Shown in pieces: positions 1 to 41,736 of a DNA stretch of 41,736 nucleotides. The DNA comes from a virus. Taxonomy: Duplodnaviria; Caudoviricetes. The stretch lies in IMG/VR virus record IMGVR_UViG_3300044728_000096, positions 1-41,736 of that record; one strand, written 5' to 3'. A program made the translations under genes and the position numbers. Position 1 is the first letter of the stretch. Each line of letters begins with the position of its first letter. The notes below the pieces were generated by a model. It worked only from the letters and a program-made list of their open reading frames with translations, made no database searches and had not been told where the DNA came from.

Positions 1-300
1 TCGCACGTGCAGTGGATGAACTCCACTGTGATGCCCGCTATCGTCTCCATGACTGGTCGTCTCCTTGGAGCTCCTCGCCGGCGCCGATCTGGCGTCAGTC
101 TGACCAATCATACTCTGTTTCCGTGCATAAGGCAAACTCAGCCGTGTGCGCTTACACACGAGCCGAGCACGCCCTACACACGAAACTTCATCGGTGCCGC
201 TTGACTTTACACACGAGCCACCTCCGGGCCAATCCTCCCACGATCCTCCGGAGTCACCCTGCACGTGGGATGTCCGTATGCAGCATCGTGGGCGGATTGG

Positions 301-328
301 CCTAGGATTGCGGCTCCGTTGGCCCTAG
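301..328 (-). promoter_or_regulatory. Dispersed CTAGG-flanked element (CCTAGGATTGCGGCTCCGTTGGCCCTAG)
   Basis: Core CTCCGTTGGC recurs 10 times in the same orientation. Confidence 0.75.
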
Positions 329-354
329 ATGGTGTCGCGTCTGTCCCGCTCGGG

Positions 355-669
355 TCAGCCCTCCTCCATGTCTGCGCGGCTGATCGGTGCCAGCCACGCA
401 TCGCCGCCGTCACTCGCCGGCGTCCACTGCTCGCTGTCGTGGCTGAAGCCATAGCCGTCCTCAGTCACCCGGATGCCGATGGGCTCGCTGCCCTCACCGA
501 GCTCGATGTTGATGGCGATGGCCCGGTTGCCCGGACCCACGATGTTGATTTGGTCCAGCCGGCTGCCCTCCTCGCGCTCTGCGATGGTGGCCACCGGCTC
601 GTGGCTGCTGAAGATGCCGCCGGCCGGGTTGACCCGATCCACGTACACCGTCCACTCTCTGGTCGTCAC
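355..669 (-). CDS. Hypothetical early protein (allele A)
   Basis: 104 aa ORF with GGAG RBS; near-identical copy at 41357-41671 differs mostly by conservative or silent changes. Confidence 0.8.
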   Translation of the reverse strand: MTTREWTVYVDRVNPAGGIFSSHEPVATIAEREEGSRLDQINIVGPGNRAIAINIELGEGSEPIGIRVTEDGYGFSHDSEQWTPASDGGDAWLAPISRADMEEG

Positions 670-926
670 TCCTGTGTCTCCTCTGTGATCCCGAGCTCCT
701 CAAGCATGAGCTCGATTCGTGCGGGCACCGCGTGGCAGCCGCACTCGTTGTCGGAACAGCTCCCGGACTCCCCGCGAGCGTCCTCAAGCTGATCACGGAG
801 CAGCCTGATCGCGCCCTTGCGGGTGGTCCACAGCGGGAGGCGCTGTGCCCCCCGCTCATCAAAGTGCTGGTCATAGGTGATGAGGTCCGCCAGTGGCGGA
901 TACTGCTCGTCAGACAACGCCCTCAC
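666..926 (-). CDS. Hypothetical protein
   Basis: Coupled start/stop overlap with downstream gene; GGAGG RBS. Confidence 0.65.
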   Translation of the reverse strand: MRALSDEQYPPLADLITYDQHFDERGAQRLPLWTTRKGAIRLLRDQLEDARGESGSCSDNECGCHAVPARIELMLEELGITEETQE

Positions 927-1227
927 CTCCCAGCAGCCGTGCTGGCATGTGGCCCCGCCGGATGTCCTCCTTGGTGGCCGTGCGGTGCTTGGGTGGCCAC
1001 ATCGCCAGCGTCATCTCCAGTGAGAGTTGAGGCTGTGGGAGGTGGCTGAGCATCCCGGCCGGCAGTGGGAGCTGCGACAGCTCCCACACCGGCTCGCTGG
1101 CGAGCTCCGTGCTGTGGTACCAACACAGGTACAGCCAGTCACGGGCTGCGTCAATCCGGGAGCAGATGCGAGTGGCTGCCTCCGGGCAGCCCCTGCGCTC
1201 GCACCTGAACGTGAGCCCCATCGGCAT
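910..1227 (-). CDS. Hypothetical Cys/His protein
   Basis: Coupled to upstream stop (TGATG); Cx4C...CxxH pattern. Confidence 0.55.
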   Translation of the reverse strand: MPMGLTFRCERRGCPEAATRICSRIDAARDWLYLCWYHSTELASEPVWELSQLPLPAGMLSHLPQPQLSLEMTLAMWPPKHRTATKEDIRRGHMPARLLGGEGVV

Positions 1228-1823
1228 CAGCTCACCTCCGCCTCACTGAGCACCGTCTCGGCCTCAGTGATCAGCTCGTCCCAGAGCCGTGCCTTGTCCT
1301 CGCCGCACGCCTCGCACGTGTCAGCATCGTGGTCCTCATCGCCGGCGTCCTCACACTCCGTGAAGTCTGCCGGGTCAGCGCTGGGCTGGAAGCTCTCAAG
1401 CTCGTCTGCTGCGGACTCCAGCGTGTCAGCACGCTCCTCGCTGACGGTGCTCCCGGAGCCGCCGCCACCGATGTAGCTGTCGGCCTCACGGTACTCGTCA
1501 GCCACGGTGCGCACCTCCTCCGCCACGGTGGTGACGATGGAGGTGACGGTGTCCTGCTCGCCCACGTCCGCACTGCGGAGCCCGGCGAGCTCGTCCTCAG
1601 CCGCCTCCATGGCGGCGTACACGGAGCTCAGCTTGGAGCTCTCACGCTCGCTGGGCCGTGGGGTGCACTCAATCTTCATGCACCGCTTCTGCACGTAGCT
1701 GGACCTGAAGCCCACGCTGAAGTGCCGGTATGGGGAGCCCGCCGGGAGTGGTGTGCCGCACTTGCCGCACTTGCCCTGATCCTTGCGTGCCTTGTTGACG
1801 GTGTGTAGCCGTGCTACACTCAT
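1227..1823 (-). CDS. Hypothetical protein, N-terminal Zn ribbon plus acidic coiled coil
   Basis: CGKC...C..C motif; GAGGAGACGACC RBS. Confidence 0.8.
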   Translation of the reverse strand: MSVARLHTVNKARKDQGKCGKCGTPLPAGSPYRHFSVGFRSSYVQKRCMKIECTPRPSERESSKLSSVYAAMEAAEDELAGLRSADVGEQDTVTSIVTTVAEEVRTVADEYREADSYIGGGGSGSTVSEERADTLESAADELESFQPSADPADFTECEDAGDEDHDADTCEACGEDKARLWDELITEAETVLSEAEVS

Positions 1824-1835
1824 GGTCGTCTCCTC

Positions 1836-2159
1836 TCAGATGGTGGCCCAGATGCGCAACTCGCGCCATCCGGATAGCTTGCGGTCTGTGCCCAGCGCAG
1901 CGTAGCGGTGGGCTGACCCGATCCGGCCACGAGGTGTGGCCGTGAAGTACACATAGATGTAGGTGCTGGCCAGCGTGCCGGTGTCCCGGCGGGCCCACAC
2001 GTGGAACATCGGGGTGGTCGTCCAGTCCGCTTGTGCTCGCTCAACGGTGATGGTGTCCCACCGTCCCGTCTCCTCCAGCATGCGGATCAGTCCCCGTAGC
2101 TTGCGGTGTAGCCGGCCACGGTGGCCGGTCACTTTGATTGTCGTGGTGCGCTCAGTCAC
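1836..2159 (-). CDS. Hypothetical protein
   Basis: ORF coupled via GTGA overlap, RBS GAGGAGG. Confidence 0.7.
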   Translation of the reverse strand: MTERTTTIKVTGHRGRLHRKLRGLIRMLEETGRWDTITVERAQADWTTTPMFHVWARRDTGTLASTYIYVYFTATPRGRIGSAHRYAALGTDRKLSGWRELRIWATI

Positions 2160-2455
2160 GCAACCTCCTCGCCGGCGAGCATACAGCTCGCGTGGACCAG
2201 CCCGTCAGCGACCTCTGCGCGGTCCTGCGGGGTTGTGAACTCCCCGCAGCGGGCGCACTGGTCGTCAATCTCATCGTGGCGGTGGTCAGCGAACATCGCT
2301 GTGTCCCGGCACCAGCAGGCTGATGCCGCCATCGGGTGGTGATTGCTAGGCAGGTGGCTCCGGTGCCACCGCTGGCCGGTGGGGAGCTCCTGCCCGTCCG
2401 GGTCCATGTCCCGGATCAGCCCGCCGCACTGCGGGCAGTGGTCAAAGTCAGTCAT
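2156..2455 (-). CDS. Small Zn-finger protein
   Basis: CPQC, CWC, CARC...HASC motifs; conserved RBS motif. Confidence 0.7.
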   Translation of the reverse strand: MTDFDHCPQCGGLIRDMDPDGQELPTGQRWHRSHLPSNHHPMAASACWCRDTAMFADHRHDEIDDQCARCGEFTTPQDRAEVADGLVHASCMLAGEEVA

Positions 2456-2487
2456 GGTCGTGTGGTCGTCTCCTGTTCGGTCGTGTG

Positions 2488-2910
2488 CTAGCTGTAGGTG
2501 GTGATCTTGCGGATCACGTTGGTGAGCAGCGCCGCACGCTCCACCGGGCTGGCCATCATGTAGGCGTCCCGGATCGGCCCCAGCGCCTCCACCAGCGGAT
2601 CGTGCTTGGTGGCGTGCTTGCGTGCCTCGTTGGCCCCGTTGGCAGCGGCGTCCAGCGCCGCGTGCCGCTCCACCACCTCGCCGGTGGTGCGATCCCCGGT
2701 GTAGGTGGCGTTGCCCACCCGGCGGGTGCCGTCCGGGTTGACGGTCATCTCCACCAGCAGGGTGGCTCCCACGGTGGCCGGGAGCAGAGCCCGCTTGAAG
2801 TGGAGCTCCTCGCCCTCGTGCATGTACACGTAGGTGAGCCCCGTCCCGTCCCGCCGGGTGCGCCGGCCGGCGTAGGTGATGCGTTCAGTGGTGGTCGTCT
2901 CGGTGGTCAT
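2488..2910 (-). CDS. Hypothetical protein
   Basis: Start moved to ATG 2910 behind GAGGAG RBS. Confidence 0.75.
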   Translation of the reverse strand: MTTETTTTERITYAGRRTRRDGTGLTYVYMHEGEELHFKRALLPATVGATLLVEMTVNPDGTRRVGNATYTGDRTTGEVVERHAALDAAANGANEARKHATKHDPLVEALGPIRDAYMMASPVERAALLTNVIRKITTYS

Positions 2911-2917
2911 GTTCTCC

Positions 2918-3313
2918 TCAGTCGCCAATGTGGTAGACAACGTCCACCTCAACGGTGAACGGATCGTCAGTGTGTCGCACGGCCGGCGTGGAGTAGCCTC
3001 CAACGCTCCAGCCGGTCAGGCTGGTCGCCCAGCGGGTGTACAGCGCCTTGCGGATCAGCTCCGCTCCGGCCCTGTCGGTGATCGGCACGTTGACCGGCAC
3101 CCTGTAGGTGGTGGTGTCATACCACGCACTGCGGACCATCTCACCGATCCGCTCGCGCTGCCCCCAGTGGAGCAGCGCCCGGCCATCCTCGTCCAGCGAG
3201 CCGGCGCCGGTGTCCCAGCCCTCCTCGCGCCTGATCTCAGCCTCGCTGGCCGGAGCGTCGTGCCGCTCCTGCTCAATCAGCCAATCCTCGTGTTCCTGTG
3301 TGCCGTAAGTCAC
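2918..3313 (-). CDS. Hypothetical protein
   Basis: GTG start overlapping upstream stop, RBS AAGGAGG. Confidence 0.7.
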   Translation of the reverse strand: MTYGTQEHEDWLIEQERHDAPASEAEIRREEGWDTGAGSLDEDGRALLHWGQRERIGEMVRSAWYDTTTYRVPVNVPITDRAGAELIRKALYTRWATSLTGWSVGGYSTPAVRHTDDPFTVEVDVVYHIGD

Positions 3314-3573
3314 TTGGTCGCCTCCTTGACATCGCAGCCGGCGTACTCGCAGGACCAAGCGTGGGTGCCGTACCGCTTGTGGAAGTCTGCCGTGGTCATG
3401 TCGCCGTCAGCCACTGCGTTCTCATCGCCGGCCTTGTCGAAGCAGTCCACGCAGATGTAGCCATCGCCGTTGTGGGTGGCGATGTTCGCCATCTGGCGGG
3501 TCCGGCCGCAGACAACGCAGCGTCCGGTGCCGGGGTTGTGTCCGGCGGTGAACTTGCCGGTGTGTCGTGTCAT
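3310..3573 (-). CDS. Small Zn-finger protein, first gene of left early operon
   Basis: CVVC...CVDC motifs; AAGGAGACGACC RBS. Confidence 0.75.
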   Translation of the reverse strand: MTRHTGKFTAGHNPGTGRCVVCGRTRQMANIATHNGDGYICVDCFDKAGDENAVADGDMTTADFHKRYGTHAWSCEYAGCDVKEATK

Positions 3574-3611
3574 TGGTGGTCGTCTCCTTGTGTCGTTGTG
3601 GTGGCTCTTGA

Positions 3612-3789
3612 TCGTGAGCCCGCCGGAGGTGCCGACAGCTCAGGTACGGGGGCAGCGGTGATCCCTGTAAGCCCCCGTGTGGGCTCTGACTGGCCGGCTC
3701 TTCACCGGGCGCAATCGGCTCAGCGGATCACCGCTGTTGGTCCCCTATGTCTGTCGGACACACCTCCGGCGGAGCTCACGAGCTCCGCC
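3612..3789 (-). ncRNA. Putative structured RNA (long rod ending in a three-way junction)
   Basis: Nested complementary arms read by eye: 3612-3638 with 3751-3781, and 3653-3664 with 3725-3736; lies downstream of promoter 3975-4004. Confidence 0.6.
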
Positions 3790-3974
3790 TTGTCTGTGTC
3801 GTGTTGTTTGTGGCCGCTTGGACTGGCTCGGTGTGGTGCTGGCTGTACGGTGGCTCTGGTGACTCCCGTGTCTCCCGAGCTGGGTTGACCCCTAACCGCC
3901 TTGGCGTCCATCCGTGACCCCTTGGTCTGGCTCCATCCGGCTTGTCCCTCGTGTGGGCCGCCAGTGGCGTGCCA

Positions 3975-4004
3975 AGCGTAAGTCCGCTAGCGGGCGCAAG
4001 TCAA
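3975..4004 (-). promoter_or_regulatory. Sigma70-type promoter TTGACT-N18-TACGCT with palindromic spacer
   Basis: Consensus-like hexamers; spacer similar to promoters at 38930 and 40807. Confidence 0.65.
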
Positions 4005-4189
4005 GCCCGCCCTCGTGTGGGACCATCCACACGGCGCGTGTGTAGGATTCAGCCGGGACAAACATTTCCAAACCTTATCCTTTGCCCAGGATGGGACTGG
4101 AGCTGATCAGGAGACAGCGAGCCGGTCTGATCCGCCCGCGACCCATGCATGGGCCACGATCCTGCCGGGCAGAGCTCGGGGGCAGCCGG

Positions 4190-4230
4190 GTCCGCTAGGC
4201 GACGGGCTGGCCGTCCGCTAGGCGACGGGC
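4190..4230. repeat. Tandem 18-bp direct repeat GTCCGCTAGGCGACGGGC x2
   Basis: Copies at 4190-4207 and 4213-4230. Confidence 0.85.
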
Positions 4231-4489
4231 GCCGGGTCCGGCCGGCGTCCCCGGATGGGCTCCGGATCGCCGGCCGGCGGGGGCATCCCGGCGGGTCAGT
4301 TTCGGGGTCAGATTGTTAGCTGAGCTAACCATTTCGGCTACACACGAATCGGGGCGATCGCCGGCGGGTCAATCGCTGCGTTTCGGATAACAGAACGTTT
4401 CCATCTGTTTATAATCGGACACCGATCCGTGTGTAAAACAACGGAACGGTACCAGACCATGGTATGACACAACTCCCAGTGTCGAAGTG

Positions 4490-4517
4490 GCTAGGATTTG
4501 CTCTCCGTTGGCCCTAG
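4490..4517 (-). promoter_or_regulatory. Dispersed CTAGG-flanked element
   Basis: CTAGGATTTGCTCTCCGTTGGCCCTAG. Confidence 0.75.
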
Positions 4518-4585
4518 GGTGGTGTATTCATAACTGGTCCGATTTGAGGGTGTCCCGGCGGGTCAGTTTCGGCCCGTTTCGGGGT

Positions 4586-4617
4586 GCCGGCGGAGCCCTC
4601 CGACAGACTCCGCCGGC
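4586..4617 (-). terminator. GC-rich hairpin after the last late gene
   Basis: GCCGGCGGAG...CTCCGCCGGC 10-bp stem just past the stop at 4634; no U-tract. Confidence 0.5.
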
Positions 4618-4633
4618 GTGTGTAGCGTCCGGC

Positions 4634-5470
4634 TCAGTCCCGCCGCCGGCGAGCCGCCGCGTTGAACACGAGCAGGGTGCCCAGCAAGGCCAGCGCGAGC
4701 CCGGCGTACAACGCCACTCCCTGCACGACAGGCATCCCGGTGTCCGGGACCAACGGTGTGGGAGCTCCCGGCTGCTCAGTTGGGATCGCCGGCGGTGGAC
4801 TCACAGCGGCCGGGTTGCACTCCGGACAGTTGACCGTGCCCTCCGCCAACACCTCCGTGTCGGCCGGGTTGCTGATGGACCAGTCGTGGACTCCCACAGA
4901 CACGGTGACGTCAGCCGCCTGTGCGTCTGCGACCGCACGCAGCGTGACGAGCTCGCCGTCAATGCGCACGTTGAGGAGCAGGAGCACCAACAGCGGATGG
5001 CGGAACCGGATCAGCGACTGTCCTGTGGCCACCGGCTCATCCGTCACCGGGCAAACCTCCACGCTGAACTGACCTGCCACCGGCGGAGTGCCTGTAGGCG
5101 TGGCCGTAGGCGTGGGCGTAGGTGATGCCGTGGGTGTAGGGCTGGGCGACGGGGTTGGCGTGGGCGTAGGCGTGGGCGGCAGCACCTCTGGGCAATCCGC
5201 CGCCGGCTCCTCCTGCCCCACGTCAGCCTCCAGCACGAGGCTGCGGCCCTGACTGTCGGCAAAGATGGCGCCGGCCACCACCGGGCTGATGCTGATGGCG
5301 GACTCACTGACGCTGATCGGATTGTCCCCGGTCTGGAGCACCTCGTCCACTCCGGGCGTGCCCGTGTACTTACACACGAACCACTTGGCGTTGTCTGTGG
5401 CCGATACCGGCATCACGGCCAGCATGATGAGCAGCACGCCGGCTGCGATGATTGCGATGCCCCGTCTCAT
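4634..5470 (-). CDS. Secreted, sortase-type cell-wall-anchored surface protein
   Basis: Signal peptide (MRRGIAIIAAGVLLIMLAVMPVSA), PT linkers, C-terminal VPDTG + hydrophobic helix + RRRRD; start at ATG 5470 behind GGAGG. Confidence 0.75.
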   Translation of the reverse strand: MRRGIAIIAAGVLLIMLAVMPVSATDNAKWFVCKYTGTPGVDEVLQTGDNPISVSESAISISPVVAGAIFADSQGRSLVLEADVGQEEPAADCPEVLPPTPTPTPTPSPSPTPTASPTPTPTATPTGTPPVAGQFSVEVCPVTDEPVATGQSLIRFRHPLLVLLLLNVRIDGELVTLRAVADAQAADVTVSVGVHDWSISNPADTEVLAEGTVNCPECNPAAVSPPPAIPTEQPGAPTPLVPDTGMPVVQGVALYAGLALALLGTLLVFNAAARRRRD

Positions 5471-5484
5471 GTGTGTCCTCCCTG

Positions 5485-6294
5485 TTATGCGTACAGCCCC
5501 TGCATGACGTACAGGTAGCGGTTGAATCCCCACAGCTTGCCCCACGTCCCGTCATCGTTGGTGACGGTGCCCCGGAGCTGGAACCCCGTGCCCTCCTTGC
5601 CCACCTTGGTCCCGTTCAGTGCATAGATGCCGTCAGCTCGGGACACATAGGCGATGTTGGTGGAGCCCACGTCAAGGTCCGGTGTGGACCGGATGTTCAC
5701 GCCCGGCTTGATCTTCACGATCTTGTACGTGGGCGGCTTGACCAGCGGCTGGATCGCCGGGTTGGTGGCGTACTTGCCTCCGGGCAGGAAGTGCTGTGGG
5801 TTGCGGATCAGCGGCCGGGTCACGCCGTCGCTGCCCTTGCTGTTGATGGCCAGCACGAGGTGGAGGTGAACACCGTACGTGCTCTTGACACGGGTGCCGT
5901 CAGGCTGGAGGATCGTGCCAGACTCGCCAATGGTGGCGATCTTCTGCCCTCGCGCCACCTTGGCCCCCACGCCCACCAGCCGGCTGTTGCAGTGGTTGTA
6001 GCTGTACCGGGTGCCCGGCCTGATCTCAACCTCCACCACGTGCCCGCCACCGTTGTTGGAATCGTACGTGGACCGCACCACGGTCCCCGCCTCCATCGCC
6101 AGCAGGGGTGTGCCCTTGGGCTTGCCAGCGTAGTCCATCCCGGCGTGCACGTTCTGGTGGTAGCTGGCGCCGGGATACTTCTGCCACCACGCGTGATCGT
6201 AGCCCACGTGGTACATGCTCGGCTGGATCGCCATGCTGCCGGGCCCAAACTTCTGTGTGATCGTCCCGCCGGTCAGCGGGATCAACAGCGCCAT
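5485..6294 (-). CDS. Endolysin, M23 peptidase with probable C-terminal SH3-like binding domain
   Basis: HAGMD (HxxxD), YNHC and STYGVHLHL (HxH) motifs; VNIRSTP in C-terminal domain. Confidence 0.88.
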   Translation of the reverse strand: MALLIPLTGGTITQKFGPGSMAIQPSMYHVGYDHAWWQKYPGASYHQNVHAGMDYAGKPKGTPLLAMEAGTVVRSTYDSNNGGGHVVEVEIRPGTRYSYNHCNSRLVGVGAKVARGQKIATIGESGTILQPDGTRVKSTYGVHLHLVLAINSKGSDGVTRPLIRNPQHFLPGGKYATNPAIQPLVKPPTYKIVKIKPGVNIRSTPDLDVGSTNIAYVSRADGIYALNGTKVGKEGTGFQLRGTVTNDDGTWGKLWGFNRYLYVMQGLYA

Positions 6295-6351
6295 GGATCG
6301 CCTCCTCTCGGGTGAGCGCACAGTGTAGCCGGGAGCTCTGCCCGGCAGCTA

Positions 6352-6843
6352 TCAGGGATGGGGTGGATGTGTCGGCTTGGGGCTCTTGGACGGCTTGGGC
6401 TCACCGGGGCACTGGTCCGGGTTGCCCGGCGAGCCCGCACACGGCGTGGGAGCCGGTGTGGGCGCCGGCGTGGGAGCCGGTGTGGGCGCCGGCGTGGGAG
6501 CTGGCGAGCTCTGCGGCCTAGGCGTGGCCGTAGGCACAGGCTCCGGTGCCGGGGTGACCACGGACACAGCCGCCGGTGGCAACGTGTCAGGAACAGCAGC
6601 GGGCGTGGCCGTAGGTGATGGAGCAGGGGTCAGGCTCGGGGTTGGCTCCGGTGTGAACAGCTCGATGAACGGCGTGGGCGTGGGCGACGATGTAGCCGCC
6701 GGCGTCTGTGTAATCGTGTGGGCCGGGCTCGAGCTCGGCACAGAGCTCGCCGGCTCCGGACCCATCGTGCTGATGGCGATGCTGCCGAGCTGGGCCGCAA
6801 GGCTGACGGCCGCTACACCGATGATCACGCGCCGCAGGATCAC
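6352..6843 (-). CDS. Membrane-anchored Pro/Thr-rich protein (lysis module)
   Basis: N-terminal hydrophobic segment followed by PAPT repeats. Confidence 0.7.
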   Translation of the reverse strand: MILRRVIIGVAAVSLAAQLGSIAISTMGPEPASSVPSSSPAHTITQTPAATSSPTPTPFIELFTPEPTPSLTPAPSPTATPAAVPDTLPPAAVSVVTPAPEPVPTATPRPQSSPAPTPAPTPAPTPAPTPAPTPCAGSPGNPDQCPGEPKPSKSPKPTHPPHP

Positions 6844-7064
6844 TCGTGCACCTTGTCAGCTAGCCGGCGGAGCTCCTCCCAGATGAGCTTGAGCGTCTCC
6901 TCGTGGCCGTGCTGCGCCGCATCACGCTCCTTGCGTACCTCCTCCAGATGACCCTTGGGGACAATGCGCCCGGTCATGAAGCCGATGATGATCAGCACAG
7001 CGACCGTGAGCACCCCGGCCCGGCTCAGAATGTCAAGCAGCTCTGCAAGGGCAGCCGGAGTCAC
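6840..7064 (-). CDS. Holin-like small membrane protein
   Basis: One TM helix plus charged coiled tail, upstream of endolysin. Confidence 0.6.
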   Translation of the reverse strand: MTPAALAELLDILSRAGVLTVAVLIIIGFMTGRIVPKGHLEEVRKERDAAQHGHEETLKLIWEELRRLADKVHE

Positions 7065-7148
7065 CCCGAAACCCCGAGCCCGTAGGATGCGCGTAGACCA
7101 ACGATAGCCGGCTTGGAGTGTCCTAACCCAGCAACCGGGGTGGAAGTG

Positions 7149-7176
7149 CCTAGGATTTGCGCTCCGTTGGCCCTAG
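7149..7176 (-). promoter_or_regulatory. Dispersed CTAGG-flanked element
   Basis: CCTAGGATTTGCGCTCCGTTGGCCCTAG, intergenic between tail and lysis genes. Confidence 0.75.
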
Positions 7177-7215
7177 CTGTACATCCGTCACGCACTCTCG
7201 GTCCCCGATCCGGCA

Positions 7216-7866
7216 TCAGTCCCTCGTGAAGTACCCCAGAGCTCGGATGGTCATGCTCAGTGTGCCAAAGCCAGCGCCGGCGTAGTCATACATGACCGTG
7301 CGCCGATTGGCCCCGTCCGGCACGATCAGCCCGTGCCACGATTGCCACCTGTTGGCGACAGACAGTGGCCCGTATGCGGTGATCCCATAGCCCACTCCTT
7401 GGGTGCTGCCTTGCAAGGTGGCGCGAGCATCGTTGGTGGGCACCGCCGTGCTCTTGAGCAGGATGACGCAGTAGATGGCCTCCACCACGTTAGCAGGCAG
7501 GCCAGTCAGCTCCACATCGGTCGCAACAATGTTGGCCGTGACGGTCGTTGTGGCGTATATCTGGATGAGCGGGTTCAGCGGCACGTAGCGCAGCCTTGGC
7601 GGGTCTGACAGGTTGTATGCCACATAGCGGTCGCCACGAGGATCGGTGACCACCCGCACCCGGTGGCCCACGGCCGGCACCATGCCGGATGGGTAGCTGA
7701 AGCCGGGTGAGGCTACCGGGTTGCCGGACACGTACACGGAACACTTGCCGCCGGCGGCGTCCACGCTGGCCACCACCCCGTATGCGGTCACGGGCTGGGC
7801 CCGCATGAGCTGCTCCACCCGCTCGTCCACCATCTTGACGAGCTCCGCCGCCAGCCGTGGGTCCAT
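7216..7866 (-). CDS. Minor tail / tail-tip protein
   Basis: Follows hub gene; N-terminal OB-like GVVASVD...PAVGHRVRV pattern; beta-rich C-terminus. Confidence 0.65.
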   Translation of the reverse strand: MDPRLAAELVKMVDERVEQLMRAQPVTAYGVVASVDAAGGKCSVYVSGNPVASPGFSYPSGMVPAVGHRVRVVTDPRGDRYVAYNLSDPPRLRYVPLNPLIQIYATTTVTANIVATDVELTGLPANVVEAIYCVILLKSTAVPTNDARATLQGSTQGVGYGITAYGPLSVANRWQSWHGLIVPDGANRRTVMYDYAGAGFGTLSMTIRALGYFTRD

Positions 7867-8999
7867 CAGATCACCAACCGTGCGCGGTGGACGTTCAGGC
7901 TGGCCGCTCCGCCGGCGAGTGGCATGTCAATGGAGTCCACCACGTACTTCTCACGATTGGTCTTGCTCTCGGGGTGCTCAATGACCACAGCGTCTCCCGC
8001 CTCCAGTCCGGGGTGCGGCACAAAGCTCACCGCGAGCTCCTCCTCAATCAGCGCGTGCTCCCAGAGCAGCGACTGCGCCACGGCCTGAGCCTGCGGCACC
8101 GTGGTGATCATGGCGCTCTTGTGTGTGTACAGCCGGTCGCCCATGGTCCCGGTCACACGCAGCGGGCTGGATGGATCGGTGATGGACGCCTCGCCGCGCA
8201 CAGGTGTCTTGTCCGCCGCCTCGCCCACCGCGACCACGTGGTTGTAGAATCGGTCCCGGCTCCAGCTCTTGCTGATGGACAGCGTGTTGCTGTCAGCTCC
8301 GGCTCTGAACTCCCAGACACCGGCGAGCTGCGCCGGGTTGACCTTGGGCCGGATCACGATGTAGCCCTCCGCATCAGCGAACACGTCAATGCTGAAGTCT
8401 GTGGCAAGCGTCTTGGCCGCTGACATGCGCTCCTCGTCCGGCTCATAGCTGCGGTCAGCCCCGAGCGTGGCGCCTCCATCATCCACGGTCCACCGTGAGG
8501 CGCCCACGCCGGCGTCCTCCAGCATCTCGCGCAGAGCCACGCCCACCCGTGTTCCTGTGGTGAATGTCTTGGGCACCGTGAACTTGGAGCGCAGTGCGCG
8601 GTCCAGCCTGTCCGCTCCCGTGATGACGAGCTCGCCGCCGGCCACCTTGGGCGTGTCAATCAGGAAGATGCCCAGCGGTGCATAATGGTCCACGCCGCCC
8701 ACTCGCACCCCGCGCTCCACCTTGATCAGCTTGTCCCAGTAGAACGGATCACCCGGCCCGCCCGGCGTCCACACGCCCTTGGGGTTGGCGATGGTCAGGC
8801 TGAGCGTGCGCCGCACGATCCGGCCGGTGTCCATGCTCACGTCCCCGTCCAGCGCATAGCCGGACACGCCCGTGAGCACCAGCCCCGGCAGCGGGTTGAA
8901 CAGCTCGTCCAGCACGCTGACCCTCGTGACGCGAGCGTGGGCTTGGCGCAGGATCACGTCAGCCAGCGGCACGCCGGCGTCTGACCGCAGCGCCCGCAT
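7866..8999 (-). CDS. Minor tail (baseplate hub-like, DUF5047-type) protein
   Basis: RRTLSLTI...PLGIF...GADRL and PHPGLEAGDAV patterns; position; start at ATG 8999 coupled to upstream stop. Confidence 0.75.
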   Translation of the reverse strand: MRALRSDAGVPLADVILRQAHARVTRVSVLDELFNPLPGLVLTGVSGYALDGDVSMDTGRIVRRTLSLTIANPKGVWTPGGPGDPFYWDKLIKVERGVRVGGVDHYAPLGIFLIDTPKVAGGELVITGADRLDRALRSKFTVPKTFTTGTRVGVALREMLEDAGVGASRWTVDDGGATLGADRSYEPDEERMSAAKTLATDFSIDVFADAEGYIVIRPKVNPAQLAGVWEFRAGADSNTLSISKSWSRDRFYNHVVAVGEAADKTPVRGEASITDPSSPLRVTGTMGDRLYTHKSAMITTVPQAQAVAQSLLWEHALIEEELAVSFVPHPGLEAGDAVVIEHPESKTNREKYVVDSIDMPLAGGAASLNVHRARLVI

Positions 9000-9673
9000 C
9001 AGCCCACTCCAGTGAACGGGATGCTGACCTCTTGCATACCACCCATGGCGAACCGGCGTGCGATGTCCCCATACTGCACGGTCCACACCGAGCCGTCCGT
9101 GGCCTTGAGGATCAGCTCACCCTCCATCCGGGCCTGTACCCGTCGCAGCAGCACCAGCGCCGCCGTCTCGTCTGGCCGCACAAGGAATGAGATGCTCCCG
9201 GACTCGGCAAGGATCGTGTCGCCCACCACCAGAGCTCCCGGCCGGCCCATGGGCCTGTACACTTCCTGTGTCTTGCCGCCCAGCACGTCCCCCTCCTGCT
9301 GGCGCCGGATTGGGAATGTCAGCGATGTGTCGCCCGGCACCACAGCGTACCACGCCGGGCTCACGAGCTCCACCGTGGCGTCTGACGGGTCACTCTCAAA
9401 GTCAAGGTTGCTCTGCGTGACCCGGTACACAAGGTTGACGTTCAGCGGTGCTGTGTAGTCCTCATACGTCACGCTGTTGACCGCCGCGAGCTCCCGGAGC
9501 ATGATGAACGTGATGCCGTCCCGGCTCCTGTACACACGGTAGCCTCTGAAGTCACCCGGTGGCGTGACGGATGGGTCCCAGCTCAGCAGGACAGCCGATG
9601 CCTCCACGTCAGCCTCCACCGTGAGCCCGGACAGCGCCGGCGGAGGTGCAAAGTCTGTGGTGAAGATGGGCAT
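8999..9673 (-). CDS. Minor tail protein (FN3-like plus distal-tail-like domain)
   Basis: LSWDPS...GYRVYRS...YED...YRVT FN3 signature; position in tail module. Confidence 0.7.
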   Translation of the reverse strand: MPIFTTDFAPPPALSGLTVEADVEASAVLLSWDPSVTPPGDFRGYRVYRSRDGITFIMLRELAAVNSVTYEDYTAPLNVNLVYRVTQSNLDFESDPSDATVELVSPAWYAVVPGDTSLTFPIRRQQEGDVLGGKTQEVYRPMGRPGALVVGDTILAESGSISFLVRPDETAALVLLRRVQARMEGELILKATDGSVWTVQYGDIARRFAMGGMQEVSIPFTGVG

Positions 9674-9674
9674 G

Positions 9675-12407
9675 CTACACCAGTGTGAACGCGAGCTGAT
9701 CGGTGTCCTTGGCCGTCACCTGCCAACGATAGCTGTGGCCGTCAATCAGCACGCCGAACGGCACATCCATGGCTGTGGCCGGGCTGATCACCTCGCCACT
9801 GTCGTACACCTCCACCTCGTTGGGGTAGTTGGTGGGGTTGGTCCCCGCCTCATACAGCGCCGCGATGTTGGCCGGGCTCATGGCCCCCACAAACACCGCT
9901 GCCTCGTCCACCACGCCGGTGAGCCGATCCGCCGCGCTCGAATAGGCGCCGATCCGCCACGTGGTGAGGGCAGGCAGCACCTGCACGTTCCACGTGTTGA
10001 TCGCAGCCACCTCCACGCCATTGACGTACAGCCGGGCCCACACGCCGTCATGGGTGCCCACGATGAAGTACCGCTGGCCCGGCACGATGATGTCATTGGG
10101 GCTGGACAGCGTGCGGCCCACCCCGCCGCTGTCGCGCCACACCCACTGAACACGGCCGGGCGTGGTGAACCGCAGGTAGCCGGTAGTGCCGCCACTGCTC
10201 AGGAACCCCTCCGTGGTGAGCCCCGAGCTGGTGAGCGCCCACGCCATGAAGGTCCGCTCGCCGGCGCCCGGCAGCGCCGGCAGGCTCATGCTGATCGGGT
10301 CAGCCAGCCCCGAGCTCCGCACGGCGGTGTCCTCGTCTCGGGTCAGCAGCCCCGGCTCGCCCAGCGTGGCGCCGGCGCCCACGGTCCCAGCTCCGCCGGC
10401 TGCCGATCCGGTCTGCGCCACCGGGCCCACCGCCTCGCCCAGCCTGTAGTACGCCCACGGTGCCAGCGCCGCCATGGCCTGTGCGTAGCTGGGAGCTCCC
10501 GCCGGTCCCTTGTCGAACAGCTGCACCCGGTAGCTGGACTGCGCCTTGCCCGCCGGCGAGCTGAACGCCCAGTCCAGCGTGGGCGTGGACTCCGTGACCG
10601 TGGCTCCCGGAGCTGTCGCCGTCACCGTTGGCCCAGCCGACACCTTGAACAGAGCGTACGGGCTGAACGCACCTTGGAGCCCCATGGCGTCCGTGAAGCG
10701 GATGCGCCACTTGTACGTCACCTCTGCCGCCAGCGCCGGCGACACGCTCACCACGTGGCTGTAGCTCTGGCCGTCTGCGGCCACACCCGGCACTGGTGCG
10801 ATCCCCGTCTGGCTGAACACCAGCGCATCCGTGCCGTTGTTCCGCACCTCCAGCGTGACCAGCGTGGGTGTGTCGCCTTGGTCAAGGTCCGGGTCACTGA
10901 AGTTGGCCGCGAGCTCGGGCGTGGTGTCGGTCAACACGATGCCGTTGGCCGGCGTCATGGCGCTCGCGCCGGCCGGCTCTGCGTTCATTCTGAAGCTGTA
11001 CCACGGGCTCCACGCCGTGATGGTCCCGTCCGCGCTGAGCTCAATGCGAGCTCGCCACACGTACGTGCCGCCCCACGCCAGCGGCAGCCCATCGTATGTG
11101 TACACCTTGGCGCTCACAGCGGCGTAGTCTGTGCCGGTCCACACCTTGCTCTTGAGGAGCGTGCCGGCGTTGCCCAGCGCCTCCGTGGCCGCCACCTGAT
11201 ACTCATCATTGCGGAACGTCGCGCTGTGGGCAATGCTCAGGTCCGGCGTGAGGTCGTTGAGCCGTGGGTTGGTGGTGCGCGGCGTCATGTTGGAGGCACC
11301 CGTGGGCTGCACCGGCGTGAACACCTTGTAGGCGCTCCACGAGCTGTAGGCGCCGTGGCTGTCCTTGGTGCGGTAGCGGCAGCGGTATGCCACACCCCAC
11401 GCCAGTGCGGTGCCGGCATACGCCTTGCTCCACGAGGTGCCCGTCACCGCTGTGTCGCCGCTCGCCCATGTGGAGGTGTTGGGCGTGGCGTTGAGCCCCA
11501 CCTCAATCTGCACCGCTGATGCGGTGTCGCCGCTGTCAGTGAACGTCCCGCTGATCGTGGGCACCAGCGTGTCGGTGTCCACCGTGGGAGCTCCCGGCGT
11601 GGACGGCACTGCGTTGGCGTAGAACCGCTGCTGAGCTGTGTACGGTCCTGCCACGCCGTCCTTGTCCCACGTGCGCCCTTTCCACTTGTAGTATTTGTGT
11701 GCGGAGGGCAGGCTGACCGTGCGGCTGAATGACGTGGGCGATCCACTCACGCTGATCTTGCCGCTGTCATAGCGCACCGTGGTCCCGTTGTCATCGTAGA
11801 CCACCACCTGATACGCTGTGATGTAGTCCCCGCTGTCCGGGTCAGAGCGTGTGCCCTTGACCACCGGAGCTGTCCCTGAGTTGACCACCTCGTTGGCGCT
11901 CGGGTCCAGCGAGGTGGGCGCATTGGGCGCACTGTTGGCGCTGTGGTAGTCTGCGATGTAGGCACCGATGGCGCCGGCCACCGAGCTCCACGAGCCAAAG
12001 CTGGACGGCCATGAGGAGCTGTACCACTGAGCACGGTTGCCGGAGCGTGTGCTGAACTGCGTGTCATCAGCCGGGTCCCGAGCAAACCCCACGTACACGC
12101 CGGCGCCGCCGGCCACCGTGATCGGTGTCTCCAGATCACCCTCCACCTTGGTGCTGTTGCCGATGGCCAGCGCCACGCCAGCTAGGCTGTACGATGGCGT
12201 GCGGCCCAGCAGGGTGCCGCTCCCGCTCCAGATGCAGCCTCGCACTTGGGCAGTCTCGTTCATGCCGGCTGCATAGAACCCAATGCGGCTGATCTCCCAC
12301 GGCCCGCCGGCCGGCATGGTCAGGAGCACGGCAAAGTGGTTGGTGGTGTTCAGCCCGTAGTACGTGGCGCCGGTGGTCGGCTCTGCGGTGCTTCCCAGTG
12401 TCGCCAT
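9675..12407 (-). CDS. Large tail protein with tandem Ig/FN3-like repeats and a LamG/ConA domain
   Basis: Repeated P...DPD...YQV...YDSG...YKWR units; LamG motifs AYYRLGE, LYVNG, IGAY...GVVDEAAVF. Confidence 0.8.
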   Translation of the reverse strand: MATLGSTAEPTTGATYYGLNTTNHFAVLLTMPAGGPWEISRIGFYAAGMNETAQVRGCIWSGSGTLLGRTPSYSLAGVALAIGNSTKVEGDLETPITVAGGAGVYVGFARDPADDTQFSTRSGNRAQWYSSSWPSSFGSWSSVAGAIGAYIADYHSANSAPNAPTSLDPSANEVVNSGTAPVVKGTRSDPDSGDYITAYQVVVYDDNGTTVRYDSGKISVSGSPTSFSRTVSLPSAHKYYKWKGRTWDKDGVAGPYTAQQRFYANAVPSTPGAPTVDTDTLVPTISGTFTDSGDTASAVQIEVGLNATPNTSTWASGDTAVTGTSWSKAYAGTALAWGVAYRCRYRTKDSHGAYSSWSAYKVFTPVQPTGASNMTPRTTNPRLNDLTPDLSIAHSATFRNDEYQVAATEALGNAGTLLKSKVWTGTDYAAVSAKVYTYDGLPLAWGGTYVWRARIELSADGTITAWSPWYSFRMNAEPAGASAMTPANGIVLTDTTPELAANFSDPDLDQGDTPTLVTLEVRNNGTDALVFSQTGIAPVPGVAADGQSYSHVVSVSPALAAEVTYKWRIRFTDAMGLQGAFSPYALFKVSAGPTVTATAPGATVTESTPTLDWAFSSPAGKAQSSYRVQLFDKGPAGAPSYAQAMAALAPWAYYRLGEAVGPVAQTGSAAGGAGTVGAGATLGEPGLLTRDEDTAVRSSGLADPISMSLPALPGAGERTFMAWALTSSGLTTEGFLSSGGTTGYLRFTTPGRVQWVWRDSGGVGRTLSSPNDIIVPGQRYFIVGTHDGVWARLYVNGVEVAAINTWNVQVLPALTTWRIGAYSSAADRLTGVVDEAAVFVGAMSPANIAALYEAGTNPTNYPNEVEVYDSGEVISPATAMDVPFGVLIDGHSYRWQVTAKDTDQLAFTLV

Positions 12408-14260
12408 CAGGTGCGAGCTCCGGCGTGCCGAGCTCCGGACAGGAGCCCTCGCACACCCTCTGTGATCGCCCGCTCCACGTCTGCCTGACTGTAGCCGCCG
12501 CGTGCCAGTCCCCGGTCAGGATCGCGCACGATGACCTCCATGCGGCCGGCGCCGATGGCCCGCGTGTCGGCTGCGGTGAACACGTCGCTGCCTCGCGGGA
12601 GCCGCACGAGCTCTGGCCCCTGCTCACCCACCATCGCCAGCCCGCCGGCGAACCCTCGCGCACCCACAGCCAGCCGTGGGATCATCGCCATGCTGAACGG
12701 GTCAAACGCCCCGCCGCCCACCTTGACATCGGTGCCCGGAATCGACACAGATGGAATCTCCACACGAATGTCGTTCATGAAGCGCAGCACGCCGTTGATC
12801 AGGCTGATCACCGTGTTGATGCCACCCTTGATCGCGGAGCTCACGGAGTCCCACGCACCCCGCACGGTGGCCACGATCCCATCCCAGATGCTCGTGAAGG
12901 TCTTGGACAGGTCCCCGAGCACCTTGCCGATGGCGCCCGTGATGGTCCGCCATGCGGCGCTCAGCCCGTTCCACAACGTGATCGCCGTCCCCACCGCAGA
13001 GCGCACGATGTCGATCCATGCGAGGATGATGGCGCTGATCAGCTTGAACACCGTGTCGATGACCTTGAGCACGATGGTGAACGCCACACCCAGCACCGGG
13101 AGCAGCACCTTGGCGATGGCCATGACCACCGGCCACAGCGCCTCCAGCAGCGGCATGATCGTGTTGAACACGGTCTCAAAGATGGAGCTGATCAGTGGCA
13201 TGTTCGCCACCACCCACTCGATCACCATGCCCAGCACCTCGATGATACCCGGCAGGATGTTCTGTGTGAACCACGTGATGCGCTCGATGATGCCGTTGAT
13301 CACGTCGCCCACCGCCGGCCCAGCCTGCGTGAACGTCTCGATCAGGAACGGGATGACCGTCTCAGCCAAGAACGTGAACGCCTGCCCGATGATGTCCGTG
13401 ACCGTGGTGATCACGGCCTCAATCTCGGGCATGTGGTCCGTGACCCAATCCCCGAAGTTGGTCAGCACCTCCGTGACCATCGGCATGATCTTCTCAAAGA
13501 TGGGCACAAACGCCTGACCAATCGTGGCTAGGCTGTCTTGGAACGTCGCTGTGGTGATGCGCTGCTGATTGGCGAGCCCGTCGCTGGTGCGTGCAAAGTC
13601 ACCCTGCGCCGTGGTGGTCTGCTCCATGATGAGAGCGTACGCAGCCTGCGCCTTGGCCGCCGGCGTGAGCTCCTCGCCAAGCGTGCCCAGCCCCATCTCC
13701 ATGGCCTTGGCTTCCACACTGGCCGCCGTGAGGTTGACGCCCAGCGACCGCAGTGGCTCTGTCTCGCCCACCAGCCCTGCGCGGAGCTTCTCCATCACCT
13801 CCGTGGGGTCCATGTTGTTGAAGCTGGCGAGGTCTGCCCCGAGCTCCACCAGCCCGCCGGACATGTCGGCTGTGGCCTTTTTGCCGGTCCCCATGGCCAC
13901 GAACAGGTTGCCCAGCGTGGCGCGAGCTGTCAGCGCCTGATTGGTGGACATGCCCATGCCCTTGGCGGCGTCCTTGCCCCAAGCCAGCACGGCATCCGCG
14001 TTGTCCCCGAACACCACCTTGGTCTTGCTGATCGTCTCGTTCAGGTCCCCGGCCACGTTGGCCAGCATGAACGCCCCGGCAGCCCCGGCGCCGGCGGCAG
14101 CGCCTCCCCACAGCAGCGCCGCCTTGCCTGCTCCACCAAGGATGCCGCCGATCCGCTGGCCCCACGTCTTGCTGTCCTGCTCGGCCTTGTCGAGCCCCTT
14201 GTCATAGTGGCTCTTGTCGAGCTTCAGCTCACCATAGAGCTCGCCAACCTTGACGGCCAT
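12407..14260 (-). CDS. Tape measure protein
   Basis: Follows chaperones; VGELYGELKLD start, amphipathic repeats, C-terminal AMVGEQGPELV. Confidence 0.9.
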   Translation of the reverse strand: MAVKVGELYGELKLDKSHYDKGLDKAEQDSKTWGQRIGGILGGAGKAALLWGGAAAGAGAAGAFMLANVAGDLNETISKTKVVFGDNADAVLAWGKDAAKGMGMSTNQALTARATLGNLFVAMGTGKKATADMSGGLVELGADLASFNNMDPTEVMEKLRAGLVGETEPLRSLGVNLTAASVEAKAMEMGLGTLGEELTPAAKAQAAYALIMEQTTTAQGDFARTSDGLANQQRITTATFQDSLATIGQAFVPIFEKIMPMVTEVLTNFGDWVTDHMPEIEAVITTVTDIIGQAFTFLAETVIPFLIETFTQAGPAVGDVINGIIERITWFTQNILPGIIEVLGMVIEWVVANMPLISSIFETVFNTIMPLLEALWPVVMAIAKVLLPVLGVAFTIVLKVIDTVFKLISAIILAWIDIVRSAVGTAITLWNGLSAAWRTITGAIGKVLGDLSKTFTSIWDGIVATVRGAWDSVSSAIKGGINTVISLINGVLRFMNDIRVEIPSVSIPGTDVKVGGGAFDPFSMAMIPRLAVGARGFAGGLAMVGEQGPELVRLPRGSDVFTAADTRAIGAGRMEVIVRDPDRGLARGGYSQADVERAITEGVRGLLSGARHAGART

Positions 14261-14610
14261 CAGTGAGACTCTCCGCCGCCGGCTGGCCTACGGTCCCCAA
14301 AGATGCGTGCTAGCTCACGTGCGGCTGCGGCCTTGCCCCGGACCACAGGCGCACCGGCGGTGCCGCCTCTATGCGCAGCTCCGTTGGCACCGTACTTGCG
14401 CACCTGCATCTTCACAGCGGTGGCGCTCTGCGGCCCAAGCCCGCGCACCAGCACCACGAGCCTGCGCCATGAGAGCTCCGCGAGCTCCCGCGTCAGGTTC
14501 ATGTGGTACTCACGCTGAAAGTCAGCCTCCACGGTGGCCCAGTCCTCAATCAGCCCGAAGTGTGTGCCCGGCTCTGTCTCGCCCGGCTCCTCCGGGCTGC
14601 CCGGTTTGGG
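14260..14610 (-). CDS. Tail assembly chaperone, frameshift-extended part (G-T)
   Basis: -1 frame stays open from slippery CCCAAAC into LIEDWATVEADFQREY...LSWRRL. Confidence 0.8.
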   Translation of the reverse strand, partial: PKPGSPEEPGETEPGTHFGLIEDWATVEADFQREYHMNLTRELAELSWRRLVVLVRGLGPQSATAVKMQVRKYGANGAAHRGGTAGAPVVRGKAAAARELARIFGDRRPAGGGESH

Positions 14611-14969
14611 GATGCATCCTCGTTGTACAGCCTGAACACGTTGATGATCAGGTCCCCGAGCTCGTCAATGCTGAGCCCGTGCTCCATCGCCAGCTTGCGG
14701 AGCCCACCCTTGCCAAACAGCGGCTCAGCGAGCGTGAACAGTTGATCAGGGGTGGCGTCCGGATTCTTGCACTCTGTACACACCGGGTCCATCGTGGGAG
14801 CGTGCTTGGCGCACGGCTCTGCGTCCCGGTACAGCGCAATGATGTCCAGAGCCGTGGCCGCCGGGAGCGTGGGTGGCAGGATGTACTCCACACCGCCCAG
14901 CGTGAGCGTGACGGGCTCACCCGTCCGCTCCCGCCTGAAGCTGTCAAAGTCCAGCCGGCGCCCGGTCAT
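14550..14969 (-). CDS. Tail assembly chaperone (G)
   Basis: Between major tail and tape measure genes; ends in PNRAARR. Confidence 0.8.
   Translation of the reverse strand: MTGRRLDFDSFRRERTGEPVTLTLGGVEYILPPTLPAATALDIIALYRDAEPCAKHAPTMDPVCTECKNPDATPDQLFTLAEPLFGKGGLRKLAMEHGLSIDELGDLIINVFRLYNEDASPNRAARRSRARQSRAHTSG
14604..14610 (-). other. -1 programmed frameshift slippery site C CCA AAC
   Basis: X XXY YYZ heptamer in frame; the shift joins the two chaperone ORFs with no stop. Confidence 0.8.
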
Positions 14970-15421
14970 GCGCTGGTAACGGCGCCCGTGACCTCAAGCA
15001 CAGCGCCCCATGCCGCGAGGTCGTTGGTGCCGCCTCCGGGCAGCGTGACCTCCGCTGTGGCGGTGAACTCGCGCACAGGCGATCCGGTGCCCGGCACTGT
15101 GAAGCGGTAGTGCTCCTCAGCAGCAATGCCGACGGCCGTGCTGGACGCCTCCACCGCTGCCTGCCCCTCGTCCTGTGCCCCGTCTGCCGGGTCAATCTTG
15201 GAATGGCCCTCCAGCGTCCACGTGTCGCCCCGCTGGGTGACCATGTGCTCCGCTCGGCCTTGGCTGTCAAAGCCGGAGGCATCGGCCCGCTCTGTGGCCG
15301 GAGCATGCGTCAGGCTGGTGAGCCCGCCAATCTCCGTCCACGCTGGGCTGGCCACACTCCCGGTGTTGATCTCAATGAGCAGGTCCCGTGCAAGGAACTT
15401 GCGTGCTGCGGCTGCTGGCAT
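14966..15421 (-). CDS. Major tail (tube) protein
   Basis: WTEIGGLTSLT...DPADGAQDEGQ...GGGTNDLAAW pattern; position. Confidence 0.85.
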   Translation of the reverse strand: MPAAAARKFLARDLLIEINTGSVASPAWTEIGGLTSLTHAPATERADASGFDSQGRAEHMVTQRGDTWTLEGHSKIDPADGAQDEGQAAVEASSTAVGIAAEEHYRFTVPGTGSPVREFTATAEVTLPGGGTNDLAAWGAVLEVTGAVTSA

Positions 15422-15422
15422 C

Positions 15423-15875
15423 CTACTCCTCCGGTGTGCGATTGGTGGTGGGGTTGAGGATCATGGTCCTGAAGTTACACGTGTACAGGTGCCGGCCCGC
15501 CTCGTCCACCCCCAGCCGGTTGAAGCCGGACTGGATGCCGAGACAGTAGATGAGCTGCGTGCCGCCGGCGAGCAGCGTGTCTCCCATCGCATGGAGTGCG
15601 TTGTAGGCTGCCTCCGCCTTGGCCAGCGCAGTGCGTGCGTCCCGCGTGCCCCGGATGCGGACCATGAGCTGCGGCTGGTCCTCACCCTCGCCGGCGGAGC
15701 TCTCACCGCCCGAGCTGGTGTACAGCCCGAGCGCCACGTCCGGCTTGTCCGGCATCCACTCCACGAACAGGTTGACCGGCTCGCCGGGAGCTCCCGTGCC
15801 GGCTGCCTCATAGTTGCCCACACCCTTGCTCTCAAGGTACTGCGCCATCTCTGTGGACAGCGTGGCAAGGCCCAT
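15423..15875 (-). CDS. Tail terminator / neck protein
   Basis: MPDKPD...QLMVRIRG...LGVDEAGRHLYTCNF pattern. Confidence 0.8.
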   Translation of the reverse strand: MGLATLSTEMAQYLESKGVGNYEAAGTGAPGEPVNLFVEWMPDKPDVALGLYTSSGGESSAGEGEDQPQLMVRIRGTRDARTALAKAEAAYNALHAMGDTLLAGGTQLIYCLGIQSGFNRLGVDEAGRHLYTCNFRTMILNPTTNRTPEE

Positions 15876-16228
15876 CAGTGCGCCTCCTTGAGCTCACGAG
15901 CCATGAACGCCTGCACCTCGTCCATCTCATCGTTCATGGTGCGCTCCAGCCACTTGGCCTCACGCCCGTTCTTGTGTTCCAAGTCCAGATTCTCGTGCTG
16001 CATCACAGCGTACGGGGTGTCATAGCTGATGCTGGCCGCGAGCTCACCGCTGATGTCCTCGCCGGTGTCCACGTCGCCCGAGCGCATCAGGTCCCCGTAC
16101 TCGTGTGGCACCCTGTCGTTGGCTTCAGTGAGGATGTGCTCAGCCCCGAGCTGGAGCGCCCGCCGGCTGGCCGCCTCCGTGGCCTGCTTCTGCTGGCCAC
16201 CGCGCCACATGGTCAGTCCGTGAGGCAT
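15875..16228 (-). CDS. Neck protein (HK97 gp10-like)
   Basis: VP..YGDLMRSG...YDTPYAVMQHE...KWLE. Confidence 0.8.
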   Translation of the reverse strand: MPHGLTMWRGGQQKQATEAASRRALQLGAEHILTEANDRVPHEYGDLMRSGDVDTGEDISGELAASISYDTPYAVMQHENLDLEHKNGREAKWLERTMNDEMDEVQAFMARELKEAH

Positions 16229-16229
16229 C

Positions 16230-16556
16230 TCACTCTGCCTCGATGATCAGCTCACGGTACGCTGGGCGCACCTCGTCCGGGACAGCGCCGGCGGCACGCA
16301 CGATGTACCACGCCCCGCTGCCCGCCGGCCACTCCACCCGGCTGCTGATCGGCACTGGTGGCTCCCCGCCGCCCACCCATGCTGTGGCGTCCGCAAGGAT
16401 GGTCCCGCCACCCTCGTTGTTGATCATCCGGCGGCGTGGCTCGATGTGTGCCTTGACCACGCGAGGATCGCCATACGTGTCGCCGTGGCTGCCGCTGCCG
16501 GTGTACTCTGTCAGCGTGACCCGGTCCCGGAGTGCGTAACCCGGCACACGTGGCAT
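16230..16556 (-). CDS. Head-tail stopper/closure protein
   Basis: Position and YTGSGSHGDTYG pattern. Confidence 0.7.
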   Translation of the reverse strand: MPRVPGYALRDRVTLTEYTGSGSHGDTYGDPRVVKAHIEPRRRMINNEGGGTILADATAWVGGGEPPVPISSRVEWPAGSGAWYIVRAAGAVPDEVRPAYRELIIEAE

Positions 16557-16559
16557 GTG

Positions 16560-16949
16560 CTACTCCCAGCCCGCGGTGGCCACGCCCCGGTACAGCAGCG
16601 TCACACTGTTCAGCGCATCACGCGCCTTGGGCGCCAGCCTGTTGGGTGCCGGGAGCTGGAGTGCCCCCAGCGTCACGCCCTCCTCCTGCCACGCCACGCC
16701 CTGCTCCACCCCGAGCTCCAGCCAGTACTCCACCTGAGCACACGCCGCCTCAGACAGAGCACTCATCTCCGCTGTGACCGGATCGGGTGGCGGATCGGTC
16801 CACACGTGAGTGGCCCGCTGAAGGGTCACGTGATCCATCAGCCGGGATGCGTCCCGCAGCAGGAGCTCGGCCGTGGAGTCCGGCACTGTGTACCGGGTCC
16901 CCACGTACGTCCCGAGCTCCTCTGCGGTGGCGTAGGTGGCCAGAGCCAC
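16560..16949 (-). CDS. Head-tail adaptor
   Basis: YATAEEL...LLRDASRLMD...AACAQVEYW. Confidence 0.8.
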   Translation of the reverse strand: MALATYATAEELGTYVGTRYTVPDSTAELLLRDASRLMDHVTLQRATHVWTDPPPDPVTAEMSALSEAACAQVEYWLELGVEQGVAWQEEGVTLGALQLPAPNRLAPKARDALNSVTLLYRGVATAGWE

Positions 16950-16952
16950 AGG

Positions 16953-17318
16953 TCAGCCCTCGGCCTCAGCCACGGCTGCCCGCTTCTCGTCCGCGCTCAG
17001 GCTGGACCAGCCGCTGATGCCGAGCTCCTTGCCCTTGGCCTCCAGCGCATCCCCTCGCAGGATGGGCTCGCCGGCGGCGTCCAGCTCCTCGTCATCATCG
17101 TCGCTGTCGTCGCCATCATCAGCCGGCTCCCGGTCCCCGAGCTCCCGCTGCTGACTGGTCTCCAGCGCCTCGCCCTCGTCCCCGCCCATGGTCGTGGGTC
17201 CCGGAGCGTCCTCACCACCCTGAGCGTCATCCACATGGATGGCGTCCGGATCGGCTGTGGCATCCTCCGGGTCCACGTCCTGAGCCTCCAGCTCGTCCTT
17301 GAGCTCCTGCTTGTCCAT
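16953..17318 (-). CDS. Acidic protein with C-terminal Rho-N/HeH-like motif
   Basis: LEAKGKELGISGWSSLSADE; strong RBS; follows capsid gene. Confidence 0.65.
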   Translation of the reverse strand: MDKQELKDELEAQDVDPEDATADPDAIHVDDAQGGEDAPGPTTMGGDEGEALETSQQRELGDREPADDGDDSDDDDEELDAAGEPILRGDALEAKGKELGISGWSSLSADEKRAAVAEAEG

Positions 17319-17354
17319 CGTGTCTCCTCGCGTCCCCCCAGTGGCGAGCTCCCC

Positions 17355-18332
17355 CTACAGGAGCCCTGTGATCTTGGCGTGGCTGCGCTCGTTGCCGTAG
17401 GCCAGCCCCACCTCACCGTAGATTTGCTTGCGGAATGCCGCACCCGTGTTGTGCAGCGGGCTGGTGAACAGGAAGCCACCCGGAATCCCGTTCATGGGGT
17501 CCTCCGGGATGAGCAGGAACACGGGAGCGCACTGCTCCAAGCTCACGAACAGCAAGCTGTCGTCCGGCATGTGCCGGTTGAGCATCACGTTCACCACACC
17601 AAAGTCAGTCTCGATGGTCTGGAGGCTGACGCCCGCCACGTTGCGGTCTGCCGTGCGGTAGTTGGCGTCAGTGATGAACAGCTTGGTGAGGTTGCGCTTC
17701 TGCTTGGCGCCGGTCATCAGCGTGGCCGTGACCTGCTCCCGGAATCCGCCGTTGGTCCACGCCGCCTGCATGGTGTCGAGCACCATGGCCGCCGTCAGAG
17801 CCGCCGCCGGTGCGTTGGCTGTGACGTTGGTGACGATGGCCTCCAGCAGCCCGCGTGTCTTGCGGGGTGTGGCGTTGTTCGCCGGGTCTGCGAACGTGCC
17901 CCGGATGAAGCTGTACTCGATGTCGCGGGCAATCTGCTTGAGCATGACCTCAAGCTGCCAGCCCATCTCGTCCGTGACCACGTTGGCCCCAGCGATCTGG
18001 ACACCACCCTGCGGTGACGTGCGACCGCGCACAGCCTGCCGGGTGAAGCTGACCTCAACAGCCTCCTGATGAATCTCAACCACGTTGAAGCCGCCGGTGC
18101 GCACACGCGCCTCGCCAGCCGGCGCATCAGCGCCCTCCACGCGGGTGTTCTGGCCCGCCGCACGGAGGTCATAGGTTGACCCGGCTGCGAACCGTGTGTC
18201 TGTCGTCTGCTCGCCGCCGGTGAGTCCACCGATGGCGCTCAGGAACGGGGTGTCTTCAGGGGTGATCCCGAACAGCTCGCCCACGTAGTTGGGCGTGTTG
18301 AACGTGGTCGCCAGCCCGACAATGCCGGCCAT
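17355..18332 (-). CDS. Major capsid protein
   Basis: Follows scaffold; NYVGELF..TP.DTPFLSAIGGL, PRKTRGLL, QIYGEVGL motifs. Confidence 0.88.
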   Translation of the reverse strand: MAGIVGLATTFNTPNYVGELFGITPEDTPFLSAIGGLTGGEQTTDTRFAAGSTYDLRAAGQNTRVEGADAPAGEARVRTGGFNVVEIHQEAVEVSFTRQAVRGRTSPQGGVQIAGANVVTDEMGWQLEVMLKQIARDIEYSFIRGTFADPANNATPRKTRGLLEAIVTNVTANAPAAALTAAMVLDTMQAAWTNGGFREQVTATLMTGAKQKRNLTKLFITDANYRTADRNVAGVSLQTIETDFGVVNVMLNRHMPDDSLLFVSLEQCAPVFLLIPEDPMNGIPGGFLFTSPLHNTGAAFRKQIYGEVGLAYGNERSHAKITGLL

Positions 18333-18348
18333 GTTGTCTCCTCGTCAG

Positions 18349-19113
18349 CTAGTGGGCTGCCCCGCCGCCACCACTGCCGAGCTGCGCCTGCCGCGCCTCC
18401 TTGAGCCGGATGCTGGTGCGGTAGTCACCAGACTTCTCAGCTTCAGCGATCTGCTCGTCAATGGTCTTGCCGGTGCCAGCGCCGTTGAACTCCGCGCCTG
18501 ATCGGGGTGGAGGCGCAGCCGCCACCTTCAGGCTCGGCTCATCGGTCAGCGCCCTCTGGACCACTGACTGGAGCTCCTGCTCAAAGTTGTCCGCCTCCGG
18601 GTCCAGCTCGCTGAGCTCTGACCCGCCGCGCAGGTAGCGTGTGAGTGCGTCCGGCCGGGCGCCCGCTGTGGCCGCCTGACGGTGGATCGCATTGGCGACA
18701 CGCTCCGCCATGTACTTGCTCCGCCACGAGTCCACCTGCTTGGTGAGCTCGGCCGGATCGGGTGTGCCTCCACCCTCCACCTTGATGCCCAGTGTCTCCA
18801 GAGCCGGCCGCAGCGCAGCCATCAGCGCCGTGTTCTTGGCCTGCTCCTCCCGCAGCTTGGTGCGGTAGCCGGCAGCCTCGCGTGATGCCCGCTGCGCCGC
18901 GTTGTCAGCCGTGGGCTCTCCGCTGTCGTCGCTGCCAGCCGGCGGATCGGCCTTGGAGCCGGAGTCAGCCGCCGGCGTCCCAGACGCAGGAGCATCGCCC
19001 GGCTTGGGCTCGGGTGGGGTCCCGCCGCTGGCGTCCCCGGCTGCGGGAGCTCCGCCCGTCTCAAACGGCAGGAGTGTCCACAGCAGCCCGATGAGGATGT
19101 TGAAGATGGTCAT
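18349..19113 (-). CDS. Capsid scaffolding protein
   Basis: Low-complexity N-terminus, REAAGYRTKL coiled coil, RSGAEFNG tail. Confidence 0.8.
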   Translation of the reverse strand: MTIFNILIGLLWTLLPFETGGAPAAGDASGGTPPEPKPGDAPASGTPAADSGSKADPPAGSDDSGEPTADNAAQRASREAAGYRTKLREEQAKNTALMAALRPALETLGIKVEGGGTPDPAELTKQVDSWRSKYMAERVANAIHRQAATAGARPDALTRYLRGGSELSELDPEADNFEQELQSVVQRALTDEPSLKVAAAPPPRSGAEFNGAGTGKTIDEQIAEAEKSGDYRTSIRLKEARQAQLGSGGGGAAH

Positions 19114-19121
19114 GAGCCGGC

Positions 19122-19151
19122 AGTCTAGGCGTGGTCAGCGTGACCCGTCTA
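19122..19151 (-). promoter_or_regulatory. Promoter TAGACG-N18-TAGACT, probably leaderless transcript
   Basis: Same hexamers as the 40807 promoter; ATG 8 nt past the -10; no SD. Confidence 0.55.
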
Positions 19152-19230
19152 TCAGCCCACGGTCCCGGAGGCAATAGGATGCGCAGCGCCGGATTGGGGA
19201 TGGAATGATACAGCATCTGGGCTGGAGGCA

Positions 19231-19258
19231 CCTAGGATTGCGTCTCCGTTGGCCCTAG
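19231..19258 (-). promoter_or_regulatory. Dispersed CTAGG-flanked element
   Basis: CCTAGGATTGCGTCTCCGTTGGCCCTAG. Confidence 0.75.
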
Positions 19259-19296
19259 CTGGACATCCGCTGCTGACCCTAGCCCGCCGATCCGGC

Positions 19297-19491
19297 TCAC
19301 GGTGCCGCCCGGAGCTCGTCAGCGCGGTGAGCAGCAGTGTGGAGCGCATCAAGCACCAACCTCGCCGCCGGCGTCTCAAGGTCCTGCCCCTCCAGCCATG
19401 AGGCTGCCGCGTCAGACAGCTCCTCCAGCTCTGCCGCCGTGCTGGCGGTCCCGAGCTGCCTTGCGATCCGCTCCGCCTCCACCATTGCCAT
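19297..19491 (-). CDS. Small helical protein downstream of minor capsid gene
   Basis: 64 aa, GAGG RBS, directly after the 19495 stop. Confidence 0.6.
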   Translation of the reverse strand: MAMVEAERIARQLGTASTAAELEELSDAAASWLEGQDLETPAARLVLDALHTAAHRADELRAAP

Positions 19492-19494
19492 CCG

Positions 19495-21024
19495 TCACCT
19501 CACGATGTTCTTGCCACGCACGTCTCTGAAGTACCGCTTGTCCACACTGTCGAGCACGTCACTCTTGATCCCGTACTTGTTCTTGAGCACGATGGGTCGC
19601 TGGAGGATCGTGGTGCGCAGCATGTCATCGTAGAACTGCTGCTCAGTGAGGGTGCGGACAGCATCCTTGGCGTGGCGGTAGAGCACGTCCCAGCCCTCCC
19701 TGTACTGCCTGTAGTTGCCGTGCAGCGCAAACTGCTCCGCCGCCTTGACCCGGCTCTCAGCCCACCCAAGGTCCCCGGCGATGTTCCGCAGGTTGATCTC
19801 CGTGAGCTTGTCAGCCACGCCCTCCTCCCAGCCCACGTTGATGCTGCGACCGTAGCCGCCGCCCTGTGCGGAGGTGGCGTGGAACAGCTCGTGAATCGTG
19901 TTCCACTCGTCCATCCCGGTGCGGCTCATGCGTGGGTCCCAGCTGATGTTGCGGAACGCCTCCTGCCAGTGCGTGCTGTAACGGCTGTTGCGGTTCAGGG
20001 AGCCTCGCCAGCGTGTGATGTAGCCGCGAGCTCCCATGGCGTTGTGGACCGCCTGTGATCGGTCCCACCAGCCGGCCAGCTTGCTGCCCTCACTGGGCCG
20101 ATACCTGATGGCATCAGCCGGACCCAGTTGCCACTCCGGCGTGCCCACAGAGCTCGGGGTTGGCTTGGGCGTGGTCGGCTTGGCCAGACCGCCCTTGCCG
20201 TACTTGCCGTACTTGCCCAGCCCTCCCACAAAGGCGCCCACCGTGTGCGTACAGCGTGGGTGGAACAGCCCGGCAGCGCGGGCATCGTCCAGTGTGGGCC
20301 CGCTCCACGCCTGCCGTGGTCCGCTGATCTGGACCACCTTGCCCTCCCACGGCTGGCACAGGTCGCAGCCGGCCGGGCTGGTGCTGATCTTGCCATGCGT
20401 GATGCCCACCGTGATGAGCCGGTCAACGGTGCCCTCCAGATGGGCCTGAGCCGCAGCCGTCCTGCTGGCCATCTCTGTGTAGCTCTTGAGGCTCCATGTG
20501 CGTCCCCGCTTGTCCACAAAGCCGGTCACGCCGTGCGCTGTGAACTGGCCGATCATCCGCCGGCGTACCTGATCCCGTGTGGCCAGCCCGGCTGCTGACG
20601 CCCGTGATGCCTCGGCCACGATCTGCCGGTACAGGTCCTCATGCTGCCGCAGGATCGCAAAGTGTGTGCCTTGGAGCCCGGAGCGCAGTGACTTCTCCAG
20701 CGCCAGCACGGCTCTGGTCTTGGCCCTAGGCGCCACGAGCTGTGTGTCAAACTTCAGGTTGACTTCAGCCTCTGCGGCCCGGTACGCATCGTTGATGACG
20801 CGCTCCACCTCGTCCCACGAGCCGCTGGCGAGCTGGTCCACCTTGCCCGCCAGCTCCCGATGGACCACCTGTGTCTCCAGCAGCTTGCGCTCGGTCCAGC
20901 CGGCTTGCGTGATGCCCTCAGCCAGCCTGCGGTCCACAGCGTCCGTGAGGTCCGCTTCAGCCTCCTGATACATCCAGATGAGGCGCTCGGCTGCCTCCTG
21001 ATCAGCCCGTGAAGGTGCCGGCAC
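19495..21024 (-). CDS. Minor capsid (MuF/Phage_min_cap2-like) protein with C-terminal zincin metallopeptidase-like domain
   Basis: GFVDKRGRTWSL.SYTEM, CDLCQPWEG, GLFHPRC.H motifs; extension with HELFH and downstream EEG. Confidence 0.85.
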   Translation of the reverse strand: MPAPSRADQEAAERLIWMYQEAEADLTDAVDRRLAEGITQAGWTERKLLETQVVHRELAGKVDQLASGSWDEVERVINDAYRAAEAEVNLKFDTQLVAPRAKTRAVLALEKSLRSGLQGTHFAILRQHEDLYRQIVAEASRASAAGLATRDQVRRRMIGQFTAHGVTGFVDKRGRTWSLKSYTEMASRTAAAQAHLEGTVDRLITVGITHGKISTSPAGCDLCQPWEGKVVQISGPRQAWSGPTLDDARAAGLFHPRCTHTVGAFVGGLGKYGKYGKGGLAKPTTPKPTPSSVGTPEWQLGPADAIRYRPSEGSKLAGWWDRSQAVHNAMGARGYITRWRGSLNRNSRYSTHWQEAFRNISWDPRMSRTGMDEWNTIHELFHATSAQGGGYGRSINVGWEEGVADKLTEINLRNIAGDLGWAESRVKAAEQFALHGNYRQYREGWDVLYRHAKDAVRTLTEQQFYDDMLRTTILQRPIVLKNKYGIKSDVLDSVDKRYFRDVRGKNIVR

Positions 21025-22744
21025 CGATCACCGCCGGTGGTGGGAGCTCCTCGCCGGCCGGCGGCTCCTCCTCCACGGAGCTGAGCGTCACCGGCTGGAC
21101 ACCCTCGCGCTGCTCCAGCTTGGTCATGTCGCCGCTGGACAGTGCGGCCACGATGCTGTCTGCGGTGAAGCCGGCCCTGTACAGCTCGCCAATCTGCCCG
21201 GTCAGCGCCGGCGTCAGTGGCGGCAGTCCAATGTCCTCCACGTCTGGCACCACCAGCCCCTGCTCGGCCAGCACACGCTTGACCTCTGGCCCAATCTGCT
21301 CCTCGTCCCAGTCCGGGTGGACCATGCGCACCTTGGTCTCCACGCTCACCGCTCGGGCCTGATCCAACAGGCTCACGGTCTGGGCGAGCTCCATGGGATT
21401 CTCGGGCAGGCTGTCCGCCATCTCCACCTGTGGCCGCAGCGCCACGATGGACTCCCCGAGCGTGGCCTGTGCCACGGCCAGCATCTTGAACAGCGCAGAC
21501 TCCACGGCCACGCCCCACCACTGCGCCTTGCGCTGCTGTGTGGTCAGTGTCTTCTGCTCCCTGATCTTGAGTGCGGTCCCACTCTCGGCCCGGCCCTCAA
21601 TGTGGAGCCCGAATGTCTGTGGGCTGTAGCCGGCGGAGCTCACCGCCCGCTCAATGAGGTGCAGAATCGTGTTCTCATGGTCCGCTGTGCGGATGCCAAA
21701 CTGCTGAGCCGTGATGCCTCCGCCGGCGCCCGCTCGTGCGGCCGGGTCAACGTCCAGCGGCACGAACACCTCCTGATCAGCGTCAAAGCTGCCCAGCCGG
21801 TCCAGATACTCCTGTGGGACCATGAGCCGGCCCTTGGCCAGCCGCACGTCCCTCATCCAGCTTGCATACGTCTCGTCCAGTGCGTCAAAGATGCCCTCTG
21901 CTCCGGCGTAGTCACTCTGCCCCACGGAGCTGCCCCGCCGCCGGCGATTGGGCCGCATGTTGGGCACGTACTCCACGCCCAGCCCCTCAAACGGCAGCAG
22001 CACCGCGTCAGTCAGCCCCTGCGTGTCCGGGTGGTCCGTGAGCTCCATCTTGCGGCCCAGCAGCGAGCTTGTGCCCCGGTACAGCCCGTGGAGGATCACG
22101 CCCCGGCCATCACTGCCGGTCTCATGGACCTCAAGGTGGCGGATCACCTCGCGTGTGGAGCTGCGGGCCACCTCGCGCCACAGCGTACAGGAGCTGAGCT
22201 CACCGTACCTGAAGCTGGGCAGCGCCATGTCGGCCTGAATGATGGACATGAGCGGCACCGGGCTGACGTCAAGGTCCCAGCTTGGCTTGAGGATCGCGCC
22301 GCCCATGGCCGCAGCCGTCTCGGCTCCCTCCAGCAGCCGGCTGAACACGTCCCCGTCCACCATCATGCGGTGCAGATAGTCCTCAGCATCCTTGGCAGCC
22401 TGATCGGCCTTGATCAGATGCGCCTCCGGGATGGTGACGCGAGGATGCTCCCCGAACAGCAGCGCCGCGCTCGTCTGCGCAATGTCGCCCGGCAGTGGGA
22501 CGTGGAGCTGGGCCCGTGTGTTGTAGCTCTCACGGCCGGTGGTGATGTTGGTCTTGTTCCACCAGCGCCTCCACCACGATCCTCGCCGGGTCTGTGTGCC
22601 GGGCTGGTACTCCATCTGCCCGTACACGCTCTGGAGCCGGCTTGGATCACCTGCGTACCACGCATCCCACTCCATCCACCAGCGTGCCTGCTCCTGCCAC
22701 GCGACTGGCGGCCACTTGATGTCCCCGGCTTCAGGTAGCGGCAT
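21002..22744 (-). CDS. Portal protein
   Basis: Follows TerL; HVPLPGDIA, YVPN, GQSDY, GYSPQTFG motifs. Confidence 0.9.
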   Translation of the reverse strand: MPLPEAGDIKWPPVAWQEQARWWMEWDAWYAGDPSRLQSVYGQMEYQPGTQTRRGSWWRRWWNKTNITTGRESYNTRAQLHVPLPGDIAQTSAALLFGEHPRVTIPEAHLIKADQAAKDAEDYLHRMMVDGDVFSRLLEGAETAAAMGGAILKPSWDLDVSPVPLMSIIQADMALPSFRYGELSSCTLWREVARSSTREVIRHLEVHETGSDGRGVILHGLYRGTSSLLGRKMELTDHPDTQGLTDAVLLPFEGLGVEYVPNMRPNRRRRGSSVGQSDYAGAEGIFDALDETYASWMRDVRLAKGRLMVPQEYLDRLGSFDADQEVFVPLDVDPAARAGAGGGITAQQFGIRTADHENTILHLIERAVSSAGYSPQTFGLHIEGRAESGTALKIREQKTLTTQQRKAQWWGVAVESALFKMLAVAQATLGESIVALRPQVEMADSLPENPMELAQTVSLLDQARAVSVETKVRMVHPDWDEEQIGPEVKRVLAEQGLVVPDVEDIGLPPLTPALTGQIGELYRAGFTADSIVAALSSGDMTKLEQREGVQPVTLSSVEEEPPAGEELPPPAVIGAGTFTG

Positions 22745-22747
22745 CAG

Positions 22748-24025
22748 TCACTCCCATGCCCCCGTCTCCTCCGCCTCTGGCAGCGGGGTGCTCATCCATG
22801 GTCGCCAGATGTTGCGTGTGCCCCGCACGCCGTAGCGCAGTGCGTCTGGGCCGTGGTCATTCACCTTGATGGGCCTGTCCTCTCCACGCTTGCTGGCCTT
22901 GGGGTCCCAGCTGAGCCCCTCCATCTCCGCCGGGAGCTCCAGCAGCGATGGGAGGTGGAAGCGCAGCCGATCCGCAGCCACAAGCATACTCACCTCCCTG
23001 ATCCCGTCTAGCACCTCATTGTTGGCCGGCACGACACCCCTCACGCCGTCCCGGTACAGCTGCACGCTGAAGCTGGCCGCGCTCGGGTCAATGTACAGCC
23101 GGCGTGGCTCCAGTGGCTCGCCCCGGAGCTCCTCGCCCACCTTGATCAGCCATGCCTTGAGAGCTGCACTGTACTCCGCGTCAGTCATCTGGGTGCCCGT
23201 CCGCGAGCTGTCGTGGCGCCACTCGTGGTGCACGTACAGCCGGCCATCCGCGCCCAGCGACAGCAGCAGGAACACAGTGGGGTTGGTGGTCCCGTAGTCT
23301 GCGCACACCCAATGTTGCACCAGCTCCGGGAGCTCTGCCACGCCGGCCCGTGCGGTGAGGTCCAGCATGCCGTACACGCTGCCCTCGGCCACCACCCACT
23401 CCCCGTCCACATAGCGCCGGCGGAACAGCCCTGTGTACTCCCGCTCCAGCCGCTCCACAAACGCCTTGTCCAAGAACACGTTGTCACGCAGCTTGAAGCT
23501 CTCACGCCGCAGGTCCCGATCCTCACGGCCCAGCCAGTCCCGCGCCAGCCAGTGGAGTGGGCTGTCCGGGTTGGTGGTGCCGAGCCCCACAGCGCCGGCC
23601 AGCGAGGTGCGCGTGTTCAGGATGTTCCAGAATGACTCCGGCCACAGCGTGAGCTCGTCCCCCAGCCAGCCGGCGAGCGTCAGCCCTCTGATCTTGCCCT
23701 CACTGCGCTCATCGTTGGCGCCGATGATGTAGTGGCGCCGGCCCATGATGATGACCTCGCCAATGCCCCGGTTGATCACGATGTGCTTGCGCCCGTACAC
23801 CTCCGCCATGGGGTTCAGCACGTTGCGGATGATGGTCGGCTGCGTCTTGCCAATGACAGCTAGGTCCCCGTGGCGAGGTGCGCTGTTGATCAGCCAGCGC
23901 GGCCATGCAAGGTAGCTGGCGACTGTCTTGCCCGAGCGCACCGAGCCCTCCCACACGTTGAGCGCAGCGAGCTCGCCGGCGATGGCCGTTGCCTGTCGTG
24001 GCGACAGCTTGTCCAGCCCGATCAC
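22748..24025 (-). CDS. terL: Terminase large subunit
   Basis: Walker A GSVRSGKT, Walker B GWLGDE, TTNPDSP.HW, DYG..NP, IDPSA, DH..DA.RY. Confidence 0.95.
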   Translation of the reverse strand: MIGLDKLSPRQATAIAGELAALNVWEGSVRSGKTVASYLAWPRWLINSAPRHGDLAVIGKTQPTIIRNVLNPMAEVYGRKHIVINRGIGEVIIMGRRHYIIGANDERSEGKIRGLTLAGWLGDELTLWPESFWNILNTRTSLAGAVGLGTTNPDSPLHWLARDWLGREDRDLRRESFKLRDNVFLDKAFVERLEREYTGLFRRRYVDGEWVVAEGSVYGMLDLTARAGVAELPELVQHWVCADYGTTNPTVFLLLSLGADGRLYVHHEWRHDSSRTGTQMTDAEYSAALKAWLIKVGEELRGEPLEPRRLYIDPSAASFSVQLYRDGVRGVVPANNEVLDGIREVSMLVAADRLRFHLPSLLELPAEMEGLSWDPKASKRGEDRPIKVNDHGPDALRYGVRGTRNIWRPWMSTPLPEAEETGAWE

Positions 24026-24121
24026 CGCCGGCGCCTTGGGTCCGTGATCTCAGAGATGATCAGCGCCAGCACGATGAACGTCACAATCGCACCCCACGTG
24101 TACACGAGCTCCACCACCTCG

Positions 24122-24292
24122 TCAACTGGCGCACTTGGTGGCCGCAGCGTGTGCGATCTTGAAGGCAGCAGCCTCAGTGTTGGCAGGGTCCTTGGCTGCG
24201 CTGTTGAAGGCAGACAGGAACACCCGCAGGCACGCAGCTGGATAGCGGTTGCGCACCGCAGGTGGGAGCTCGTCCACACGGCTGTAGGGCAT
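24122..24292 (-). CDS. ChaB family protein (56 aa, not in ORF track)
   Basis: Own translation MPYSRVDELPPAVRNRYPAACLRVFLSAFNSAAKDPANTEAAAFKIAHAAATKCAS matches the ChaB pattern MPY...LP..V...P......AFN.A....A..IA.AA. Confidence 0.8.
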   Translation of the reverse strand: MPYSRVDELPPAVRNRYPAACLRVFLSAFNSAAKDPANTEAAAFKIAHAAATKCAS

Positions 24293-24318
24293 GGGGTGCT
24301 CCTGTCATCCCGCTCGGG

Positions 24319-24528
24319 TCAGGCTGGAGCTGCCCCCTCGTCCTCACTGGTGGCGTTGGGCTCCTTGGCGTCAGCCTCAGCCTCCGCATACTCCGCCTCC
24401 AGCTCCTTGTCCGGAGCCTCGCCGGTGGCGTCCACGGCCGGCGCCGGTGGGGTGTGCGCTCCCGGCGAGCTGTCCGCCACCTCCTCAGAGCCGATGCCGC
24501 TGGTGGTGTCCTTGTCCTTGTCGCCCAC
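24319..24528 (-). CDS. Small acidic protein
   Basis: GAGGAGG RBS, GTG start. Confidence 0.6.
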   Translation of the reverse strand: MGDKDKDTTSGIGSEEVADSSPGAHTPPAPAVDATGEAPDKELEAEYAEAEADAKEPNATSEDEGAAPA

Positions 24529-24726
24529 GGGGTCCTCCTCACTGTTGGTGGAGCTCGGGTTGATGGAGCGCCGGGCTGCCCTCCGACATCACTGCCGGAC
24601 CGGCGCCCCAGCGCAGCCTAGCCGGCCGGGAGCTCCTCCGCGAGCAGCTCAACGCCGGACGCAATAGGATGGCCATATTGCAACGCAGATTTGCGTGCCA
24701 CCCTCGGACACAGCCTAGCCGGTCCG

Positions 24727-24909
24727 TCAGGCTTCCTGCGCAGCTCCGTTGGCGCTAGCTGGTGTCTCGGGGTTGACCCTCGCCGGCGGATCGGCCACAT
24801 CCGCCCGGTTGAGCCTCGGATTGTTGTGACGTGGGTACACGGGGCAGCACGGCAGCACGTGGAGGTCGCAGTGCTTGGCGAACACCTGCCCGCAGCTAGA
24901 GCACTTCAT
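24727..24909 (-). CDS. Small Cys-rich protein
   Basis: ATGA-coupled to TerS; CSSC...HC...CC. Confidence 0.45.
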   Translation of the reverse strand: MKCSSCGQVFAKHCDLHVLPCCPVYPRHNNPRLNRADVADPPARVNPETPASANGAAQEA

Positions 24910-25517
24910 GGCAGTGGCTCGGTGGCGGTGGCCGCCTCCTCCAGTGCGTCCTTGAGCATGCCCTCAATGTAGCGGTCCACGTCGCTGGTCCCAGCGCCCT
25001 CCGGCTCTGGCGTGGGAGCTCGGGCTGCGTCACCAAACATGTCCAGCGCCAGCCTCGCCCGGCGATCAGCCAGCACGAACACTGCGGCAAGGTCCCTGAA
25101 CGTCCACTTGGTGGGCTCAATGATGGTGATGCGGCCATCCTCCTCCGTGTGCTGCCGGAACATCGGACCAGCGAGCCCCTGCTGAACACGCTCCAGCGCC
25201 TTGTCAGCAATGGCGAGCTCCTTGTCCACGAGCTCCCGCCTGCGCTGAAACTTCAGCCGCTCCTCCTCACGGAATCCACGCTCACGCTCATCACGTCTGA
25301 TGGTGTCAGCCCATGCATCGTACGCCCGAGCTCGGTCAGGCCAACTCCACCGTGAGCTCCATTCCTCACACTGCCGAGCCGAAGTGAAGCCCAGCTCCTT
25401 GCGTACCAGTTCAGCTGTCCGGAGCTGCGGCCCAGCATCACGGTACAGCCTGAACGCGCTGTATGCACGGCCCGTCTCACCCGGCTGCCGCTCCCAGATC
25501 GGTCCCTCAGCTCCCAT
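24906..25517 (-). CDS. terS: Terminase small subunit
   Basis: WERQPGET..AY.AF..YRD...WS.RW.W..RA.AYD pattern; upstream of TerL. Confidence 0.75.
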   Translation of the reverse strand: MGAEGPIWERQPGETGRAYSAFRLYRDAGPQLRTAELVRKELGFTSARQCEEWSSRWSWPDRARAYDAWADTIRRDERERGFREEERLKFQRRRELVDKELAIADKALERVQQGLAGPMFRQHTEEDGRITIIEPTKWTFRDLAAVFVLADRRARLALDMFGDAARAPTPEPEGAGTSDVDRYIEGMLKDALEEAATATEPLP

Positions 25518-25528
25518 GGTGCAGCAGC

Positions 25529-25912
25529 CTACGCCTCCGGCCGGCTCCGGACAAGCAGCACAGACTCCGGCTCACCGCCCTCGTCTGCCCCGAGCCTGTC
25601 ATGACGGTGCATCGGCAGGTAGCCGGCGTGCGCATGCCACTCGTCCCCCGAGCCGTCCAGCCGTGGATGGCGGTGATAGCCGGGCAGCCTGCGGCTGTAG
25701 TCGCGCACCGGCTCTGCCGCCCGGTACAGGCACGGATCGCAGAGCCCTAGCGTGCCCAGCGACAGGCTCCGCCGGCGCCCTCCACCGTACGCTGTGCGCT
25801 GGAGCCGGTAGCGGTACACGGGCACGTCCTCTGCGTTGCCTGCGTGCCGTCCGCACAGTGCGCAGGTCGCCCCGGTGGTCCGGTACAGCCTCCGGTCCCG
25901 TCCGCGTGCCAT
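25529..25912 (-). CDS. Zn-finger hypothetical protein
   Basis: CALC...LCDPC; coupled start. Confidence 0.55.
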   Translation of the reverse strand: MARGRDRRLYRTTGATCALCGRHAGNAEDVPVYRYRLQRTAYGGGRRRSLSLGTLGLCDPCLYRAAEPVRDYSRRLPGYHRHPRLDGSGDEWHAHAGYLPMHRHDRLGADEGGEPESVLLVRSRPEA

Positions 25913-26349
25913 CAGCGCAGCCGGAGCTCCGCGTGGAGGTGCGGCAGCGGCATCCAGTCAATCACCGGCCCGTCCAGCAGCGTCTCGTCCCCAATCATCG
26001 GCACCCCGTACATGCTGCTGAACGGGTGGAGCTCGTCCGGGATGCGGACACGGGGCAGCCCAGTGATGGGGTCCCTGACGCCCAGCTCGCGGAGCTCTGA
26101 CCGCAGTGCGTCCCGGTCCAGCGGGTGGAGCCGGATGCGCTGGATGAGCTGGCCCTCATGCCCGGCGCAGAGCCGGTTGAGGTGCTCCAGCACTCTCGTC
26201 CCCTGTGTCATTGGTAGTCTCCCATGTTGTAGCTGGTCCAGCAAGATCGGTGCCACCAGTGGCCTAGGCGCCACATCGGTCGCTGCCACCAGCGAGCCCG
26301 CCGGCCGCACCACAGGCAGTACCTCACGCCCGGCGGGCTCTGAGGACAC
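25912..26349 (-). CDS. Hypothetical protein
   Basis: ORF tiles between neighbours; true start uncertain. Confidence 0.45.
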   Translation of the reverse strand: MSSEPAGREVLPVVRPAGSLVAATDVAPRPLVAPILLDQLQHGRLPMTQGTRVLEHLNRLCAGHEGQLIQRIRLHPLDRDALRSELRELGVRDPITGLPRVRIPDELHPFSSMYGVPMIGDETLLDGPVIDWMPLPHLHAELRLR

Positions 26350-26563
26350 GGATGATCTGCCGGGTGGTCACCGCCCGAGCTCCGTGCCGGATGGCCTTGT
26401 AGCGCATGCCCTCGCTGATGTCATAGTGCTGGTGCTGGGCCCACTCCGGCCGCAGCCCAAGCTCGTGTGCGAACCGCTCCAGCTCCTCGTCCGTGTCGGC
26501 CACAAGGTGGCTCATGAGCATGCCCCGGTAGCGGTTGCGGGCGTGGTCCACGTACACACTCAC
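26324..26563 (-). CDS. DUF4031-like protein
   Basis: VYVD...MSHLVADT.EEL..FA..LGL...W.Q..HYDI.....AI..GA. Confidence 0.8.
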   Translation of the reverse strand: MSVYVDHARNRYRGMLMSHLVADTDEELERFAHELGLRPEWAQHQHYDISEGMRYKAIRHGARAVTTRQIIRVLRARRA

Positions 26564-26663
26564 TCCGACACCTGCTGCCACAGGTACGCTGCGAGCACGA
26601 TCCAGAACACGATGGAGCCGATGATCACGCAGCCCAGCATGCGCGCCGATCCACGCTCACCGC

Positions 26664-26858
26664 TCACTCGCCAACCCTCCGTGGCTCGGTGTCGCAGCCC
26701 CGGTGATGGCTCTGGACGTGGATGGAGCACACGAACATGTCGTGCGTGAAGCACCAGACGTCAGCAGTCAGGTCGCACCAGCCGTTGCGCTCAAACCGTG
26801 GTCCCGCACTGCCGATCCGCTCATGGCAGACTAGCAGCTGCGTCTTGTGGCGTCTCAT
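26664..26858 (-). CDS. Small Cys/His protein
   Basis: ATGA-coupled; WC...C..H...C..H...H..C. Confidence 0.5.
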   Translation of the reverse strand: MRRHKTQLLVCHERIGSAGPRFERNGWCDLTADVWCFTHDMFVCSIHVQSHHRGCDTEPRRVGE

Positions 26859-27219
26859 CGCCGGTCCGTCAGCCAGAGCGTCAACAGCCCGCCCAGCACC
26901 ACGCCGGCGCAGAACGCCACCACGTGCATCAGGAGCTCAGCTTGGTCCATGGCTCACTCGCATATGCCGCACACGGGTCGCAGAGCTCGGCCTCAGCCAG
27001 CGCGGGCTCATCCTCCGCCGTCCCCGGTATCACCCAGTACAACCGGACTGAAGCGGGCCCACGGCACTGCTCGCAGCGCGTCCCGCCGCCTTGCTCTGCG
27101 TCCACGATCCTCCATCCTCCGGTCGCCCGGATCGTACGTGTGGGGAAGATAGCCGTTGATCACCCTGTGCTCCCCGTGAGGCGCAGCAAGGCAGCAGATC
27201 AAGCAATATCGTGCTCTCC

Positions 27220-27480
27220 TCAGTGCCGCTCGGGCCATGGCAGCCCGGCGGACTCCGCCAGAGCTCTGACCACCTTGGGGTCCATCCCACGGGTGTGGTG
27301 CTGCGCCGGCGCCGGGTTGCCCCGAGCGTCCACGCACGCCATCCCGGCCGGAGCTCCGCACCAGCAGTCCACCGCAGCCCTCTGCTCCACGGTGGCGGGC
27401 ACCGTGAGCTGCTTGGGGTCCTTGTCAAACAGCTCCATCGCCCTCTGGCGGATGGATCGCCTGCGCTCGTCCCGGCTCAT
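27220..27480 (-). CDS. Phage zinc-finger protein
   Basis: CWCGA.AG.AC....G......H..R; start ATG 27480 with GGAGG. Confidence 0.6.
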   Translation of the reverse strand: MSRDERRRSIRQRAMELFDKDPKQLTVPATVEQRAAVDCWCGAPAGMACVDARGNPAPAQHHTRGMDPKVVRALAESAGLPWPERH

Positions 27481-27704
27481 CGCACCTCCACCTTGGAGCC
27501 GGTCTGCCGTGCCTCCATCGCACAGCCCAGACAGAGCCGGATGCGCTGGCCGTCCACGTAGCACCAGTGGAGCTGCCCGAGCTGGAGTGGCCCCGAGCGC
27601 CCATCGTCGCGCAGCTCCCGGTAGTGCGTGAAGCCGCACCGCTCGCAGGCCACTGCGGTGCTGCGGGCAATCCATGAGGGTACAGCGTGTGTCGCCATGG
27701 TCAC
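27477..27704 (-). CDS. Small Zn-finger protein
   Basis: CERC...LCLGC; coupled. Confidence 0.6.
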   Translation of the reverse strand: MTMATHAVPSWIARSTAVACERCGFTHYRELRDDGRSGPLQLGQLHWCYVDGQRIRLCLGCAMEARQTGSKVEVR

Positions 27705-28207
27705 CCCTCCACCAGCAGCATGAGCTCGTCCGCGAGCTCCCGCACCGGCCGGCGAGCGTCCAGCACAAGGTCTGCCCGCTCAAGCTGGCGCTCCACCTTG
27801 CTGATGCGCCCCTTGACCCACGTGGGGTTGAACGTGAACTGCTGTGGCCGGTTGCGCCGCCGCTCCTCGCCCACCTCTGGAGGTGCTGTCAGTGCTGCCA
27901 AACGTACGTCAGCATACACACCCACCATCTCCATGAATGAGGCGTTGCCCAGCCGGTCCCCCTCGCCCAGCACGAGCCTGCTTGGGAGCGTGCGGAGCCA
28001 TGCGACCGCCAGCGGCTGGACGCTCATGCTGAGCCCGTCCGTGCCACTGAACGTGCCCCGCTGTCTCCCGAGCTCCAGCCAGCCGGCGCCCAGCCTGTGA
28101 GCAAGTGGCTTGGTCATCTCCACCGCCGGCCCCAGCCGGCCGGTGAGCTCCCGCATCAGCGTGGTCTTGCCAATGCCGGGCTCACCAATGAGGTACACCA
28201 TCCTCAT
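27701..28207 (-). CDS. P-loop kinase, 5-hydroxymethyluracil DNA kinase-like
   Basis: YLIGEPGIGKTT Walker A, FSGTDGLSMSVQP and GEGDRL motifs typical of this family; next to aGPT-Pplase2. Confidence 0.85.
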   Translation of the reverse strand: MRMVYLIGEPGIGKTTLMRELTGRLGPAVEMTKPLAHRLGAGWLELGRQRGTFSGTDGLSMSVQPLAVAWLRTLPSRLVLGEGDRLGNASFMEMVGVYADVRLAALTAPPEVGEERRRNRPQQFTFNPTWVKGRISKVERQLERADLVLDARRPVRELADELMLLVEG

Positions 28208-28566
28208 GGGGTGGCGCCCTCGTCCTGCGCCGGGTCAGGAGCCGTCGCAGCCGTGCTGGACTCCGTGAAGTGCTGGCCCTCCGGCGGCTGTGTGTCGGCT
28301 GCCGCCTCCTCGTCCACGGTGGCCGTGGTGGCCGGCTCCGCCGTGACGCCCTTGCGGCAGTTGTCGCACACGTCCTCATCGGGCAGCGGCTCAATGGCCC
28401 GCACCAGCCGGCCCTCCGGGGTGTTGCGCTCCAGCTCAATCCCACAGCGCGTCACGGCCCTGTTCTCCACACGGCTGTCCACGTGGTGAATCTTGCCGGT
28501 GGCCTCCGGCATCAGCTTGCCATGCTCGTTGACCGTGTGTCGTTGGACCCAATCACCGATGTTCAT
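28204..28566 (-). CDS. Hypothetical metal-binding protein within modification cluster
   Basis: HH...RCG...CDNC; ATGA-coupled on both sides. Confidence 0.65.
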   Translation of the reverse strand: MNIGDWVQRHTVNEHGKLMPEATGKIHHVDSRVENRAVTRCGIELERNTPEGRLVRAIEPLPDEDVCDNCRKGVTAEPATTATVDEEAAADTQPPEGQHFTESSTAATAPDPAQDEGATP

Positions 28567-29474
28567 CTGATCACCTCCAGTGCTCTCATCGCCACGCCTC
28601 CGGCGAGCGCAAGCCCAATCCTATGCCCCCCGGTGGCGACCACGAGCCCATCCCCGAGCTCCTTGACCACCAGCTCGGGCAGCATTGGCCGGCGTCCCGT
28701 GATGGGCTGGAATCCCCGCAGACCGGGGAACAGCTTTGCTGTGTCGTTGACCAGTGCGCCCAGCTTGGGATCGGGCCACTGCTTGCTGACCGTCTCGCCC
28801 ACCCGGATCAGCCCGGCGTCCCAGCGCCGCGCAGTGACGTGATGGTACGGGCGTGTCACATACGTGACCACCTCGTCCGCCAGCTGCCCTTGCGCGAGGA
28901 TCGCGGAGCCAATCAGCGGCTCCACCCCGAGCTCGTCAAACCCACACGCTTGGAGCAGCGCGTCTGTCCACGCGCCGGCGCAGATGGCCACACGGTGCGC
29001 CTTGATGATCATGTGCTGTGAGGTGAGGAGCTGCCAGCCGGCCGGCGTGCGGTTGATCAGCCTCACACGGCTGGTGAAGCTCGGCTCAAGCACCAGCCAC
29101 GGGTCTGCGACCAGCAACCCTGGCCGCTCGTCCCACGCATCGCTGTTCCACCGCTTCACCTGCTCGGTCTCATGCCGAGCTCCCACGTTGCCTAGGTGCG
29201 CGGCACCGGCTGCGGTGTGGCTGTCCTCCCACCACTCCGGGATGATCGTTGCCAGCCGGCCCTCCAGCCACTCCCACCGCACGTAGCCGGCGGAGTTGCG
29301 GCTGGCGCCCTCCTCATCGTGGTCGTCCACCACAAGCACGCTCCAGCCTGTCCCCTCTCTGGCCAACGCCGCCAACGCAGAGCCCCAATAGCCGCCACCG
29401 ATGACCACGAGGTCCCAGCGATCACCCGGCGGCTCAGCGGACAGCGCCGGGTTGGCCCGGAGGTCAACGGTCAC
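28563..29474 (-). CDS. FAD-dependent oxidoreductase (DAO/glycine oxidase fold)
   Basis: DLVVIGGGYWG dinucleotide motif, GASRNSAG, ICAGAW, TGRRP, TGGHRIGL; start at GTG 29474. Confidence 0.88.
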   Translation of the reverse strand: MTVDLRANPALSAEPPGDRWDLVVIGGGYWGSALAALAREGTGWSVLVVDDHDEEGASRNSAGYVRWEWLEGRLATIIPEWWEDSHTAAGAAHLGNVGARHETEQVKRWNSDAWDERPGLLVADPWLVLEPSFTSRVRLINRTPAGWQLLTSQHMIIKAHRVAICAGAWTDALLQACGFDELGVEPLIGSAILAQGQLADEVVTYVTRPYHHVTARRWDAGLIRVGETVSKQWPDPKLGALVNDTAKLFPGLRGFQPITGRRPMLPELVVKELGDGLVVATGGHRIGLALAGGVAMRALEVIR

Positions 29475-30514
29475 GCGCCCACCTCCTCGTTGACGAGCTG
29501 GCCTGTGGCGGCGAACACCGGCATCATCTCCTTGCGTACGCCAATCCACGCGCCGCTCAGCTCGCCCAGCAGGTCAGGGTGGAAGCTGGCCCGGCGAGCC
29601 GCCAGCAGCGAGCTCCGCACGGGTGCGTACGGTCCAGACTGCGGCAGCGTGTTCACCGCGCCCAGCAGCTCGTCAATGTCGTGCCCTGTGTAGTACCTGC
29701 CCCGGCTCAGTGCTTTCCAGTTACACAGGACAGTCTCCACCTCGCTGATCTTCAGCGGCACGCCTCGCGCCCAGAGCTCGCGCTGGACGTGGGCCGTGGC
29801 GGCGTCCAGCCGCCCAATCGCCTCGTTGCTCTGATCAGCGTGCGGCGGCAGGTCGCTGAACACGCCCTGCTCCGCGAGCGTCTCAAGCCCCTCGCGTGGT
29901 CCCGAGCTCCAGCGGTGGCCGGCGTCTGGCGCCTCCATCTCCCAGCCGTTGACCTCCACCAGCACGTCGCACAGCTTGTAGGCTGCCCAGCGCCCATTGA
30001 ACGGCACGTCCATCGCTGTGGCGCTCACCTTGTTCCAGCGGTCCTGTGGGCTCAGCCACTCATTCCAGTCCCACTGGAGCCAACCCCGCAGCCCCGCCTT
30101 GCCGTGGGCGTGGTGCTGCTCCGCGATGTACGTCAGGTGCTTGATCAGGAAGTCTGGCGTGCGGAGCCCTCGCCGCTCCACACCGGCCCGGCCGGCGAGC
30201 TGCCGTGCTGTCGTCTCCCACGGCTGCCAGCCCTCGCTGAGCAGCACGCACTCACTGGCCGCCACGTTGTACAGCGCCACGTACATCAGCGTGCGGCGCA
30301 GCGCCTCCGGCTCACCCGGCCCGTGGCCGTCTGCGGCGTTGAGCTGGCGCAGGATCGGATACACCGGGTCCATGTCGCCCGTCCTCACCTGCGCTGCGCT
30401 GAACCGGGCCAGCAGGTCCAGCGTCTCCTCCGGCTGGGAGGTGCTTGTACCTCCGCTCACGGTATCGGGCGCTGCTGCCTTGTGGCGTGGTCGTCTCGGT
30501 TGCTTGGTAGCCAA
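29471..30514 (-). CDS. Amino acid:DNA transferase (aGPT-Pplase2, DNA-glycosylase HhH fold)
   Basis: DMDPVY, GRWAAYK, SSGPREGL, ETVLC.WK...GRYY.GHDIDE motifs. Confidence 0.85.
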   Translation of the reverse strand: MATKQPRRPRHKAAAPDTVSGGTSTSQPEETLDLLARFSAAQVRTGDMDPVYPILRQLNAADGHGPGEPEALRRTLMYVALYNVAASECVLLSEGWQPWETTARQLAGRAGVERRGLRTPDFLIKHLTYIAEQHHAHGKAGLRGWLQWDWNEWLSPQDRWNKVSATAMDVPFNGRWAAYKLCDVLVEVNGWEMEAPDAGHRWSSGPREGLETLAEQGVFSDLPPHADQSNEAIGRLDAATAHVQRELWARGVPLKISEVETVLCNWKALSRGRYYTGHDIDELLGAVNTLPQSGPYAPVRSSLLAARRASFHPDLLGELSGAWIGVRKEMMPVFAATGQLVNEEVGA

Positions 30515-30734
30515 CTGCTGTTGCCTCCTCGTCTGTCATGGGTCGCCCGAGCTCGGCCGGGTTGCCCCTTGGTCGCACACATCGTGCCTTGTCGTGGACA
30601 GCATAGCCGGCGCCCTCCATCCGATCCTTGAGCGCCCTCGCCAGCTGATCCGTGTTGAGCTTGCTCGGCTCCTCCGTGGCCTTGAGCCAGTCGCCCACGG
30701 CCTGCTTCACGAGCTGCCTGAACGTGATGGTCAC
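30312..30734 (-). CDS. Hypothetical protein
   Basis: Protein-like N-terminal half; 3' part overlaps aGPT-Pplase2 by ~200 nt. Confidence 0.5.
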   Translation of the reverse strand: MTITFRQLVKQAVGDWLKATEEPSKLNTDQLARALKDRMEGAGYAVHDKARCVRPRGNPAELGRPMTDEEATAVGYQATETTTPQGSSARYRERRYKHLPAGGDAGPAGPVQRSAGEDGRHGPGVSDPAPAQRRRRPRAG

Positions 30735-30783
30735 TTATCCCCTGTGTAGGCCACTGGGTTATCAACTCCCGTCCACTGGGTTA

Positions 30784-31008
30784 TCAACTACAAGCCGGGT
30801 GTGCGAACACGGAGCTGAACGGGCTACCCGCCGGCGCCGGCCGCTGCTCAAACGGGCGCTGTGCGTCAAACGTCCCGCCGCAGCTGTGGCACGTCCACAG
30901 CTTGGCGCCGGTGAGGTCCCCGAACACGCTGGGCGCCATCTCGCGCCGTGGAGCTCGGGGTGCGAGGCTCACCACACGCGGCTTGGGCTTGCGGATGCGC
31001 TCAGCCAT
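30784..31008 (-). CDS. Small Zn-ribbon protein
   Basis: MAERIRKPKP...CHSC...HPAC; start estimated. Confidence 0.5.
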   Translation of the reverse strand: MAERIRKPKPRVVSLAPRAPRREMAPSVFGDLTGAKLWTCHSCGGTFDAQRPFEQRPAPAGSPFSSVFAHPACS

Positions 31009-31252
31009 CAGAGCTGTCCGGTGCGCCCGCCTCCCCCCACGCCAGCAGCGATGAGTCCCCCACCTCAGCCACCGGGTTGATGCGCACACGGGTGAAGCAC
31101 ACGGTGATCTCCGTGGCCGTGTTGATGTCAGACTTCAGCCGCACGCCTCGCACGTGTGAGCTCAGGTCCACCCCGTTGATCACCAGCTTGCCGCCATAGC
31201 GCCCCACCGGCCCCAGCCGCAGCTCCATGTCCAGCACGTCAACGTCCGGCAC
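31001..31252 (-). CDS. Hypothetical protein
   Basis: GGAGG RBS; beta-rich KLVINGVDLS..VRGVRL. Confidence 0.6.
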   Translation of the reverse strand: MPDVDVLDMELRLGPVGRYGGKLVINGVDLSSHVRGVRLKSDINTATEITVCFTRVRINPVAEVGDSSLLAWGEAGAPDSSDG

Positions 31253-32126
31253 GCCGCACCTCCCGAGCCGTCCGCAGCACGTTGGCCCGCTGTGCCTCCT
31301 CCGCCGGGTCCAGACACTGCCACATGCCCTTCATCCCGTACCACACCATTGTGTAGCGGTGTCCCGTGGTGCGGGTGCGGCGCATGGGCGTCACCCCGTG
31401 GAGAGCACCCTGCCCATCGAACAGGGTCAGGCTGCCGTCCGCAATCTCCAGCCCCACACCGTACTCGGGCACGCTCAGGTAGCCGCCGCTGATGTGGTCC
31501 TTGAGCCCCAGCATCCCGCTCCACACGCTCTTGAAGTTGCCGGCATCGTAGTGGTACGGCAGCTGGCTGTCCCGGTTGGCCACACCGGAGGTGAACACCG
31601 GGCTCCACTGCCACGCCGGGTGCACCTTGCTCACGCTGTCCCGGTGCAGGTTGAAGATGTCCTCATTGGCCCACTGGTACCACGGGAGCACCGCGTCACT
31701 CGTGTCGAGCAGGAGCTGGTGCAGCCGTGGATTCTCGCGGGCCAGTGCGTACGTCTCGCACTTCTGTGTCCTGAAGCTCGTGCGCGGTCGCACACCAAAC
31801 TTCAGCGACACCGTGGCCATGCCCGCCGTCCGCATGTGCGGCTCCCACTTGCGGTGCCTGTCGAGCTCGCCGCGCAGCGCCGCAAACAGGTCCGGGTTCA
31901 GCCTGATGTAGAGCACCTCCGGCGTCCCGTCCGGGCTCACGATCACCGTGGAGCTCGTCAGCACCTCCGTGATGTCCTCCTCCGCAGCCAGCCGTGGGCC
32001 ATCACCGATCCACTCGCGTGTCTGCTCCTTGCTCCACCGCTCCCGGCGGATGGTGCGCATGCCCATCTCGTCCGTGAGCAGGTTGGCGAGCTCCGGCGGG
32101 AGCATCGCCTGTTGGGTCAGGGTCAT
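31239..32126 (-). CDS. TET/JBP-family 2OG-Fe(II) dioxygenase (probable thymine hydroxylase)
   Basis: FTSGVAN...YHYDAGN (HxD), GGYL.VPEY, LHGVTP (distal His), RYTMVWY (Arg) motifs. Confidence 0.9.
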   Translation of the reverse strand: MTLTQQAMLPPELANLLTDEMGMRTIRRERWSKEQTREWIGDGPRLAAEEDITEVLTSSTVIVSPDGTPEVLYIRLNPDLFAALRGELDRHRKWEPHMRTAGMATVSLKFGVRPRTSFRTQKCETYALARENPRLHQLLLDTSDAVLPWYQWANEDIFNLHRDSVSKVHPAWQWSPVFTSGVANRDSQLPYHYDAGNFKSVWSGMLGLKDHISGGYLSVPEYGVGLEIADGSLTLFDGQGALHGVTPMRRTRTTGHRYTMVWYGMKGMWQCLDPAEEAQRANVLRTAREVRRAGR

Positions 32127-32127
32127 C

Positions 32128-32271
32128 TCATCCTCCTGTGTAGGTGTACACGCCGTCAGGCACGTCCAGCCCGCAGCCGGCGTGCCGCAGTCCCCGGATT
32201 GTACCTGAGCACGTGCACGGTTGCCCGCAGTCTGGACACGCCCAGTGCGGCCGGTCCCACCGGGTGCTCAA
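32128..32271 (-). CDS. 47 aa Zn-finger protein
   Basis: TTG start overlapping upstream TGA; CPDC...C.C...H..C. Confidence 0.5.
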   Translation of the reverse strand: MSTRWDRPHWACPDCGQPCTCSGTIRGLRHAGCGLDVPDGVYTYTGG

Positions 32272-32441
32272 TCGGAGCTCTCCCGGCGGAACATCCGCTT
32301 GTGCGAGCACTTCGGGCAGTAGCCGATCATCTGTGTCGGGTCCAGCGTCCTCTGGAGCGTGTCCATCGGCATCGTGCTGGACTCCACCTTGTTGGTCCCG
32401 CACTTGGTGCATCTCCACGGGAGCCGGCGCAACTCGGCCAA
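32268..32441 (-). CDS. 57 aa Zn-ribbon protein (bL33-like spacing), not in ORF track
   Basis: Own translation MAELRRLPWRCTKCGTNKVESSTMPMDTLQRTLDPTQMIGYCPKCSHKRMFRRESSD; GGAGG RBS. Confidence 0.6.
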   Translation of the reverse strand: MAELRRLPWRCTKCGTNKVESSTMPMDTLQRTLDPTQMIGYCPKCSHKRMFRRESSD

Positions 32442-32443
32442 CG

Positions 32444-33301
32444 CTATGCGTCCTCCGGCGGCTGCCCATCCTCGGACACAGCCTCCCCATCGGGCGTGGC
32501 TTCCTGCGCATCTCCGTTGGCCGTAGCTGTATCCTCGGCTGCGGCCCTCGCCTCCCCGATCCGTGCGTCCAGCTCCGCGCCGGCCGGGTCAAGCTTCAGC
32601 AGGAACAGGAACACGTCCTTGTTGGTCTCAAGCTCCTCACGCTGCTGGATCAGCAGCAGTGCGTCCACCACCGGGCCAAACTCCGCAGACTCCATGATCA
32701 CCGTGAGCTGGCGCAGGTCTGTGGCCAAGTACCGCTCAAGGTTGTGCTCCGGCGTGTTGTTCCACGGCTCCACCGGGTTGACCTCCAGCCCCATCCGGAG
32801 CTGCTCCGTGTCGGCCGGCGTGTAGCCCGTGCCCAGCATGGCCTCGTCCGCGTCAAGGTCCCGGAGCTCGCCGCCCTGCTCAATCTGGAGCAGGAGCTGG
32901 AGCAGCTGCGGCTCATCGTACGTGGCAAGGTCCCCGGTGCGATTGTCCATGAGCAGGATGCGCAGCGCCTGATCATCGTCCACGTCCCGGTAGTGGACTG
33001 GGAACAGCAGGTTGCCGTCCACGTCCACGTCCATGCCGGGCACCTCGCCGGGCTGGACCACGATGCCGCCATCCTCAGAGCTCCAGCCCTCTGCGAAGAT
33101 CAGCAGAGCGCCCTCTGTGCGGTGGTTGCCTGCGAGGATCGCCCCGCTGCTCCGCTGGGCGACCACCACGCCGTGCCAGCCGTTGATGGCGATGGACTCC
33201 TTGATGGCGGACAGGTTGCCCTGTCTCGGGTTGGCCGGGTGCTTGTGGAGCTCGCCGGCGGGCACCCACTCGATCAGCATTGTGTGGTCGTCTGTCTTCA
33301 C
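32444..33301 (-). CDS. ParB/Srx-like N-terminal domain protein associated with DNA modification
   Basis: HPANPRQG...IKESI...G...VVV.....ILAGNHR...DNR motifs; no parA nearby. Confidence 0.85.
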   Translation of the reverse strand: MKTDDHTMLIEWVPAGELHKHPANPRQGNLSAIKESIAINGWHGVVVAQRSSGAILAGNHRTEGALLIFAEGWSSEDGGIVVQPGEVPGMDVDVDGNLLFPVHYRDVDDDQALRILLMDNRTGDLATYDEPQLLQLLLQIEQGGELRDLDADEAMLGTGYTPADTEQLRMGLEVNPVEPWNNTPEHNLERYLATDLRQLTVIMESAEFGPVVDALLLIQQREELETNKDVFLFLLKLDPAGAELDARIGEARAAAEDTATANGDAQEATPDGEAVSEDGQPPEDA

Positions 33302-33651
33302 GTCGCCTCCAGTGTGATCTCAATCCCGGCCACGTCACCCTTGACGCTCCGGGCCAGCACGATGGTGATGTGATCCTCGTCATCGTCCGGCAGCAGCCCC
33401 GCCGCCACCAGCCCGTCCAGTGGGCCCTTGAGCCGCTCTGCGAGCCCAGTGGGGTCCCGCCGGCGCCGCACCGTGACGATGTGGCGTGCGGTCACTTGCG
33501 TCTGTTCAGCCTGCTTCCACCTCCTCCTGACCTCCAGCCCGGCGATCCACCACGCCTGCTTGTAGTGCGCCCGGTCCTTGATCATGTTCCACTCGCCGCG
33601 TGCGTTGGCGTTGAGCGGCACGCCCGGCACGAACAGCGTGAGCGTCCTCAC
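33298..33651 (-). CDS. RusA-like Holliday junction resolvase
   Basis: RRRD.....K..LDGLV.AGLLPDDD catalytic pattern. Confidence 0.75.
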   Translation of the reverse strand: MRTLTLFVPGVPLNANARGEWNMIKDRAHYKQAWWIAGLEVRRRWKQAEQTQVTARHIVTVRRRRDPTGLAERLKGPLDGLVAAGLLPDDDEDHITIVLARSVKGDVAGIEITLEAT

Positions 33652-33833
33652 AGCGGTGGCTCGCCGGCCAGCCTGCGCCGCTCCTCCTCCTCTGCCAACA
33701 TGGCCTCACCCACGGGCGTGACGTACATGTCCCGTGGGTCCAGCGGGGTGTCGAAGTGGCCCGAGCTCGGGTGCGGGTGCTCCTTGAGGCGCTGGAGCCG
33801 CCGGCGCCGCTTGGCCTCTCGTGTCGGCTTCAC
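33648..33833 (-). CDS. Hypothetical protein
   Basis: GTGA-coupled both sides. Confidence 0.5.
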   Translation of the reverse strand: MKPTREAKRRRRLQRLKEHPHPSSGHFDTPLDPRDMYVTPVGEAMLAEEEERRRLAGEPPL

Positions 33834-34321
33834 GCCACACCGCCGTCAAGTATTCCCCACACGTTGGTACCGCTACGCTCAACCTCCTCAGTCCTGTTCC
33901 AAGGTAGTCCCATGGCGTTTGAAAGCTTCTGAATCAGGGTACGGGGTGGAATCGTTGTCACGGGTCCCTCGTCCGGGTCAGGTGGATCGTTGACGACACC
34001 CGGCCGGGTCCTGAGCTTGGTGCTGCCGTTCCATCCCAGCTTGGTCTCCACCCACGCGAGCCCCATCAGCTTCAGCCGGCGAGCCGCCTTGCTGACCGCT
34101 CCTTGCGTGACCCCGTACCGCTCCGCGAGCGCCACCTGCTTCTGCGGCTCCCACGGCCGCTCCAACCCCTCGCGGAGCAGCCTCCACCCGAGCTCGCCCA
34201 GCAGCACCCGCCGGCGCAGGAATGGGCTGTAGGCTCCCCGCTTGAGCTGCGCCAGCCAGTGGCGGCGTGTGCGGCGATTGTCCGTGAGGAGGGTTGGATC
34301 ATGAGCTGCTAGACTGGACAC
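33830..34321 (-). CDS. HTH DNA-binding protein (possible replication initiator)
   Basis: QVALAERYGVTQGAVSKAARRLKLMGL winged HTH; position between recombination genes and RusA. Confidence 0.6.
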   Translation of the reverse strand: MSSLAAHDPTLLTDNRRTRRHWLAQLKRGAYSPFLRRRVLLGELGWRLLREGLERPWEPQKQVALAERYGVTQGAVSKAARRLKLMGLAWVETKLGWNGSTKLRTRPGVVNDPPDPDEGPVTTIPPRTLIQKLSNAMGLPWNRTEEVERSGTNVWGILDGGVA

Positions 34322-34345
34322 GTTATGATCCTCGTGTGGTGTATT

Positions 34346-34380
34346 GGAGCCGGCGGGCTTGACACGGGTCCGCCGGCTCC
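34346..34380. terminator. GC-rich hairpin
   Basis: GGAGCCGGCGG...CCGCCGGCTCC, intergenic. Confidence 0.45.
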
Positions 34381-34403
34381 CGCTAGGTTACACCCGCCGT
34401 CTA

Positions 34404-34772
34404 TCAGGGCTCACTCACCTCTGGTACATCAGACCAATGCTCAGGGTACAGCTTGGCGAGGTGAGCCCGCTCCTCGTGCTTCCAGCGTGACGCCCAGCCG
34501 GTCAGAGCGTTGGCCCCGATGCAGAGCGTGAGGCACTGCTCCTCACGATCATCAGCCCGCATCCCCATGCCGCTGAACTTGGACACGTGCTCCAGCGTCA
34601 GTGCGTTGATGTAGTCCCAGCCGCCCACCGGCTCCAGCGGGCCAAACGCATCAGTACACACGTGAGTCTCGTCCAGCGTGAGCCCCACACAGCGGTAGTG
34701 GTCCCTCATGAACACCCGCTTGCGGAGCTCGTGGAGCTCCAGCCCGGTGAGCTTCAGCCGCTTGCTCGGCAT
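34404..34772 (-). CDS. HNH-like endonuclease (degenerate)
   Basis: VFMRDHYRC...C...LTLEHV...CLTLC...N. Confidence 0.6.
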   Translation of the reverse strand: MPSKRLKLTGLELHELRKRVFMRDHYRCVGLTLDETHVCTDAFGPLEPVGGWDYINALTLEHVSKFSGMGMRADDREEQCLTLCIGANALTGWASRWKHEERAHLAKLYPEHWSDVPEVSEP

Positions 34773-35737
34773 CAGCCCCTCGCCGGCCGGCGCCGCTTGG
34801 GTGCTGACTCCTCCGGGATGTCAGGCAGCTCGGGGTCATCCGCCGGGAGCTCGGGCGCCGGCGCCGGCTCGTCCTCCACCGCACCCATCGTGCCGGGCTC
34901 AGCCGGGAGCTCCTCCGGGCTGCTCTCGCCGGTGAGCGCCGCCACGATTGTGTCCCGCCTTGACTCCGGCCGGCGAGCTGTGTCCTCCGTGCTCTCCGTT
35001 GTCAGGGGTGCCAGCTCATCCTCCCGCTCCAGAGCGTACTGGAGCGCCGGGTTGTAGACTGCCGGGATGAACTTGAACAGCTGCCGCACCACGGTCTTGA
35101 GCGCCATGGCGATGTAGTCACTGACCCACGGGCCCACCACCTTGCCGCTCTGCTTGGAGCTCGTGCGGGCCATGATGGCGTTGACCTCGTCACGGGTCAT
35201 CACCCTGAACTGCGGCGTGCCGTCTGGCAGCCATGCGATGGCGTACACGTGCGTCAGCTCGCCACGCTCCTGATCGCCTCGCGCCGGTCCCTGCGTGGGC
35301 CGATGGAACAGCCGTGGGCTCGTCCCCTCCTCCCACTCAAACATGTCGCCGGCGTACACCGGACTGGAGGTGGCCCGCTTGATCGCCCCGGAGCGTGTGC
35401 CCAGCCTGATGAAGCCGCGCCAGTCAACCTCCATCACCGCCTCGCTGCCCCGGCGGATCAGGTACGCCCCGCCATACTGCCCTGTGGGCTCCAACCCCAT
35501 CCGGGCTGCGTCCAGCACGGCCAGCAGGATGGAGCTCCCGGAGCACTTCATCACGTCCGGGCTCTTGGCCACTGCGTGGACCACGGTGCGGATGAACCGC
35601 TCTGGGCTGATGCCCGTCTCCTCCAGCAGCGCCGCGAGCTCGGCCTTGCGATCCTCCTGCTCCAGCACCGCCGCCAGCGCCTTGGGGCTGGACAGCGGCT
35701 TGCGCGGATCAAACACCGCAGGTGTGTTGTCGTTCAC
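34772..35737 (-). CDS. recT: RecT-family single-strand annealing protein
   Basis: ERFIR...CS.SSIL.AV..AA.MGLEP....AYLI, W..DY.AMA.KTVVR.LFK..P. Confidence 0.9.
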   Translation of the reverse strand: MNDNTPAVFDPRKPLSSPKALAAVLEQEDRKAELAALLEETGISPERFIRTVVHAVAKSPDVMKCSGSSILLAVLDAARMGLEPTGQYGGAYLIRRGSEAVMEVDWRGFIRLGTRSGAIKRATSSPVYAGDMFEWEEGTSPRLFHRPTQGPARGDQERGELTHVYAIAWLPDGTPQFRVMTRDEVNAIMARTSSKQSGKVVGPWVSDYIAMALKTVVRQLFKFIPAVYNPALQYALEREDELAPLTTESTEDTARRPESRRDTIVAALTGESSPEELPAEPGTMGAVEDEPAPAPELPADDPELPDIPEESAPKRRRPARG

Positions 35738-36795
35738 TTGGTCGTCTCCTCTGTCGTCTCAATCAGTAGTGGTGTGTCGGCATCCGCATCCACGCGGAAC
35801 ACCGGGGTGGGGTCCACGCTGGAGGTGTGGAGGCTACGCAGCGCAGCCACCGTCTCCAGCGGGTCCATGTTGACTGGGAACGTCCCCAGCGCGAGCTGTC
35901 CCACCAGCCCCTCCAGACCGGCAGCATACTCCTTGTAGGCCACCTTGGCGTAGCCGGCCCGCACCTTGTAGCTGATCTTGAGCCCCGGTGCTTGGAGCTC
36001 CTCAGCGCCTCCCATCAGCATCTGAACCTGCTGCTTGAGCAGCTCCTCCTGCGTCTCATACCACTCCCGCCGGCGCCGTGTCTTCAGGAGCTCCCTGAGC
36101 AGCCCGTACTGGTGCGGCAGTGCGATCATCGGTGGCTCCAGCTCGGCCCGCATCCGGCTGGCCTTGACCATCCGGCCCGAGCCCTCCGTGCCGTCCACAT
36201 CGGGCTGCCGGCCCTCCACGATGTGGGTCTGCCACCACTCCGCGAGCTCCTCGCGCATGAGCTCCACCCAGCGTCCCCACTCCACTGTGTAGATGAGCGC
36301 CTCAAGCCGGCCACCAATCAACACGATCAGGTCAGCCCGCCGGCGTCCAGTCAGGTCCATGTAGTGGCCCACCTGCGCCTTGTAGTGGGCAGGCACCTCG
36401 TCCGTGCCCGGCTCGCCCCAGCCATCCGGCCACGCGGCCAGCTTGACCTCCAGCACGAGCTCCTTGTCCAGCCCGTCCGGCCGGCCAATCTGCCACGGCC
36501 GCTCCGGATGGCGGATCAGCCTGTGGACCTTGCGCGCCTTGCGCCCTGTCCGCTCGTTGTAGGCTCGCCGCACCGCATCCTCCAGCACGGTGCCCCAGTA
36601 CATGCGCTCTGTCTCCTCCACCACGGGTGGCCCCTCGCCCATCTTGTCCAGCCACACGTCGTGAGCCGTCGCCCACGGGCTGATCCCCAGCACGGCTGCG
36701 GCGTCTGATCCGCCCAGCCCAATCCTGCGCTCCGCGAGCTCCACGAGCGTCAGCCCTGCTTGACGCGAGCTCGGTGTGCGCGTATCCTCCGTCAT
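35734..36795 (-). CDS. YqaJ-like exonuclease
   Basis: RRIGLGGSDAAAVLG.SPW, G..LE, PDG, LEVK, Y.AQV.HYM; start at ATG 36795. Confidence 0.9.
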   Translation of the reverse strand: MTEDTRTPSSRQAGLTLVELAERRIGLGGSDAAAVLGISPWATAHDVWLDKMGEGPPVVEETERMYWGTVLEDAVRRAYNERTGRKARKVHRLIRHPERPWQIGRPDGLDKELVLEVKLAAWPDGWGEPGTDEVPAHYKAQVGHYMDLTGRRRADLIVLIGGRLEALIYTVEWGRWVELMREELAEWWQTHIVEGRQPDVDGTEGSGRMVKASRMRAELEPPMIALPHQYGLLRELLKTRRRREWYETQEELLKQQVQMLMGGAEELQAPGLKISYKVRAGYAKVAYKEYAAGLEGLVGQLALGTFPVNMDPLETVAALRSLHTSSVDPTPVFRVDADADTPLLIETTEETTK

Positions 36796-36862
36796 GGTCG
36801 TCTCCTCCTTGTGAGGTAGAGCAGCGTCAGGCCGGCGGATCACCCCGCCGGCCTTGCTGCTG

Positions 36863-37165
36863 TTATGTGGGCTCATCGGGCTCCCCGAACAGCGTTGTCT
36901 GCTCCCGCTCCACCACCGTGCCGTCTGGCCGCCGGTAGCTGACGTCAGTGGGAGCTCGCCGGCGCACCGGCTTGCGGTACAGCACGAGGTGGCCGGCTTG
37001 GAATGCCTTGAGCTCGTCCTCTGTGTTGAGCATCACGAGCTCCACGAGCCCGTGCCAGCGATCCTCAGCGTGGTGCGCGAGCTCCTCCCACACCTCGCCC
37101 GGCTCCACGGCCATGCCGCTGTCCGGGTCCGGCTCCCGGAGCTGGACGCCCAGCAGCGGTCTCAC
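36863..37165 (-). CDS. Hypothetical protein
   Basis: GTG start coupled to upstream small TM gene. Confidence 0.55.
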   Translation of the reverse strand: MRPLLGVQLREPDPDSGMAVEPGEVWEELAHHAEDRWHGLVELVMLNTEDELKAFQAGHLVLYRKPVRRRAPTDVSYRRPDGTVVEREQTTLFGEPDEPT

Positions 37166-37305
37166 GTCGCCCCCACGCCCAGCCACGCCAGCAGCCCGAG
37201 CGCCAGCAGGATGAGGCTGATGGCGCCGGCCATCAGGAGGCAGCCCAGCCCCTGCTGGACCGGGGTGGCGTTGCGCCACCCCGTGTTCCTGTTGTCCTCG
37301 GTCAC
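37162..37305 (-). CDS. 47 aa single-TM protein
   Basis: Own translation MTEDNRNTGWRNATPVQQGLGCLLMAGAISLILLALGLLAWLGVGAT; coupled at both ends. Confidence 0.55.
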   Translation of the reverse strand: MTEDNRNTGWRNATPVQQGLGCLLMAGAISLILLALGLLAWLGVGAT

Positions 37306-37529
37306 TGCTGCCTCCCGCCGGCCAGCCCGAGCTCCACGCCCGGCCGGTCCACGATGGTGAGATGGATGAGCCGGCCATCGGGTGTCTCCGCCGGCGTGGC
37401 TTGGATCAGGTGCCGGAGGTCATGGCTGGCCTCGTCCAGCTCCTCCGCCGTGAACGTGATCTGGCCGCCTTGGCGGTCCAGCAGCACCATCAGCATCGCC
37501 ACCATGCTGTTGTTCGGCATGGTCTTCAT
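37302..37529 (-). CDS. Hypothetical protein
   Basis: ATGA-coupled, GAGGAG RBS. Confidence 0.65.
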   Translation of the reverse strand: MKTMPNNSMVAMLMVLLDRQGGQITFTAEELDEASHDLRHLIQATPAETPDGRLIHLTIVDRPGVELGLAGGRQQ

Positions 37530-38260
37530 CGCCGCTCCTCAATCAGCTTGTGTGCGTACTCACGGAGTGCCAGCGCCTCCTCTGCGATGGCGAGCTCCTC
37601 AAACACCACCTCCACATACGGGTTGTCGTCTGGCGCCAGCCGTGCGATCCTGCGTGCGCTCAGGTAGGCGTTGAGCATAGGCGTGTCCGGCATCACGGAG
37701 GTGCCTCGCTGGCCATCTCCGTTGGCCGTAGCTGGTCCCGGCGGTGGCTCCTCCTCCGGCTCCTCGCGCCGGGCCATCGGCCTGCGAACCGCGCTGATGC
37801 GCCGGCCCTCACGCTTGACCTCCAGCACGCCGTCCACGGTCAGCTTGGAGGCTGTGACGGCCACGCTGTCGGCCTTGTCCGGCGGCACGCCCATCGCCGC
37901 CGTCAGGCTGCGCCAGCCGTCCGGGAGCTCCACCCAGCCTCCCACCATGCCGGCCGGCTGCCGGGTGATCCACGCAAGGATGTTGTCCCGGTGTCGGTGG
38001 ACTGGTGGCTTGAGCTCGGCCAAAGCCGCCTCATTGGCTTTGCCCCGGCGCAGCCGCAGCCGCGTCATCCGGTCCCCGTCCCACTGCACGCTGATCAAGC
38101 CCTCCTTGCGTAGCTGGTCCAGATTCTTGGCGAGGTCATGGCCGCTCAGGCCATGCTGTTTGCCCAGCGCCTCCGGGGTCAGGTCCACCCGTCCCCGGCT
38201 GTCTGCGGCCGCAGTGATGGCGGCCATGAGTTGCTCCTTGATGGTCACTTCCCCTCCCAC
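37526..38260 (-). CDS. Tandem winged-HTH-like DNA-binding protein
   Basis: Two similar units ending L..L...G.I.V...G.R....R. Confidence 0.6.
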   Translation of the reverse strand: MGGEVTIKEQLMAAITAAADSRGRVDLTPEALGKQHGLSGHDLAKNLDQLRKEGLISVQWDGDRMTRLRLRRGKANEAALAELKPPVHRHRDNILAWITRQPAGMVGGWVELPDGWRSLTAAMGVPPDKADSVAVTASKLTVDGVLEVKREGRRISAVRRPMARREEPEEEPPPGPATANGDGQRGTSVMPDTPMLNAYLSARRIARLAPDDNPYVEVVFEELAIAEEALALREYAHKLIEERR

Positions 38261-38694
38261 ACTGCTATGGTCCGGGCGTGGCCTGTCTCGCGGGAGCTCT
38301 TGGTGAACCCCACCTTGCGGATCAGCCCAGCCCGAGCTGCGGCGTTGATGCGGGCGCCGATGGCATTGAAGTGGTTGTCCGGGACACCCACTGCGGCCAC
38401 CAACACGTCACTCGTGAACTGCTCACCGGATCGGGCAAGCAGCCGGAGCTCCCGGTCAGCCGCCTCAGTCCAGCCCTCCGCGACGGCTGCGCGCTCAGCA
38501 CGCCCCATCCCGGCCTGAGCTCGCCGCTCGCCCACCTTGGCGCCGGCGTTGACCGGAGCTCCCGGCCGCCACACCGTCTGTTTGCCGCACACGCGGCACT
38601 TCCCCAGCTTGGTGGCGGGCACCACGCTGTTCACGAGCCCGGAGTCATCGCCCCGCTGTAGCCCGCACCCCTGACATGTCCATTTGGTCGTCAT
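38245..38694 (-). CDS. Zn ribbon plus wHTH-like protein
   Basis: CQGC...CRVC; FTSD...NAIGA...A...GLI...S.R...HAR...VW. Confidence 0.7.
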   Translation of the reverse strand: MTTKWTCQGCGLQRGDDSGLVNSVVPATKLGKCRVCGKQTVWRPGAPVNAGAKVGERRAQAGMGRAERAAVAEGWTEAADRELRLLARSGEQFTSDVLVAAVGVPDNHFNAIGARINAAARAGLIRKVGFTKSSRETGHARTIAVWEGK

Positions 38695-38863
38695 GGTCGT
38701 CTCCTCTGTGCCTTGGCTTCCACGCCAGCACGTCACGCCGGCGGATCAGGTAGTCACGCGCCGGCTTGCGGCCCTTGAGCCGTCCCTCGCGGATGGCCCG
38801 GCGCACGCTTGACTGATCCACGCCGGCGAGCTCAGCCGCCTCTGCGGTGCTCATCTCGTCCAC
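38645..38863 (-). CDS. Excisionase/MerR-like HTH protein
   Basis: MSTAEAAELAGVDQSSVRRAIREGRLKG; first gene after promoter 38930. Confidence 0.8.
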   Translation of the reverse strand: MDEMSTAEAAELAGVDQSSVRRAIREGRLKGRKPARDYLIRRRDVLAWKPRHRGDDHDDQMDMSGVRATAGR

Positions 38864-38929
38864 GTGTGGTCCTCCTGTGTTGTGCGGGGTGCCCGGTCTG
38901 AGGGGTTGGACCGGGCGCCTCGCCGGCGG

Positions 38930-38959
38930 AGTCTACGCCCCGTAGCGGGCGCTCGTCAA
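38930..38959 (-). promoter_or_regulatory. Promoter TTGACG-N18-TAGACT with palindromic spacer
   Basis: Near-consensus hexamers; spacer CGCCCCGTAGCGGGCG. Confidence 0.75.
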
Positions 38960-38983
38960 CCCCGAGCTGCTAGGATGCGCAGG

Positions 38984-39033
38984 AACGCAAAGAGCCCCAG
39001 CCCTTGACATAAGTCACAGGTGCTGGGGCTCTC
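38984..39033 (-). terminator. Intrinsic terminator-like hairpin
   Basis: AGAGCCCCAGC...GCTGGGGCTCT followed by TTGCGTT on minus strand. Confidence 0.55.
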
Positions 39034-39039
39034 ATTGCT

Positions 39040-39065
39040 TCTAGGGCTGTCTCCGTTGGCCCTAG
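39040..39065 (-). promoter_or_regulatory. Dispersed CTAGG-flanked element overlapping a stop codon
   Basis: CTAGGGCTGTCTCCGTTGGCCCTAG. Confidence 0.7.
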
Positions 39066-39316
39066 GGCTGGTCTGGGCTCACCTCCTCGGCCGGCTCCTC
39101 GCTGATGGGGAACACCGACACGCTCCCGGCAAAGCCGGCCGGGATGCGCGCCGTGAGCTGGTGCTCCTCGTCCTTGAGGGTGTACACGATGGAGATGATG
39201 GCGTGACCGATGGCCCGGTTGGCCCACTGGTCGCTGATCGCCGGTGACTCCGCGTTGTCAGCCGCACGTGCGGCGTCCTCTGCCATCCGGAGGTGTTGCT
39301 CAGCTAGGTCCATCAT
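39062..39316 (-). CDS. Hypothetical protein
   Basis: MMDLAEQHLR... start behind GGGAGG. Confidence 0.65.
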   Translation of the reverse strand: MMDLAEQHLRMAEDAARAADNAESPAISDQWANRAIGHAIISIVYTLKDEEHQLTARIPAGFAGSVSVFPISEEPAEEVSPDQP

Positions 39317-39477
39317 GCCTCCCATCTCCGGCAGCCGGGACAGCCGGGCTTGGAGCAGCCGGAGCTCGTCCACCTCACCCGGTGCCCCTCTGCCTTGAAC
39401 CGATCCTTGGTGGCCTGCGGAGCTCCGCTGTGCCACTTGTGCTCGTGGCCGCAGAACAGGCAGCGCCGCTCTGTCAC
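39313..39477 (-). CDS. 54 aa Cys/His protein
   Basis: Own translation has CLFCGH.H..H...C...GC.GC; coupled both ends. Confidence 0.5.
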   Translation of the reverse strand: MTERRCLFCGHEHKWHSGAPQATKDRFKAEGHRVRWTSSGCSKPGCPGCRRWEA

Positions 39478-39725
39478 CGCTGCCACGCTGCGAGCTCCGC
39501 CAGCGGGATGGCCCGGTGCGGCGCCTGCGGCTCGGCCTGATACCGCTGCATCTGAAGCTTGGTGAGCCCGTAGCCGCAGACTGCGCAGATGTCCGTGCTG
39601 AGGTCCAGCCGCGCTGTCGTGGACAGCCGGACACCGTACCGCACGAGCAGCCGGCCCTCCGGCGTGCGTGGGCGTGGGATCAGGACAGCCGGGTGGAACG
39701 TGCCCGGATTGCGCTGCTCAGCCAC
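39474..39725 (-). CDS. Hypothetical protein
   Basis: GGAGG RBS, CAVC motif. Confidence 0.5.
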   Translation of the reverse strand: MAEQRNPGTFHPAVLIPRPRTPEGRLLVRYGVRLSTTARLDLSTDICAVCGYGLTKLQMQRYQAEPQAPHRAIPLAELAAWQR

Positions 39726-40041
39726 GGTCCACCTCCATCCCGAGCTCCGCGCCGGCTCCACGCTCGCCGCGTGCGGCAGCGGCTGCCGCGACAGCCTGCC
39801 AGTCAGCCCGGCGGGCGCCCTCCATGCGCTGCTGGATCATGCGCACCTCACTCACGAAGTTGTCCACCGCAGCCTCCATGCGCTCCGCCCACTCCAGTGC
39901 GGCGTCGCAATCCTCTGCGGCCACCGGCTCCAGCCGGGCCACCCGGACCAGCGTGGGCCCGTCTGCGGTGTTGAGCTCAAGGTCCATCGCCACGAGCTCG
40001 CGCTCACGGTCAGCGTGGACCACCGGCTCCATCTTGAACAT
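39718..40041 (-). CDS. Hypothetical protein
   Basis: Start at ATG 40041 behind GAGGAGACGACC. Confidence 0.7.
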   Translation of the reverse strand: MFKMEPVVHADRERELVAMDLELNTADGPTLVRVARLEPVAAEDCDAALEWAERMEAAVDNFVSEVRMIQQRMEGARRADWQAVAAAAAARGERGAGAELGMEVDRG

Positions 40042-40055
40042 TGGTCGTCTCCTCT

Positions 40056-40093
40056 GAAACACAAACAGCCGGCGAGCTCGTGCCCGCCGGCTG
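40056..40093 (-). terminator. Intrinsic terminator
   Basis: CAGCCGGCG...CGCCGGCTG stem followed by TTTGTGTTTC. Confidence 0.65.
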
Positions 40094-40105
40094 ATGTGGT
40101 GGTGC

Positions 40106-40744
40106 CTACGCCCTCGCAGTGAGGTCAACAGGCTTGGTCTTTGCCTTGGTGGCCGGCTTGGGAGCCGGAGCCTTGGCCTTGGTGGCGCCGTTGCCCTTGG
40201 CAGCGGCTGCCTTGGGAGCAGGCTTGACCTTGTCGGCCTTGAGCGCCTCCTTGTCCTTGATGGCCTGCTGCCGCTCTGCGACAGTCGCCACGCTGGCTGC
40301 GAGCACGTGAGCCGCGCACACCTTGATGGTCTGGCCACCCTCGGTCTCACGGTCCACCACGCCCACGCCCTTGCAGGCTCGCGGATCGCGCTTGGGTCCG
40401 GTGGCAGCCTGACACGGGCTCTCCTTGGCCCACGCGGAGCTGGCCTTGACCCGGTCAAACGGGGTGGACGGCTTGGCCGCCACCTTGTTCGCCGGCTTGG
40501 CCGCCGGCTTGGCTGCGGCCTTGGTGGCCGGCTTGGTGTCTGTCGCCTTGGTCGCCATTGTGTCCTCCTTGGGACTGCGGCGGGGTGGGGTGTTGAACAC
40601 CTCGTCCACTTTGTCCGCCTGTAGGTGGGAGCCACGCTCAACGTGGCTGCTGTCGAAGATGGTGCCCCGGAGCTCCGGCGGGAGCTCGTCCGGCGGCGTG
40701 TCCGCCGTGACCACTTGGGGCTTGGAGGTGGTCGGTTTGGTCAT
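40106..40744 (-). CDS. Lys/Ala/Pro-rich histone H1-like protein with central Cys/His core
   Basis: KPATKAAAKPAAKP and KAKAPAPKPATKAK tails; second in-frame RBS+ATG at 40558. Confidence 0.75.
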   Translation of the reverse strand: MTKPTTSKPQVVTADTPPDELPPELRGTIFDSSHVERGSHLQADKVDEVFNTPPRRSPKEDTMATKATDTKPATKAAAKPAAKPANKVAAKPSTPFDRVKASSAWAKESPCQAATGPKRDPRACKGVGVVDRETEGGQTIKVCAAHVLAASVATVAERQQAIKDKEALKADKVKPAPKAAAAKGNGATKAKAPAPKPATKAKTKPVDLTARA

Positions 40745-40806
40745 CTCGTCTCCTCAGAGCCTAGATGTGGGTGCGGCGCCCTCACGCGGGCGCCACGTTG
40801 ACCCGG

Positions 40807-40836
40807 AGTCTACGCCCGATTGCGGGCGCTCGTCTA
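40807..40836 (-). promoter_or_regulatory. Promoter TAGACG-N18-TAGACT with CGCCCG-N4-CGGGCG palindrome
   Basis: Near copy of the 38930 promoter. Confidence 0.7.
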
Positions 40837-41028
40837 CCGGGAGCTGGTATGCCACTGGGCGTGGTGGCCGTCAGACCACGTGCTGGCCTTGCGGGTCAGG
40901 CACGCGCTGGCGTTGTGGTTGGCTGCGTCGCACTCGGAGCACAGCCCTGTGGTCCTGACCGGGAGCAGGCAGCCCCGGTCGCACGTGCAGTGGATGAACT
41001 CCACTGTGATGCCCGCTATCGTCTCCAT
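40834..41028 (-). CDS. 64 aa Cys/His-rich protein (5' end repeated at 1-50)
   Basis: METIAGITVEFIHCTCDRGC...CSEC; GAGACGACC RBS. Confidence 0.6.
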   Translation of the reverse strand: METIAGITVEFIHCTCDRGCLLPVRTTGLCSECDAANHNASACLTRKASTWSDGHHAQWHTSSR

Positions 41029-41736
41029 GACTGGTCGTCTCTTGGGAGCTCCTCGCCGGCGCCGATCTGGCCGCCGGTCAGACCAATCATACCCCGAACA
41101 GGGGTTGTGAGTAAACCGAACACTTGGTTGGCTCCGCACACGATTGTGTGAGGCGCCACACGAAGATTGTCGAGCCGGCCTGACCTCCCACACCGTGTGG
41201 CAGCCAAGCCGGCCGTGTGTAATGGCGCCGGAGCTGAGGAGCGCAACGCTACCGCAGCCCGGCGTCAATGTGATGGTAGGATACAGGATCGTGGCCGGAG
41301 GTGGCACGCTGCGCATCTCCGTTGGCCCTAGGCGGTGACGCGGCGGAGCTCCTCAGTCAGTCCGCCTCCATGTCCTCACGGCTGACCGGCGCCAGCCATG
41401 CGTCCCCGCCGTCACTCGCCGGCGTCCACTTCTCACTGTCGTGGCTGAAGCCGTAGCCGTCCTCAGTCACCCGGATGCCGATGGGCTCGCTGCCCTGCCC
41501 GAGCTCGATGTTGATGGCGATGGCCCGGTTGCCCGGTCCCACGATGTTGATTTGGTCCAGCCATGACCCCTCCTCGCGCTCTGCGATGGTGGCCACTGGC
41601 TCGTGGCTACTGAAGATGCCGCCGGCCGGGTTGACCCGATCCACGTACACCGTCCACTCTCTGGTCGTCACTCCTGTGTCTCCTCTGTGATCCCGAGCTC
41701 CTCAAGCATGAGCTCGATTCGTGCGGGCACCGCGTG
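40979..41736. repeat. Imperfect terminal direct repeat, copy 2
   Basis: See 1-734. Confidence 0.95.
41357..41671 (-). CDS. Hypothetical early protein (allele B of 355-669)
   Basis: 104 aa, about 7 substitutions versus allele A. Confidence 0.8.
   Translation of the reverse strand: MTTREWTVYVDRVNPAGGIFSSHEPVATIAEREEGSWLDQINIVGPGNRAIAINIELGQGSEPIGIRVTEDGYGFSHDSEKWTPASDGGDAWLAPVSREDMEAD

Follow-up and report, generated by a model that had tools for sequence, protein, structure and literature searches.

A five-gene phage cassette predicted to hypermodify thymine wholly on DNA, with a TET/JBP dioxygenase as its first enzyme

The amino-acid thymine hypermodifications that we found characterised in the literature start from 5-hydroxymethyl-U (5hmU) inserted by the phage polymerase, and the locus described here raises the question of whether such a base could be made entirely on DNA after replication. 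The window analysed, the whole 41,736-nucleotide stretch of soil-phage DNA in IMG/VR record IMGVR_UViG_3300044728_000096, carries five predicted enzyme or helper genes at 27701..33301 on its minus strand (Table 1). The preliminary description had claimed five co-oriented genes with family motifs at this place; all were found, in the order and over the span first read, and Pfam, PHROG, ESM Atlas and AlphaFold/Foldseek searches support its family calls. Its picture of close packing stood for order and span but not for contiguity, as six small ORFs are interspersed (two between the ParB-like and TET genes, three between TET and transferase and one between flavoprotein and kinase).

We propose, with a probability of roughly 0.55, that the five genes modify T after replication and wholly on DNA, by the route T -> 5hmU -> phospho-5hmU -> amino-acid-substituted T -> uncapped 5-aminomethyl-U. 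The TET/JBP enzyme would oxidise T in DNA to 5hmU, the kinase would phosphorylate this base on DNA, the transferase would displace the phosphate with an amino acid linked through its amino group, and cleavage of this adduct by the flavoprotein would leave uncapped 5-aminomethyl-U, while the ParB-like protein would likely load or target the enzymes on DNA. These reactions we infer; directly seen here are the gene families, the intact catalytic residues, a match to PaMx11 gp47, co-inheritance, and the missing hydroxymethylase, methylase and capping genes. Since such a route uses normal dTTP, replication could be left to a host polymerase, in keeping with the lack of a polymerase gene in this phage. 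The purpose is likely a shield against host restriction nucleases.

Table 1. Features of the cassette region (positions in the window)
Feature	Position	Strand	Basis or remark
ParB-like protein, 285 aa	32444..33301	-	PHROG 723/8071/620, ESM Atlas
Small Cys-rich ORF, 57 aa	32268..32441	-	Sub-cut-off zinc-ribbon matches
Small Cys-rich ORF, 47 aa	32128..32271	-	Outside the conserved cassette
TET/JBP Fe(II)/2-oxoglutarate dioxygenase, 295 aa	31239..32126	-	Pfam, fold, motif
Two small ORFs, 31001-31252 and 30784-31008 (Cys-rich)	30784..31252	-	
17-nt word, two exact copies 22 nt apart	30751..30789	-	Short non-coding gap within the gene run
ORF, 3' part overlapping the transferase	30312..30734	-	
Amino acid:DNA transferase (aGPT-Pplase2/ADDT), 347 aa	29471..30514	-	Pfam, motif
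DAO-fold flavoprotein, 303 aa	28563..29474	-	Pfam, profile, fold
ORF with His/Cys motifs, 120 aa	28204..28566	-	Between flavoprotein and kinase
P-loop kinase, Ploopntkinase3 family, 168 aa	27701..28207	-	Pfam

The contig ends overlap (1-113 with 40979-41092 at 95%, and 314-734 with 41317-41736 at 92%), reaching exactly both ends, which suggests a near-complete genome of ~41 kb. The overlap is imperfect and an exact terminal repeat test was negative; the completeness assumed at first reading is likely from the ends, but the IMG/VR entry is labelled linear, and CheckV puts its completeness at 66%. One public contig covers 26000-35443 with zero differences and possibly comes from the source sample, so it is not independent. 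A six-frame search of the window gave zero matches to PF00583, PF00145, PF00303, PF01555 and PF18723, no polymerase or dCMP deaminase was noticed among the scanned window ORFs, and neither a GNAT nor an amidoligase was found in 774 six-frame segments with Pfam and custom profiles. Thus, the absences first claimed (hydroxymethylase, dCMP deaminase, polymerase, C5-methylase and GNAT) hold within the contig, and the deduction that the route runs wholly on DNA is supported, a thymidylate-synthase-family gene being present in 0/45 related records.

The TET/JBP protein scores 34.6 bits with Pfam Tet_JBP, 0.3 bit short of the cut-off of 34.9. The best fold matches of its AlphaFold model (pLDDT 94) are CcTet, CMD1, NgTet1 and TET2, with TET-family structures ranking above AlkB/FTO. 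As expected of a DSBH enzyme, the HxD...H iron ligands and the 2-OG-binding Arg are in place, and these residues (H192-x-D194, H243 and R257) are invariant across 41 aligned relatives. The choice between T and 5mC as substrate is unreadable from a TET sequence, and one phage TET, TET89, oxidises ~10% of T in E. coli DNA (Burke 2021, PMC8256090). CcTet, the top fold match, was solved on 6mA and 5mC DNA. It is from the gene context that we infer a thymine hydroxylase acting on DNA. If the enzyme acted instead on 5mC laid down by a host methylase, the downstream enzymes would modify 5hmC, and this would agree with the majority of characterised phage TETs being 5mC dioxygenases, with kinase or aG/PT genes in some C5-MT/TET contigs and with C5-methylase matches in 7/45 related records. 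We regard such a route as improbable, as a methylase was found neither in the window nor in the cultured carriers (0/5), a set of 138 flanking ORFs (30 loci supplied 135) had none, C5-methylase matches pass the cut-off in 2/13 near-complete IMG/VR records, and thymine O4 serves as a metal ligand in the PUGT mechanism.

The kinase matches its Pfam family with E 1e-21 and is putatively a 5hmU-DNA kinase. The name '5hmU DNA kinase' given at first reading was right as to a P-loop kinase, but the protein belongs to the clade-3 Ploopntkinase3 family and showed no match to the characterised 5-hmdU DNA kinase families HMUDK_HMUD1/HMUD2, nor was an HMUDK_hel partner (PF18723) found in the window genome. 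Kinase matches were seen in 415 phage records and TET matches in 100. One may argue that the pathway ends prematurely, at 5hmU or its phosphate, or runs only in part, and that the kinase is linked to packaging instead: phage Orion has a clade-3-family kinase alone, without any TET, Nigel and MementoMori hold only ParB, TET and kinase ahead of the terminase, and several T-containing palindromes are strongly avoided in the window. This appears very improbable to us, since none of the four enzymes is truncated or has lost its catalytic residues, a separate small terminase is encoded in the window (24906-25517, by PHROG search), the kinase is not adjacent to the large terminase, and kinase and transferase stand together in 41/46 window-type clusters. 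The 6-mer palindromes found at <0.3 of expectation in the window were 1/12 of the TG-containing, 9/17 of the other T-containing and 3/8 of the T-free ones. The pattern differs in Kozie, where 4/7 TG-containing palindromes are avoided, and the near-total loss of T-free palindromes of the PaMx11 stretch was not seen in the window.

The ParB-like protein matches PHROG 723 (E 5e-22) and clusters with ParB_N-like proteins of the ESM Atlas at 0.96, while Pfam gave no match, neither to ParB_N nor to HTH_ParB; hence the call 'ParB-N protein' made earlier is borne out by PHROG and the Atlas and not by Pfam. It combines a ParB-N-type N-terminus with a conserved C-terminal block of ~50 aa that looks strand-helix-helix-like (27 aligned), and in 49 of the 55 TET loci with upstream room its gene immediately precedes TET. 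A true ParB partition protein was considered and rejected, as the ParB-N likeness comes from PHROG and the Atlas alone, HTH_ParB is not matched in Pfam and no ParA partner was found among the scanned window ORFs. The best Atlas match of the C-terminal block reached 0.76, and its ribbon-helix-helix look is an impression from the alignment.

The transferase, which starts at a TTG with a strong Shine-Dalgarno site (an alternative GTG start lies at 30460), matches Pfam ADDT PF18724 at 49 bits against a cut-off of 26 (E 8e-13), and its catalytic C264 and metal ligands E260/T261 are present. It keeps D24, Y47, Y51, E92, R94, R97, W146, K150, E243, T244, C247, Y257, D262 and E265 of PUGT and differs at F173, D175 and H95. 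Lys248 is one of the two published determinants of glycine-carboxylate binding, and N265 occupies its place, so that glycine is not assured as the donor. Y274 corresponds to Tyr257; placing Tyr at this position in the 15599 enzyme abolished diamine transfer, and the Tyr here indicates an amino-acid-type donor. A diamine:DNA transferase of the 15599/PhiW-14 type was rejected, as this needs Gly 248, His 251 and Asp 257 where the window has N, A and Y. When judged as a glycine:DNA transferase of the PUGT/YuA type, the enzyme has Tyr257, Trp146, Lys150 and Asp24 and lacks Lys248; the glycyl-T intermediate first proposed is therefore supported at the former positions and weakened at the latter, and the odds that glycine is the donor are about even. 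A quick tree, drawn from 56 chosen rows, places the transferase outside the PaMx11/YuA/PhiW-14/15599 group; ViI gp247 forms a long unplaced branch there.

Position 248 is D in 39/46 and N in 4/46 window-type clusters, which were collected with search patterns that do not include that position (one motif, in L133, was mis-parsed); the K248 count of the PaMx11-type set is circular, K248 being inside its search pattern, and was excluded from evidence. In the 2026 mutagenesis, position 248 is named among the residues that determine the donor, and additional donors are anticipated. These observations, along with a second divergent flavoprotein family in 12 clusters, favour a modified reading in which T is still modified on DNA, but the Asn/Asp248 transferase takes a non-glycine donor, and oxidation of the adduct by the flavoprotein frees no amine and gives an undescribed base. 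We hold it unlikely, because the flavoprotein retains the gp47 cage and R242 and because relatives have GNAT or amidoligase genes in the adjacent slot, a sign that a free amine is formed. To return to the preferred route, N-Calpha oxidation would give 5-aminomethyl-U from any alpha-amino acid, and hence the identity of the donor matters less for its end product than for its intermediate.

The flavoprotein, whose GTG start overlaps the transferase stop, matches Pfam DAO (E 1.5e-18), and its profile finds PaMx11 gp47 as the top PDB entry (E 2e-24, the runner-up being at 2e-14). Foldseek also ranks gp47 first (TM 0.74-0.79, rmsd 3.3), and the fold is the compact GR2/DAO type of NGTO, closest to 8Z2O. 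A single-sequence phmmer search of the PDB missed gp47, which was found by profile and fold alone, and a single-sequence search of viral contigs gave no match; profile scans of metagenome/genome contigs gave at least three loci and at least one weak locus, which were kept out of the counts. W51, P179, Y180 and R242 of NGTO are identical (W51, Y180 and R242 being W69, Y210 and R262 here), while Q182 and K268 are conservatively replaced by H and R, so the flipped-base cage (W51, Y180, Q182, K268, with R242) is kept. The DNA-backbone residues K202, N205, R210 and Y244 are unconserved or fall in gapped columns. From the retained cage and proposed carboxylate-binding Arg, the gp47-like flavin step postulated at first reading appears supported, and the flavoprotein likely cleaves the amino-acid adduct to 5-aminomethyl-dU. 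R242 is apparently missing from Phelemich gp4.

Co-occurrence of these genes was then surveyed, as the preliminary description had suggested, with 80 of 115 window-type transferase loci kept (46 clusters) and 80 of 149 PaMx11-type loci kept (60 clusters). Near the window-type transferases we found TET in 40, the clade-3 kinase in 41, a flavoprotein in 41, ParB in 36 and thymidylate synthase in 1 of the 46 clusters, whereas TET was near 0 and thymidylate synthase near 49 of the 60 PaMx11-type clusters, which implies that TET substitutes for the hydroxymethylase. The cassette is thus a separate module inherited together. In 12 clusters the second, very divergent flavoprotein family, which includes the Tonitrus gp8/Wooper gp5 type (hhalign E 7e-5, probability 63%), takes the same role. 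Weighing against the preferred reading are the change of Lys248 to Asn, a kinase outside the characterised families and without HMUDK_hel, and NGTO backbone residues that are not kept or alignable; further such points are the place of the transferase in the quick tree, the kinase without TET in Orion, kinase matches in 415 phage records against only 100 for TET, the apparent loss of R242 in Phelemich gp4, a transferase visible in only 7/77 TET-found loci (many of the 77 being short contigs), the C5-methylase matches in 7/45 related records and the CheckV figure.

In the relatives L020, L111, L119, L120, L146 and L170 a GNAT gene occupies the slot that separates transferase from flavoprotein, and in L112 and L126 (by Pfam) an amidoligase-like gene with LMWPc does so, L134 and L185 having the same layout. 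The slot is empty in the window, where the two genes overlap. Genes of these kinds are what the capping of an amine would call for, which suggests that a free amine is made. The amine may in the end be capped by an enzyme not seen here, be it an unrecognised small ORF, a gene off the contig or a host enzyme; GNAT genes in 10/45 related records, a weak GNAT match in the L012 slot, the CheckV estimate and the six small ORFs without assigned function speak for it. Counts for GNAT and comparable genes are minimum values, because several neighbour-family profiles were built from 1-10 sequences. We think a capping enzyme of this sort quite improbable, as the 774 segments had no GNAT or amidoligase, the contig ends overlap and the complete cultured carriers have no GNAT (0/5).

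With respect to known systems, the cassette is a variant of one whose route was predicted in print and whose gene set occurs in several cultured phages. In PaMx11, gp46-gp49 are PUGT, NGTO, GNAT and 5hmdU DNA kinase, and the product is 5-acetylaminomethyl-dU (Lee 2022, PMC8989533; Wen 2024, PMC11472151). Both systems have an ADDT-family transferase directly followed by a homologous flavoprotein, and a P-loop kinase downstream; they share the catalytic Cys and metal ligands as well as the flipping cage. Unlike PaMx11, however, where 5hmU comes from a dUMP hydroxymethylase and the phage polymerase, the window would obtain it by TET on DNA; it has no GNAT, its kinase is of clade 3 without HMUDK_hel, Lys248 is Asn, and identity is ~21-27%. 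Hence what marks the PaMx11-type 5-AcNmdU pathway, i.e. dUMP hydroxymethylase, phage polymerase and GNAT, is lacking in the window. The text and figure legend of Lee 2022 describe contigs (Fig. 2, sequences 22-25) with TET_JBP beside T-hypermodifying genes and without hydroxymethylase or 5mC genes, like the window, and predict that these likely form 5hmU within DNA, the same in-situ inference as ours. The TETs of Burke 2021 (PMC8256090), including TET89, are likewise post-replicative, but they had been selected by the presence of a C5-methylase nearby and supply glycosyltransferases with substrate.

Among cultured phages, Mycobacterium smegmatis phage Phelemich and Reprobate (gp1-5), Microbacterium phage Kozie (gp86, gp1-4) and MO526 have the window's five genes in identical order, and Phelemich, Kozie and MO526 also lack GNAT, C5-methylase and thymidylate synthase. 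These actinophage cassettes share 27-40% identity with that of the window, have Asp248 in place of Asn and abut the large terminase, whereas the window's cassette has small ORFs interspersed and lies ~3.7 kb away. The five-gene THM system of Rhodococcus phage Tonitrus (PMC11955845) and gp1-5 of Gordonia phage Wooper resemble the window in ParB, Tet-like JBP, aGPT-Pplase2 and kinase; their fifth, 'hypothetical' gene is a distant flavoprotein-like relative of the separate divergent family, the kinase precedes it, and both are known by annotation alone. We found no published biochemical test or product measurement of such a cassette, and in this sense the pathway is uncharacterised as had been suggested, yet the Lee 2022 prediction, Tonitrus and Phelemich gp1-5 precede it. 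What the present analysis adds is that the genes are inherited together as a module of their own, with a kinase outside the characterised families and a transferase without Lys248.

If the proposed route is true, small phages relying on a host polymerase could gain such protection by acquiring a 4-5 kb cassette, and its enzymes could serve to label T in DNA of any kind. Common in IMG/VR, where dozens of distinct clusters have it, the module also occurs in cultured phages, which makes the 2022 prediction testable. The genes of cultured carriers are annotated mostly as hypothetical, and the TET labelled 'queuine tRNA-ribosyltransferase' and the kinase labelled 'terminase small subunit' can now be corrected. 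More tentatively, and with some doubt, the residues at position 248 allow the idea that TET-linked Asn/Asp248 transferases may be a separate class adding a non-glycine amino acid to T; along with the clade-3 kinase and ParB-like loader they might form a portable, polymerase-independent pathway, the GNAT-less form of which would end in a novel base with a positive charge in virion DNA.

As for the small ORFs, the 57-aa product is a probable zinc-binding protein judged by its Cys-rich sequence; it gave no tblastn match in the fetched loci and no sign of pathway membership. The 120-aa ORF is not a GNAT and has no relative among the fetched loci. In L012, the closest IMG/VR locus, the N-terminal ~85 aa of ORF 30312..30734 recur between TET and transferase, and a relative of ORF 30784-31008 is present elsewhere. 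The 17-nt word matched twice where 0.04 matches were expected, and the repeat pair may be a regulatory site.

All five genes of the enzyme cassette claimed in the preliminary description were found in the window, and judging by its sequence the cassette is real and intact. Its close packing held insofar as the genes lie in a single run whose ORFs abut or overlap, but six small ORFs are interleaved and the run has one short gap, which carries an exact 17-nt direct pair (see table). The claimed absence of hydroxymethylase, C5-methylase, GNAT and polymerase was borne out by six-frame and ORF searches of the window; the six-frame searches, whose positive controls gave matches, also yielded no N6/N4-methylase, thymidylate synthase or HMUDK_hel helical protein there, and custom profiles built from relatives found no capping enzyme. 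We propose, with a probability of roughly 0.55, that the cassette makes uncapped 5-aminomethyl-U from T by a four-step route wholly on DNA. T would be converted to 5hmU and then to 5-phosphomethyl-U. Attack by Cys with elimination of the phosphate would lead to an N-linked amino-acid-T, which would give 5-aminomethyl-U and a 2-oxo acid, the amine staying uncapped. This likens the working of the cassette to the PaMx11 pathway; gene families, residues and linkage are seen directly, but we infer all the chemistry from PaMx11, and the cassette stands outside that pathway by three tested features, namely precursor source, kinase family and Lys248.

Transferases were clustered at 80% identity, using the best 80 of 115 window-type and the best 80 of 149 PaMx11-type loci. 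The 46 window-type clusters carried TET in 40, clade-3 kinase in 41, flavoprotein in 41, GNAT in 9 and thymidylate synthase in 1, whereas the 60 PaMx11-type clusters carried TET in 0, thymidylate synthase in 49, clade-1 kinase in 58 and a gp47-like flavoprotein in 31. The two modules split sharply, though related clusters are not independent. For the window TET, TET-family structures ranked above AlkB/FTO by its model (pLDDT 94), and its iron and 2-oxoglutarate ligands were invariant in 41 aligned homologues (61 found). According to Burke 2021 (PMC8256090), one phage TET oxidises about 10% of T, and the basis of TET choice between T and 5mC is unclear; sequence gives no answer for the window enzyme, whose action on T is predicted from context. 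A C5-methylase was matched in 7/45 records picked as TET, transferase and flavoprotein carriers (five over cut-off), over cut-off in 2/13 near-complete carriers, and in 0/5 cultured phages; we consider a 5mC-based route improbable. A thymidylate-synthase-family gene occurred in 0/45 of these records.

Set against the PaMx11 structure paper, the window transferase has retained its catalytic Cys, the two metal ligands and most phosphate-pocket residues, together with the glycine contacts D24, W146 and K150; it departs at H95, F173, D175 and K261. In a 2026 study, glycine use was shown to be determined by K248 and Y257, and a Tyr at the 257 position abolished diamine transfer. The window enzyme has Tyr at the 257 position but Asn at 248, where 43/46 window-type clusters (best 80 of 115 loci) have Asp or Asn; by this analogy a diamine donor is unlikely and an amino acid likely. 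The glycyl-T intermediate proposed earlier is therefore retained as an amino-acid adduct, glycine itself not being assured, and another donor with another flavin product is a possible, though rather unlikely, reading. In a quick tree of 56 chosen rows the window transferase fell in a 36-row group (SH-aLRT 92), with three helical-domain-linked rows, and PaMx11, YuA, PhiW-14 and 15599 in a separate 19-row group (97); ViI was unplaced.

PaMx11 gp47 was the top PDB match of the flavoprotein both by a 29-homologue profile and by model (pLDDT 92), with glycine oxidases far behind. The wedge Tyr, stacking Trp and proposed carboxylate-binding Arg are identical in the two proteins; several gp47 backbone contacts are not retained. 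IMG/VR loci found by this profile, some of them near-copies, had a transferase nearby in 13/13 and TET in 9/13. Between transferase and flavoprotein, window-type loci have a variable slot, occupied by GNAT in six and by an amidoligase-like gene with LMWPc in four, the latter pointing to an aminoacyl-capped thymine variant. The presence of amine-capping enzymes at this position in relatives supports the view that the flavin step yields a free amine. In the window, Kozie and Phelemich the slot holds no gene, and hidden capping of the amine is a little less probable still than the 5mC route. Reduced ParB-TET-kinase cassettes in Nigel and MementoMori could leave phospho-5hmU in DNA; an early stop of the pathway in the window, which has both transferase and flavoprotein genes, is very improbable. 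An aldo/keto reductase adjoining a Lys248-type transferase and flavoprotein marks another tailoring combination in two loci, and a further locus (L023) has an extra TET-associated glycosyltransferase.

The window kinase belongs to Ploopntkinase3, PaMx11 gp49 matching HMUDK_HMUD1 (weakly) and ViI gp243 HMUD2. Its family occurs alone in Orion, which counts against a simple reading. HMUDK_hel was present in 57/60 PaMx11-type clusters (best 80 of 149 loci) and 4/46 window-type clusters, ParB in 36/46 of the latter (best 80 of 115 loci). ParB lay directly upstream of TET in 49/55 loci having room, and may act as a loader for the cassette enzymes, which agrees with a suggestion that Burke 2021 (PMC8256090) credits to Aravind and co-workers. 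TET-linked ParB-like proteins share a C-terminal block of ~50 aa, which looks like strand-helix-helix.

The pathway had been put forward as possibly uncharacterised; this proved overstated, as it is already predicted in print and widespread, including in cultured phages. Lee 2022 (PMC8989533) infers that TET_JBP takes the hydroxymethylase's place in such contigs, and the Tonitrus announcement (PMC11955845) describes a comparable system of five genes, whose hypothetical gene shows weak kinship to the window flavoprotein. Phelemich, Reprobate, Kozie and MO526 have the same five genes. The open-access literature searched yielded no biochemical test of an amino-acid thymine pathway that starts with TET; with carriers already in culture, the chemistry can be settled.

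The window (67% GC, almost every recognisable gene on the minus strand) encodes portal, capsid, head-tail, major tail and tape-measure proteins, and gene scans gave no sheath match, so the phage is siphovirus-like. Its genes also include RecE/RecT and a RusA-like resolvase; the ORFs scanned gave neither a polymerase nor an integrase. The large terminase is nearest to Streptomyces phages (48%), a weak hint of an actinobacterial host. IMG/VR gives the record as linear, and its CheckV completeness is 66%; its terminal segments, reaching both contig ends, match at 95% and 92% on either side of a diverged ~200-nt middle. Reads over this overlap show two variants, which suggests closely related strains with alternative small genes. 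Contigs bearing close TET relatives measure 40.8 and 42.9 kb, and the window probably represents a nearly complete genome of some 41 kb. A 16-nt word (<=2 mismatches) occurs in 9 copies, all coding-strand, against 0.12 expected in shuffles; several copies are seemingly intergenic and one lies inside the ParB tail, and the word may be a promoter or regulator site of the phage. Palindromes strongly avoided in the window (observed/expected, both strands) were CCCGGG (0/33), GGATCC (0/16), ACCGGT (0/12) and AATT (0/14); GAGCTC, by contrast, has 152 occurrences.

Coordinates of features in the window and in related loci (L numbers)
Source	Position	Feature
Window	314, 4503, 7162, 19244, 24744, 32512, 37717, 39051, 41317	16-nt word
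Window	1-734; 40979-41736 (last ~758)	terminal overlap
Window	30751-30789	17-nt direct pair
Window	32444-32750	ParB C-terminal block
Window	24122-24292	ORF, weakly ChaB-like
Window	26324-26581	DUF4031 protein
Window	38645-38863	excisionase-like HTH, though no integrase in scans
L112	7921-9176	amidoligase-like and LMW-phosphatase-like genes
L126	2751-4072	same
L134	7887-9160	same
L185	7765-9209	same
L104 (Nigel)	1-2382	ParB-TET-kinase, immediately before large terminase
L103 (MementoMori)	1-2176	same
L269 (Orion)	1-567	kinase alone, immediately before large terminase
L009	2734-3564	aldo/keto reductase
L013	7031-7999	aldo/keto reductase
L024 (327 kb phage contig)	3886-11319	two TET and three ParB-like genes beside transferase cassette
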